Below, piece after piece: positions 1 through 64,000 of a DNA stretch of 64,000 bases. Origin of the DNA: Phyllosticta citribraziliensis (taxonomy: Eukaryota). The notes under the pieces are model-generated. The model saw nothing but the letters and a program-made list of their open reading frames with translations. It was not told the origin of the DNA and made no database searches. Positions within the stretch are counted from its first letter, which is position 1. Every line of letters starts with the position of its first letter. Where the stretch lies: positions 124,001 through 188,000 of the forward strand of contig NW_027117349.1 in the NCBI RefSeq assembly GCF_038025025.1, written 5' to 3'. Made by a program: the position numbers and the translations under genes.

Positions 1-266
1 CTGGCGCGAGTGAAGCGGCCCACTCCTGTCACCGCCACTAGCTCTTTGATGCAGAGAGCAAGCGCCGGGTTGGCGGCAATGCCAGACAGAGCTCGAATGC
101 TGTCGGGGTCGAGTACGTCCACCTTGACTTCTCTGAAGAGGTGCCGCGACGTTGTGAGCCCAAATGACTGACTCACCAATCGCATGGACTGCAGCGTTGG
201 GACGTCTGTTTGTCCGAGAATCAAGTCTTTGAGCTCCTCTGGGAGCTGCGGAAAGAGTGAAGACAT
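1..266 (-). CDS. F-box-like domain protein, 5' part (runs off the window start)
   Basis: ATG at 266-264. Manual translation MSSLFPQLPEELKDLILGQTDVPTLQSMRLVSQSF... fits the fungal F-box pattern (LPxEL..IL...L..MRLVS..F). The frame is open to base 1. Confidence 0.6.
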   Translation of the reverse strand, partial: MSSLFPQLPEELKDLILGQTDVPTLQSMRLVSQSFGLTTSRHLFREVKVDVLDPDSIRALSGIAANPALALCIKELVAVTGVGRFTRA

Positions 267-552
267 GTTGTTGTTGCTGCTACGGTCAACTGTTGTCGTC
301 GGCAAGGAAGTGGCGTTGGCGGTAATGGAGAAGGCGCGAGGTAGAAGCGCGCTGCGTTAACTTAGATGCGACGCGTCGCCTCGTGACCGTTTGCGGCCAA
401 GTTTTCCATCTATCTTAGCGATGGACCTGTCATGATTGATGCTGTACAATGAGCGGTGCGACGTTCTCATATGCTGTCTGGACTTTGTGGTTGTTCGCTT
501 TTTATGCATGTGCGCGGCGCGTTTGCCGCTTTTGGTTCCACCACGGAGGTAG

Positions 553-737
553 CACAGTGGGGTTCGAAAGAAATGAGACTCCCTAGGTTTACATGCAGCA
601 GTGAATGCATGCTCCCTAAGCGCGACTGCAGTAGTAGATGATTGCTCTCTAAGTGTAGCTGTAGCAGTGAATGAATGCTCCCTAGATGTGCTCACATTGC
701 TGGGAGGTCTGTCGCATTTCTTTCGGCACCCACGGTG
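553..737. mobile_element. MITE copy 1 (complete; CAC...GTG TIRs, three internal 33-bp units)
   Basis: Left end CACAGTGGGGTTCGAAAGAAATGAGA; right end reverse complement CACCGTGGGTGCCGAAAGAAATGCGA. Internal units start at 595, 628 and 661 (consensus GYAGYAGTRRATGMWTGCTCYCTA). Homologous to four other loci in the window. Confidence 0.8.
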
Positions 738-1496
738 GGATTACGCGCCGCGCATGACTGCCATGCTGGTTGGACGGCTGTCAATTCCTGTCTATCGAGT
801 AACGGGCTCCTACGCTCCTACCCCTGCAGAAATAGTGCCCTGTTCCATTTGGCGACGATGGAGATGGATCATCATGACCATTGGACTCCACTGACGATTC
901 GTGTGGCGCATGCCCAGAACATGAAGCTTCATCGTGCCTGCCTCTGTGGAAGATTGAAGTGGATTCCATTGGCTTAGGAAGGCGACAGGTCTCTCGCGAG
1001 TTGTGTGCAAGGAGAATGAGGGGACGGCCAGTGTCATGACTGGAGAAAAAAGGACACAACAAGTCTCCTGAAACACACGATGCGAAAGAAAAAAGAAGAA
1101 GTCAAGAACACCGACCCGTCTGTTCCCATCTGTTGATTGCTCTTATCTATCAAATGTTCATGTCAAATCCATCGTATTGTCACCTACTGGATGCGGGTTC
1201 GAGTGTTGATCGAAGCGAAGATAGAACATCAGAAAGCAAGGCCGGATTGAAACTTGCGTACCATGTGCACCCAATGGAGTCTTTCTTAACGTGAAGATGA
1301 TTTCGGTGATTGAATGGTGGCCTAATGAATCGTCGAATCATTGACAACTTGAAGTGATTCCCTGGTCGTGAGGAGTGTTGTTGAAGCTCTGAAGGTTGCG
1401 TGTGCTTCGAGCATCGGTTGTGGTGAGTCGAATGAAGGTCGCAGGTCAAAAGTTTAGTATTTATAAATTGAAAAAGTCATAACTCATTCAATAACA

Positions 1497-1594
1497 TCCG
1501 TTATGGTCTAGTGGCTAGGATTTGTCGCTCTCAGTAGAGGCTCTCAAGCTGTACAAGCGCCGACAAGGCCGGGGTTCAATTCCCCGTGACGGAA
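1497..1594 (+). tRNA. tRNA-Glu(CTC) with a 26-nt intron (1534-1559)
   Basis: Acceptor stem TCCGTTA/TGACGGA, D-arm GGTCTAGTGGCTAGGAT, anticodon stem TGTCG/CGACA with CTC at 1530-1532, intron one base 3' of the anticodon, T-arm CGGGGTTCAATTCCCCG, downstream T-runs (Pol III terminator). Confidence 0.95.
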
Positions 1595-1902
1595 TTACCT
1601 TTTGCTTTTGTCTTCCAATATCTTTTTGTGTGGCGAAAGCCATCGTCGAGCTTTTGCGGGGCAGTTTTGGGCCAACCTAGGCGCAAGAGACCGAGTTTTC
1701 GGTCGCATTTAGACGAAAAACACCAGAAACTGACGCCGGACTACGAAATATAAGTATCACAAGCTACTGCATGTGTTTTGGGTCAGTGAGTGGTCCAGGG
1801 GGCTGTGGGTTGGGTTTCAGGGGGCGGTTGTTCCCCTTACCCTGCTCCCCGCCGGTCGTCGCACAGCACCTGGAACGGCACTACGCGCTGCCGTTTTGTC
1901 CT

Positions 1903-2027
1903 CACAGTGGGCGTCGAAAAAATGAGATCTCCCGGCACAGCGAATGTGCTTAGGGAGCATCCATTTACTACCACAGCTGCGGTCAGGGAGCAGTCGTTCA
2001 CTGCTGCATTTTGACCGAGGGAGTCTC
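1903..2027. mobile_element. MITE copy 2 (truncated; internal units inverted relative to copy 1)
   Basis: Starts CACAGTGGGCGTCGAAAAAATGAGA. Contains TAGGGAGCATCCATTTACTAC and CAGGGAGCAGTCGTTCACTGCTGCA (reverse complements of the unit). Ends at AGGGAGTCTC, just where the second TIR should begin. Confidence 0.75.
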
Positions 2028-2879
2028 CCGCGGCGAGGAATTCCTTTCCGCGCCCTAGAATGGTTCTGTGATGAAACAAGGGTTCAGCGCCACAGCTGAC
2101 AGCATCATCACAGGGTCTGCATCATAGTACGCGCCGATATAGCATGGGCATATGGGGCGGGAAGCATGATGCGAAATGAAAAGATGGTAATTGGGCATAG
2201 AATGGGTACAGGTAAGCGGCAGGAGGCTGGACCGGATTGCTTTTCGAATCCGATCCCCGCCGCGTCAAGGGGCAGGTTCTGGTCGGCACCAGTTGGGTTG
2301 GTGGTTAGTTTGGGCTGTGCACGAACCGTGTGGAGGCAAGGCGCAGGAACACAGCGGATTCTGTTTACTTTCTTGGCTCTGTTGCTTTCTTGGCCATGTA
2401 TAAGGCAGGAGCGATGTTGGAGATGGACGAAAGGGGCAAAAAAAGTCGGTCGGGCAAAGTTGCCACGGCTGCGGCTGCGGAGAACGAGGCTGAGGAGAAC
2501 GAGGACTGCGGAGAACGAGGGCTGCGGAGAGAACCACAGGTAAGCTGGCAGTTGGCAGATGGCGTACACGCGTCGCTACCTCACGGTGAAGGCAATGAGG
2601 CTCGATCTCGTCCAGCCTCTTGTTCGGCGGAACGCCACGGGGAATTTCCGAACGAAGCCCAAGAGTCCGGCATGTTCGGCACCTTCGGTGGAGCCAAGCG
2701 TTGGCCGGATGTTGCTTTTGGGGCCGCAGGCGAAGAGGTTTGCGGCAACAGACGTTTTGGAGGCAGTGCTCTGTGGCTCTCTGACCAGGCTGATGTGATC
2801 ATCTTGTCCCTGCCGAACATCTCAGACGATCAGAAAGTGGAAGAAGAGGCACGGGGAGTGTGCTGAGGGCGCGCCGCGG

Positions 2880-2884
2880 CCAAT
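2880..2884 (+). promoter_or_regulatory. CCAAT box upstream of HEM1
   Basis: GGCCAATCAG lies about 240 bp upstream of the HEM1 ATG in GC-rich promoter context. Fungal heme-pathway genes are known targets of the CCAAT-binding complex. Short motif, could be chance. Confidence 0.35.
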
Positions 2885-3121
2885 CAGGGCCGCGCCAACT
2901 CGGTTATGCTGACAAGGTCGGCTCCGCTCCGCTTCGCTTTCCAGCCCCAGCGAATGAGAAAAGCCATTAGGGCCCCCGGCTATGCCTCTTTGACCTCCAC
3001 CACCTCTTCTTCCTCTTCTCCCCTCTCCAGTCTGCCACCATTGCGACTTCGCTCAACCCTCACAATTCTACTGCGTCCGCCCTCGTTCTCCCCCGACCTG
3101 ATTGCCCCATCATCGCCCACC

Positions 3122-5039
3122 ATGGAGGCGTTCATCCGCCAGTCGCGCAACATGTGCCCGTTCCTGCACAAGACGTCGCCCGCCACTCTGCGCTCCATGT
3201 CCACCACGACCGCCGCCCACAGTGCCTCGCCCGGCGGCGGCAGCATGTCCAACCTGCAAGTCATTGCTCGCCGCTGCCCCGTCATGGGCAAGGCGCTCGC
3301 TGTCCAAGGCGCCCGTGCCAACACTGCTCTTGCTGGCGTCTACGGAGGCACCAGAGCCTACCACTCCAAGGCCGGCCGGGCCCGTCTGCACACTTCGGCC
3401 GACAAAAAGGCTCAGGCCGTCGACGTCAACATCCGCCGCGACCAAGGTAGGAGAAATTTCACCGACGACATTTTCTGAAACCGTGGCTGACTGGCATGAC
3501 CTGGTAGTCCCGTACCCGAAGACTGCGAAGCCGGCCGCTAATGCGAATGCTGTTCCCAAGCACTTGCACGGAAAGCCTCCTTCTCCGCGGGCAGCCAAGT
3601 TCGACTACGATGGCTGGTACAACAATGAACTCGACAAGAAGCACAAGGACAAGTCGTACCGCTACTTCAACAACATCAACCGCCTGGCCAAGGAGTTTCC
3701 CAGGGCGCACATGGGTACCGAAGGGGACAAAGTCACAGTCTGGTGCTCAAATGATTACCTCGGCATGGGACGCAACCCGCAGGTCATCAAGAGGATGCAC
3801 GAAACCTTGGACACGTACGGCGCTGGTGCCGGAGGAACGAGGAACATTTCTGGCCACAACAAGCATGCGGTCGAGCTAGAGAAGACCGTCGCGAAGCTTC
3901 ACGCCAAGGAGGCGGCTTTGGTGTTTTCGTCCTGCTATGTGGCCAATGACGCAACTCTGGCCACCCTAGGAAGCAAACTGCCTGATTGTGTGATTCTCTC
4001 GGACAGCCTCAACCACGCCTCGATGATCCAGGGAATCAGGCACTCAGGCGCAAAGAAAATGGTTTTCAAGCACAATGATCTCGCGGATCTAGAGGCAAAG
4101 CTTGCCTCCCTCCCCCCAGAGACGCCCAAGATCATTGCTTTTGAGAGCGTGTATAGCATGTGCGGATCCATTGGTCCGATTGAGGAGATTTGCGACTTGG
4201 CTGAAAAGTACGGCGCCATCACCTTTCTCGACGAAGTGCATGCCGTCGGCATGTACGGGCCGACGGGCGCCGGTGTCGCTGAACACCTGGATTACGAGGC
4301 CCATGCTCAAGGGAAACCTCAGGGGACCATCATGGACCGCATCGACATCATAACTGGAACTCTGGGCAAAGCTTACGGATGTGTTGGTGGATACATCGCC
4401 GGCAAGGCCAACCTCGTGGACGCCATCCGCTCTCTTGCTCCCGGATTCATCTTTACCACCTCCCTTCCCCCGTCGACCATGGCGGGTGCCCAGACCGCCA
4501 TTGAATATCAGATGGTTTACCAGGGAGACCGCCGTCTGCAGCAACTCCACACGCGTGCAACCAAGCACGCTCTTGAGGACAAGAACATCCCAGTCATTCC
4601 CAACCCGAGCCACATCATTCCAGTCCTTGTAGGCAACGCAGAGACTGCGAAGAAGGCCAGTGACATTTTGCTTGAGGAGTGGGACATTTACGTTCAAGCA
4701 ATCAACTATCCCACCGTGCCTGTAGGCCAGGAGCGTCTCCGGATTACGCCGACGCCTGGTCACGTCAAGGAGTACCGCGACCACCTTGTCACGGCAATCG
4801 ATGCCGTGTGGACCCAGCTCGGCATCAAGCGAACCAGCGATTGGGCAGCCGAGGGTGGGTTCCTCGGTGTTGGCGAGCAAGGCAAATCTGCTGAGCAGCC
4901 GCTCTGGACCGACAAGCAGCTTGGTATTGAGCACGTAGCCAAGGAGCTCGAGGCTGGCCAAGGCGCCGCTGGTGTCTTGGAGTCTGTTCTCGAGAAGGAG
5001 AGGGCTCAGACTGCTGGTGCGGTGGCCGCTGCGGCTTAG
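3122..5039 (+). CDS. HEM1: 5-aminolevulinate synthase, mitochondrial
   Basis: Exon 1 3122-3446 (presequence with CP heme-regulatory motifs MCPF and RCPV), intron 3447-3507 (GTAGGA...CTGAC...TAG), exon 2 to 5039. Motifs [38 protein letters not shown] and PLP-lysine motif GTLGKAYG. Confidence 0.97.
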
Positions 5040-5589
5040 AGTGTGTAATGTTTGTCTTGACCAGGCTCGGCCGCTCTCTACCATTGGGGCCTGGATGTGT
5101 TGGAATTGATTTGAATAGTGAACAAATATACTACGAGTTGAGCACCACATGCTCCTCGACTTGACATTTCCATAATTGAACTTTCTGTGACCCTACATAC
5201 ATTATGAAGAGTGCGGAGGGGTACCTAGGTGGTGACGTGAGCCCACAAGCAAGCGGTAGTCCGTGCATAGCTTGGCGGCGAAACGTCGCGCGCTGTCTTT
5301 CACTGCTGAGGTGCTGTCGCGGTCACGTCCTCGACCGAACAGCTCCATCACCCACCGCACTCCAATCTCTTAGCCCGCCTTTCTTCCTCACGCTCCCTCT
5401 TGACCTTCTCTTGACAATCGAGCTCGATTGCATCTCGTATCTGGCAATCGCATACTACGAACGAACTTCCCAGAAACCGACAAGGCCCTGCTTGCGATCT
5501 GCTTTGAAATACATCGTCTTCTTTGATGCGCACCACGATAGCAGCCCCGGTCAAGCCTTGAGGCTTTTTCGCTCACACACCAGGTTGCC

Positions 5590-8500
5590 ATGGCGCCTCC
5601 TGCGAAGCGCAAGCGGCCCGAGAGGAACAATACGCAGGATGGCGACTTCAACGGCAGGCCTTCGCCTCACCGGCCGCACAACATGAACCTGGCCCAGCAA
5701 AATCAGTACAACAACAGCCCGGCTGGCGGTGGGCGCAGTGAGCGCGGTGCTATGAGGGGTGGCAGGAGGGAGAGCCGTGGAGGAGCTGGCACTGGTGGTG
5801 GACGCCGTGGTGAGCGAGACGCTGCGGTGGACAGCCCGTCCAACACTCCTACTGTCGGGTCTTCTGAATCTAATGCTCAATCTTCAGCCCCGGCGTCGCA
5901 TGCAAGTCTGCAAAGGAGCGAGAATGCCCCCGCCAGTCCCACAGTCAGCAGACCACACCAACAGGCTCAAAGTGGTCCGCAGAGCCGTCCAGCGACCCCG
6001 GCTGAAAAGACCACCACGGATAGGCCTAGCGCGCCCACTGTGTCCTCTGCAGCCAAACCTCCCATCAAGTTCACCTATCAGTATCTCACAGACGACCACA
6101 AGAATGCATGGAAAACGTCGGGAAAAAAGGCAGTCCTGGATGCGGCGATCCAGGCTCAAGAAGGCGGAGATATCCTGGCGTTGAGTGTGATTTTTCAAGA
6201 GCTTGTAGAGGCAGGGATTGGTGGCCGGATAGATTCCATGGAAGCTGGCCAGGTTGTCAGAGATCTTCTTGCACATGCCGGCGACCAGGCGCATGATACT
6301 GCATCGTTTTTCTTGGACAGTTTGTCTGTCCTGGCAGAGGTCGACGCGGAATCGCCAGCACTCAAGTCAATCATTGCTACGGCGGAGATTCCTCCTACCA
6401 TGGTTCGGGAGGAGCTGGATGTTCCCCTGCTTACGACTCTAGGAATTGTTCGCAACACGTTCTTCAAGATGGGCACACGGCATGCGACCAACCAGCTTTA
6501 CCGCCAATCCAATTACAACCTGCTGCGCGAGGAGTCCGAAGGCTATTCGAAGCTCATGACAGAATACTTCACGACCACGAATAGCGAACCGCCTTCTGGC
6601 GAGACGGCGGCTGATACCTTTCAGCGCGTCAAGGCCTTGATAGGTGCATTCGACCTGGACGTTGGCCGTGTGCTGGACGTCACGCTGGACGTCTTTGCAA
6701 ATCTGCTCGTGAAGCACTATCGATTCTTCATCAAGTTCCTCCGCGTCAGTTCTTGGTGGCCTGAAGAAAAGGGGCTCAAGGGCTTGGAATGGACGACGAT
6801 GGGCCTGGAGTCTCTACCGCGATGGGCTTTGCCAGATTGCTCTGGCTGGACGCTTTCTGAACAGGACAAGGAAGAGTTAGCTCAGGCCAGAGAAGAGAGG
6901 GACCAGGCATTTTGGAGCCGATTGAAAGAGGTAGGATTTGAGGCCTTCTTTGAGCTCGGAGCTCGTCGCATTACTTCGGGCGAGGTCATTCTGGAAGACT
7001 CTGAGGCCGAAAAGAATGCCAACGGCGAAGCAAAGCAGCGAAAGCCAGAGGACATAACCGAAGCAGAGTTCAACAGGGAGTGGATCGCTCACACCAAGAC
7101 TCTTCCCCCAGCTGGCAATCGAGTAGCTGCACAGCTGCTCGGATTCAAGCTGCGCTTTTACGCCTCGTCAGCTCGCGACCCTCACGACGTTCTACCCGAC
7201 AACCTCATTTTTCTTGCTGCGCTTCTCATCAAAGTCGGCTTCATATCGTTACGAGATCTCTACCCGCATCTCTATCCTCTGGACAAGGACATGCCACAAG
7301 TCAGGGCCACCCTGCTCAAGGAGAAGGAAGAACGCGAAAAGAAAGCCCGTGGTGGTGGCACACTCAATGCTTTGGCTATGGCGGGTGCGTTGGCGGATGA
7401 CACCGCACCACTTCCATTGGGAGCCTCACGGTTACGAGAGATGGAGACCAGCCGTTCGACTTCTGCAAAGCCGGAGGAGAAGGCTGGCACGCCGAAGCCT
7501 GAAGAGGAAGAAAAAGAGAAACTCCCGGAGCCTGCAGACCAAAAGATTGCCCTTCTCAAGTCACTGCTCTGCATTGGAGCCATTCCAGAGTCCCTGTACA
7601 TTCTTGGAAAATTCCCCTGGTTGCCAGACGTCCACCCTGAACTCCCAGAGTACCTCCACCGCATCCTGAACCACAGCATCAGCAAGGTATACGACTCTCT
7701 TCGCCCCCTTTCCGACCGCGAAGGCATCAGGCCATCGAAAAGGCCTATTTCATCTGAGCCTGGGGCTGCCAAAGGCGACCTTCGTTTTGCCGAATCGCAG
7801 CCTCGCAAAGTCCTCCGATGGGCCCAACTCGATAGAAATGGCTCCAACGACAACGAGATCGACTACCGCTTTTACTGGGACGACTGGGCAGACAATGTAC
7901 CAGTCTGTCAAAATGTTGACGACATGTTCGCGCTCTGTGGCTCACTTCTTAACCTCACCGGAGTCAAGATTGGACAAGATCCTGCCCTTTTGACCAAACT
8001 GGCTCGCATTGGCAAGTGGAGCTTGTCTGACGACAAGTCAGAAGAGAACTTCAAGCGTTGGGCTGATCTCTCCAAGAGACTTCTGGTCCCGGCGCTTAGC
8101 TTGACCAAGTCGAACCCGGGTGTCGTCAATGAGATATGGGACCTGCTAAAGCTCTATCCTACTGCCACAAGATACAACATCTATGCCGAGTGGTACACTG
8201 GCCAGACATCGAGAACGGAGGACATTAAGAGCGCTTTTGCGCAATCACAAGCAGAGACCAAAGATGTTCTCAAGCGCATCAGCAAGACCAATACGAAACA
8301 GCAAGCTCGCGCTCTTGCAAAAGTCGCCTACTCTTCGCCGGGAATTGTTTTCAGGGTTGCTCTGAACCAAATTGAGTCATATGACAATCTGGTCGAGGTC
8401 ATTGTGGAGTGTGCCCGCTACTTCACATACCTCGGGTATGATGTTTTGACGTGGTCTCTGATGAACTCCTTGGGCGGCAAGGGACGTGACCGAGTCCAGG

Positions 8501-11500
8501 CCGATGGCATGCTCACCAGTCGTTGGCTGCAAGCTCTATCTCTCTTTGCCGGCCGCGTTTTCAAGCGCTACTCCATCATGAATCCGACACCGATCCTCCA
8601 GTACGTGACTTCCCAGCTCCGCGCCGGCAACTCTACAGACCTCGAAGTTTTGGAGCAGATACTTTCACAGATGGCTGGAATCCCTGCCGACGCCGTCTTC
8701 AACGAAAACCAAACCCTGGCCATGGCCGGAGGAGAGGTGTTGCAGGCTCAGACTCTCGAGCAAATTCACGACCAAAGACATCAACACAAGAATTTTGCCA
8801 AGAGGCTTCTCAAGGCCCTTGTCGAGCCCGGCTTGGCTGGTCAACTTCTCGTTGCCATTGCGCAAGAGCGCCAGCTGTATCCCCATCGCGAATCCGTCTC
8901 TGATGCCCCGCTCAAGGTCCTCGGTACGAATTTGGACAAGTTCCACCAGGTCTTCACTCAATATCTCGATGTGCTCCGAACAAACATGACTCCAAAAGAG
9001 TTCGACGCTGCGATCCCGGACATTGTTTCTCTAATGGCCGAGTTTGGCATCGAACCGCAGACAGCTTTTGCAGTCGGCAGGCCGAGTCTGTCACAAGCAA
9101 TATCCGAGGCTGATGCTGCCATCGCAGCAGAGAAAGCCAAGGAGGAGCAAGAGAGGAGAGAAAGCGTGGGCACAGAGAAGGCCGCTACTAACGGTGACGT
9201 TGAGATGGGCGAAGCGTCCGACGACAAGGAGGCGGGAGAGACGAACGACGACATGCAGGAGGAGCCGAAAGAGGAAATCGTCAAGAAGGAGCCGATCGGT
9301 ACCCCTACAGCCGCACCTACAGCGACAATCCCCGAAGAGCCTTGGCATCCAGTCCTCAAGGAACTGATGGACCACATGAAGCTTACTCTACCAGAGGATT
9401 TCGACCAGAAAATGAGTCTCGCGTTCTACACAAGCTTTTGGCAGCTGTCACTCAACGACATGCACGTCCCGACACAGAGCTACGAGCTGGAAATCAAGAG
9501 GCAACAGGAGAAAATCTCGTCCATCATCGCTGACCGCAGTGACGTGTCTGTTGCTGGAATCAAGAAGAGAGATGACAAGAAGAAGGCCATTATGGACCTC
9601 CAAGATCGTCTCCGATCTGAGATGAAGAACCAGATTTCGACCTACCAAACTTGCCGAGGACGACTGTCCAAGGAGAAGAACCACTGGTTTGCCACCCATC
9701 CCCTGGCCTTTGGGGCACAACTCCACGACAACATCATTCAAGAATGCTTCCTGCCTCGTCTGGTGCTGTCCCCATTTGACGCCCAATACACGTTTAAGAT
9801 GCTGTTCTTCTTGCATTCCACTGGCACTCCAGGTTTCAAAACAATGTACCTGATTGACAGGCTGATGCGAGAGAAGCTGCTAAGCAACTTGATATTCATG
9901 TCCACAGCTTGGGAGGTGGAGAATCTTGGTCGATTCCTCAACGAACTGCTCAAGGAGTTGCGCCGCTGGCATGCCAGCCAGGAGGTTTATGAGAAGCACG
10001 CATTTGGTGCCAAAAGAGATCTGCCTGGATTCGCCAGGAAGTTGACTCAAGACAAGACGCCAGAGGTCTTTCTCACCTACGAAGAATATCGCCGTCTCAT
10101 GTACAAGTGGCACATGAACTTGAACAATGCCCTCAAGGCTTGTTTCACGGGTGGCGAGTACATGCACATCCGAAACGCCATCATCATTCTCAAAGCTGTC
10201 CATCAGAATTTCCCCGTCATCAACTTCCAGGGCAAGACTCAACTGGAATGTGTCATTACGCTCTCTAAAACGGAGACGAGAGAGGACCTCAAGCTTGCGG
10301 CAACATCACTAATAGGCGATCTCAAGAAGAGGGAGTCTTCGTGGCTTTTACCGCAAGCCTTTAGGCTGGTGGGTCCATTGTACTGTCCGAAAATGGACAC
10401 GTATATCGACATGAAGCAACAATTATCTGACCGACTCAAACAGAATGACCACACCCCGGGCCAAAAACCGACGAGCCGCCAGGGAACCGAGGGCCCCGCT
10501 ACGCCAAAGACCGAGCACAGCCAAGTCAGTAGTACCAAGCTGGATGGTTCTGCTCCCGAATTCAAGCCCGGCGAAGCAACGTGAGTGATCTCGACCGTAA
10601 TTTCTGACAGCGGCAAATGATTGACGGTTACGACAGAAATGGCACGATTCCAAACGGAACGGCAAATGGCAAGGCCGATGCAGACGACGGTATGAACAAA
10701 CAAAACAATCAGCAAATTCCCGGACCAGCAAAAGTAACGACATCAATTACAGGCGACCAGGAAGGCAGGAAACCCGACGACACGAAGAGCAATCAATCGG
10801 ACAAAGACAAATCCAGCGAATCGAGACCTCCGACGCCTGCAAATGGGCAGTTGCCGCACAGGAGTGATTCGAAACCGCCGACGCCTGTGCATTCTGCCTC
10901 TGGTAGTTCAATGCCGCGCCCTGATATAAACAGAACTGCTTCTCAGCCCACTCTGAGGCAACCTCACGCGCTTCCGAACCGGCCAGACACTCAGATTTCC
11001 CGGGGGCGCGTCGTGTCAGATCGTCCAACAGATCCGCACCCAAGACGTGGGGATGGTCGTGGTCCACCGCCGAGTGACTATGGACGTCTTGAACGCCCTG
11101 GGGACGTCACGCGCGACTTTCCTGACCGTAGCAGAGATCAATCGACCGGCCATCGTCGTGCCAGCAGAAGTCCTGCGCCCGCGCACATAGACCGTGATCG
11201 CCGTGGCGAGCCACAGTGGCAATCAGGCCGAGAAGCATGGGAACACCCCGAGGACAGAAGCAGAGCCCCCCCAAGAGATGCAAGACAGAGCGTGAGGGCT
11301 CCACCGCAATGGACCGAACCGCCTTCTCGCCGCCCGCCTTTCGACACGAGCGAGAACCAGCGCGGACGCCCTCCGTTTGACCAACAAGGCCAGCCAGGCG
11401 ATGGATGGAACAGACATCCAGGCACCATGCCTCCCCCATCAAGTTCTGGTCCTTACCCCCACCCAGACCGTGCTGGCAGGCTAGGTGAACGTGCTCACGC

Positions 11501-13130
11501 GGGCGCTCAACTGCCCGACAGGCCGTCTTCGACGGTCGACCGTTCTGGAATCAATCCTGAGCGGGCAGCATTGATTGAACGTGACTTGAGCATGACAGAT
11601 GGTCGACGTGGTAGAGGTTCCAGACCTCACAGCCCGACTAGGCGAAGTGTTGAAGAGCGTCCGGCATACCAGCCTCGAGACGACTACCGTGACGATCGAC
11701 CGCATCCGAACCAGGAGCGCATGCCACCAACCTACCCGCCTCCTCGCGAAAGACGGGAGGACCCTAATAGTATCCCACCTACTGGACCACGTGGCGACCG
11801 TGGCGGAAGAAACGAATTCTCGGGGCCTCCTCCCTCTCGAGGTGGTCGCGAACTCTTCGAGCCCACACCCACGAGGCCACCGTCGGATCCCAATCACGGC
11901 CGCTTGAACCAGGACTTTCCAAGGCCGTCAGACCCGAGCTACGGTCGCTTGAACCCTCCCGAGGTCCCCTCTGGTCCGCGCGGTCGAGGCGCTGCTAGCC
12001 GCGGCGTCCGCTCTAGCGCTCCTGATTCTCGCCCATCGCCGTCGGTTCCTCAATCACCGCACAACGAACGCGGTCCACCCTCAGGGCCAACAGCTGACAG
12101 AAGAGGTGACCAACGCAGCGACCAACGCGGCGACCAACGTGGCGACTTTTCCAACGACCACGGGTCTTCACCGGCAGACATGGTCGGCGTCCATCCCAGT
12201 CGTTTAGGCCAGATTCCTGGAGCACGCAATGATACGACAGCTCCCTCTGCTTCATCGTCTTTCCCACCGCCAGCAGGTCCTCGTGGACGCACTTCAGTCA
12301 CATCACCCACGACAGGCAGGCCCGCACCAACCGGTCCCGCGTCCAATGACAAGGACAAGCGTTTCGCACACTTGGCAAATGTGCTTTCGCAGGGTAGTGC
12401 GTCGGGCGGATACAGTCGCGGTGACTCCGACAGAGGCGCCTCCATCCGTGGCAGAGCCAATAGACCTGGCTCTACCAATTCGCCAACACACTCGCAGCCC
12501 TCGACACCTATGCCTTCAAACTATGACAATCAGGTTGGAGGCAGTCGGGGCATGGACCCGCGCGGCTCTGAACGTGGGGACCTGGTAAGCAGCAACATGC
12601 CCGACGACCATCGAATGGACCAACACCGCAGCAGCAGCCGGCGCGAGCATCGCCGCAGCGCAGTGGAAAACACGAGCGCACCGGGAAACGAGCAATCGGG
12701 CATGCACCGGCGCAGCATGCGACACCGCTCGACCTCTCCACCAGGTTCCTCATCCATGGGTGGCATGCGTGAAAGCCGCGATTCCGGACGCAGCTCGCGC
12801 ACCGAGGATCGCCGCAGCGGCGGCCACGGGCACTCGCATGGCCACAGCAGCAGCCACCACCACGGCGGCAGCAGCCATGGCCCGCCCAATGGCGAGGTCT
12901 CGGGGCCCACCGGCGGTTCCAGCGGCCAGATCAGAGGCAGTGGCCGCGAGCGCAGGGGCGAGGGCCGCGAGTCCAGGGGCAGCGGCGAGCGTGGAGGTGA
13001 ACGCGACGATGGAAGAGGCGGAGCTCGATCTGAGCGCTCTGAGCGCAAACGCCAGAGGGGCGACGGCGTGACCGGTGAAGGCGAAAGCAAGAGGCCTAGA
13101 CGAAACACCAGGGGCGATGGCGAGAGGTGA
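5590..13130 (+). CDS. THO2: THO complex subunit 2
   Basis: Motifs LYRQSNYNLLREESEGYSKL, LIGAFDLDVGRVLD, ETKDVLKRISK, YMHIRNAIIILK, plus a long R/G/D/P-rich C-terminus. Predicted introns 10369-10443 and 10581-10636 join ORFs 5590..10584 and 10617..13130. Confidence 0.93.
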
Positions 13131-13631
13131 AAGACCTAGGTGATGGTGGCCGCGTGAGGTTGATGGGCTGGGGGTCTCTTTTTTTTTCTCTTATCCTCCT
13201 CTACCTCTCCTTGCTCTCTCTCGAAGGAGAGAGTACAATCGCAAGTGGTGGTTGTGGCGATTTTTGTGCATAGGTGCTGATGAGCTTGGAGAGCTGCATG
13301 CAGCAGCAAGCACTCGTCAAGCAGTCGACGGGCTATAGAGTCAGATGATGAAAAGGGACGTCGTTGAGTCGTCAGGTGCTGCGGAGTGAGGAGCGACTGC
13401 TGCTGGAGATTGGCATGGAACGGAGGTGTAGAGCGCAGTCAGTAGATACTCAAATCAATCGAATCAACTCTGCCAAACTGTTGTTGAATGACGCGTCTTT
13501 GCCATTATCCAGCCATTATCCAGCCAGTCAACCTGCTAACCAGCCAGCCTCCTGCGCAAGATACATATCCTTTTCACACGTATGGAGCTCGTCCGTCCGT
13601 TCCCATAATTGAATGGCCCTCATCATACGTC

Positions 13632-13803
13632 CACAGTGGGTGTCGAAAAATGAGACTCCCACAATCTGTCTGCGGCAACAAATGACTTCTTCCCGAGTAC
13701 ATATGCATTAGTATGAATGCTGCCAAAGCGTAGGCGCAGGGGTGAACGAATGCTCCTCAAGGGCAATCATAGGAGTGAATGAACACTCCCTAGATGCAAC
13801 AAT
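13632..13803. mobile_element. MITE copy 3 (left TIR plus four degenerate ~33-bp units; no right TIR seen)
   Basis: CACAGTGGGTGTCGAAAAATGAGACTCCC followed by units starting near 13672, 13705, 13736 and 13769, the last ending GAGTGAATGAACACTCCCTAGATGCAAC as in the other copies. Confidence 0.75.
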
Positions 13804-14457
13804 CACGACACAACCAGACGAGTTTGTTTTCAGCTTCAATAATCTAATCCATGTCTCTGAGAGACTAAGCTATATTTTCCGCCGGGACTGCAACGCACAA
13901 AAAAGACCAAAGCAAGTCCGCAATAATCCCGGCAGCAAAAGCCTCGCCCAGCACGCCATGTCATGCCACCAATAAATCCTTGACCCCGAGCCCGTTCATT
14001 CAGTCGGAATTGAACCATGAACGAACGGAGCCCGCCCACCCAAAGTACCACCCCAAGTCAAGGAAGGAGCAAAAGAAAACGCCAAGGAAAGCAAACGCAG
14101 AAGGGGGTATCTAGAAAGTACACAGTGCTGCCGCCCATGATCACGCCGCGCCATGCTGCTGTAATGAGGAGAGGGAAAAAGGGCACGAAGGAAAATCGTA
14201 AGCTCGTAGAGCTGTCCTGCCAGCTCGTTGCTGCCGTTGAGAATGCCCATGAAAAGGAAATAGACGCCGCTGCAATGTCGAATCCTGATGCATGCGGAGG
14301 AGACGAAGGTCGGCTGACGTTTACGCCGGTGAAAATGAGGCTGAAGAGCAGAAGTGGGAGCCGCCCCTGTGGCGGTGTTAGGAGCGTTCGGGCGAGAAGT
14401 CATCGCTCAATTTGTGCAGCAGATCCGTTGTCGTTTGCGAGGTTGTTAGGTGCAGCC

Positions 14458-17400
14458 TCACTCAACCTCGGGCTCCGTGTCGGAAGCATTCATCCTGCTG
14501 TCGTCTACGGACAGATTCCTCATCGAGGATCCGCAAACTCGACGCATGACCCGCTGAGGGAGCGCCGCTGATGCAGAATCATCTTCAACGCCCTCAGTAG
14601 GGCTCGCGGAGTGCCTGACGCTTTGCATGGCCTGGGACCGCACATGGAATTGAGGAGGCGAGGACATGAAACGGTCCGTAGGCGTCTGCTGAGAGGACGG
14701 TCGAGGGTATTGCGGCTCATCTGAGCGGACGCGCCTTGGAGGTTCTGGGCGCCCGGAGTGACCTTCCCGCAAAGGAACCAGGCTCATTTGGTAGAAACCG
14801 CTCGCCGGGACTTCTGTAGAAGGAATGGCTGACTTGAATGCCGTGTTGGGGCCCTGGCTGTTCACTCCGTTGGCCGGAAGTGACCCGTAAGAAGGCGGAG
14901 GCGAGAGTGCCATCTGTTCGTTTTGGAAATCCCACCGAGCTCGCTGCTCAGCGTGCCATCCAGCCCGCCGTTGAGCTTGATGCGCCACCTGATTGTAATT
15001 ACTGGTTTGGTGGGCGACCGACAACATGCCCTGGTTCGGATTCATGGGACCTGGGTGCCGTTGAAAGAGGTTGGCTTGGCCGATGACCGCCTGTGCAGGA
15101 GGATTCAAAGTGAAACCTTGGGAAGGCATGCCAGTTTGCCCGGGTGGCTGTGGTGCAGTCGGAGGCGGCTGTTGGGCCATGTTGGCCCTCGACTGCTCCA
15201 TCAGCGCATCCTGCTTCTCTTTAAGGATTCTCTGCTGCTCTTGGATTTCGAGCATTCTCCCAAAGGTCGCAGGGTTATCCTTACGAACACCTCCGTCCTT
15301 CCTCATCATTAGTTCCACCTCTTCCATCTCAGTAACATCGAGATCAGCATCCTTGTCTTCTGCCATGAGAGTTTCCGTGGTGGTGATGGCGCGGATTCCG
15401 AGGTCTTTTCCTGCATCCATATCGTCGAGAAGCTTGTCTAGAACACTTGGATCTTTGCCGCGATTCTCAGAAAGGTCCTCTTGAGGCACGAACTCGGGAG
15501 GAAAGAGGTAATCCTTCATCTTCTCAGCCCGTCTCTCGGGGTTCTTGGCGTCGACCACTCGAGATGCAAGTTGCGCCTTGAACAGAGCCTTGTTCCAGAC
15601 CTTGGGCTCGAAGGTGCCGCCAACGACGAACCGATACACAAAGACTTCTTTCTGCTGGCCGATTCGGTACGCCCTTCCGATGGCCTGCTCCTCATGCTGA
15701 GGGTTGAAGCCGTAGTCAAAGAGCACCACCCGATTCGCCGCTGGAAGATTGAAGCCGATGCCGCCAGCTCGAGTGGACATCAAGAAAGCGTCGAATTTTC
15801 CCATGTTGAACTGATTCAACAGCTTTGGACGCTCCGACATCTTCGTACTGCCATCGAGGCGCACGCAGCTAATGGTTGAAGTATGGGTGAGGAACATCTC
15901 CAGGTAGTCAAGAGTCGGAATGCTCTGGGAAAAGACAAGGACCTTGTCACCGGCATCCCTGGCATTCTGGATAATCCGAACCAGAAGTTCCGTCTTGTAC
16001 GACCAGAGGGGAGACCCGACGTGTGGGGTGTTGTTAAAAAGCTTCTCTATGTCGGCGATAAGGGCGGGAGACAAGGTTTTGGCTGGCGTCTCGGTGTCAT
16101 CTTCGACTTCTGGCTCATCTTCGAAAACGGGTTTGCCCTTCTTCTTCCGTGCGTCCGCTCCCCCTGCGGCCCTTTCCTTTTCTTTGATCCTTTTACGAAA
16201 GGCAAGAGGATGATTGCAGAGCACGGTCAGGATGTGCATCCAATGCCATAATCTGGCATTGCTAACTTCTGCAACGTCCGTGTCCCACATGTGGGAAACA
16301 CAGGTCTTGTACGCATCCTCTTGCACCTTGGATAGGGGGACCATGATGAGGAACTCAATCTTGGACTTGAGTTCGTCTTTCAAGACTGTGATGTCGGCTC
16401 GATTGACCTTGGGCTCAATCTCGCGCTTGAGGACCGTCAGACATTTCAAAGCTCGGCGGTGATCGCTTCGTGTGCTCTCCTTGTAGAAACCCTCCTGGAT
16501 GGGCTCCACGAAGTAGGCCTTGAACTCGTTGGGGGTGCCGAGATATCCAGGAGCAACCCAGTCAATCATTGACCAGTATTCTTCAAGATTGTTGGCCAGT
16601 GGAGAGCCAGTCAATGCGATCCGGCTCGGAGACGTGAACTTTTCAAAGAATTTCCGAGCAATGGATGTCGCCGATTTGATGCGATGTGCCTCGTCTGCGA
16701 TGATCAAGCTGGGCGATTCAAGCAACAGATGAGCGCATTTGGTCTCTTGATCTGTCGACGTTGTCGCACTTTTGGCAGCAGGCTTGACGAGAGAGACAAA
16801 CATCTCGTAGCCGATGACCAAAATTCCACCAGTCCCATTCCAAAGTTGAATCAAGCGGCCACGGTCACCTCGGGGTGTGTCGGATTCAATGCTGCGAATG
16901 TCACCAATCATGTATGACCAGTCGGGCGGTATCCAAAGCTTCAACTCGTTGAGCCAGTTCGTTATCAGCGAAGCTGGGCAGATGATGAGATACCGGGGGT
17001 TTTGGAGATGCTCCGGAATCTGAGACGAGACGCGATCATCGGAAGATAGAGCTGCCTGAGTGATGGCTACAAGAAAAGTGATTCTGACCAAAGTTAGAAA
17101 CGAGGATCATGCGAAGCAAACGGACAGACTTACGCTTGCATAGTCTTGCCCAATCCCATTGTGTGAGCAAGTAAACAACCCTGTCCTGCTTCAATGAGTT
17201 CGCGCCACATGAAGCGGATACCACTGGTCTGATGAGGCTTGATCCTCGTGGCGATGTGAGGAGGGATACAAATGTCACCCTGGTCGTCCCGCTTGCCGAT
17301 GTTGATTGGAATACCGGAGGTCGAGGATGGCTGGAGGGAGGTCATGCGCTGCTCGTAAAGCCACTCGTTCTGGGCTTGAACCTTTTGTCGCTCCCGAGCA

Positions 17401-19874
17401 TCCTGCCGCAATACCGCGCCATGCGAATCCTTTTGCACCGCTCTCTTGCGGCTATTGGCGATCCCAGCGCAGTCATCGGGAGTTGCAGCGAGCACACTGC
17501 GGAGGAACTTCCAGCAAGCGTGAGTATTCTTCCGCGCTTCGTCTGAGTAATCTCCTAGCTGGTCCAGAAATTGTGCTGCTTGGAGCACAGGGTTCATCCA
17601 AAACGAAGCACGACCCGTGACCCAGCAAGTGTAGAGCTTCACATACTGCTGAGCAGCTAACCAATCCTTTTCGGAAGCTCCCTTGTCGCGTTGCTTTTGG
17701 GCAATTTTCTTGATCGAACCCCAAACCAGCCGTTGCCACTCAGCTGGGGTCATGGTGGTGTCGCCCTTCATGATCTTGAGCTGGTGTTCACTCAGATATA
17801 GTCGAATCATTTGGACGAGCAGCCTTTTCCGGTCGCCGCGCTCCTCCAACTTTTGGGTATCCCAACCCGAGACCTGGTCCTGCGTCAGCTCCGCAAGATC
17901 TTCCTCAGTAAGGGTCGTGAAATGGCTTGATAAGCCGTTGGTCTTGACACGCTGAGAGAACGGCGTTTCGGCATCAACTGGAGAAGGACTAGCAACGGGC
18001 GAGGTGCGAGTCAAGTCAACCACAGTCGAGGGCTCGCTGCGGGGGGGAGATTGTCCACCAGGCACGCTCTTGGCTGCCCACGTGCGGCGCTCCGAAGACA
18101 CCCTGCCTTGGTTGACTGGGATAGTTTCCTGAATGTCCGACATTTCATCTCCTTCTTGAGTCGGGTCAACATCCATGGCATCATCTGCTTCACCCATCGA
18201 GGCATCGTCATCGCCAACATTGAGCACCGAGTCTCCTGATGGCAATCGAAGAGGCGAAGCGGGCTGCTGGTTGGGCAACGAACACCACCCCGCCATTTCT
18301 TCGTCATCGGAAATGAAATCATCGAGACCATCAGAGTCTGCCTCGAGTTCAGACTCAGAGTTGACAAGGTCTCCAGCCTCATCACCGACAGGCGGAATTC
18401 GTGGCTTCTTGCGGGCTGCAGGCGTTCTTTTTGCGACGGTTTTGCCAACCGGTGGCGGAGGCTCAGCAGCCCTTTCCCAGACCGAAGCACGCCAGGACTG
18501 CTCTTCGATTTCGATGACACTCTCTTCGAGGACGGCGCATTGCTTGCGGATGTCTCCCTCAGAACTCCACGGATCAGCCAGAAGCGCCTCCTTTAACTTC
18601 TCGAGGCGACGCGAGACATGGGCAATGACACGTCGAGCCTCCATGACGAGCAGGATTCTGTCTGAGCGACGCTTTGGTTTCCGCCAGACAGCTCGAGCAG
18701 TCCGCTCACGCAGAGGCAGCTTCTTAGCTTTCCAAAGCCCGACAAACTCCTGCACTCTGTCCTCGATAATGGACAGCACCTTTTCTTTGGTCAAGTGCTT
18801 TGAAAGCCCAAGAGCTTCATCCTCTTGACGATCGGCCTCCATTTCTTCCAGAAGAGAGGGAGAGTATCCATCCTCCTCATCAGAATCTCCATAGACCGGC
18901 AAAACACCATCTTCGTCATCCTTGACGTCGGAAAAGCCGTTGGGCGCATTTGGAAGCCGGCGATTCTTTGATGCGACGTGCAAGTGGGATGCATCTTCCC
19001 GAGAGGCCTGAACCTGATTTCCGGTGATCCGAAACAGAGTTGCTGAGCGTGGCTGGTTCTCAGGTTCAAACTGCTCCTTGTAAGGGTAAACGGCAACGGC
19101 TTGGCGGCTGTCTCCTACCGACTCGCGCTTGGACTTGTTGATGAAGTAGATGAATTGGCGGTTCACGTATTGCGCAGCGACCGGGTGTGGATTGCTCATC
19201 TGACTGATACTGAAGTTCTTGTCGTCACCGAGAAGTCCGCCAAAGTCCGTAGCTCCGTAGAAAAGCTGGTCGACCGTGAGTTTCTTGTTGAAATCGAATG
19301 TGGTCAAGTCTTGAGGTTCCTTGTTCGCGTCGTTGAGAACCAATCTGCGCCTCTTCTTGCCACGGGCATCGACAATCTGAGTCTCGCGGGGCCGATCATG
19401 GATACGCTCTAATTTGTCATGACGAGCCAATGCAGCGGCCGTGAGTGGTGTCGGGTCTTCTTCTTGCATGAGCGAATCGAAGCGATTGCTCTCACAATTT
19501 TGCTTTGCGACATTGTGTTCGGCGAGGCTCTCACCATGAGCCAATGACTTCTGACTACTCATGTAGTCTGCGTACTTGGAAGACTGGTTCCGAAGCCAGC
19601 CAATCGCGCACCGCACAGCTGCACGCCTCGCGACCGCCTTGAGGCCAAAGTCGGACTTGAGAATTCGATCGTCGACGTATGAAAGTAGAGTGAAGCCATT
19701 GGTCTCGTTCTCGCGCAAGGCGACTTCGAGGGATCCCGGCTCCGGAAGGCTTGAGTTGGGGAAGGCACCTTGCCACCAGTTGGTCTTGGTGCACAGAGCC
19801 TCAACAACCTGGTCTATGCTCCAGTCCCAAGGGTCACCACTGGGCAAATCCATGGTAGAGGGATGAGACTCCAT
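14458..19874 (-). CDS. SNF2-family helicase/ATPase (ATRX/RAD54L2-like) with an N-terminal SAM-like domain
   Basis: Motifs GCLLAHTMGLGKT, IIADEAHRIK, RIALTGSPLANNLEEY, KVLVFSQS, STRAGGIGFNL, QAIGRAYRIGQ; N-terminal PWDWSIDQVV. Intron 17084-17133 (GTAAGT...CTAAC...CAG). Start codon and 3' end are uncertain (possible extra terminal intron extending to ~14330). Confidence 0.88.
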
Positions 19875-21254
19875 GATGGATCTTGGGCATGGAGGATTGA
19901 GAGATGACTGTGAAGATATTCTGGAAGGCGTTTTGGTCCTTTGGTGTTTTAGTTTCGGTGCTCCGGAGTGGGTGATTGGAGGAGCCGGATTTTGGAGGAC
20001 GAGAGAAGAGAAGTTCAAGAGCAAAACCTATTGCAAAGAGTAAGAAGAGTACTTGTAGGAGTTGAGGTCAAGTGGTATGATTTCCAAGGGATGTCTTGAC
20101 GTACAAGTTCACGGCGCAAAAGCAGCTGATGTCGCGTCGAGCGGCGCCGCGGACCAACCAAGTCAAGCGCGTCACAAGGTTTCTGAGGCCCGACTCAGAC
20201 CTGCCTGACAGGATCTGAGGCGGAAGACGAAGTCCAAGCTCAACGACAAGGAGCGGTCGGAAGGGTTCGTAGAGAAGATGCAGAATGGGTGGTCTGGTGA
20301 AGGGTTGAAGGGTGGTGATGGTGGATGTCTTCGCTCTACTTTTGGTAAGAGGGCGCGCAACACCGCTGCACTCGCTTAAAAGCTCGGACCAGGAGCTCGG
20401 ACCACAACGACCACCCATCCCCCCACTACCTAGTCGGTTTGTACCTTAGCTTCACTCCCGTCTGGCTTCGTCAGATCTTCGTCAGCCCTGCGCTGCTTGC
20501 TTAAATCCTGGAGTACTGGAGCCTGCAAAGACGAGGCTTCAAACAGGGGATGATACTTGAGAGAGACTGGAAAGCGCACTCGGATATTGGCTGGGCACAA
20601 TGGTCCAGTGTATGTAGCCGGACAGGAAGTCAAGGGATATCAAAGACCAGTTGGCTTGTTACGCCATTCTGCGTGGGCATCCGGATCTTGCAAAGATAGA
20701 AGAAAGAGAAGACGAACACCATAAAAGAGGGGTGGGTTGGGTCGTATACGTGATGCGAAATAGCAGCTAATTCAGAATCTTCGCGCTTCATCTTTGCTCT
20801 TCTAATCATCTCCAACAATGAAACCGTGGACGAAATCGGGTTTTCCACAACTTTCCTGCGTCAGGGAGCAATCAAGGGCTGTAATCCACGGTTTGTCTGG
20901 TGTGAAGCAGCAGTATGCCTTCAAGATTCGGCGTCTATATGTATAGGGTCATGTCTTTACTGCTCTGAGCCTTTCAAAATTGGCCGACAATGGATATATG
21001 GAAGGGAAGCCATGGACCTCTCCTCTCTTCTGGCCGGCGAGTTTTGAGTCGCTTCCACCCAGGGAAGGCAGTTGCTTACCCATGCACGCACGTACCACAA
21101 TCAGGTCCGCCCTGAGCATGGCGGCGATTGCGGGCGGATTAGTAATCCATCTACCGGCCAGTTGTTGCCGTGCATGATTTCCTCTGATTCCATCTTCATC
21201 AATGTTGTCTGCAGACAAGAGTTGCAATCCATCTGTTTGGAGACGCCCCTGATC

Positions 21255-23075
21255 ATGTCGCCCCAGCCTCTTCATGCCGACTACCCCCCTGCACTCTCGG
21301 ACGAGCAAGCGCAATTCCTGCTCGACAACCTGAAAGACTGGTCCATTGCCAACGGCCTCGCAGTAAGACCTGCTCCGACCTTTGTTGCGTCATCCCTGGA
21401 CCCGGCTGGAGTGCTAGCAAACACGGCACCCGTGACACTCTTCCCTAGCTTGTTCCCCAAGAACTGCTATGAGGAAGGACTCGCCATACAGAAGTCGTAC
21501 AATGAGCTCTACTCGGCCATAGCAAGAGACGAAGAATGGCTCAAAGAAATTGTGGAAGAGTGCGTGGCTCCAACTTGTGCTCTCAACCTCCCCGCTTCGG
21601 CCTTTCCCTCTTGAACGGGTCGCATCTCGACCCGGCTGCTTTTCCTTTTCCTTTTCCTTTTTTTCTTTTTCTTTTCTTTTTGCCTCGGGGTTGTGGTACA
21701 CCACTTTGCCTGTGCGCCTTTACAAGCTAGCAGCGATCGGTTCGCCTCGATTGTTCCCGCTGCTGACACGGATATCAGACTGATCGGAGTTGACGAATTC
21801 GTCGCCAAGCTTTGGAAGGTCCATCTCAAAGTCAAAGAAGAGGGACCTGTTCAGGTAATCCGAGTGCTTTGGCTTGTTTGATCCCAGGATCCTGACGCTC
21901 TGTAGGACATTACTCTCGGTCTATTTCGTTCAGATTACATGGTCCATTTGGACCCAGAAGACACCAATGCCAAGCCGAAAATCAAGCAAGTGGAATTCAA
22001 CACCATTGCCTCTTCTTTCGGAGGGCTTTCCTCGCGAGTCTCTGGACTACACAAGCATCTTCTCTCCATTGAGGCATATCCTGCAGATGTATCTCCTGCA
22101 ATCACACAAGACGCACTGCCAGAAAACAAGTCGGTGGCTTCTCTAGCTGCTGGCTTGGCAGCAGCACACAAGGCTTATGGCCAGTCAAGATCGACAAAGC
22201 CTTTGTGTGTTCTCTTTGTGGTGCAAGACCCGGAGCGAAACGTCTTTGATCAACGCCTCCTGGAATACTCCCTGCTCAGCGAGAGTGGTGTGCGGTCTTA
22301 CAGAGTACCATTCAGCAGCGTCTTGGACGCGACAAAGCTCGACTCTCAGCGAAACCTCATCTACCGACCAAAACATGCACCCGGCAAAGAGCACGAAGTC
22401 AGTACGGTGTACTTCCGAGCAGGATACTCACCCGATGACTATCCGAGCGAGACAGAATGGGACGCGCGTCTGCACATTGAGCGCAGTCATGCCATCAAAT
22501 GCCCCAGCGTTCTGCTTCACTTGGCTGGCTGTAAAAAGGTCCAGCAAGTCCTGGCGACACCTCACTCGCCACATCTTGCACGGTTTCTCTCGAACGACTC
22601 CACGGTCGCGCGGGTTAAGGAGACTTTCGCACCCATTTACCCGCTAGACAAGAGCGACGCGGGCTTGGAGGCGCGAAAGCTGGCCCTCAACGCCAACGCT
22701 GCGCAACGCTACGTTCTGAAACCTCAACGCGAGGGCGGAGGAAACAACATCTACCGCAAAAATATTCCGCCATTCTTGGCCACGCTGCCCGAGTCAAGCT
22801 GGCCCGCTTACATTCTGATGGAGATGATCGAGCCGCCAGCGGCCAATAATGTCATCATCCGCAACGGCGAAGTGCGAAAGGGCGGTGTCATCGGAGAATT
22901 GGGCGTCTACGGTGTGTGCTTGTGGCGGCACGGCGACGGCGCGGCAGACAGAGGACAGATCCTGGAAAACTGGGAGGCTGGATATCTACTGCGGACCAAA
23001 GGCAATGAGAGCGAGGAAGGTGGCGTTGCTGCGGGCTTTGGGGCCGTGGACAGCATTTGTCTCGTCGATGTGTGA
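21255..23075 (+). CDS. GSH2: Glutathione synthetase
   Basis: Motifs APVTLFPS, LGLFRSDYM, KQVEFNTIASSF, ERNVFDQ, VYFRAGYSPDDY, VLKPQREGGGNN, EGGVAAGFG. Introns at about 21561-21778 and 21855-21906. Confidence 0.95.
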
Positions 23076-24409
23076 CCCATGGCTGGTTGGTCCGTCCCGC
23101 AGTCTGCATAGCCCTGGCCGTTTACGTGTAGAAGATGGTCTTCCCCTGCGGTGGTCTGCCGAGAGGGCCGAGAAGTACTGAAACAGCATCCAAAAAGCTA
23201 GATGTCGACAGGATTTTGCACAGCGAGTTGTTATTCTTGGACGAGGACAGCTTCGAGTCTTTTGGCCATTTGAAACCGTGTCGACCAACAACAAGGAGGT
23301 GGACCTGGGATGAGTTGGCGGATGCTGCCGCCGCTGTGGCTGGGACAGTGCCGGGGCCCCAAACGGTTGCTTCGGCTGTGCTCACCTCAGGCCCAGAAGC
23401 ACGACATGACAAGGACAATGGTACGAGAATCGACAAGCTGACGAGTTGCCTGGCGACAGGGACAGTCGTCCTGAGGCGGCCTGAATGCAGAAGACGGGCA
23501 GCGCCTCCAAGCTTTCGGGCGGTGACGGAGGTCAAGCCGAAAGTTTGAGTCAAGCCGCCAGGCCATCGCGATGTCGACTGTGCCTCTTCTCTGGGAGCAT
23601 TCCTCGGCGCTGGGGTTATGGATGATGCGACCGACGGGCGGACAGGCGCGGACGGGAGCTCGAGGCGAACGGTGGGCCGCATGCCGAGGACAAGGGCTGC
23701 TGCTGGCCTGAGCTGCTTGCTTGCATCGAGGCCTCCCGTCCACCACCAAGCCTCAGCACCTCCACGGCGTCCGCATATGGTGACACTGGCAGTTTTACGC
23801 CCTGCGCGCCCCTCACAAAAAGTTATGCCGCCTCGTTGAGCTCAGCCCACGGCTGACTCCGTCCCGGGAATGTAATTACGTGCTTCCCGATCCGGCGTCG
23901 CCCATGCCGCACCAGAAACTCCCTACACCCTGGACGCCCGAGAGCGTTGCTTTGGGTTTATGTGACAGCAGGAAATCTACAAACCCTCTCCGCTGCCATG
24001 GCATCGAGACGGCTGATCTGCTGGATGCACTGATGCGGATGGAGACCGCTTCGTGTGCCTTGATCCGTTGCGTCGACATGCAACGCCCACACCCGACAGC
24101 TCCCTCGTCAGGCTGCCGGGTCCCACGAATGGAATGTTTGCTGCGTAATTGTAGGACTACCACTTTTCTACATGGCCATGTCATCGCAGTAGCTTGCCTC
24201 TTCCTACCTACTCCTGATCTGCTCTTCACTGCCCCACATCCATCATCATCCTTGAAACATTCAACACCAACTCACGCCAAAGAGCGAATGCTCCTTGGCC
24301 TCGACATACTAGCCCTCCCTCCTCTGCAATTCTCAGTCTGCCCCGGAGTTGGACGATGGGATACTCGGAACCATTGCATACAGGCCTCGTTTGATCCTGA
24401 TACCCAGTC

Positions 24410-27400
24410 ATGAGACTTTATCATCACATCTTATGCCTTTTTCTGGCGCTTCCTGTGAATTCAGCTTTGGCTCTGCCCGGACAAGGAATCCAAGCTCGAC
24501 AAGATGGCGATGAAGGTGCGACGGCTCCAAGATTAGCTTCGGTCTCCAGCCAAAAACAGCAACCGTCTGCCACAACAAGTACCATCTCTTCCGCAGACCC
24601 AGAAACTCCTCATTTACCTCCTGCCTTTGAGACGGCTACGACGTCAACGGACACAAAGGCGAATTTTTCCGAGACTTCTTCAGCGTCGAGCAGCGCTGCG
24701 ACACCGACGAGCTCTGGTATGCATCTGGCGCCGATCCGTTCAAAAGATGCAGCTGACGTAGTCCAAACAGTCTGGACCTACCCCGGTCACGGACTGCCGC
24801 TCGAGCCAAAGGTTACTCCGGCCATTGCCATCGCCGGCGTGGTGCTGATTATCTCGGGTGCACTCTATACTCTGATTGGCATCAGAAACCCATGGTTAGT
24901 GGCGCCAACAGAGGGATCAAGGCTGACAACTAACACGTCCAGGGTTCATGTGGGATTTTCTGCAGCTTTCGGTGCCGCGCTGGCTGTGACAGTCCTGATT
25001 GAGTACCTCATGAATCCTCCAGTGACCGACGCCGTCCAGGGCGCCTATTTTGTTGTCGTTGTCGTCACAGGCCTTGTTGTCGCCGGAATAGCCAAGCTCT
25101 TCACAGACATCACCGAAGGCATAGGGTGCCTCCTCGGAGGCTTTTGTATCGCCATGTGGTTCCTGGTTCTCAAACCCGGTGGCCTGATACCACAAAAGGC
25201 AGCGAGGGGCGTTTTCATAGGCTGTCTCACCGCCGTGTGCTACTGCCTTAGTTTCAACAAACATACCAAGCTGCACGGCCTCATTGTCTGCATCTCATTC
25301 GCCGGGGCAACAATAACGGTGCTGGGCATTGATTGTTTTTCGAAGGCTGGGCTGAAGGAGTTCTGGCTCTTTTTATGGGGTAAGTGACTCGCTGGCGCAG
25401 GCTGACATGGACAAGGATGGGGGATGCACCCAGGGTACGTCCGGGATTCGAGCCAAATATAGCTAATTGCTGCCGAACAGGCCTGAACGAAAACGCGTTT
25501 CCCCTCTCCACGAACACCTACCCCATCACTCGAGGGATTCGCGTCGAGCTTGCCGGTATCGTCATTTTCAGTTTGTTTGGGATTGTGTCGCAAATGAAGC
25601 TATGGAAGGTCGTCAGAGAGAGGAAGGCCCAGAAGGATGCCCACCGTCGGGCGCAAGACCACGAACGCGACCGAGTCGACACTGAAATGGGCCAGAAGAA
25701 TCTCAGTGAGCTTAATCGAGACAAGGCTCAATGGGAACTTCTTTACGACGACAAACCAGGAGACGGCACCGCGCTGCAGTACTTGGATTCTGGCATCGGC
25801 TCTGCAGCACCAAGTATGCGTAAAGCTACCACCGTGAGCCTCCAGGAAATCGGTCGGTCGGAGTCGGATGGAAGTATCAAGTCGCACCACATCGCAACGA
25901 ATGGACGAGAAAGCGACGCACAACTACTCCCTTCACCACCGAGCCATGGTTGCGACGAAATCCAGCAGATTGACTCGAACGGCAGACCGCTGACCACGCC
26001 TGTTCCGCAAGTCCCGAGTCATCCCAAACAAACAGACTCAACCGAGGAACCGCAGCTACCAGAGGTACGGCAAGACGACGCAGTCTCGAAGTCGAATTTA
26101 CCAGAGGTTTCCGAAGTTCCATCAGTCGTACCTCTTCCATTTGCTATTCCGTCTGCCAACAGCTCGAGGTCTGACGCTGAAGTGCTGTCCTCGGTAGCCT
26201 CGGTTCCTGACGAGGTCGTGGAGGACTCCATCCCAGTTGACGACGCCGAGAGCCTGAGAGATTTGGCAATTTTCTCGGACGAAGCCCTGGTCATCCCGCA
26301 CGTCGACGACGACAAGGCTTCTTCGATTGCTGCCACGCTGGACGATTTGAACGACCAAGTTGCCTCTCTGCCGCCGCTTTCAAGGGCCGGAACGCCATTC
26401 AGTGCGCTTCTCCAAGACGAAAAGGAGACGTGCGCGCATGACGAATCGCTGCAAGATGGTCTCAGATTGGATGATGACACGATCGAGAATTTCAAAGTTC
26501 TGCAGGCCGTCGTTGAAGATTCGTACTCGATTGGCAACGAGGACGTGACCAAAACCGGAGAGCTAGCGAGACAGAGCACGGAGCCCGACGAGCGCCTCGA
26601 AGTTTCAGGATCAATCGCGGACCCAATCACTCGGCCAACAGCACCCAATGACACGGAGAAATGCGAATCTATTGAGGATCGGCTTCAATCTGGACCTTCG
26701 ACCTTTCCCGATGACGAGCACGCGAGCGAGAACGAAGCGCCCTCGCAGCGGTCGACCAATCGGTCGGGAAATGCCCATTCCGCCGGAGGAGGCAGCTTGA
26801 AAGATCACCTGCCAGACAACAAGCTGTCCAAGGTCGCGCAAGCGTATCGCACGAACGAATGGGCAAAGTACCTCTCCCTCGCCGATCAGCCCGAGCTGGA
26901 GCCCATTCCGGAACCTTCAAGCCCGGGAATCAAGGTGGACGTTGGCGCACTTACGGAAACGCCGACCAGCGCCGGAGGCTCGACGCCACAGCCGGAGTCG
27001 AGGGAGACAAAGCTAGCACGACAGTCCAAAGACGGTTCCCAGGCGTCGTCGTCTGTCAAACCGGGCAAAACGCCGCTTACGGCGCGCTCTTCCTCTGATG
27101 GTTACGTGCCGTACGTGGTTCGAAATGGCCAGACTACACCGGCCCCTGAGGCCACAGCAACACTACCCAGGAATTCGCCCTTGATGCACGCACCCCCTAA
27201 ACGTCCTATTAGTACTACTCATCGCTCCTCCAGCGGATCGTCGAACCGGTACACGATACGCTCAAGCATTTCGCCTGCCGTCCAGAACCTGGCCCATCTG
27301 CGTTCATCATCGTCACCCGGACACAACGCCCTTGTGGAACAGGCCTTGGTCGAACATCCGAGAGACGAAATTGCACAAGCGGCAGATCGACGCCACAGCA

Positions 27401-28077
27401 GGAGACCGGCGCCTATACCGACAACATTGCCCGTGGAGACGCTGCTCGGCCAACGCAAAGACATGATGCGCAACAAGATGCACTCGACGTCGTTCAACAG
27501 TACCGCGACAGCTTCACCGGTGGTCTCGTCTGGGAGCAGGGCGCCTAGTGAGACTTCGTCGATCCGCGAGAAACTGAGCAAAAAGGACCCAGACGAGATG
27601 TCGTTGCGGGAACGCAAGATGCTGCTGGATCAAGAGAGACAGTCTGGCTTGGCGCAGCGCAAACACACGCTGCAGATGCAGCAGCAGATGCTACTCCAGC
27701 AGCAGCAGCAGCGGCCGACGCAGAGCCGGACCGGGGTCCATGGTCCCAGAGCCCACAAGCCGCACAACTTTGACTCGCACCAACCAGTTCGCGATCGGGG
27801 GCCGGACAGGGAAAAGGAGATGGAGACGTGGGGTCACTGGCGGCAGTCTCTGCACCAGGCCACGCAGCCGGTGCAGGTCGTCGCGGCAGACGAAGGGCGC
27901 CGAGGAGCAATGATCAGCGAGCGGAACCAGGCCAAGATGTGGCAGCTCAAGCGGCAGATGGACGACAGGGAGCGCGAGACGCGGGTCGGCGAGCGCATGC
28001 GAACAGTGGACTGGCAGAATGCCCATCGTGACCACATGCGGAGAATACAGGCGGCGGCCAACAAACACGTCAACTGA
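24410..28077 (+). CDS. Signal-peptide multi-pass membrane protein (DUF4203 / TM7S3-TM198-like) with a long low-complexity C-terminus
   Basis: N-terminal hydrophobic signal, S/T-rich stalk, about 7 TM segments with GCLLGGFCIAMW and LGIDCFSKAGLKEFW, then PITRGIRVELA and C-terminal YRTNEWAKYLS. Several introns, e.g. 25380-25480. Confidence 0.75.
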
Positions 28078-28938
28078 TGCCAAGCCACCATCAATACAAC
28101 TTCTTTCCTTGACACTCCTGGGGGTGGATCTGGCTAATGGGTGGGGCGGTGCAAGTAGTAGAAAAGCAACGGAAAGAAGAAGAAAAAGAAAAAAAGAAAA
28201 AGGCAGGGAAGGCATGGATGGAGCACGGGTTGGGAAATAAGAAGTCGACAGGTTCTTCTTGGCTTTGAGAGGAGACAGAGAGATACCCCGGCACACCAAG
28301 GATTTTCGGGATTGATGGCGGCGTGGTGAATAGTTTGGACAGGATGATACATACGGGATGTGTAGGGCGACGGGCCGTGTACTGTAATAGACGTAGTACA
28401 AAAGCCATCAAGCTTCGCCGGACCAAGTCAAACAGAGGACGGGGCTACATGGATAGCAGCAGAGCCAAAAAGGCTCGGTCGGGATGGAGCTAAAGGAAGG
28501 CATCCAGGCGGCGGGCGACGTGTTCCGGACCGGCGGCGGATGGGAGAGGTTGAAGTTGTCGACTGGACGGGAGAGAAGTGGGTCCAGGTCCACGTCCAGC
28601 ACAGGCAGCCGAAGCGACACGCAAAAGCAAAATGCCATCAAGTGTTGCAGATGGACAAGAGGACAGCGACTGGGGATTGGGATGATGCTCGTGCAAGTCG
28701 TCGTAACAGGGGCCCCGTCCCCAGGGCAGGCATCTGGCGGAGCCGGACGCAAACGAGGCGCCAGCCATAAGGGGGCGCGCATCCTCGGGCACGCTGCATC
28801 GCGACTGTTAAAGTGCTGGCTGATGTAGGAGCAGCTGCATTTTGTCTCGACACTCGTCGCTCTCTCGATGCCGCTGGTGCAGCTTGTCGAGTCGGTGCGC
28901 AGCTGGAAAGACGAGAAACATTTCTGGCTTGGCACTAG

Positions 28939-30618
28939 CGCAGCTTCACGACGACCCGGACTCGCTCCCCTTTCAACTCCTCCTACTACGACGACACCAT
29001 TGCCTCGCCTTCGCCTTCGCCCTCGCCCTCACCCTCGCCCTCGCCCTGTCCTCGTCGCCCTCGCGCCCAGCCTCCGCCTCGCCAACCCACCACAACCACA
29101 ACCACAACCACCACCATCACGGCTGCAGACTCGCCCAGCAACCTACCACCGTCCTCGAATACGCTTCCGCCCACGCATACGCATACCCACTCAGAGCCCC
29201 AGCCCCAGCCTCCTCCGCCTGCCCAAGTCCGCTGGAGCCTCACCCAGCGTCTCTTCAACTTTGCGCCCTTCCGCCCTGGTCCCGGCGCACTTGGCCAGCC
29301 CGCCTCGCGACTCTGGAATCCCGTCAACTCGTCCCCGCGACCCCTCGCCGTCCCTTCGCACCAGCCCGACTCGCTTCCAAACGTCCCCGTCGACCGCCAC
29401 CCGTCAACCGGCACTTCGGGAGAGAGGGACGGCTACCCTCTGCTGACCCTGATTGAGCAATATCAGAGCAAGCTCCACCACGACGGCCCGCAATCCAGCA
29501 GCCTGCAAGTAGAGTGGGGGTCAGCGGGCGACAGCTCCCGGACCAGCGCGCGCCTGCCCGGCAACAAGCGGAGAAACGGTGGAGAAGACAGCCCGCCGCG
29601 CGACTCACCACCACTCGCCGAGTCCTCAGCTGCAGCCGCCAGCCGCAAACCCAAGACATCAATGGATGCCAACGTAGCCGCCCGCGCCGCAGGTCTCTCC
29701 CACGCCCCGAGCGCAGACTATCCCACCGCCATCAGCGCTGGCCCAGACGCCGAGGCCGGCTTGCGCCTGACTCGCACTGCCTCGCGCGCAACAATCCCCG
29801 CCGAACAGCAAACAGGCACATTCCGCTCGCGCCAGCAGTCGAATCCGACACTCGACGATGAGGAAACGGACGAGGAATACCCCTGGGGCCCATCGCACCC
29901 TTGTTTTCCGCACCTGAATCCTCATGTCCCCGTCGGCTCGTCGCTCTACAACTCGACGCGCATCATCCGCGTGAAGCGGGACTGGATGTTGGTGGGCGAC
30001 CTGGCCCCGACGTATGCCAATCTGTATCCGGAGGTGCTCGACCCGTATATATCGGAGGACGAATTCCGCGACATCATCAAAAAGCTGAACACGGAGCTGG
30101 TCGCGGCGTTTAGTCCGTGGAGCGCGAGAGCGGCCTTTGACGCCGTCATGGGAGTTGCAACGCTGTGGTTATGGGAAGACTTGGGCCTGACGGGCGTAAA
30201 GAAGCGGCTTCGACGGCTTGAAGAGTGGATGGAGCAGTGGAATCGGTTGAAGGGGGTCAAGGAGGGGGTGCGCATCATCCCGCTGCGGAGGACGGGCTAC
30301 ATGAGCGTAAGTACCACAGCAGCAGTGTTTGCGCTGCAGCTTCCCCAGTCCCTGCAACACGCAAAACCTTATACCACTTTCTGCCCTACCATGCCGTACG
30401 ACGTTGTTTTATCGTGAGAATCTCCTCCTAACCCCACGTGCTTGCAGCTCGACATTCAGATTCCCGACCCGCAAATTGGCCTCGACTCTGCCGCTTCGGT
30501 ACACTCGACGCGCTCTACCAGCGCACATCTGCAGCCCGGCGGCGACCTGCCATTACCCACTGCGCCGGGCTCGCCTGGCGAACACGGTCTCCCGCAACTT
30601 CCTGGCATAACAGTATGA
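28939..30618 (+). CDS. ERF4: Ras palmitoyltransferase accessory subunit (Golgin A7/ERF4 domain); start codon uncertain
   Basis: Motifs WGPSHPCFPHLNPHVP, RIIRVKRDW, NLYPEVLDP and IIPLRRTGYMS|LDIQIPDP across intron 30307-30448; stop TGA at 30616-30618. The frame is open from 28939 but its first in-frame ATG is 29662. Confidence 0.8.
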
Positions 30619-31272
30619 ATATGCTTCAAAACCGAAAAGACAGAATCCCCAGCAATCATGGATTGTATCAAGAGCGCCTAGGTATGCCGACGCTAGGCGG
30701 AATGAACAGTATACGTGCATCTGCCCGACCCTCAGTAAACAGTAGTGCAGTGGTTTAATACGCAACATGGGGAAGAAAAGAGGCGAGCAAGCAAGCAAAA
30801 ACGGGACAGCGGGCCGATGTATAGATGAGTCGACAAGCTCGCGCGTGCGTTGCCAATCAGAGCAGCGTGCTTATTACATACATGGTCGGTGTTTTAATCA
30901 TCTCACATACGACGGCGTTTTCTACCTTCAGGTGCGAGCCGTGGAAAAAAAGGGGGTTTCTCCTTCTCCCTCTCTGTCTTCATATCCGTCTTCTCTCTAC
31001 ATGTTTATTATTTCTTCTTCGCGATCCTTGCTGTTCTGCACCTTAGGCCACGCACATGCGCTGCGGCAGGGTTACGCCAGGCACAAACGCAAAGAGATGG
31101 TCTGGATTGGACTCGAGCGCAAAACACGCCACACGCCAGCCGATGGGCAGATGCCATGCACGCACGCAGCTCCTACCGATTTGGCGACTTTTCCGTCTGC
31201 CGCTGACTTGGGACGACTTTGCTCCTTCATCGTCAATTTGGCCGGGCCCGGTTGCCTTTTGAGTCCCCTGTT

Positions 31273-31301
31273 TGCCTGCCTGCCTGCCTGCCTGCCTGCC
31301 T
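31273..31301. repeat. (TGCC)n microsatellite
   Basis: About 7 tandem TGCC units read directly. Confidence 0.9.
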
Positions 31302-31866
31302 CCGACAACGACTCCAATCTCCGCAGCGCGTGCACCGCACCGCATACACGAACGACGTTGGGCCCGACGGACAGGTCAGTCAGGGGTTCGCATCTTTTCT
31401 TGCCACTTCCACCCATGGCGAGCGGTGCGACTGAGTGGAGGGAGGAATATTTGTCCGTCCGCATCACCCTGTATTCTTCCTTTTTCCATCCTGCGCCAGC
31501 TCTTTTTTCTTTCTTCGTCGTTCGAGATTTGCTTCTTCCTCAGCGCATCGTGGGTCGTCCGGTTGCTGCCGTCTGTCTCATCAAGCGCTTTTGTTCTGCT
31601 CGGCGCGGAACTATCTTCAGGGATATCTTCAGGGATGTGCGCGTGGGCTGAGATTTTCCTTTTCGGCTACGGCTCGTTGTTGCTTTTGGCTCGGCTTCCT
31701 CCCATTGCTTTTTTGCGCAGTGCGTCGCCCCGCCGTTTGGCTCGCGCGGCGTGGAGTCACATGGCTTGGTGTCGGGGCGGTGCCGTGGACTTGCTCGCTG
31801 CGCCTCTGCTTCTGGAGGTCTGTCTGCCTGTAGGTCTGCTTGCATCGGCTGTGACGAATGACGCAA

Positions 31867-31938
31867 TGGCTGGCTGGCTGGCTGGCTGACTATCTGTCTC
31901 CCTCCCTACACCAGTCGTCGTCGTCGTCGTCGTCGTCG
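31867..31938. repeat. (TGGC)n (31867-31888) and (GTC)n (31914-31938) microsatellites
   Basis: Tandem units read directly. Confidence 0.9.
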
Positions 31939-33423
31939 CCGTGCCGTCTCCAATCTTGCCGCAGCGTTAACGCATGTCCGCGAACACTCCAGCCTTTCGC
32001 CCACCCCTTGTCTCCGCCTCAAACCACTACAACGTAATCATCTCCTTCTCTTACTACCTTGATACCCTCCTGCCGCTTTCCTTTGCCCGCTGGACTTCTT
32101 CTCTTTCCTATCCTCTTTCTCTCGTGTTCTCTCTCCTATGTATTATACTATAGCACATTGTGTACGATAGTAGCGTTGTTGTCGTTGCTTAAAGACTACA
32201 TAGCTGGCCGCGCAAGCAGAGGGCAAAAGAGAACGTGGATTATTACAATTGTTGAACGCACGATGTGGCCACCCTTTCTATTTGTTGGTTAAGTTGTGTA
32301 CAAGACAAAGGTCCAACGGCTCGTTGCGCCAGCGACTTATCATTTAGCTTGATTCACCATTTGAAGTCCAACTTGACCATTCAAGCTTCCCAACATTGGG
32401 AGAAGAGACTAATCCATCCTTGTCGACTCGTGCTTTTGTGACCAGAAAAAGTCCGGAGACACGACTGTCTTTTGTCTGCTAAATTGTCTTTTTTCTTCCT
32501 CGTCGGCCAATTTCCCCAGCTAAAGGCGTGAAGTATGTGTGATCATGGCTTCCAAGCCGGGGAGATTGTCATTAGTACCGCCGTGTCTCCTGTCTCTGTT
32601 TATTCTGAGGAGCGCCTGTAGCACCATTCGTAATTCTGGAATTTTTTCGAGGTCGACCTGGCTGTAGCCACATTCGTCGGTGTGAGAAAAATCATTACGG
32701 GGAGAAGGTGGGAGACACTGAAAGCTTCCCAAATCCGGGGATTTGGAGCATTGTGGTAAACCATGCTGTTGAGTTTCCACAACGGACTTTAAAGCAGAAC
32801 CATCGCATGGTTCAACCGGCCAGTGCCCCCCTGGTTGCTCCTAAACGGGAGCTCGAGATTTCACCAAAACTGCCAAAGAGAAAGTGATACGTAAATTTCT
32901 TCCCTTGATGTGGCCGACCCAGGACAGGGAGGCATTGACCAACGGTACCACGGGAGAGGGATTAGGAGAAAGAGCGCGCAACAGATGTCAATACTGGCGA
33001 CGGAACCAAACGTGCCCTGGCATCGGATCGTGGCGGGGCGAGGAGGAGCAAGCGATCCACAAACGAGGACAGCCAATACGTGCGATGGACAACGAGCGGC
33101 TGTGGCCTTAAGCTGATGTAGCACGGGTGGTTCCTTGGACTCGGCAGCAGCATGAAGGAGAAACGGAGGCGGCAGACAAACAAACATATCCGAGACGGCA
33201 AAGCAGAAAACACCATGATGGCCTGGTGGAGGAGGTCCAACAGCTGGCAGTATAACATCGCGTCCAAGTGGCAGAGGCAGGCAGGCATCCATCCGCACGT
33301 CCAGCCACCCAAAGAGGCCTGCTCCGGATTGTTCAGGCAGGTAGACACGGACCAGGCGCGACCAAGAAGCCAAAGAATCCGGGAGACGGAGGAGAGATCG
33401 GTGATCCCTCACCTCAGTTCATC

Positions 33424-33425
<2 letters not shown>

Positions 33426-33456
<31 letters not shown>
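33426..33456. repeat. (GA)n microsatellite
   Basis: About 15 GA units. Confidence 0.95.
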
Positions 33457-33458
<2 letters not shown>

Positions 33459-33650
33459 GGAGTCAGCGGGTTTAAGTACGTGGCCCGCAGAGCTGGCTAG
33501 GTGCATGGGAGATGGGAGTCGTTCGTCGTAAGGCAGGTCGTCCACTAAGCCGGGCCACTACCTACCTTACCAACCCGTGTCTCCCTTTCTTCTTCCATTT
33601 CACATCACGCACGACGGCGAATTGGAAGTGCCGGAGGATCTAGGGAGGCA

Positions 33651-33680
33651 CTGCCACGCCCTGCCACGCCCTGCCACGCC
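33651..33680. repeat. 10-bp tandem repeat (CTGCCACGCC)x3
   Basis: Three exact copies read directly. Confidence 0.9.
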
Positions 33681-35545
33681 CCCGCGCGGGCAAATCGTCA
33701 GACGCGACGTGCCCCTCTGAGTCTTGGGGTCAAGAACAGTCGGAGCCGAGGCAGGCTCCGACTGTTCTGAATAAAAGGGGTCAGTTTGTTTGTCTGCTTC
33801 ATGGCGAGCTTTTGCCCACGTGGAGCGGAGAGGGACGCGTCGAGGGAGTCTAGACCATGGAAGCTCTCGCTCGCGGCAGACAGGCGGGACGGAGTTGTGC
33901 TTGCTTTTGCTTGCTTCCTTGACATCAACCAAGTCCCCGCCGCGCCGTCCCGTGCCGTTGGATGCCCACCTATGTATGCTTTGCCCGAGACCGAGAGGAC
34001 TAGGTAGGAGCGCAGCAGCGACAGCAGCATCAGGGGCAGCGAGGCATGCGCGGAGAATGTTCAAGGAAGAGACACTCCCAGACCCACGTGTGACAGAACA
34101 AGCCGGGCAAGGCGAGCGAAACATGGCAGGACCTGTCGATCGCACCAAAGCCGGCGTGGAAAAAGGAGAGGTGCGACCACAAGTGAGGAAATGGGGACGG
34201 CCGAGAGATGAGCGTTGGAGCCGTCAATGTCTCCGAGTCTAGTCCCAATGGCATCCGGATGGTGGTTGGAGGCCGATATGACCGATACACGGGAGGTGGT
34301 TTGGGAGGAGAGGCGCGGATTTTCGGTGAACGTCAAGGCCAAAACGAGCCGAACTGATTGGCATTAGCCGAATGGTTTGCTTGTCAAACTGTCAGGTGTG
34401 TACTAGGGGCAAGGCGGAGGAAGTCGTTGCGGCGAATGGAGCACTCAAGCCACGCCATATGGAGGTATCGCAGCAACCCGACGTGGACGAGGAGCATTCA
34501 CCTTCCGACGAGGTCCTCCTTTGCCTACTCGCAGTCATCGAATCTCAGCAACTCATCCACAGCAGCAGCCTCCGAACGACGTACGCATGAACCTGCGCTC
34601 CCTCAAACTCGTCATCGCCGGCTAGCCAGAGGCGGCAAGCGGAGCGACAGTCGAAACCCCAAACACTCGGCCGCCGTGCCACGCGCAACCACAAGCGCGG
34701 ACGCGTTTCCGATTATCGCATGTGCCACGGCGCTCGGCATCGCGTGCGAAGTGGACTCGAGACGAGCACGGGAAAGAAAACCGGTAGGATCCGGCGGTTG
34801 CGCCATCGTGACAGGTCCTCAGCGTCGGAGGAGGCCACGCCCTGAGTCCGAGCGACTTGAGACGACTGATAAATGACAAGGTGGACGAGACGTCGCTTGG
34901 TGAGGCAGGTGAGTTGCGACGCGGTGTCGGCGATTCTGGGTCTTGGGTTGAGCTTCACGCGTCGGGTTTGGGGTCGATAGATTGGTGGTGCGACTGCCCA
35001 CGGGCATGGCAGTTGGTCGGTGGAGTTGAGACTTGGGACGGTGTAGCAAGGCTCTCCAAAAAGACAGTAGAGTGTGTGACGTGCGATAGGAAATTAGAAG
35101 CACCAGGGGTCCACCCACCTTCACTGATGCAGTGCTCTTTTTGTGGGAAGCTTGGAAGCAGAGTCCAGACTGTCAACGTGGAATGCGGGAACCCACCAGG
35201 ATTTCATAAACGATTGATGAAGAGCAGCATGTCGTTTGAGGCTGCCCGTACAAGCCATTGATCAAGGGGAACCACTGGCGCCACGAACACACAGACTGCG
35301 ATAGTCAACGAAATTCACCCCGATTCAAGCAATGCAAGAGCTCCACTTCACACAACAGGGCAAAAATCAGACCAGTGTCCGTACGATACCCATTTTGATA
35401 AAGTCGTAGAAGAGTAGGTAGAGTGAGACCCGACCCTCCTGAGCCGCTAGTCGGTTGCCATCCTAGCTTCTTTTTGCCTCACTTCCTTCCTTCCTTTCCT
35501 TTCCTTTCCCGCTGAACCGCACTACTTGGACTGGACGAACTTGAC

Positions 35546-36661
35546 TTATATCGAAGAGGGGTACAGCATGATGCGGACGGAGGCGCCAAAGGACTTGGGA
35601 GGGAGGTTGTTGCGGAACTGAGCGCGGACGACGCCCGAGTTTCCGTGGGTGCGGGTCACCTTGCCCCAGATAACCTATTCGTCTCGTTAGCATTTTGTTC
35701 CGCTTGACGCCAATGCAAAGCCGAGACCACTCCTCGGTTGGAATGTGGACTAGGAGCGAAACGTCCGTGGTGGTCTCTAAAGGGAGTGTGTGGAAGGTTG
35801 TCGTACCCTAATCTTGGAGCCGCGGACCTCCTTGGACGCCCTGTAGACGAAAGCAACGCGCTTGCCGAGGTAGAAGGTCGCGTCCTGGGTGTTGTCGACG
35901 CCCTGTCGGTTGTTATCAGTACTTTGCCTGCCCCATTTGACCATGTGTCCAGCTTCTCACCTCAATCTTGACCAACGAGGTGTTGGGGTTGGTGTTGCGC
36001 TTGCCCCTCTGGTAGGAAAGGTGCTTGCCCCTAAGGAAGTCTCAGTATATGTCTCCAGCAAATTGTCAAGTTTCGCGGGCTGGCTAAGCGAATGAGGTCG
36101 GTGTCGTGGAGCGTCTAAAGTGACGGCAGTGCTCTTGTTCTAGAGGGGCGGCCTGGCTTCTGTATCTTGTACTCGAGGCCTGTCTCATCGAATGACAGGC
36201 CATACCCATCGGCATGCGATGGTTGGCGGGTGATGTACAGCCCAGCAAGCCAGGCCCACAGCTCCGGCCTCGCTCCCGCATCGCCAGCTCCAATGTGTTC
36301 AACCAGATGCATCCATTTCCTCATCCTCGATGAGCATCCAACATCGGAAGACTAAGCGAGCGGGCGGGCATGCGTGGGTGCAAGGCGGGTTGTGGGTGTC
36401 GAGGTGCGCATCGTCGGGGGTACTCACTTGACGTAAACTAGACGAGGCACACAAGAGTCAGCCAAAAATTCCCACAAGAACAACCCATTTCCGCTCGAAC
36501 CACCAACGCGCATCCTGCGAGAGGGCAGCTGCCGCAGTGCATTTCAGAGCCACTCGCAGCGGCGTCGGCTCGCAGGACGACGGCAGCGGATCCAAAATTG
36601 CCACCAGCAAGCCTGGGATTTAGGAGGGAAAAGACGTACGGCGGTGACCGGTCTGGGACAT
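35546..36661 (-). CDS. RPL33: 60S ribosomal protein eL33 (L35Ae family); 5 exons; absent from the ORF track
   Basis: Exons 36661-36640, 36437-36428 (10 nt), 36030-35961, 35902-35807 and 35674-35546 splice to [108 protein letters not shown]. All introns are GT-AG. Confidence 0.95.
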
Positions 36662-37412
36662 TGTGGAGGATTGGCGGGCAAATTCCGTCAGAGGTTGTCG
36701 TCGTCGAGGTCGGAGGAAGCGGGAGGGAGGGTACGACCGGTTGGGGGAGGGTGGCTCTTCGTCGTCGTGTGTCGTCTCGGCCAACTGGGTGATTGTTGGT
36801 GTCGCGATTCCAAAATCCCACCGCGGAAGGTGGGCGTCACGTGATGAGTCGGCAACCTTCCGGTTCCCGTCGGCGTGGCTTCTTTGTGGCTCCGATCGCG
36901 ATGACTGGATGTGGCCCTGATCCCCCAATCACTTCACCACGCCCCTCGTCAACGGCCTGGCTTCAATGTCAGATGCTCCGCACTTCTGCGCGAGCAGAAT
37001 GACTCCCAATAGCTGCATGCATGGATAACGTCTGTCGGTACTCTTTGATTTTCTCATCTACCGATTCATCACAGTCCTGCTTGTGCTACTCTCAGGCATA
37101 CAGACATCCTCTTCGAGACAAGCGCCCTCTTTTTGAAATTTTAAATCTTTCATCTCTGCCAACGCCTCTCCCATGCATGACGGCGTAAAATTGACAAGAA
37201 AAAGGAAAATAATTGGTTGACAAAGCCGCTCCCTCCACTCCGCTCGTTCTGTTCTCGACCTGGAATTACGAGAACGCCATGTTGAATGCTTGCGCCGCAC
37301 TTTTTTCACCTCTTTTTGTTTTCAACATCCAAACTTTACTTTCTACCCAAAGGAAAGATAGCCAACCCAACGACACAGGTCATCATCCTGTATTCTAGCG
37401 GCAGAAAAACGT

Positions 37413-39132
37413 CTAGTAAAGCACACGAGTCCGGATATTCGAGGGCAGGTCCTCGAGGTCTTGGTAGAGGGTCTTGAGCTCGCTCTCCTGGACGTCAGAA
37501 ATATCCGTCATCAAGTAGGCAACCTGCAACAATTGTTAGAGCTGTCATCAAAAAAAAGGAGAAAGATGTTTGGGATCTTACATCGCCCTTGGCATCGACA
37601 GTCTGCTTCTCGACGTTGTGGTCACCCAAAATGTCGTTGACCTTACGCAAGACACCGGGAATGTTCTTGTGAATGTAGCACACACGGACGTGGTTGGTCT
37701 CATCGGTGGTGAGGGAGCGGAGGAGAAGCTCCGGCATGTTGACCGACTGGACCGTTGCGCCCTCGTTAACGTACTTGGTCAGGGCAGCGGCAACCTCGAT
37801 ACCAATGGCACTCTGAGCCTCCTCAGTGCTACCACCAATGTGAGGAGTGAGGATGATGTTCTTGAGAGTGCGGAGCTCCTGGGCCCAGTTGTTCAGGTCG
37901 GCGTTGAAGTAGGGGCCGTTTCCAGCAGGCTCGTTGGGGTAGACGTCGATTGCCGCACCAGCAATCTTGCCACTCCTCATTGCGTCAATAAGAGCAGGAA
38001 TGTCGACGACACTACCACGGCTAGCGTTTAGAATGTAGCTGCCGTTGCGCATCTTGGCAAAGTGCTCTGCGCGGATCATGTTCTTGGTCTCAGGGGACTC
38101 GGGTACGTGAAGAGTGACAAAGTCAGCGCCCTCGAGAAGCTCATCCAAGGTGTTAACCTGGCGGGCGTTGCTGAGAGCCTACATATGGAGTCAGTTGTAA
38201 GCAATCACGCATTTCTTTTTTGGGGCTGGCAACTCACCATGAGGTTGACCACGTCATAGTAGATGACAGACATGCCCATAGCCTCAGCCATGACTGATAG
38301 CTGGCTACCAATGTGTCCGTATCCTACAATACCAAGAGTCTTTCCTCTGACCTCCCAGCAGCCCGCAGAGACCTTGTTCCAGACACCGTTGTGCAGCTCC
38401 ATGGAGCGGTCGCCGAGCTGCCTGGCCAGCGCAATGATCTCGGAGATGATCAGCTCAGCGACACTGCGCGAGTTGGAGAAGGGCGAGTTGAAGACCGCAA
38501 TGCCATTCTTGGCGGCGTAGTCGAGGTCGACCTGGTTGGTACCGATGCAGAAGCAGCCGATGACGATGAGGTTCTTGGCCTCCTTGAGGACTCTCTCGCT
38601 GAGCTTGGTCTTGGAACGGATACCGATGACGTGAGCGTCACTGTCAAGTCTGTTAGCACTCCAGTCTTTTTGCTCCGCAACCCGGCCTCACGCCAGCGCA
38701 AACTCGAGGCCGATGCCGGATGAGAGAGGCGCAAAACAGCCTCGTCACTCATGACGTGAAACAAAGTCCCAAAAAGTGTGCAGTCACACCATGCCCAGAC
38801 ATTTTGGGGGGGAAAGCTTGTGACTCTTACCGAATCTTCTCAATGAGCTGATCCTCAGGCAGAGAGGACTTGTGGAACTCAACCTGGTAGCCCTGGCCCT
38901 GCAGAATGTCGCGGCCAGTCTGGTTGACGTTTTCCAGCAGGAGAACCTTGATGTCCTTGGTGTTGAAGGGCTTCAACTGCTTGGCGTGGGAGGCAGAGGT
39001 GCCCTGACGGGCAGAAAAGCTGCCCGTGGGCGAGTGGTATGCCGCATTCGGCGAGGTGGAAAGGCTGAGGGTGTTGGAGACTGAGCGCGCGAGAGCGTCG
39101 CCGGCGCCGGCAATATCAATGGCAGGAGTCAT
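37413..39132 (-). CDS. SER3: D-3-phosphoglycerate dehydrogenase
   Basis: Motifs LKPFNTKDIKVLLLENVN, GKTLGIVGYGHIGSQLS, FVTLHVP, NASRGSVVD, TPHIGGSTEEAQ, and C-terminal ACT-like region ending TRVLY*. Three to four introns. Confidence 0.95.
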
Positions 39133-39268
39133 AATGGCGGGACTGGAAGTGAGGTGAGGTGAGAGGGTGAGGAGAGCGAGCTTTGGGAGGAGTTGGCGCG
39201 CAAAAGAAAGAGAGGTAGCGGACTCGGAGGTGCTTGGTTCTTTAGGATGACACACGCCCCGCGGGTGC

Positions 39269-39683
39269 GAGTCAAAGCTCGAAAAATGTTCACGTCCCGC
39301 CCTGCCCCTCCGCCCCATGACGGACCCCCGCCAATCGACGCCCGCTGGGACCTGGCAGTCGAAACAAAACCGACTTTACAGCGACGGGCCGACGTCCATC
39401 ACTCTGTCCTGCGACTAGTCGGCAAGCTCGGCATCTTGGGTGCTTGATTTGGCGGGAGAAGCGACAAGTTACATCCGTTGCTCTACGACTACAGCTTTTT
39501 CCGTGACGACCTCTACGCTCCCGCCCAAGATTAGAAGAAGTAGCCTGCATCCACCGCCGCTAGCTGCAAGCATGAACATGAAAGAGAAAACTCGAATAAA
39601 AGAAAAGCACCCTGCCTCAAAGCGCCCGGTCCTCCTGATGTGCATTGCAGTCTCAGCTCACCATTCTAGCGGGGACGAGTCAT
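39269..39683 (-). promoter_or_regulatory. Two possible Gcn4/CpcA sites (TGACTC) upstream of SER3
   Basis: GAGTCA at 39269-39274 and GAGTCAT at 39677-39683. Amino-acid biosynthetic genes are typical cross-pathway-control targets, but 6-mers occur by chance. Confidence 0.3.
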
Positions 39684-39971
39684 AAAGCACGAAAAACAAC
39701 AGCGGCCCGTACGGCCCACAGCCGCGCTGCCGGCTTGGCCAATTCCCAAGGAAGGTAGGTTATGATCGTGAAGCCGTATGCATGACGCTCTGCTGCGAGG
39801 GAACGAACCGAAACGTGGGTGATCGTATCGTAAGAGGGGGAGAGGGGGAGATGCCGTCTACATCTGATGCTGAGAAAGCGCCCTACTGGGCTGGAAGGCT
39901 TGGAGAGGATAATGTGAGCATCGTCACATTGTGGAGTGTGCACACGACGGGTTCATCCAGGCAGCACCCGC

Positions 39972-41432
39972 TTAACTCTGCTTGCACTCGGCAGCCTCCT
40001 GCTTGGGCTTCGAGCCATCACCCTAGTGCTTGGTCAGTACCGCGACAGATTGCTGGCGCGTGGCGGTTGACGTACCTCCTCGTCCGACTCGTCTTCCTCA
40101 TCCCTGTCATCGCTGAGGTCGTCTTCCTCCTCGTCGTCCTCGTCCTCGAACTCGCCCTCGTCGTAGTCATCCACCTGCTCAAACTGGAGAGCCTCACCGG
40201 TGAACCAGTCAATGGCGCGGGGAATGAGCTTCTCCTTGATGTCCTCGCCAAGCTGGTAGTCGAGCTCGAGGCGCTCCTCAATGTCCGAGGAGACTTCGTC
40301 GTCGTCCTCACTGGGAGCCTTGGGTGGCGAGAAGAAGTTGAAAAAGGACTCGGTGGGGACCGTCTTCTTGACGACGCGGGTCTGCTTGGTGTCTGAGGCA
40401 CAAGTTAGCCAATTGCATTCCAGTCATCGGGCTGATGGCCTACTCTTGTTACGCTGCTTCTTGCTCTCGACGCGGACGGTGAGGTCCTTGCCCGGCAGCC
40501 AGTCAATCTTGTCACCCTCGGCGTGGTCGTAGATAAAGTCGCCCTCGTAGCCGTTCTCCTCCTGGTAGTAGTACGTCTTTGTGATGGTCTTGTTGGTGAA
40601 GAATTCGTTGTCGGAAAACTCGAAGATGAGGCGGAAACCGGGCTTGTCGAGGTACTCCATGCGGATGTCGGTCAGGTGCTTGAGGGCCTGCTCGTCGCGG
40701 TCGGTGATCATCTCGGCCAACGAAATCTGGTTCTTCATGGCCGACAGCCAGAACTCGGGAATGCCGTTGACGGGCTCTGAGGGCTCCTTGGTCTCGGTGG
40801 CGGGCTTCTCGGCCTCTTCGTCCTCTTCTATTTCCGCCTCACCGACCTTGACCTCGTCCTCGGAGGGCTCCTCGGCGCCATTGACAATCTTGGCGCGCTT
40901 CTGGTACAGCGGAGTAAACTTGGCGAAGTACTTCTTCTCGAGCTGGAGGACCTCCTCCTGGAACTCGGCCTCGAGCTTGGAGTGCTGCTTCTGGACGCCC
41001 TTGAGGCCGGCGACGCGACGGCGAACGTCGGTCGGGAGAGACTCGATGTATCCGGACGAGCGACCGACGAGGGAGCCGAGCTTGCCTTGGATCATGGAGA
41101 CCAGAGCAGGATTTTGAGCAAAGGCGGAGACGGCGGCGGCGCGGTCAAAGTCCTCTGGCGGGGCTCGCATTAGCTCGCGGCAGGGAGGAGAAGGCAGGAA
41201 AACGGGGCTGCAGACTCACCTTCCTTGATGCTCGCGACGCCAGGCTGCTGGGCGCGCGAGGAGATGGGGGCAGCATTTGCCGGGGTGTTTTGGGGGGTGC
41301 TGGCAAAGGCAAAGGTGTTAGTCAAGGTCGCGGCAGCCATTTTGGCGAAGAGTGAAAGGGAAAAAGAGTAGAGACGGCGTACGGAGCGGTTGCCTTATCG
41401 GCGCGCTTGTTGCTGCGAATAGGTTCAGACAT
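39972..41432 (-). CDS. NAP1: Nucleosome assembly protein 1
   Basis: ATG at 41432 ([10 protein letters not shown]). Motifs [35 protein letters not shown], an acidic tail, and a last exon ending ...AAECKQS* (CaaX-like end typical of NAP1). Four introns. Confidence 0.95.
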
Positions 41433-41649
41433 GGTGTTTTGGTGGAATTTGCTGAGCGGGAGGGGGATGAGAGGGCGGTTGAGTGGTTGAGAGAATGTTG
41501 GACGACGTTGAGCGTGGACGGACTTGGGGCAAGCAGAAATGTGAGAAAAGCGCTAGCGCCCGCAGTCTAGTCTAGGCGACGCGCTGAGATGCCCTTCCGT
41601 TGCAACGACGTGAACAATGCACTCCGCCAGAAAGGAGCCGGGGGGGTGG

Positions 41650-41928
41650 GGACAGGACAGGACAGGACAGGACAGTCACCCGCCAACTACATGTACATGT
41701 ACGAATGGAGGTAGCGATGGCGAATGTGGATGGATGATGGACTTGTCGCTCTCTCGACTCCCGTCCCTCAGGTTCTTGTCCCTTTGTACAGAGTAGTACC
41801 GGTACCTACTACGTGCCGTGCCACGGCTTCCCTCTCCGGTCCGCATAGGTACCTAGGTATCTGGCTGGGCTGGCTGGCTGTAGCAGAGAGACGCTGGCTG
41901 CTGGCTGCTGGCTGCTGGCTGCTGGCTG
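41650..41928. repeat. (GGACA)n and (CTGGCTG)n short tandem repeats upstream of NAP1
   Basis: GGACA x5 near 41650-41675; CTGGCTG x5 near 41894-41928. Confidence 0.8.
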
Positions 41929-42241
41929 ACAGCTGCGGGGCCTTCCTTTCCGTTTCCTTCCTTGCCGGTCGCTTCGATAACCACCGCACCCCCTACAGTA
42001 CACTGTACTGTACCGTAGCACCGCCTTCACCCTCACTCCAACGTGGCCCTGCAGTGCACCGCTCTTTTGATCACCGTCTGTCTACATGTACATGTACCGG
42101 GTATCAAACATGATGCGCAAGGGCAACCAAACTCCCGAAAATTTGTGCCAGCCTCCCACCCAGCCCGGAGGCCCTCGCAACCAGAAATTTCGAATCCGCC
42201 ACCTGCCCTCGCCGCCCTTCTCCCCGCCCCGCCCCTTGACC

Positions 42242-44354
42242 TCAGTCCTGATGCCGCAGTCGGTTCGTTGCGTACGCGGCCACGCCTGCTGAGAGCGCCC
42301 CGATGAACAGACACACTGCAATCGCATTCGGCCCGTCTCGACCATGGTGCTGAGACCCGGACTGATGCGCCCCCTTGGCCAGCTCTGGACTCTTTCCAGG
42401 CTCCAGCACCGAAAACACCACCCACGAAATAAACGTCCCTACAAACTGTGGCAGCGTCGTAAACAGGTTGAGGATGCCCAAGTACACGCCAGACATCTCT
42501 CCGCTCGACCCGCTCCCGTTCGCCCCACCTTTTGAACTCTCGCCGCCCGCCAGCTCAATGTCGCTGCTGCCGGACACCCGTCGGTAGCCTGCGCCGCTCC
42601 TCTCCGACCCTGCCAGCCGATTGATTTCTTCTCCCATGAGTGAAAACGGGGCCCAGCAAGCAATGGCCCACGATATCCCGTTGATCGCGACGATCGTGGT
42701 CGCATATCTGTACGATTTTGCCAACGGCGCCAGAATCATCGAGCAGGCAAACACGACGTGCGACATTGTCCAAGCCGTCAGTAGGCTTGGCTTGTTCCTT
42801 TCAAAAGCCTCCGCGACCCCCGCCAAGCCGGGCGGAGGGCGAGGCGTAAACTCGGGCTTCACATCATCCGGCTTCCTCACAACCGACGGCAGAACCAGAG
42901 ACCCGACTAAAGTGATGGTCGAGAAGATGATCAGCGAGAGACTCCCCAATCGGCCGATCTCACCGAGCGCATCCGCGGATTGCTGTGCTCCTTTTGGCAG
43001 ATCGTACCGTTTATATATCTCGCCAACCCACGTCGAGGAATAGAACATGAACGGAAAATAGCCTATAGACACGTCAATACTTGTCGTCGGGTTCGTGTTC
43101 GCCGTCTACTTGCCGATCCAAGCCCAAAACTGCACCACACATATGGCCGCAATTCTTGGAGGAAGATTGACCGTAGTCCTGATGAGTTGAGCAAACATGT
43201 CCAACGCTCCAGTTCCTCCAACTTCCTTGCTGTTCATGGTTAGCTTTGTAGAGTTGGATGCACGGTGGGGTTCGAAAGTGCAAGTACAGTTGTACATGAA
43301 TGCTCCTCGGGCGCAGGCGTAGCAGCGAATGAATGCTCCCTAGACGCACTTCTTATGGCCAGGAGGTCGGATTTCTCTCGAAAACGACTGTGGATGGGTA
43401 ATGGAGACTAACCCTTCGTAGACTTTTTCACTGACTGCCCAGCACGTTATGCCCGTGCAAGTCAGCAATGCAATGGCGGCGACGACGATTAGTTGTTTAA
43501 ACTGCGTGTCGCCCAATAGGCTGCCGAAGATGGCTCCCAGGTCGAGAGCACCGCAGCCGTAGCCAATGAGACTGCCGATTGCGACCATGCGAGTGGCTAC
43601 ACAACAGTCAGTAGCGATCTCCGATTGACATCCAGAATCAACGTACCCCATGCTGAGCCCAGCTGCTGTTTGGATGTCGGGAGCACATCAACGATCAAGC
43701 TTCGACCCGAAGCTTGTACTATTCGTATGTCGAGTTAGCCGGCAGGGTCTCGTCATACTCTGGACGATGATTTACCCGAATTTATGGCAAAATCGATGGC
43801 GTATATGCATAGCACAGCTAGCGTGATGGTCACTTTCCGTTTCAAGTCAGGGCTTGACACAAAAACCGAGACGAGCTCCTCAGCCCAGCCCAAGATCAGT
43901 AGCAAAACGGATACGACAACGGCGCCACCAACCATGAACCTGCATTCGTATTAAACTCGATTCTGCCTGGGGCGAGCTGACCAGAGAAGCTTACGGGCGG
44001 CGTCGACCCCATTTCGAGTGACTTTTGTCAGCCAGAATTCCAACGACCGGCTGCATGATGAGACCCGAGAGCGGGCCGGCAATCCAGACCAGAGAGACCA
44101 GAGACTTGGACATGCCGAGCTGGAGGAGGTATGGCGTGCAGTATGACATTTCGACGCCCCAGGTGAACCTGCATTCGAGTTAAACTCGATTCCGCCTAAG
44201 GCGAGCTGGTCAGAGAAGCTTACTGGACGCCGACGATGGAGGCCGTCAAGTAGGCCATACGGATGGACTCTGACTGGCCCTTGATTCCGGGTTGACCGGT
44301 CCATGCTGAGCTAGCCGGAGCCCGCGTTCCTACGCCAATGGCTCCAGTTGGCAT
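42242..44354 (-). CDS. Sucrose / alpha-glucoside:H+ symporter (GPH/SUT family MFS)
   Basis: Spliced translation MPTG...AWTGQPGIKGQSESIRMAYLTASIVGVQ|FTWGVEMSYCTPYLLQLG...VWIAGPLSGLIMQPVVG...SKWGRRRP|FM, and later FYSSTWVGE and GVYLGILNLFTTLPQF. These are SUT-family motifs. Multiple introns. Confidence 0.88.
43261..43392. mobile_element. MITE copy 4, inside an intron of the sucrose transporter, with 4-bp flanking duplication GATG
   Basis: GATG|CACGGTGGGGTTCGAAAG...two units...TTTCTCTCGAAAACGACTGTG|GATG. Confidence 0.8.
43940..44223 (-). repeat. Two near-identical 55-nt spliceosomal introns (43940-43994 and 44169-44223)
   Basis: 48/55 identical without gaps; both GTAAGC...TGCAG; both phase 2; removing both restores a continuous SUT reading frame. 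Confidence 0.9.
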
Positions 44355-46149
44355 GATCGGGAGACTTCTACGGGTTGAGCAAGTGGGCACGCGAAGCCGG
44401 TTTCATCAGTAGATATGGGGCTGGTGGATAGCTGAGGGGCTCTGTCTACAGGCGCAATGGGTATGGTTGTCGCGACGTCGGGGTCCACCACGGCGGAGGC
44501 GATGGAAGAACGAGGAGCTGGCGAGTTGAATAAACGAAGCAGATGGACCGTTGGGTTGCAGCAGGGGTTGAAGATATGTATCAGGCGCAAACAGGTGCAG
44601 GAGGCGGGAGGTGAGCTTGGCAAAGTCAACGTCAGTCACGTCGTAAGCTTGACAGGCAGGCCAGGGGTCCGGCGGGAGGCTCTTTGTCCTTGGGCCTTCC
44701 CTTATCAAGCTCTCGAATCCCTTCCGCAAGCTCCGGCTTCGTGCGATGGCCCCAGTTAGGCTCGCACTCGGCGTGTTTGAGATTCAACAGGGTCTCGGGC
44801 CTGCAAAGGCTTACCTTGGTGTCAGTGCCCTGGTGCCTGGTGAGGTGGTGTTCGAGCGGGAGCGGGAGCCGACGTGTGTGGCTTGAAGCTTCAGCCACAG
44901 ATGTCCGCCACAGCCGCCATCCACCCGGACGGCATCCATCCGTCCGGCTGTCAGGGTCCGTCGGTCCCCACGGGGCCGATGCCGCCGCCGCTCCTTACCT
45001 CCGCTGGTAACCCTCCCGTCGCATCGTTCTCGTTGCCTCTGGTTGCCTTCAATTCTCTTCGTCTGCCCTTCGCCACCCTCGCCAGTCCTTTGTCATTCTC
45101 TTTCTTCAGCAAACCACACGACGCCGACAGAAATAACACCTTCCTGACTACGGCCCTCCTTGAACGCGAGCTGTGGTGCTCGACAAGAGCTCACTACGTC
45201 CACATCTTACAACACTTGCTGTGCCTGCATGAATGAAGCGTCCTTTCCAGCAGCATTGACGCCCCACAAGCATCCCAACCCCACGTTCGCCAATCGGTGC
45301 TGCTCCATTTCGAGAATCCTCACTTATCATCTACAGCCCCCAGCCCCAACAGTTTGATGGTCATGGCACAATGGAGTCGTATTGTTGAGTTGTCACTTCC
45401 GAGTCCAAGGGCTTGAGAGAGTGGCATAGGCCACGATCCTTGCAAGCTGACTTTGCAATCGACCTCAACACCACTTCAGCAGCGCCATTGGCTTCAACCT
45501 TTGCACCAGGATACAAAGCTCCCAGGCACCACGACTCCCCCTTCGTGCATATCCGCTCTGTTTCCGTCTCCTGGCTTCCAAAGTCCAAGCGATGTTTCCC
45601 CGGCTTCGACGTCATAACCCGCTCCAAAGGAGCGGCCACCACAATCTGAAACCCACCCCTCGACTCCAGCAACCACTCAACCCCATCAAAAATTGCTTTC
45701 ACTGCCATCGTCGCCTCCGCGTCTCCGCAGCGGGTGCTAAACACGGAAATGGGACGAGCGTGCCACCTACCTCGGGCCCGGCCAACCGATGCGAGACATG
45801 ATGCCTGCACCATGCACCGCTCGCCCAAATCCGCCTCCGCCGCGGCTCCCGGCAAACCTTCCCTCCACCGACCCAGCATCGCTCCCCGCCCATTCCGCCC
45901 ACCCTCCGGTCACAGATCTTTTACCTCCAGCAGTAAATTCCTCGTGTTCCAGACTGTCGTCTTTCTCCGCATGCACGTTCATCATATTCTGGATCTCAAG
46001 CATAGTGATCCAGTTTGCAGCAGAAATTTTCTGGTCGCGCTTCAGGTGATGTTCTGGGTCCATCATGCACGTGTTTCGGGGCCGTGGCTGTGGAATAGAC
46101 GAAGTTTGTCAGCCCATACTCACCAGTTTTCTTTCGCAACGAGATCTAC

Positions 46150-46329
46150 CACAGCGGGTGTCGAAAGAGAAGGGACCTCCCGGGTCTAGCGAGCAACCAA
46201 CCATGGCTCTCTGGGCGCGTCTGCAATGGCGGACGACTGCTCCCTAAGATTCACTGCAACAGCAGATGAATGCTCCCTGGGTGCAACAATGGCGTGAACA
46301 ATGTCTCATTTCTTTCGACGCCCACCGTA
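46150..46329. mobile_element. MITE copy 5 (complete), with 4-bp flanking duplication CTAC
   Basis: CTAC|CACAGCGGGTGTCGAAAGAGAAG...about three units...TCTCATTTCTTTCGACGCCCACCGTA|CTAC. Confidence 0.8.
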
Positions 46330-46934
46330 CTACCGTTGACATCTGACCACTCAAATTTGGCCCCTCTATTCGCTCTTCAAGCCGTGTTCACTCATGCTTT
46401 GGAGATTGTCGCCACAGGCCAATGCCTTTTTGTTGCAAACATTGAGGGCTCTCCCAAATTCCGCCAACTTCTTCACGTCATTTGAAGTCACAATTGCCTG
46501 GAGTCGGATCTGACACCAAAGGTTTCTACGACGATCCACGGGAGTGAAGATTCATCCTACGCACATATGCGCCACCGAGGCTGCTGAGCTAAGATGGACT
46601 ATGCAGACTGATTATGTGCATACCCTCAGGCGTACGAAGCCTAGCCCCGTGTGCAGAAACTTGTTTTTTTCAATTCTACCGGGTCTTCTGTCCTTGGCTG
46701 GAACTTCTGTTTGGCTGCAAAAGCAATGGCGCAGAGGCGGAAGCAGTCAGCCATTGACCAGTCGCACCGCTTTTGAGCATCAATTGGCGCTCGACGACTT
46801 TTTGTATGTGTTTGATGCATTTATATCGCTTTGGTCCCTTCCTCTTCCATCTTGATTACAAGATTTTTCAACTTTCACTCTTTACTTCGGTCTTATAACC
46901 TGATATACCCCGTCGAGCGTACCTTGCACAAGTC

Positions 46935-48707
46935 ATGATACCCGGTGTCTTTGATGAGATCATCCTCAACACAAGCGACTACTTCAATGTCAATCAAGGT
47001 AACCTCACCACCTTCGAAATATCGCTACTTTCATCCGGGAAAATTGGATCACCGTGCATGACTGAAATTGCGCCGGAGCAAGTGCAAGATTGGGTGAATG
47101 AGAAACGCCCAGTGTCCGAGGCAAGTGACTGCAATCCATTCACGCGGTCAAATCCACTAAAAGCCCTCAGTCGTCAGCCAGGTTTCCCCAACACACTTCT
47201 GCACACTTGCGCTGTTTGTAGGCATCCACAAGATCTTTCTTGAAATTGCTCAGTGTAATGATGATAAGTAGGATCGGCCCTGCTTCCAGGGAATACATTC
47301 GACCATTTCCATTCGATTCCGCCGCAATGAAAACACTAATTGATAGTCTGTGTCTGCCAGCCAACTTTCTAACTGCCTGCATAAATCATCACAGCATGGT
47401 GATACAAAGTTGCTCGAAAAAAGGCCCACAAGACATTTTTGGTGCGTGGCTCATACCAGTGACTGCCCTTGGCGGTTCTAATCTCTCATTGGCTTTTCCC
47501 AGCCGGACTTTTGAGGACGTTCTTCACCATTACCGCCTGGTCGCACTGTCTTCAAACAAACACCACAACTGTCGTTGTGCTCATTGCAGACGACGGCAAC
47601 ATCAGAGAGAACTTGCTAAGAGCCCTTCAAAGACCGGAGGCGCATATGCTCCATCCACTCTTCATCCCGACTGATCTCTGCCGCAGAGAGTTTCATTATT
47701 TAGAAGAAGGTGTTTACTCTGAGAGAGAATGGCTATTGAATACCGAATGGAACGTAGGACTAAGCGATAACGTGGAAATTTCAGAGGACGAAAAGTTTCT
47801 GAAGAATTTCGAGGAGAATATAAGATCAATACAGAACCATAAGACAGCTCTTGTCTCCTACGAGGCACTTCTTCAGAGACTCGCGCCCATCTTCGAGTCC
47901 CACCTCCCGAGAGCCATGGAAGAACTCCAGGCATGCATTTCGCCCGAAGTACACAAGTTTGGCCCGAATATCAACTTCTGGATTCGCCATTATGCCAACG
48001 CCGGGGACGGCTTACAAAGGGTCTTACAACACTGGATAAAGCGAATAGACTTTTTCATGACGACAGTGAAGTTGCCCCCTTCTTCATATAGCGAGTCAAC
48101 GCCGCTGATGAATGGAAAGTACATCTCCATCCTTTCCAACCGAAACTCCAGGCAAAGCGCGCAGATTGCCAGCGCGGCCAAACGCGACAGCTCATCAATG
48201 AAGTCGCTCGCAGTACTGAGCATCATCTTCGCCCCTCCGTCATGCATTGCGGTAGGCACACTTGGAACGGAATTGCGAAGCCAACTGACCCAACGCCAGA
48301 CGATCGCAAGCATGCCGATGCTCTCCTGGCAGCCCGGTCAATTCTGGATCTTCTGCGCTTACACGGTTCCCATCACCGGCGCCGTCGTCATCATCTGGAT
48401 CTTCTACATGTTCTTCATCAACCAGCGAAACCGAGATTCCGACAATCGCATCGCCGGCAACGAGCCCAAGCCTCGGAGTGTCAAGAACCTTTGGGGCGCT
48501 TTTCAGAAAGGCGAGCGAGCACCGACGCCGAGCGCGGATGATCAGAAGGAGAAGGACATCGCTGACGCATCTAGAGAGACGGGCAATGACTTGGAAAGCG
48601 GAACTCCTGGAGAAGTCCCGCCGCCCGGGGAACCTCAGAGGGTGGATGAGCGCCCCACTCTGAGGCAGATCTTGCATTTGCTCTGGCTCTTCTTGTTCTG
48701 GCAATGA
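46935..48707 (+). CDS. Fungal CorA-like (Mg2+ transporter TM region) domain protein
   Basis: C-terminal pattern IASAAKRDSSSMKSLAVLSIIFAPPSCIA...MPML...FWIFCAYTVPIT (two TM helices) and upstream HMLHPLFIP, typical of expanded fungal CorA-like proteins. Several short introns; exon structure approximate. Confidence 0.7.
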
Positions 48708-48905
48708 ATGTCTGGCATGAATCCTACCTGGTGCTTAGGAGCTTGTCGCTGGCTTGGGAGACCTTTGGACACAGTCAACCGACAAAGCAACAAAAAGGTC
48801 GCGGGGAGCATCCATACGCATTTGTAAGCTGCGTTCAGGAAGATTTCATTCAAGTCCCAATCACTCAAAGTATTCGCATCGCAAAAGGCAAACGGCCATC
48901 GGTTT

Positions 48906-48921
48906 CCCCCCCCCCCCCCCC
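48906..48921. repeat. Poly-C tract (16 nt)
   Basis: Read directly, between two convergent genes. Confidence 0.9.
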
Positions 48922-48930
48922 GCACATCTC

Positions 48931-50804
48931 TCAATTCTTGGTCGGTACCGTGTCATTCTCAGTGCTCGGATGCCTGACCTCTAACCCCTCGATGACCTCG
49001 TCAATCTGCTTCATGTTGGTGTCCTTCATGTGGTACTTGATGATGGGCAGCATGCAAACGGGGCCAAGTGCCACGAGCTACTCAAATCAGCTTTTACTCG
49101 AACTGTTCACGGGCCAAGGGGTATGCGTACAAACCAACTGGAACCGAACAAGAATTCTTTGCTGTATCCTTGGAGGTCGAAAGTGTAGGCACAGATTTGA
49201 CAGAGCGCGTTCAGTAGGCGATACATGGCGCAATATACTGACAGCTGTTGTTTTGTTAGCCATCTCATGTGAAAATCCGGGCCAGGAAAGGGGGTGACAT
49301 ACCTCCGACGTCTCATTCGACAGCGCTCCCATGAACCAAAAAGCGTAGCAGTTGAACGTGGCGTCGCCAAAGCCATACATGGTAAATAGGAAGCACCACC
49401 AGCCGTAGTTTGCGTCGTACACGTCTCGCCGGTCGGCCTCTTCCAGTCCGTACACGGTTTTGTCCATGGCCCAGTAGCCGCCGAGCCACACGGCGTTGAA
49501 CGAAATGAAGACGTACAGCAGGCCCCAAAACGCCCGCCAGCGCCGCTTGCAAGGTAATTTGTCGGTAAAAATGTTCAAAAGCCACGCCGCCGGAATCTGG
49601 ATGACCCCGGAGCAAAAGGTGTTGAGGGCGCGTCCGCGGACAGTGAAGACCGGCGCGTTGAAGCAGTTATTCTGGTAGATGACGTAGTAGTTGACGGCGA
49701 AGAAGTAAGGCCACGCGTACGCGATCCACTTGTGGTCCATGAAGACGTAGTAGCTTGTCTTGACCTCCTCCATGAAGGTCTTTTGCTTTTCGAGGAGGAC
49801 GCGGGAGCCGTCCTCGCGGACCATCCTTTGCCAGGGGTAGAGGGCTAAGCCGAGAGCGGAGCCGAGGAGCATGAGAATCATGAAACCGATGTAAGTCCCG
49901 TCGGTCACGGTGCTCTTGTTATTGTCGCCGGCGTTCCAATTTTGGGCAACGGGGATGGCGGCGCCAGTTGTTAAAGTCAGCAACTGTGGTCATACTACGT
50001 GCGGGGAGCGCTCACCTATCACCACACCGAATTGGAAGATGGACCAGAATATCGAGACGTACATGCCCTTCTTTTCCTCTGACGCGAACGCGGTGATGGC
50101 CGTTCCTTCAGCTACCCACAAAAACGCCGCGCTAAACTTTCAGTCAGTCAACGCACTTCAGAAGGGTTGGTTTTGGCCACATACCTGAGACCACACCAAC
50201 TTGCTCCAAATACCACAAAAGGTACATTTGCGGTGCGATTGTAACACCAGAGCGAGGCCGCGTACTGCCCTGGTCAGTCTGGTTCTAGAATTTTGCGTGG
50301 ACTGGCTTACCGCCGCATAACCGATTCCACCAAAACACAGCGTCTTGCGCAAACCAAAATAATTCAGACAGGCCGGCGCGATGAGATTGAAGACCGTAAA
50401 AACAGTGTAGAGCGAGATGTTGGCTATGTCGCTGAGCCAAGCTGTTTGTTGCCCGGCGCCACCTATTCGGAGTCAGTGATTGGAAAGGGTGTTTCAGTGA
50501 TCTGACCACTCACCAAGAAACGTGATAACATTGTACATGCCCACCGTCAGAAATAAAACACAACCGAGCATGATAGCTTGGACTCGAGGGTGACTGTAAG
50601 CCCACACGGAGACGCCGCAAATAATGTGCGACTTGGGGAGCTGCCCGTCGTGTTAGCCGCGCCAGCTGTCACCAAAAACAAAACATTTGTGAATACCTCC
50701 ACGGCTCCTTTCACATAGCGCGTCTGCTCCTGTGTGAGCTCAGCATGCTTTCCTCCGGCTGCCACAGCATACGTGACGTCAGAAGCCTGTTTTTCCGAAT
50801 CCAT
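48931..50804 (-). CDS. UNC93-like (DUF895) MFS membrane transporter
   Basis: Spliced segments ...VGMYNVIT..LGGAGQQT..., LWVAEGTAITA, FWSIFQFG, YIGFMILMLLG, MVREDGSRV, FTVRGRALN, YGFGDATFNCYAFWFMGALS. Matches fungal UNC93-like proteins. Many introns; stop at 48931-48933. Confidence 0.78.
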
Positions 50805-51400
50805 TGTTGGTGAGGCTCATAGGCGAGGGAAGATTTCCGACGGCGACGAACAAGGCAGGCATTCGCTATGAGCGCTAATGTCTGGCATTCCACTGACAAA
50901 ATAAATAACGGATTTTGACATGCCGTGGTTGTGCTATCGCAAGACTCAGAGGGAACCTGGCTTATCATTGGCCATGCAAGGTTAAGCTTCTCAAAGGCCT
51001 GTTTAGGAAATCGAGATGGGTTACCGGAATTGGCATGAGAGCGGGATCTTTCAGTGGCCAAGAGCCAGGAGATCATTGGGCGAGCCGCACTCGCCGTATG
51101 CGCGAACGAACGGTCCTGTCTGTCGGGCTTGCAGCGATAATGATCGCATTGGGAGCAATCGTGTGATGCGCAGGGTCATTGTTCAACCAGATCGCTTGGG
51201 TCTAGACTTGAGATAAGCAGATGCAGACCAGAGAGACGTTGGAGCTTGACAAGAAACGCCATGTGAAAATGGAGGCACGGCACTGACGATGGGAGATGAG
51301 CGATTTGAAAGAGAGTGCGAGTGCGAGTGCGGGGTCGACCAACTGCCATCTTGAGAACATCACCGCTCTACCGCATCTTCCACTCGACAATACACACAAC

Positions 51401-53576
51401 ATGAAGACGTCTCCGACTCCTGGCCCCCGGACAAACTCTCTTGCTTTCGCCAAAACTGATTGTTTCTCCTGCGCCGCGATTGGCCGGCGCTGCGACCGAC
51501 TGAGGCCACTGTGCCACGCCTGTTTGCAGACTGGGACAGCATGCCGAGGGTTTCCCACGACTTTGTCATGGCAACACAAACGCAGCAATATCTCTCGAGG
51601 CGCAACAAGAAGCCCAAAGAAGAGCGATGTTTCAAGCAAGCAAGGCGCGTCGCCAATATCCGAGTCGCCAATATCAGTTTCGCGAAGAGGCGCGTCGGCG
51701 CAGTCCTTCAAGTTCGTGACCGCGCGCCCTTGGAAACAACAAAGGAAAAGCTCAGCCGCAAAATCGCCTCGTGAAAAAGACTCCTGCTTGCAATCTCCAC
51801 GAAACACAGAAATGCGGTCAGACAATTCACCCATTGATATTGCTACTGTAGAGTCCGATGCTACCACTGGCTCGCCTACCATGAGCAAGCCTCAAGATAA
51901 TGTGCCACTGCAGGCACAGGGTACGCACGCTCCTGTGTTCTTCATTTTACTCATACTGATAGTTTTTTGCAGATGCTCTCTTAAGCTATATGGACTCTGA
52001 AGATGACCACCAGCTTCTTGATCCCGTACAGGTGCCGGAATCTTCTACGTCCATATTTTCCCTTCTTGACAATGACAGCAATCTGTCAAACCAAGGCCTA
52101 CCTGATCTTGACGCATTCACTTGGGATCAAATCCCCACCAGCTTTGGCATTCCTCCCGAACTCGAAGACAGTATTGGATGCTCCTTGTTCAGCCCACAAG
52201 CCACAGTGTTTCCCAACGCTCCTGTCCCCTCACTCTCTACGACACCTCTGTGCAAAAAGCTCTTCTACCCAGAGAAGGTATCGGAGCTCTTGAACTTGTG
52301 TGAGCTTCCCCAAACAGTCTGTTTTTGCGACTGCTTCTAAACCCGTGGCTGCAGATGACAGAGAATTCTGTTCACTTCCATTGACACATGATATCGCCGC
52401 AAACCCCTTTCGTGTTGGCAAAAACACGTCAAGTGGTTCCAAACTGCTGCTCAACGCCATTCTGGCTCTTTCTTCGTACCATTTGAGTCGCATGGAGCCT
52501 ACTTGGCAGGATGACGCGCATAGCTACAAGGAGTCCACTGACAGGCTATTGCAAGAGAATTTTGCCGATGAATCAGATGATCAGCTAAAGTCCAGCCTGC
52601 TTGATGCAGTTCTGACAGTATTCACGCTCGAGGTAAGCTGCTCGACGTCGTGGAGCGCACGAAGCTAACTTGTCCCGCTATAGTCTGCGCAGTCGGCCTT
52701 TGGTTTTTGGCCTGACCGGTTGAAGAAGGCGCTCAAAATACTCAACCGCATGGGTATTGAAAGCCTGCGCAGTTCGTCTCGGCTTCGCGCGCAGACAGCG
52801 ATGCTTCTATGGTAAGCTAATGCTCACAGCAAGAGACCTTGGACTTACCAAGTAGGTGGGACTCCACAATTGCCTTGATATCCCGAAGAGGTCTCATTTT
52901 CCCCTCTTCGTACTTGTCACTGCTTTCCGAGTACGATAAACGCGACGAATGGAGCTTCTTCCAGGTCTCCGGATGTTCTCTGGAGCTAGTGCTATGCTTG
53001 ACCAAACTTGGCCAATTGGCTGTGGAAAAGGAGATTGCGAGCATGATGAATTGGGTGCGATTCGAAGAGAAACCCATTGATGAGATCGAATCGACTTTGG
53101 AGAAGATGAAATTCCCGGACTCGAATTCACCCAACGACTCGGAGGAAGACGTACAACGAGAGCGCGACAACCTGCATTGCACTGAAGCATGGCGAAATGC
53201 TCTCCTTCTCTACTCCAGCAGAGTCTTCAGGTGGGATCGGCAGTCGAAGCCTCCCGCGAAACTTTCTCGCTACGCCAGAATCGTGCTGGACCACACCAAG
53301 TCTTGCCGGAGGACATCGACAGTGCAAAAACAATTGCTTCTGCCCGTATTCTTGGCTGGAGTCGAGCTTTCAGACAGTGAGGCGCGAGGCTTTTGTCAGG
53401 AATACTGTCAATGGTGGAGCCAAAAGTGTCGATACGAAATGTTCTCGACAGTCAGCTACTTGCTGCATGAATTTTGGGAGGAGAAAGACAAGTCCAGAGA
53501 CAGCGCAAGTCTGTGGTGGGGTTCCATGATTGACCGCAAAACACCCACTCTGACCAACCAGTTTCTGTTTGGGTAG
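51401..53576 (+). CDS. Zn(II)2Cys6 transcription factor with a fungal-specific (Fungal_trans_2-like) C-terminal domain
   Basis: DCFSCAAIGRRCDRLRPLCHACLQTGTACRGF..LSW cluster; later LLNAILALS, WDSTIALISR, EAWRNALLLY, QKQLLLPVFLAG. About four introns. Start could be 51296 or 51401. Confidence 0.85.
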
Positions 53577-53802
53577 CGTGCAGGTGATGGACGGCATTTC
53601 GACATTCATCTTCGCCTTACTGATAAGAAAATCAGACCCTGGTAAACCGAGCCAATGGCACGCGAGTTTTGACTTCCCAGATAGGCAACCGAGTTGGCAG
53701 GATATATGCTGGGCCATACCACATCTCTTCGCCCGCCACTAAGTGCCCAACCTTGACGAAAGCTCGCTCCTAGCTTGAAAATCTTACCTTATCAAAGCGA
53801 AT

Positions 53803-54999
53803 ATGGCTGCCCTCGGATTGGCTCACGGCGCGCCGACCTCTTACTCACCCAGCAAGATGAACGGCGCTACGAGTAATGGTCATACAAACGGTACTAGCAA
53901 AGAGTCTCTCCCCAAAGTTCGCGTCTTGCCCAACACCGCATCGGTCGACGAGGTCGTCGATGCGTTGAAGGTCGCCGGAGGCGTGGTAATAAAGAATGCT
54001 GTGCCACATGAGGACCTCGACGTCATTGAGAGTAGGATGCTCCCAGTTCACGTCATTTCAAAATACTGACAAGACCAAAGAGGATCTCAGACCACTCCTC
54101 GAGAAAGATGCGCCTTGGGATGGCGAGTTCTTTCCAAAACAAACCCGCCGCTGCTACGGCCTCATTCCTAATTCCCGGACGTGCGCCGAAAAGGTCGTCA
54201 TGCACCCTCTCTACCAGGCTACGTGCGATAAATTCCTGACGACCAAGAACTGGTTCTGGAGTGGCCACAAGAAAACGTACGCCACAAGTCGGCCACAGAT
54301 CATGAATTCAGTCTGCTTTTCGATCAATCCAGGCGCTCACAAGCAGCCTCTGCACAGAGATGATTGGTGCTACCACGTTGTTAACAAGAAGATTGAAAAG
54401 TACCCCGAAGACCTCCAGCGCGACACAGGTCTTGGCTGGTTCGTAGCAGCCAAAGACGCCACACAAGAGAATGGCTGCACCCGCTTCATCCCAGGTAGCC
54501 ACCTCTGGGAGCACGAACGCGAGCCAGATGACAGTCTGGTCGCATACGCGGAACTGAAGAAGGGCGACGGCTTTATGATGTTCGCGAGTTGCTATCATGG
54601 TTTGTTTGATTCCCACTCTGTTCTCAACCGCACCAGGAAAAGGGGTTAATGATGGGCCAGGCGGCGGCGCAAACAAGACCGAGGACGAAGAGCGTCTACT
54701 TTTCAGCTGCTTCATGACGCGGGGCTGGCTGCGTCAGGAAGAGAACCACTATCTCAACATGAGCTTGGAGACGGCAAGGTCTCTGCCTCTCGAGCTCCAG
54801 AAGATCGCTGGCTACGACTTGAGCGAGCCATTCTTGGGCTGGGTCAATTCGACCAACCCGCGTGTCGTTCTGGATCCGACTATCGAGGCAAGTCCATCAA
54901 CTCTTTTACCCATGACTTTGTTTGTCGAACTAACACTTTGCGTGTGTACAGGGCGGAAAGGACATGGTGAAGAACGAGAACGATGATGAGAAGGAATAG
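53803..54999 (+). CDS. Phytanoyl-CoA dioxygenase (PhyH)-family Fe(II)/2-oxoglutarate dioxygenase
   Basis: Motifs LKVAGGVVIKN, FFPKQTRR, PGAHKQPLHRDD (HxD), NGCTRFIPGSHLW, CYHGGGAN (distal His), RGWLRQEEN. Three introns, the last probably GC-AG. Confidence 0.9.
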
Positions 55000-55540
55000 A
55001 TACTCGGTGATTTCAAAGAATGGAAGGGCGTCTTGCCAACTGGCGTAGAGTTTGTCTAGCTAAATTACCGCCGCGTACGCAGATAACCAAATTGACCTTC
55101 GGCGCAAAGAGATCCGTGCCGTGTTGAAGCTTCCTTGACTCTGAGCAACACGACTCCACGTGATGTGCCCACTGTACAAAGTTGCGGGGAAGGCAACCCC
55201 CTCCCAAATCCAACCATGGCATGCATTCGAACGGATAGGCGACTCATGGAGCTTCCCTGTCCATATCTCGCGGCTATTCTTATCAGCAGCGGGGCAGCAG
55301 CAGAAGACATGCATCTTTTCATCAGTCCAGTACGCGCGGATGCTAGATAACAGTATTCCCTTTATAGGCAGGAAAGGTGGGAGTCTTTGGCCTCTGCGGC
55401 GTGAATATTTTGTGGGTCAAGTGGCTTTTGATGGGGGGGATCACAACGAGTGAGTGAGTGAAAGCACGGTTTAAGTTGCAGCACCAAGCGACCATTTGGA
55501 AAATTTACCCGTGATAATTTCTTGCAGAGCCCAAGCAAAA

Positions 55541-58014
55541 ATGGCCAACGCAGCAGCAACCACAGCGAACAAGCGCATCACAAGCGCCGTAAAGCAAGAT
55601 GCCCCTGAAATCATTGGTTATGTCGAGCCGTGGATAGCGTCGCCGGGGGACATTGTCGACGTCAAGGTATGAACGATCCCTCCGTATCTGTCATCCAATT
55701 CGACGACCGCGAGCCTGACGAACGCTCCCCGTGCACACATAGGTCTCCAGCACCGTCCGTCGCTACCAGTATCAGCTCGTGCGGCTAATCCAGGGGCTCG
55801 ACCACCCAAAGGCGGCGCCGCTGCGCAAAGAAGTCATCGCCGACGTGCTCGTTGGGACATGTACGCAGGGCCGGCCGCAGCGCGCGCATCCGGGATCCTA
55901 CGCCATTGTCAATTCGTGGGGAGGCGAGTCCGTTGTTTCTGCTGGGGCTGGTTTGACTGCTACGGTGTTTGTCCAGCCTTGGCTGCCGTGTGCCGGGCAC
56001 CCGCAGACGCTGCTGTCGACGCTGAATGTCGAGGAGAACACCGGCATCGAGGTCGTCATCCAAGAAAATGGGTGTCTCGCACTGTACGTCGGGACGGGGA
56101 GCGATGTCGAGGTCGTTGAATCGAGCGTCGAGTTGCGACGGTGGCGGTGGGCTCAAGTCAATGTTCAGGTCAAGGGGCGAGATGCGGAGCTGAGCATCAT
56201 ACATCTCAATCGACTGCTGGAGAAGGCTCCCGATCCAGCCCGAGTCCAGAAAAGGCTGAAATCCGACGTTGTGCTCTACTCTCCTGGCTCTCCGCTTCTC
56301 CTCGGTGCTGGTTTCGTCGGCACCAGTTCTGACGCGAAATCTCCAGGCCCGACCAACTTCTTGAACGGCCATTTGGATTCTCCAAGGCTACTGGCAAGCG
56401 GTGGATCTGGAGAGAGCAAGACGCTGGTGAAATTCGACTTTTCCGTCGGCATACCAACAGACAGCATCTTTGACGTCTCGGGCAATGCACGACACGGCCG
56501 CCTGATGAACGCTCCCAGCCGCGCTGTCAAGGGACACGACTGGGACGGGTCAGAGCCTGACTGGACCAAGGCAAAGTTCGGCTACGGCGCCATTCACTTC
56601 CACGAAGACGACCTCGACGATGCGGCATGGGAGACAGACTTTCAGCTGACGATTCCTTCCGGCGCGCTCTCAGGGGCTTACGCGGTGGAAGTGTGGGATC
56701 CAGAAAATCCCAAGCTCCGCGATTCCATCACGTTTTTCGTGCGGCCAAGTCGTCTCCGCGGCACCGCAGCTCAGAAAAAGACAAGAGGAAGCAGCCAACC
56801 GGATGTGGCCATCGTGTTGAGCACATTCACCTATCTAGCCTACGCCAATGAACACATGTACGACGAGACAAAGAGAACCTTCATGGAAGTCCCCGGGGGC
56901 GCCACCATTTCGGAGAGCGAAGACTTTTATCGCATGGTGCGCCGCAGCGACCTCGGTCTGTCAATGTACGATGAGCACCGCGATGGTTCGGGCAGCGTCT
57001 TTTCCAGCTCAAAGCGTCCGATCCTGAATGTCCGCCCAGGATACATCATGTGGGCGTTTGACCGGCCGCGCGAGTTCAGTGCCGACTTGCTAGCCATTGG
57101 ATTCCTCGAAGATAGACTCGGTCGCGGCAACTACGACGTAGTCACTGACCATGACTTACACCTCAGTGGCGTGGAAGCTTTGTCGGGATACAAGTGTGTT
57201 TTGACCGGGTGCCATCCCGAGTACCCATCGTTGGAGTCCTTGAATGCATACTCTGCGTATGCTCGCGGAGGCGGAAGCATCATGTATCTGGGCGGCAATG
57301 GGTTCTACGTGAGTTCCTTGTCAGCAAGCGCAAGAAAGTCCTGGCTGACTTTGAATGTAGTGGGTATCGGTCACTGATCCCAAGCGGCCGCACCGCCTAG
57401 AAGTCCGCCGCGGCGACCAAGGATGTCGTTCATTTGGACTGCCCGCCGGCGAGACGATCCACTCGCTAAACGGCCAGCAAGGCGCCTTGTGGCGCTCGCG
57501 TGGACGGCCCGCGCAGTCGCTCTTTGGCGTCGGCAGTGCCGCATGTGGCACAGGTCCGGGCGTCCCTTATGCACCCACTGCCGCAGCGCTCAAGCCGGAA
57601 TTCTCCTGGCTATGGCACGGGATACCACCCCAGGACCGCAGCCTCATCGGCGTCGAGGGCTTTGGCGGTGGCGCCAGCGGAGACGAGATCGACAGGCTCG
57701 ATTTTGACCTCGGAACGCCCCTGAATGCGGTACTGCTCGGTTCTAGTCTGCGGCATAGTGACAAGTTTGGCTTGTTCAACGAAGAGCAAATGTTCCCAAT
57801 GGTGGATACTCTGGGTCCAGAGTGCGACAGGGTGAGGAGTGACATGGTGTTTTACGAGACGGCGGCAGGTGGATGCGTCTTTAGCGTTGGCAGCATCAAC
57901 TGGTACTCCAGTTTGGCGTATGATGGCTACCGCAACAATTGCGCCCAGGTGACGGAGAACGTGTTGAGAAGATTTGTCGCCTGGGGAAGACAGAAGAGGA
58001 AGTCCCATTTGTGA
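55541..58014 (+). CDS. N,N-dimethylformamidase large (beta) subunit-like protein
   Basis: Motifs IIGYVEPW..PGD.VDVKVS, a LamG-like segment (FLNGHLDSP), NAPSRAVKGHDW, YGAIHFHEDDLDDAAW, TYLAYANE, GLSMYDEH.DGSG, TGCHPEY, MYLGGNGFYW, GDEIDR, GGCVFSVGSI. Introns 55667-55742 and 57309-57360. Confidence 0.87.
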
Positions 58015-58926
58015 AAGAAGATGCGAATGCTTTTTGTCAGACCGGATCATGCTCCCTAGCTATGGATACAATACCAACGTGCACTACAGCAATTTTCTTC
58101 TCTGAGTATACAGTTGAGTGTAAGACGTATCCTTTAGATTCTCAGAATGCAGCTCGCGTGCGTGCTGGACAACTGCAACGGTAAAGTCTTCCTGGCAGGA
58201 ACATGCTCGTCAAAGACATCGTCAAGTTGCCGAAGGACATGCACCGAATGCAAATCCGAATCCGCCATTGCCAGACTGATCGGCTAGCCGAAACACACCA
58301 CCTGTGCATCCGAATACGAAACTCGCTCGGGAACCTGCCTCTTTTTGGACACTCGGCTCCGCAAAACAACTACCGTCCCGTTTGCAAAGCCGATGCGAAC
58401 TCGAGCCGGCGTTTCCATCTGACACTCGGGCGATGGTATAAGAGAACTCCTATGCACATTCAGACGTTCGACGCGAAAGAATGGGCGGGAATCACCTGGT
58501 AGAGTTGGCTCGTTGTTTGTGTTTGGGTTCAAGTGCAATGACCGTAGTGCCGGAAGGTACTTCATCAAGTTCACTGAAAACCGGATCAGCAACAGATGAC
58601 AAATGGCCATGTCAGCTTCTGGAGCCACGATACGTCTGGAAGCTTTGCCAAGGGCTCCGCTATCTTGGCCATCTTGGTAAAAATGGAAGCCAGACGAGTG
58701 GTGACAGTGCCCAAGTGGCAGGGAGTCGTGTCAACGACCGGTACAGGGTAATGCCAACATCAACAGTGCAGCTCGTGCACATTTCCCCGTCTAAACATGG
58801 CAGGCGGAAGGGCGCGATGTTTCGCTTGTTTGAGGGCCGCAGGATGACGAGATTGTTTGAAGAAAGATGAGGCTTTCTGAGTTATCCTTGCCGTGTAGGA
58901 GTGTTCGAAAAGACCCATCTCTATAT

Positions 58927-60470
58927 TCAGGGCGTTGTTGGCGTGCCTGGAATCCATCCGACCTGCTCCACATGCCAGTGTATCCGATGGCGGTAGTCGG
59001 GAGGGAGAAAGTTGTACGCACCCGCCACTACATGCTGAGGCCAACCCTGCATGAACCAGTGGTTTTCGGGGGGGAATGATGTCATGAGGACTCCGAGAAA
59101 AGCAAAGATGAGGAGGGCGAGTGGTTGCTTTTGTTGGATGCAAAGGATGAAGTCGTTCGACGTGCGATACATCCAAGCGAAGATGGACGACATGTACGGA
59201 TTCTGCTTCTTCTCTTCCTGGTTGCCCCAAACGGCAAGATAGGACTGATTTAGACGCATGACTTCCCCCAAGTAGGTCTCAGTGTTGGGATCGTCGGACT
59301 CCGATATGAATATGCGAAAATCTTCCAAATGTCGTCTCCAATCGGTTGGTGGCGTCGGCTCAGAGCCTCCGTAGTCACGCACTCCCCTGTACTTGAACAT
59401 AATTGCCAGTTCCCCGGTTGAAAGCGTGTGGTAGACCAGTCCAATTATGGAGTTTACGCCTCGGAAAAGCGGTAGCCATTCGGCGCTCCCGTGGTCGCCG
59501 AACAGGAGATACTCGCCGGGTCGGGGGCCTTTGGACATGGCGTAAATGGCAATGACGGATACGGAAAGATAGAGGGCCACACAGTTGTCCTCGTTGAGTT
59601 GCGGGAGTAGAGCAGTGACTTGTCGGACGCCAACAGTATAGTGGCGTTCGGCATGCAGAATATAGTGCTCTTTTCGATTCGGTCGGGCGTGGGCAAGGGA
59701 TAGTGCCGCATAGCCCAAAGCAAGATGGAGGAGGAATGGGTGGGAGAAGCCAATCTTGGGCACTAGACTCTTCCAATACTGACTCAATGGTGGAGATCCA
59801 AAGAAGTTGCCGTGCCCTTCTAGGGAGAAATGGTGCATCAGGTCAAGATCGACCAAGTCGTCTTCGGATGTTTCCAATGAAGTTGGAGAAGGGGCATTGC
59901 TCATCAAGGCAGGCGTAGCACCAGCGTTGGGTTGAGGTGTCGGCTGGGGTGTTGGGGCCGCGAAAGCGGGCGAAGGGTTGTGAATCTTTCGAGGCCTGCC
60001 CCTTTTTCTCTTTGGGGGTTCAGCGGTCGATGGGGCAGGTGCAGCTATCACCTGCCCCAGGACGCCGGTAACGTAGTCGCAGCGCAAGTCGTGTTTGGAG
60101 CAGTTGACACATTCGGGTTTTGTTTCATCACACTGTACGAGATCAGTAAAGGTCTTAGGGGACGTACGTTGGCCAAAGAATCGAGAGGCTTTGACATGGG
60201 CACGTGATTGAATGCTCCTGCAAAGACGGGACCTAGCAAGCTGCCCGAAGCAGCGTCCGTTGTTTATCGGAACATGGCCGAGTCTGAGGAATTTATGAAA
60301 CAAGTAAAAGGTACCTTTATCCGCCGCGTTTTGCAGTTTCCACAGCCAGTTCGAGACTTCCGATGTGTCCTCCTGGACAAGAGTTTCTTGGTGACGGCGT
60401 CTTGGCCATCATTCTGGTCAGACATGGCAGCGGGCGAAGCATTGTGGCTGCCACGATCCCAAGGCTCCAT
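58927..60470 (-). CDS. Zn(II)2Cys6 transcription factor (UPC2-like / C6 finger family)
   Basis: RRTHRKSRTGCGNCKTRRIK|CDETKPECVNCSKHDLRCDY across intron 60133-60314; AT-hook-like KRKRGRPRK; DLDLMHHF, GFSHPFLLH, WLPLFRGV, HWFMQGWP. Confidence 0.87.
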
Positions 60471-60739
60471 GGCGCGAGCCAGGCTTCGAGTGGTGGAGAG
60501 GAGGAGCAGTTGCGAGGAGACGGTAAACGGCAGCCTGATGTAGGCCGTAGGAACGACGTCCGTCGGGAGAAGCCCGGATGCACAACCCACCAATGGAAGG
60601 AGCTGTGGCTGAGTCGAACGCCTACGGAAACGAATAGCACAAACAGCCCGAACCGGATCCTTGAAGCAGAAATGTAAATATGCCAACCTTTCTCCATACT
60701 CCAACTTTTCCCCGCCTCTAACCCAAGCTTCATTATTCG

Positions 60740-61963
60740 TCACTCCTTCTTTAGCTCTGGTCCCCAAAACTCTTCTGCTTGCTGCTGACTCTGCTCACGT
60801 TCCAACTTTCTTCTCTTGGCCGCATTTTCATCAACCTGCCCTTCCAACGCACCGCCTCGTTTCTGCGCCGCATGCAAGCCAATGAGATCAGCCTTCTCGG
60901 GATCGCTACACGCATCCCTCTTCCGGGCAATGCGCCCGATCTCTTCTCTTGGCTCTTCCACGTGCCCCGCTTGCAACATCTCTGCGCAAGCCCGCACTGT
61001 GGCGACTACCTTGTGCTTCAAATCAAGAATGGCGGGGTTTGCCGCACCGTTTGCCAGCGGGAACTTGGTGTCAATGTAGAAAAGAGAAAGTGGTTCGTCG
61101 GCAAGAAAGAGGGCAGCGAGCCAGATTTGAGAGGGCGTGTAGAAGAAGTAGACGTCAGTAAATGTGGCGACCGTCTTGAGCGTCTCTCGCGCCGTTCCCC
61201 ATGCTGCCTTGACTCTGCTGAGCAGCGAAGCCTCGTCACCATGAGTGGGAACACCATTGGGTTCTGACGGGAGCCGCATCATGTCCGCTTGTATCTCCTG
61301 GGCGGATGTGGAGCTTCCTGGGAGCAACGCCGCTTGGCCCTTGGCCATGTCCATGAGCTCCAAATTGGCGCCGTCCAAGCCACGATGCGGATGTCGCACC
61401 TCCAGTGTGAACCTCAGTGCCTGTATTATCAAATATTCCGGGGCAAGTATGTCTTCGGCGGTCTTGTTGGGCAGCTTGGACGCAAACGTGGCCGACGAGA
61501 TGAAGTTGACCTCGGTCTTGGTGGCGAGAAACAGGCACGATGGCATGATTTTCTTGGGATCGTACACCATTGCCGAGTTGAAGAGATAGAAGCGCTTCAC
61601 GTATTGTATTGCGGCAGCCTAGCAACAAGCTTGTCAGCGTGTGTAGGTCGTCGGGTGGTGACGGGTATGACGTACGATGACCCTACTGGGAAACTTGAGA
61701 AAGTTGCCAAGCTCTATGCACTTCTTGCAGTACATGACGACCAGCTTCAGCTCCTCCTCGGGGGTGAGAGGATCGAGATGGTCTGCGCCATCGGCGCCAT
61801 TGCCGTCGGGCTTGGTGTTACGGAAGCGATTGATGTTGGCCTTGACGCGCTCGGCGGCAGCAGCGTTTGTCGACTGGCGGAGGGATCGAAGCTTGTCGGG
61901 AGTGAAAGACCACAGGCGGTACTGTGTAGAGGAGCGGTAGATTTCGTCTTCGGAGAGATGCAT
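60740..61963 (-). CDS. CCL1: Cyclin H (TFIIH/CAK cyclin)
   Basis: Motifs EDEIYRSSTQYRLWSF, LTPEEELKLV, AAIQYVKRFYLFNS, CLFLATKTE, ALRFTLEVRHP, TDVYFFYTPSQIWLAA. One intron at about 61619-61675. Confidence 0.92.
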
Positions 61964-62110
61964 GGCCAACAGCCGAACGGGTGGACGGGGCTGCCCTGGG
62001 CGAGAGCTGCAGCGGATGGCAGATGGCGGATGGCGGTCGGGTCCAGGTCCAGGTCCAGGTCCGGGCAGGGTTGCGGTTGCGGTTGCGGTCCTACCTACCT
62101 GAAGGCTCCC

Positions 62111-62262
62111 GGTCGGCCACAAAAGTCGTGGCCGGAGGATCAGTGTCTCCGAATAGGGAGCATTCATACGCTGTGGCGGCAGCTGATGGGGAGCCTTCGT
62201 ATGCAATGACAGCGACTGAAGGCAGTGATTCGGAAGTTGCGTGCGCCACGACTTTTGCGACC
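62111..62262. mobile_element. Possible second MITE type: different inverted termini around the same internal unit
   Basis: Perfect 13-bp inverted repeat CAAAAGTCGTGGC (62120-62132) / GCCACGACTTTTG (62245-62257) with outer GGTCG/CGACC. Encloses TAGGGAGCATTCATACGCTG, the reverse complement of the 33-bp unit core. Confidence 0.45.
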
Positions 62263-62781
62263 AGGAAGCCTCGGTCCATGATTTAGGTTTCGGCCCGTCC
62301 TGCCTTCGGTTCCTTGTCTCCACTTTTACCCCACGGCTTGGCCAGACAAGCTCATCTTGTCTGCATCCCAACGGTACCGTTTTTCTTCAACACCATACCG
62401 CACGATACCGCACCACCGTGACCTTGCCAGAATTCCGCTGTCTTGAAAGAATCCAATGTCCACAATTGCGCCATCCTAATCCATCAAACCAAACCAATCA
62501 CTAGCTGCATACATACCCGTCACTGTCATCCATGACCTTGTCTCCCGCCGCCTCACCGCCTGCATGGCCAGCCACGGCCGTCCTGACTGGCTCTCATCCT
62601 GGGAGCCGGTCTCTCGAGCTTGCCCGAGTGTGGTCAGCGGCGGCCAGCATCGTGCGGGGGATTGCCAAGCCAGAGTACAAGATACCATCGCCATTCTCGA
62701 GCCAGATAAAGCGTGCTGCTTGTCGGCGTCTGACCAGATTCTGTGATCCGGTACTCCTCATTTCCCTCATCTTTGTTCAAC

Positions 62782-64000
62782 ATGACGCCCGACGCCGCGT
62801 ATGAACGCTTCCAAGACCCTGAAAAGACCCCTCAACATGGAGAACACATTGAACATGGAGACCACATTCAACAGGGAGACCACAGTCAACATGGAGACCA
62901 CATTGAAAAAACAATCTCCTCATGGCTCGATGGACCAGGCATTGACCCTGAGCTCGACAAACGGATAACGAAAAAATTCGACCGTCACATTGTCCCCTGG
63001 CTGTTCGTCTTGTGGCTCCTTGCCTTCATTGACCGAAGCAACATTGGAAACGCAAGAATTGATGGGCTTACCGAAGACCTTCACCTTGACTCGGACAAGT
63101 TCAACATTGCACTAGCCATCTTTTACGTCCCTTACGTCTGCTACGACGTACCCAGCAACCTCGTGCTTAAGTACTTCAAGGCAGGCTACTATCTGCCCTT
63201 CCTAGTTGGTGCATGGGGTATTATATGCACGTGCACTGGCTTCGTCAAGTCCTACGCTGGGCTTCTGGTCGTGAGGTTCTTCCTCGGACTGGCTGAAGCC
63301 GGAATTCTTGGAGGAATGATCATATACCTCGCCATGTTCTACCGACGTCACCAGTTACTATACCGCATCGGCCTCTTCTACTGTGCCGCCCCCCTGAGCG
63401 GCGCCTTTGGTGGTCTACTGGCCACTGGGCTTGCGAGAATCCACACGCCAGGCTACAACGGTTGGCCGTTTATCTTCTTTGTCGAGGTGCGTCTGACCAG
63501 GGAGCATTCGTCCCGTCCTCCAATTGAATTCATCAACTAACTTTCAAAGGGTGCCATCACGGTCATGGTCGCCTGTGTCACCGTCTTCTTCCTACCGCAC
63601 ACTCCAAGTGACGCCAAATTCTTGACGGAAGAAGAACGCGATGCCGCAATCGCCCGCATGCGCCTCGACTCGCACGGCGCAACACAGTCAGGAGACGTCG
63701 AGTCTGAGACCTTCAGTTGGTTCTGGGTCAGACGTGCCATTCTGAACTGGCAGACCATCTTTCTCTCACTCAACTTCTTCGCCATCATCACCCCCATCTA
63801 CTCGTTTTCTCTCTTCCTCCCAACCATCATCAAGACGCTGGGCTACACATCGGTCAAGGCGCAGCTCTTCACCGTCCCTCCCAACATCGGCGGCTTCTTT
63901 AATGTGCTCCTCGTCGGGCACTACTCCGACAAGCTCAAAGTGCGCGGGCCCTTCATGATCGGCCTCGCCCTCCTCGCCATCATTGGCTATATTATGCAGA
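62782..64000 (+). CDS. MFS anion:cation symporter (Dal5/Tna1-like permease), 3'-truncated
   Basis: Motifs KKFDRHIVPW, AFIDRSNIGNARI, DVPSNL, RFFLGLAEAG, YLAMFYRR, SGAFGGLLA, GWPFIFFVE|G, FLPTIIKTLGY, AQLFTVPP. Intron from about 63487. Confidence 0.92.
62833..62904 (+). repeat. Coding 18-bp tandem repeat x4 (QHGEHI EHGDHI QQGDHS QHGDHI)
   Basis: Consensus CAACATGGAGACCACATT, four consecutive copies. Confidence 0.9.

Follow-up and report, generated by a model that had tools for sequence, protein, structure and literature searches.

The window analyzed here, the whole of a 64,000-nucleotide stretch of Phyllosticta citribraziliensis DNA, carries on its reverse strand a gene for an MFS sucrose / general alpha-glucoside transporter (Table 1). 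The protein shares 93% identity with a P. citriasiana protein and 84% with a P. capitalensis protein. Its second exon matches Pfam MFS_2 (E 5.9e-07), and the best matches to its last exon are sucrose transporters from P. citribraziliensis (100%), P. citriasiana (90%) and P. capitalensis (79%). The database model P0001 probably represents the gene as annotated in this very genome and was left out of the independent evidence. Exon 2 lies between two introns, A and B, and it is the relationship between these two that concerns us. Spliced alignment with a profile of 28 proteins alone recovered both, each in phase 2, along with four further introns; homologous proteins run uninterrupted over both sites. 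An earlier note on this DNA, written from the letters alone, had given the same coordinates, strand, lengths and phase for the pair, and all of these stand.

Table 1. Positions in the window of the transporter gene, its two similar introns and the associated short sequences.
Feature	Position	Strand	Description
Host gene, MFS sucrose / general alpha-glucoside transporter	42242..44354	-	7 coding exons, 553 codons + stop (our model)
Intron A (intron 1)	44169..44223	-	55 nt, GT-AG, phase 2, codon Q44
Intron B (intron 2)	43940..43994	-	55 nt, GT-AG, phase 2, codon P102, GRRRP motif
Exon 2, between donor and copy	43995..44168	-	174 nt; not duplicated
Exon 5-mer GTTCA directly following A	44164..44168	-	
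Exon 5-mer GTTCA directly following B, candidate microhomology	43935..43939	-	same as the 5-mer following A
Perfect 7-bp inverted repeat, 1-nt spacer, over likely branch point of A	44175..44189	-	broken in B
5-bp inverted repeat in A	44193..44203	-	broken in B

Introns 3, 4 and 6 measure 50–57 nt, against 55 nt for A and B. Intron 5 (43412–43230, minus strand) is 183 nt long and holds a dispersed repeat with an internal unit of roughly 33 bp; from its sequence the repeat looks like a small non-autonomous element, and further copies lie in the window at about 578–688, 1949–2027, 13719–13796, 46206–46283 and 62154–62206. Elsewhere in the window an 18-bp unit is repeated in tandem about six times (62814–62921, plus strand; family D2). 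Intron 6 (43113–43063, minus strand) is best aligned as a putative GC-AG intron; in the database models P0001 and P0006 the donor is instead a GT close by and the acceptor also differs, which adds seven residues that homologues do not have.

Four of 24 listed sequencing runs were compared, two of them RNA-like (X2 and X6) and two DNA-like (X14 and X20). Contigs from both RNA-like runs skip A, B and introns 3 and 4, all with GT-AG ends, and at A and B the skip is exact, which confirms the two junctions at the RNA level as the earlier note had proposed should be done. The X2 sequence has zero differences from the window; X6 has six listed differences, all synonymous. A minor X2 contig (depth 11, against 39) additionally splices out a cryptic 100-nt GT-AG intron from exon 3 (43932–43833, minus strand), which has a good branch-point motif; removal of this segment leaves a 7-nt micro-exon directly after B and shifts the frame. 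This splicing was not seen in X6. The DNA-like runs, which are reads of relatives, cover 3 of 30 (X14) and 6 of 30 (X20) bins, and neither spans A or B.

A and B are identical at 48 of 55 bases, ungapped, just as claimed. Their global alignment score is 41. By way of comparison, 243 pairs of introns from the same gene at orthologous loci have a mean score of -8.0 (sd 4.3) and a maximum of 6, while alignment of A or B to the other short introns of the host gene gives scores of -6 to -10. Tandem duplication of exon sequence was considered as a source and rejected: B matches intron A, and no other ungapped match in the 64-kb window is better than 30 of 55 bases. B is an exact copy of A from GT to AG, sits 229 bp from its donor and has the sense orientation; the number of codons is unchanged, the neighboring introns, A and 3, are retained and the copy is now spliced.

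Hairpins had been described in A. Both palindromes are there (Table 1), the longest inverted-repeat arm being 7 nt in A and 3 nt in B, whereas a stable structure of the whole intron finds no support. Folding of A gives a z of -0.43 (58 of 200 shuffled sequences fold as well) and that of B, with both palindromes broken, a z of +1.29. With folding significant in neither intron, a function for the hairpins was rejected. The perfect 7-bp arm of A is nonetheless mildly unusual: an arm of this kind is seen in 68 of 5,000 shuffles (1.4%) and in none of 155 orthologue introns, although the comparison is post hoc.

A DNA search of the organism's own 31.35-Mb genome with E values up to 10 returned two matches, A and B. 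The same search recovered at least 50 copies of the intron-5 repeat at 72–95% identity, some only 44–56 nt long, which shows that it is able to see such copies. Three patterns of 22–24 nt, each allowed as many as three mismatches, matched the whole genome 2, 2 and 3 times, the one candidate for a third copy being a chance match that agrees with the intron at only 21 of 55 bases; a reversed control gave 3 matches. An exact pattern had no match in metagenome contigs. A profile search of an 864-kb sample (2.8% of 31.35 Mb) revealed no third copy, the best other match (E 5) overlapping A itself. In an all-against-all comparison of 1,360 intron-shaped candidates from the same sample no intron family emerged and just two pairs were similar, A/B and one pair in L119. 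The latter pair was rejected as intron copies, given that the similarity extends about 110 nt beyond the intron-like part and thus marks a longer repeat. These L119 sequences (about 5896–5720 and 3537–3360, minus strand, possibly with a third near 3060) are related non-coding stretches of ~170 nt that open with an intron-like segment; they carry a motif that we take to be B-box-like, and ARAGORN found no tRNA in them.

The genome-wide search for further copies that the earlier note had called for thus ends with A and B, and its suggestion of a new introner family is not supported: there are two copies in the genome, of ordinary length and with no stable fold. Like introner-like elements (ILEs) and Introners, B is a precise, sense, spliceable copy at a formerly empty site in a Dothideomycete, with canonical splice signals; those elements differ, according to the accessible text of PMC3609843, PMC4457414 and PMC9860276, in having four or more copies in unrelated genes, where here there are two in one gene. 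The definition available from PMC9860276 is at least four similar introns in non-paralogous genes. ILEs are also about twice the usual intron length and form a stable conserved fold, as the available part of PMC3609843 has it; A and B are 55 nt long without such a fold, and the donor is an ordinary old intron. With regard to the terminal inverted repeats or target-site duplication of Introners of the DNA-transposon type, the longest inverted repeat between the intron ends is 4 nt, and both copies have a 2-nt GT direct repeat, which is not site-specific. The literature within reach of our search (subscription journals and supplements lay outside it) yielded no paper on introners in Phyllosticta, or on this gene. 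A further reading makes A and B the last traces of an introner-like family that has decayed or was always low in copy number: A has its 7-bp arm, the profile search spanned 864 kb of the 31.35 Mb, and Dothideomycetes host such elements (PMC3609843, as far as its accessible text goes). We consider this very improbable. The position of A is common to Pezizomycotina, its sequence is shared with P. capitalensis-like DNA, neither the DNA search nor the three patterns uncovered a third copy, and both introns resemble ordinary ones in length and folding energy.

The history of the two positions can be read from orthologues. Metagenome contigs were scanned and 219 relatives obtained; the best 80 were taken, representing 75 loci, and all 75 were aligned. 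Thirteen of the 75 loci were dropped because they did not cover both sites. Of the remaining 62, six are intronless over the first 300 residues (transcripts or intronless genes) and 56, 46 of them distinct, bear introns. Position A is occupied in all 56 intron-bearing loci and position B in none of the 62. In a tree made by a quick method the loci group with Sordariomycetes, Leotiomycetes, Lecanoromycetes and several Dothideomycete orders, and none of the 75 with Botryosphaeriales.

Two open reading frames (ORFs), P0121 and P0122, each present in two contigs, bring the comparison closer. Over the query, P0121 and the P. capitalensis protein share 99% identity. The ORF begins in exon 1 in a shifted frame, where it fits the P. 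capitalensis protein across 27 codons, reads through a 56-nt intron A, continues through exons 2 and 3 unbroken by B, and stops three residues into intron 3; P0122 has the same pattern from exon 2 onward, likewise without B. The simplest reading is that both are unspliced P. capitalensis-like DNA with A and intron 3 and without B, although RNA that had been spliced in part could give the same picture of a missing B in these two, which are known as ORFs only. Of the 15 leading triplets of the P0121 intron, 13 give the same residue as in A (at least three base changes in 45), which means that the sequence of A predates B. Since position A is ancient, position B is empty in all covering loci and P0121 lacks B, it follows that B was copied from A, and that it was gained once this lineage and that of P. 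capitalensis had separated. A is the ancient first intron and the donor, the direction is from A to B, and the gain is placed within Phyllosticta. Position B is empty in the outgroups, as the definition of an intron gain requires, P. citricarpa-clade DNA being outside the sample. None of 186 short proteins stops at the site of B: 180 pass through by a strict pattern and four by eye, and two lack the motif. This search favors uninterrupted ORFs, and no P. citricarpa-clade ORF of either kind turned up in it.

Accordingly, we conclude, with a probability of about 0.9, that the event was a non-segmental same gene duplication (SGD), in which A was copied into the GRRRP motif, at its Pro codon 174 coding bases downstream, on the lineage that leads to this species from its split with P. 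capitalensis. The features by which such duplications are recognized are all present, namely near-identity confined to one gene, flanking exons that are not duplicated, and ordinary length and folding.

A and B differ at seven positions and by no indel. At positions 14, 26 and 46 the residue in the P. capitalensis-like intron is incompatible with B's base, at 31 it is incompatible with A's, and at 15, 25 and 45 it does not discriminate. B is therefore derived at three of the four informative sites, and each of these three is half of an adjacent pair; six of the seven differences fall into three such pairs (p 0.02–0.05). That B took most of the later changes is suggested by an excess (6:1, p 0.125; 3:1 counted by events, p 0.63) that is not significant. 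Micro-inversion and palindrome correction were considered as causes of the paired changes and gained no support beyond chance; the first changed pair is also a plain double transition. After correction, the distance between A and B is 0.14–0.20, as compared to 0.04–0.07 at synonymous sites for the X6 organism, from which we infer that B predates the split from that organism. The earlier note had proposed a recent intron gain by copying within the same transcript: copying within the gene is supported, now with its direction fixed, and "recent" is to be weakened to a gain within Phyllosticta later than the P. capitalensis split, since which B has drifted by about 13%. A, in turn, may be unusually conserved, which would hint at constraint on its sequence. 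Relative to the P. capitalensis-like DNA it has at least three changes in 45 nt, against at least six in 15 at the end of intron 6 (p 0.005; both counts are lower bounds, the latter taken from gene model P0006), while the comparison to synonymous sites of exon 1 (2 of 26 versus 6 of 21 changes, p 0.12) is not significant.

These data bear on two further explanations. The first is that B was gained earlier, or from another source, and was later homogenized with A by ectopic gene conversion, or else that B is older and was lost in P. capitalensis. The sampled genomes skip the span between P. capitalensis and the other Dothideomycete orders, and a single loss would account for both P0121 and P0122. 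Conversion, however, requires prior homology, and B occurs at none of 62 loci; moreover, with derived bases at three of four informative sites, B has not recently been overwritten by A. The earlier note had held that conversion would be favored if both positions proved ancient and no other copies existed. Only the position of A proved ancient, so conversion between two old introns is disfavored, and we regard this explanation in all its forms as improbable. The second is an artefact of assembly, with B missing from the real DNA. RNA that skips 55 nt looks alike whether an intron has been spliced or was never there, and the DNA-like runs lack coverage of B. Yet the copies differ by seven substitutions and no indel, the splice signals are intact, and at position 31 the P. 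capitalensis-like intron allows B's base and not A's, a state that a mis-joined A would fail to show. We judge an artefact the least probable of all the explanations considered here.

How was the copy made? The exon sequence at the two sites provides some information. GTTCA follows both introns, as had been noted, and the exons are otherwise unrelated, as had also been noted: over wider flanks 9 of 20 bases match, a level found at 86 of 1,636 coding (CDS) sites, and different motifs are encoded. Within the CDS, GTTCA follows 5 of 1,656 positions including the donor junction itself, or 4 of 1,655 without it. The chance of the 5-nt match is thus about 0.002 raw and, given a GT start (4 of 106 such sites; 4 of 516 starting with G), about 0.04, which makes it only modestly significant. 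The earlier note had read the match as a hint of microhomology or target preference. The hint survives at this reduced strength: the match follows in part from the encoded residues (F-T versus F-M), and among orthologues the empty site reads GTTCA more often than anything else (8 of 51), so that it was most likely present before the insertion and probably not copied along with the intron. Between -3 and +5, site B is unique among 1,641 in matching at seven of eight positions, and for three other ranges of flank it is one of 9 of 1,641 sites, all of these ranges having been chosen post hoc. On its 5' side B shares CC-GT with the donor, with one mismatch. One other phase-2 site, at CDS position 851 (last exon, YFPFMF motif, near 43053), has a context like that of B before the insertion and is intronless.

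A homology-guided template switch is one way in which B could have arisen, and we put it at just short of an even chance. A polymerase would leave the target at the 5-nt match with the donor junction, copy the intron and rejoin at the shared GT. In a first variant this would be a repair polymerase working on DNA 229 bp away, a process that resembles microhomology-mediated templated insertion, which is linked to polymerase zeta and clustered errors. In a second, a reverse transcriptase would jump onto the splicing intermediate made up of intron plus exon 2. We add that the physical 5' end of this intermediate is the first G of the intron, from which an exact 5' end would result. All 28 of 28 aligned proteins carry P102, so that selection in the motif would remove imprecise copies and retain exact, spliceable ones only. 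Following insertion, B would gather most of the later changes. The reverse-transcriptase model is named in the accessible portions of PMC3609843 and PMC3443670.

The alternative is reverse splicing, in which a lariat of A still held by the spliceosome would be inserted into the single-stranded DNA of an R-loop trailing the polymerase, or into RNA that is then reverse-transcribed, with recombination limited to a short tract. It accounts for the unchanged codons, and the exact ends, the sense orientation and an insertion site just downstream of the donor are what it predicts without any filter. At 174 nt downstream, the polymerase could sit nearby when A is co-transcriptionally spliced. The R-loop route is favored in the available text of PMC10996645, which cites two intron transpositions in laboratory yeast, and transposition within the transcript is suggested in that of PMC3609843 for the non-segmental half of SGDs. 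On the other hand, reverse splicing predicts no match past the first one or two exon bases, and GTTCA extends further (as at 4 of 106 GT and 4 of 516 G sites); the mRNA route requires a conversion tract that spares both A (174 nt away) and intron 3 (164 nt); and reverse splicing is described in the accessible part of PMC3443670 only into the original position, with a Prp22 mutant. The flank match tilts us toward the template switch, leaving reverse splicing as a possible but lesser contender. Against the template switch, the match is weak (about 0.04) once a preference for GT sites is allowed. The paired substitutions fail to separate the mechanisms.

Same-gene intron pairs reportedly occur in Oikopleura. 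Among fungi, the closest precedent is the survey of Collemare, van der Burgt and de Wit (2013; PMC3609843), whose accessible text describes 82 SGD introns from 24 fungi; their length and energy are those of ordinary introns, and half are non-segmental; at single-gain positions in five species SGDs account for 1 of 1,373. A and B resemble these SGDs in being near-identical introns confined to one gene, of ordinary length and energy, with exons that are not duplicated. They differ in that the survey, in the same portion of its text, gives neither donor nor flank match, whereas here the donor is ancient, the direction of copying is fixed and the branch on which it took place is bracketed. Transposition of introns, whether through reverse splicing or through template switching of a reverse transcriptase, has been counted 14 times, in Mycosphaerella and Oikopleura (PMC3443670, as accessible). 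There, too, the gained intron is homologous to an existing intron and has exact ends; the mechanism is unproven in all cases, and A/B adds a donor-like exon context. The sister stwintrons and cropped sister introns of Hypoxylaceae likewise propagate at low frequency in filamentous ascomycetes, with models of DNA repair under discussion; in the available account (PMC8469720) they are symmetric and present in multiple copies in unrelated genes, in contrast to A/B, a plain U2 intron with one local copy.

The source of most gained introns cannot be traced; in Caenorhabditis, for example, a source was found for none of 168 gains (PMC9169325, in its accessible part). Same-gene copies at proven sites of gain are very rare in the fungal survey (PMC3609843, likewise). 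Copying within a gene is a known but rarely well-documented route of gain, and the present case is better documented than most. A single case settles no mechanism, and this one reveals no new family of elements. With its donor, direction, empty-site sequence and bracketed branch it does supply one data point on reverse splicing versus template switching, for which the discriminating question is this: do the flanks of target sites resemble those of the donor, and do copies fall downstream? A more far-reaching proposal, which we make tentatively and hold to be doubtful on present evidence, is that old introns seed local copies by a template switch guided by the donor junction, that error-prone synthesis leaves paired substitutions in the copy, and that the donor is perhaps constrained and the copy released. 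If true, introns could be gained in this way with no involvement of a mobile element or of reverse splicing.

Follow-up and report, generated by a model that had tools for sequence, protein, structure and literature searches.

Four intact genes packed into positions 48,931 to 58,014 of a 64-kb stretch of DNA from the citrus-associated fungus Phyllosticta citribraziliensis (hereafter the window) probably constitute a nitrogen-scavenging, catabolic module that would draw on an amide or amine, whichever of its two enzymes acts first. They encode an UNC93-like transporter, a Zn2Cys6/Fungal_trans_2 regulator, a PhyH dioxygenase and a hydrolase resembling the large subunit of N,N-dimethylformamidase (DMFase), in a layout that is ordinary for fungal catabolic clusters. 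DMFase possesses an unusual iron site and a fold whose origin was "not yet apparent" to its describers (PMC7686228), and its namesake substrate, the man-made solvent DMF that the bacterial enzyme degrades, is not known to occur in nature (10.1101/2019.12.17.879908). Intact relatives of the enzyme are common in filamentous fungi, and searches of the full-text literature (subscription journals and supplements lying outside this scope) listed no work on any fungal representative. A four-gene kit containing such an unstudied relative offers a way into the natural role of the family, which the compact cluster, its own regulator and its nitrogen-control sites make directly testable. The cluster could also reveal whether the enzyme can dispense with a small subunit, a point that bears on biocatalysis and on the clean-up of DMF and amides.

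Organization of the locus

Both enzymes share 100% identity with proteins named for P. citribraziliensis (P0195 for the PhyH protein, P0173 for the hydrolase). The features of the locus are as follows:

48931..50804, minus strand: UNC93-like MFS transporter, 501 aa, 7 introns, no internal stop
49965..50015, minus strand: apparent non-canonical GT..TG intron of 51 nt in the transporter, deduced from contig arithmetic on a single contig
50805..51295: divergent transporter/regulator promoter with 4 HGATAR sites (50934, 50962, 51135, 51211)
51296..53576, plus strand: Zn2Cys6 + Fungal_trans_2 transcription factor, 692 aa, 4 introns, later Met start possible
53577..53802: PhyH promoter region, 3 HGATAR sites (53621, 53679, 53789)
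53803..54999, plus strand: PhyH-family Fe(II)/2-oxoglutarate dioxygenase, 340 aa, 3 introns (one GC-AG)
55000..55540: hydrolase promoter region, 4 HGATAR sites (55081, 55280, 55345, 55512), devoid of a small-subunit gene
55541..58014, plus strand: DMFase large-subunit-like Fe amidohydrolase, 781 aa, 2 introns
58003..58011, plus strand: C-terminal SHL of the hydrolase, a PTS1-like peroxisomal signal

All four genes are present and open, in the orientations described by the first-pass annotation. The intergenic gaps measure 491, 226 and 541 bp; the last two agree with the earlier estimates of about 225 and 540 bp, and the first falls short of the 600 bp once proposed, a value that fits the later Met of the regulator. 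The predicted introns of the transporter, regulator and PhyH genes are skipped by contigs of three public runs (X1-X3, presumed RNA), the depth of which, being that of contigs, cannot rank genes by expression. The introns of the hydrolase are absent from the contig joints listed (10 more joints fall outside these), and the displayed pieces run unspliced into them. Four transporter introns occur among the skips listed for the X1-X3 contigs. In record 2 of X1, 257 nt are skipped in the transporter part, corresponding to 206 nt for four canonical introns plus 51 nt, and because the contig piece resumes at 49963 a TG acceptor alone fits the remainder, on one contig whose joint itself lies outside the listing. 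The same arithmetic balances exactly on the regulator (202 = 202), and it ruled out a 42-nt canonical intron considered for the transporter.

Housekeeping or unrelated genes flank the cluster. A 2-hydroxyacid dehydrogenase gene at 37.5-39.4 kb, considered as a formate dehydrogenase, corresponds to phosphoglycerate dehydrogenase. A CorA-like gene, a second Zn2Cys6 gene, a cyclin gene and the MFS gene at 62.7 kb were excluded as members, since none of them has a homologue in any of 74 PhyH loci.

The DMFase-like hydrolase

The hydrolase matches PF20254 with 295 bits (cut-off 27) and keeps every metal and catalytic residue of DMFase, which bears out its earlier designation as a DMFase-beta homologue. 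Residues Y399, Y440, E521, H519, N547, E657 and F693 of DMFase (PMC7686228) correspond to Y409, Y451, E535, H533, N561, E673 and F709, respectively. The predicted 2-Tyr-1-Glu iron ligands Y409, Y451 and E535 are invariant in 56/56 and 103/103 aligned rows; together with H533 and N561 they occur in all 103 long top matches, E673 and F/Y709 each being kept in 100 of these. The neighbour of the catalytic Glu, Y656 in DMFase, is replaced by Asp672 in 100/103 of the same matches. This retention of iron and catalytic residues suggests an active hydrolase. An AlphaFold2 model (pLDDT 88.7) retrieves 8huy and 6lvb in Foldseek with TM values of 0.81-0.85 and 31-33% identity, and exhibits the Ig / pentraxin / ThuA-like three-domain fold of the large subunit (TM 0.85 to 6lvb). 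Relatives are numerous, with 971 proteins at E <= 1e-10 among 8000 scored, and all named proteins among the 120 matches listed are fungal.

A profile of 7 small subunits, one member of which was confirmed against 6lvb_B (E 1.8e-15) and which detects 15/77 prokaryotic loci, gave a best match of E 1.4 in the window and none among the compared proteins. As the 64-kb window thus contains no small-subunit gene, the hydrolase is not classed as a DMFase, the large subunit of which is inactive by itself (PMC7686228). A recurrent ORF of 124 aa, tried as a small subunit at 30 prokaryotic loci, merely mirrors the large-subunit gene in antisense; it has no PDB match, and its profile hits nothing but the strand opposite the hydrolase gene.

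The SHL end of the hydrolase resembles the PTS1 consensus. Such ends recur in Dothideomycetes, as SHL, SRL or ARL in Phyllosticta, AKL in Pseudocercospora and PKL in Sphaerulina, and are found in 1/302 other compared proteins; they are absent in Phaeomoniella, Pleurostoma, Capronia epimyces, Rhinocladiella and the P. citrichinensis model P0001.

The PhyH dioxygenase

The dioxygenase, which has no PTS1-like end, matches PF05721 with 82 bits (cut-off 22) and displays the triad H168-x-D170...H249 followed by R261, presumably the 2OG-binding Arg. In 16 aligned rows (P0121 numbering, identical in the window protein) H168, D170 and H249 are invariant and R261 nearly so. Its nearest solved relatives are NvfE (E 2.7e-51), SwnH1 (1.5e-33) and SwnH2 (5.2e-27). 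NvfE goes by the name of endoperoxide isomerase rather than amine oxidase. SwnH1 and SwnH2 form an iminium by desaturating an amine (10.1101/2024.09.26.615303), the product of KanJ from its amine substrate is a ketone (PMC5533434), and demethylation is known among PF05721 members (PMC12709175). The iminium and ketone formation by SwnH1/SwnH2 and KanJ argues for amine chemistry in the PhyH enzyme as well.

All the named solved relatives (NvfE, SwnH1/H2, SptF, PrhA) are biosynthetic tailoring enzymes, and the families of locus L010 (two PhyH, NmrA, amine permease) are those listed for the swainsonine accessory genes. Both facts would suit tailoring genes of a biosynthetic pathway with its backbone gene elsewhere, but this reading is highly improbable: the set of solved structures is biased toward biosynthetic enzymes, the second PhyH of L010 is EasH/PrhA-like and far from SwnH, and no backbone domain occurs in the window ORFs scanned or in the 140/311 ORFs scanned from 13 fungal loci. 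Within the window, a Pfam scan of 21 + 30 ORF pieces (the second set being 27/41 listed ORFs of at least 170 aa and 3 shorter ORFs) gave no PKS, NRPS or terpene domain, as previously noted, and no SWN-type backbone gene.

Transporter, regulator and promoters

One exon of the transporter scores 16 bits against Pfam UNC-93, below the cut-off of 22.9; among its ESM Atlas neighbours, 16-49% of members bear UNC-93/MFS_1, and the UNC-93 gene adjoining PhyH in L018 shares 29-33% identity with it. The Zn_clus domain of the regulator reaches 19.1 bits, just below the cut-off of 21, with all six Cys present, and its Fungal_trans_2 score exceeds the cut-off. Regulator homologues adjoin PhyH in L002, L003, L006, L012, L018 and L022.

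The consensus of the nitrogen-control factor AreA is HGATAR (PMC8478523). The three intergenic regions contain 11 such sites in 1258 bp, compared to 2.77 expected, a number reached in 0/1000 shuffles, in a test picked once a k-mer screen had given no word above the shuffle maximum; other non-ORF DNA of the window holds 1.67 per kb. The excess is weak in related loci (34 vs 22.3 in 9 regions, 5/400 shuffles), the rest of which shows similar densities of 1.5-8.1 per kb. No shared CGG-type regulator motif was found, in that no 6-8-mer exceeded the shuffle maximum in 12 promoter regions.

Linkage across fungi and prokaryotes

Hydrolase and PhyH accessions are consecutive in 6/6 Phyllosticta species listed, and the regulator joins them in 3 of these. 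Judging from the listed copies, 5 of 25 other species have the two genes at most 5 genes apart, 3 have them on a single contig and 17 have them separately. In Sphaerulina musiva the pair is adjacent (KAL9533067/68; divergent in L008); the distance is 4-5 genes in Pseudocercospora fuligena and P. eumusae but 2 genes in Capronia epimyces and in Rhinocladiella mackenziei, the pairs of the two last belonging to another PhyH clade and another hydrolase clade. Hydrolase-PhyH linkage is thus real but patchy, goes beyond chance and is found in other orders. The four genes do not form a fixed unit, and the bacterial check suggested by the first-pass annotation was negative, PhyH being found in 0/77 prokaryotic DMFase-like loci. 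These loci gave no substrate clue, their recurrent neighbours being generic (SDR, ABC transporters, class-III aminotransferase) in the 36/45 family representatives scanned.

Chance neighbours held together by Phyllosticta synteny, devoid of any shared function, would account for the 17/25 species without co-location among listed copies and for the missing enzyme pair in 12 long metagenome loci (0/12) and 77 prokaryotic loci. This idea is largely refuted, and is the most improbable of those considered: assuming 5-20 PhyH-like genes among 11,000, 0.11-0.45 near-pairs are expected in the 25 species against 5 seen, and P = 0.001-0.014 for at least 2/10 independent lineages. Moreover, gene order differs (tandem, divergent, spaced), so the linkage is not passive synteny, and the GATA excess speaks in the same sense.

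Regulator and PhyH form the recurring core, found in 6/12 long metagenome loci; the hydrolase occurs in 0/12 and is missing nearby in 5/6 loci holding both, L018 possessing an amidase in its place. The transporter varies among loci, amine-type permeases being frequent. In L002, L003, L006 and L010 it is of the GABA/choline type (best matching TIGR00907, though below cut-off), and these loci show no DMFase-like gene within the locus DNA and no amidase among the ORFs scanned; both UNC93 loci (window and L018) carry an amide hydrolase, either DMFase-like or an amidase PF01425. This pattern covers 6 loci, one of just 5 kb, in genomes that possibly hold a hydrolase elsewhere.

Partners are freely swapped among loci (amidase, cupin, SDR, DAO, NmrA, DUF1349), and in Exophiala sideris the hydrolase adjoins a regulator homologue with no PhyH near among the copies listed. 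Both observations, along with the contrast between a probably peroxisomal hydrolase and a signal-less PhyH possibly residing in separate compartments, would fit a small regulon in which one inducer, e.g., a plant or microbial amide or alkaloid, switches on enzymes acting on different compounds, or a detoxification that inactivates without feeding. Such a regulon or detoxification is unlikely, as the two enzymes are linked in two distinct clades of each, and an importer-type transporter with GATA sites suits nutrition better than efflux.

The PhyH proteins of Phaeomoniella, Pleurostoma and Capronia are 86-89% identical, and a transfer of the module from one fungal class to another is conceivable; since all trees are FastTree trees with SH-like support, devoid of a single-clade test and of a trusted root, this transfer is a lead only.

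Proposed function

From the observed gene anatomy, residues, linkage, GATA excess and PTS1-like ends we infer the regulation, location, chemistry, order of steps and class of substrate of the module as follows. The genes would stand under dual control by the global GATA factor AreA/NIT2 and by their own Zn2Cys6 regulator. When preferred nitrogen runs short, the UNC93-like carrier would import a neutral N-formyl (or small N-acyl) amine, which the DMFase-like enzyme, probably peroxisomal, would cleave at its Tyr-Tyr-Glu Fe(III) site, liberating the amine along with formate (or a small acid). The Fe/2OG dioxygenase would then oxidize the carbon beside the amine nitrogen to an imine or iminium, followed by hydrolysis, and this oxidative deamination or dealkylation would yield ammonia or a smaller amine that the cell assimilates. 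Regulator, PhyH and transporter would represent a core amine-using unit, to which the hydrolase is a feeder extending it to the acylated form. This order, amide hydrolysis first, is a tentative, slight preference that draws on the permease loci without an amide hydrolase and the UNC93 loci each with one. Points against the explanation include NvfE as the nearest solved PhyH relative, the inactive isolated large subunit of DMFase (PMC7686228), the 17/25 species without co-location among listed copies, the weak GATA excess in related loci and the PTS1-like ends missing from several relatives.

The first-pass annotation had placed oxidation before hydrolysis in the use of a nitrogen source. The nitrogen-source part is in keeping with the promoter GATA excess; its order of steps fared less well, the gene pattern fitting hydrolysis first at least as well. 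In that oxidation-first scheme, which is somewhat doubtful, PhyH would oxidize an amine that is cyclic or carries an N-methyl group, and the resulting lactam or N-formyl compound would then be hydrolysed by the DMFase-like enzyme. DMFase cleaves formamides, N-methylformamide being best by kcat/Km, and C-substituted amides hardly (PMC7686228, Table 1), the F693 constriction, absent from acylase 8huy, is kept as F/Y in 100/103 long top matches, and demethylating PF05721 members exist (PMC12709175); linkage and GATA evidence apply equally to this scheme. However, the hydrolase is not nearby in 5/6 loci with PhyH and regulator, the conversion of N-CH3 to N-CHO would require two oxidations before formaldehyde is lost, and the window cluster has no dehydrogenase gene.

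The locus could possibly represent an undescribed fungal route using a natural N-formyl/N-acyl amine as nitrogen source through a single-chain, peroxisomal, eukaryotic branch of the 2-Tyr-1-Glu iron amidohydrolases. If true, a genetic pathway would for the first time have given the DMFase family a natural substrate.

Comparison with known systems

The N,N-dimethylformamidase of Paracoccus sp. DMF (PDB 6LVB; PMC7686228) resembles the fungal hydrolase over the full three-domain large subunit (E 2.6e-101, TM 0.85, 31% identity), including the Fe ligands, the catalytic His/Asn/Glu and the F693 equivalent. The fungal protein differs by its eukaryotic origin, its window without a small-subunit gene, Asp672 at the Y656 position, a PTS1-like end and a PhyH neighbour (0/77 prokaryotic loci). 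N-acetyl-(R)-beta-phenylalanine acylase (PDB 8HUY/8I59/8I5A) is equally close (E 3.3e-98, TM 0.81, 33% identity) but lacks the F693-equivalent Phe kept by the fungal hydrolase; since the small-subunit query matched DMFase entries only, the acylase may set a precedent for an enzyme that lacks this subunit.

The dioxygenase finds its nearest solved relatives in NvfE and in SwnH1/SwnH2, the latter being amine-to-iminium desaturases; the relationship is distant, those enzymes are biosynthetic, and the window cluster has no SwnK-like backbone gene.

Another known system is the hxn nicotinate-utilisation regulon of Aspergillus nidulans, in which HxnR is a C2H2 factor and HxnY a non-PhyH dioxygenase. 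It comprises 11 genes against 4 here, and its hydrolases HxnN (amidase PF01425) and HxnM (CE4-like) belong to other families than the PF20254 hydrolase of the window (PMC8478523). In the same source, hxn associates transporters, a pathway-specific regulator and oxidative enzymes with subsequent ammonium-releasing hydrolases, depends on AreA with HGATAR sites, and is rearranged and split across Pezizomycotina. Similarly, transporter/regulator/enzyme linkage recurs patchily across taxa in the case of the present locus, and AreA-type promoter sites occur in the window and, weakly, in related loci.

Organization of the four-gene cluster

The cluster consists of the following four genes, each spliced from the window by coordinates and separated by intergenic gaps of 491, 226 and 541 bp:

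48931-50804, minus strand: UNC93-like transporter, 501 aa (Pfam UNC-93 just under the cut-off)
51296-53576, plus strand: regulator, 692 aa (Fungal_trans_2 over the cut-off, Zn_clus just under)
53803-54999, plus strand: PhyH dioxygenase, 340 aa (Pfam PhyH well over the cut-off)
55541-58014, plus strand: hydrolase, 781 aa (Pfam DMFA2_C well over the cut-off)

The first-pass annotation had described these genes from sequence, and splicing, Pfam matches and the identity of both enzymes with deposited proteins confirm that they are real and intact. The predicted introns of the transporter, regulator and PhyH genes are skipped in contigs of three public runs, presumably of RNA, the hydrolase introns not being among the joints shown. 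The PhyH dioxygenase and the hydrolase are 100% identical to proteins P0195 and P0173, respectively, both source-labelled Phyllosticta citribraziliensis, a citrus endophyte according to PMC6859488. The reported lack of a PKS, NRPS or terpene backbone gene was also borne out, no such biosynthetic domain occurring among the window ORFs scanned with Pfam.

Some details of the locus deserve mention. A transporter intron (49965-50015, minus strand) is apparently spliced at a TG instead of an AG end, judging from arithmetic on one contig, and a PhyH intron (54888-54951, plus strand) is of the GC-AG type, its 64-nt skip being present in all three runs. A C homopolymer just past the transporter stop (48900-48920) is one letter shorter in run X1. 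The spliced gene adjoining the transporter (46900-48800, plus strand) displays a weak CorA-like match below the cut-off and has no homologue in the PhyH loci. Finally, one X1 contig runs unspliced across hydrolase intron 2 and into a convergent second Zn2Cys6 gene (55741-60036), which could correspond to antisense read-through, pre-mRNA or DNA.

The hydrolase

The hydrolase aligns over its full length to the large subunit of the Paracoccus N,N-dimethylformamidase (DMFase) and to N-acetyl-(R)-beta-phenylalanine acylase, and its predicted model (pLDDT 88.7) superposes on both with TM values of 0.81-0.85. The DMFase iron ligands, the residues needed for catalysis and the pocket constriction F693 are named in PMC7686228; their equivalents in the hydrolase are Y409, Y451, E535, H533, N561 and E673, and F709 for the constriction. 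Among 103 partly presumed fungal proteins of at least 640 aa, taken from the best 120 matches, the first five residues are invariant (103/103), and E673 and F/Y709 each occur in 100. DMFase Y656, in contrast, is replaced by Asp in 100 of the 103, and this Asp might bind a charged substrate.

Paracoccus DMFase is inactive without its small subunit (PMC7686228). Profile searches detected no small subunit in the window, nor one fused to any protein examined. With residues and fold kept and the small subunit absent from the window, the protein is therefore predicted to work like an iron amidohydrolase of the DMFase family, yet, failing the two-subunit test, it is not classed as a DMFase.

The hydrolase ends in SHL. 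PTS1-like ends occur in 33 of 160 full-ended homologues versus 1 of 302 other proteins, 32 of the 33, many of them near-identical, coming from Phyllosticta, Pseudocercospora and the Sphaerulina cluster, in five spellings.

Among prokaryotic DMFase-like loci, the small-subunit profile matched in 15 of 77, the remaining 62 showing no small-subunit gene near the DMFase-like gene. Matches within long ORFs at L075 (6039-10256) and L118 (6307-7950) suggest fusion proteins in which the small subunit is joined either to the large one or to different domains. A single Vicinamibacterales genome contains at least five DMFase-like genes (L084, L095, L096, L116, L150).

The PhyH dioxygenase

The HxD...H triad is present in the dioxygenase, as is the conserved Arg. 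Among solved structures, NvfE, SwnH1 and SwnH2 lie closest to it. KanJ presumably belongs to the same PhyH family. SwnH1 and SwnH2 desaturate an amine (10.1101/2024.09.26.615303), KanJ is a deaminating enzyme (PMC5533434) and other PF05721 members perform demethylation (PMC12709175). These activities are precedents, not assignments, for the window PhyH. An N-terminal LGLAH..PTSY motif followed by a variable linker is conserved in this PhyH clade (window 53803-53860; homologues P0124, P0129, P0132, P0558, P0559).

Linkage of the two enzymes

Co-occurrence across genomes, by which the first-pass annotation proposed to judge the cluster, held in part. Linkage was judged from accession or locus-tag adjacency, contig sizes and metagenome DNA. 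Hydrolase and PhyH accessions are consecutive in all six Phyllosticta species listed, and in the three (3/3) whose regulator was looked up it joins the pair in an unbroken regulator-PhyH-hydrolase series, the comparison covering these three genes. Outside Phyllosticta, a hand tally covered 25 species with both enzymes listed from one assembly, omitting Paecilomyces lecythidis (different strains) and a record labelled Elasticomyces, whose sequences are those of E. sideris. The two genes lie within five genes in 5/25: adjacent in S. musiva, two apart in C. epimyces and R. mackenziei, four apart in P. fuligena and five apart in P. eumusae. Three others share a contig at a distance that is unknown or uninformative, namely Phaeomoniella (252 kb) and Pleurostoma (891 kb), where this is deduced from equal contig sizes, and P. 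fijiensis (11.9 Mb). The enzymes are apart in 17/25 among the listed copies, which represent part of each genome's paralogues. True orthologues of the window PhyH reside on the hydrolase's contig in 6 of 8 named species, and on one 28-kb contig (P0040/P0557).

Assuming 5-20 PhyH-like genes per 11,000, 0.11-0.45 near-pairs would be expected versus the five seen, a contrast inflated by relatedness; counted as two independent lineages out of ten, P is 0.001-0.014. The Capronia/Rhinocladiella pair belongs to another clade of both enzymes, and gene order varies, from tandem in the window to divergent in the metagenome locus L008. The search for PhyH beside DMFase in bacteria, also raised in the first-pass annotation, gave none in 77 DMFase-like prokaryotic loci.

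PhyH proteins P0558, P0559 and P0560 from Phaeomoniella, Pleurostoma and Capronia coronata, which we take to belong to different fungal classes, are 86-89% identical, pointing to either transfer or strong constraint, while identity between the hydrolases of Phaeomoniella and Pleurostoma is 64%.

The conserved core

From 74 metagenome PhyH loci, 12 distinct ones with introns and at least 4 kb were retained. A homologue of the window regulator occurs within 6 kb of PhyH in six of them, and the hydrolase in none (0/12), although it is present in the 3.2-kb L008. A Pfam scan of 140 of the 311 ORFs, at 13 loci, revealed these layouts (L006, L012 and L018 share an assembly prefix, and their samples are not independent):

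L002: permease-DUF1349-regulator-PhyH
L003: PhyH-permease-regulator
L006: regulator-permease-PhyH, with an SDR 8 kb off
L010, 662-10953: second PhyH-NmrA-other Zn2Cys6-permease-PhyH
L018, 3245-13628: amidase-UNC93-cupin-PhyH-regulator
L004: DAO-second PhyH-SDR-PhyH

The permeases best match the amino acid permease TIGR00907, under the cut-off, which we take to be of the GABA/choline type. In E. sideris the regulator adjoins the hydrolase. From these layouts and this adjacency it follows that the core is the regulator, PhyH and a transporter, the amide hydrolase being an exchangeable add-on.

L018 represents a parallel cluster with an amidase-signature enzyme in place of the DMFase-like one. 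L010 matches the families of swainsonine accessory genes (two PhyH, NmrA, Zn2Cys6, amine permease), no backbone gene being found among its ORFs scanned.

Regulation and order of steps

The three intergenic regions (1258 bp) contain 11 HGATAR sites versus 2.77 +/- 1.58 in dinucleotide shuffles (0/1000 shuffles), in a test chosen after a k-mer screen in which GATAAG ranked top yet did not exceed the shuffle maximum; elsewhere in the window, 15.6 kb of non-ORF DNA carries 1.67 per kb. Across nine regions from related loci, a slight excess is equalled by local background. HGATAR is the consensus of AreA, the global GATA nitrogen factor, in the hxn regulon (PMC8478523).

The cluster is quite probably a nitrogen-catabolic module. 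The hydrolase would free an amine from an amide, and the core of regulator, PhyH and transporter would then oxidise it. This order is slightly favoured because the amide hydrolase goes with UNC93 loci (2/2) and not with amine-permease loci (0/4 in the DNA examined), in a small sample of genomes that may possess unlinked hydrolases. Ngt1, a carrier of N-acetylglucosamine, is a member of the UNC-93 family. The reverse order of the first-pass annotation, with oxidation by PhyH preceding hydrolysis, is nearly as likely, owing to the preference of DMFase for formamides (PMC7686228) and to the retention of F709.

Comparison with known systems

Full-text literature searches, covering neither subscription journals nor supplements, retrieved neither this enzyme combination nor a eukaryotic, apparently single-chain member of the DMFase family, whose natural role becomes testable with the present cluster. 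The layout itself is of an already known kind, since hxn-type clusters are organized like the four genes of the window.
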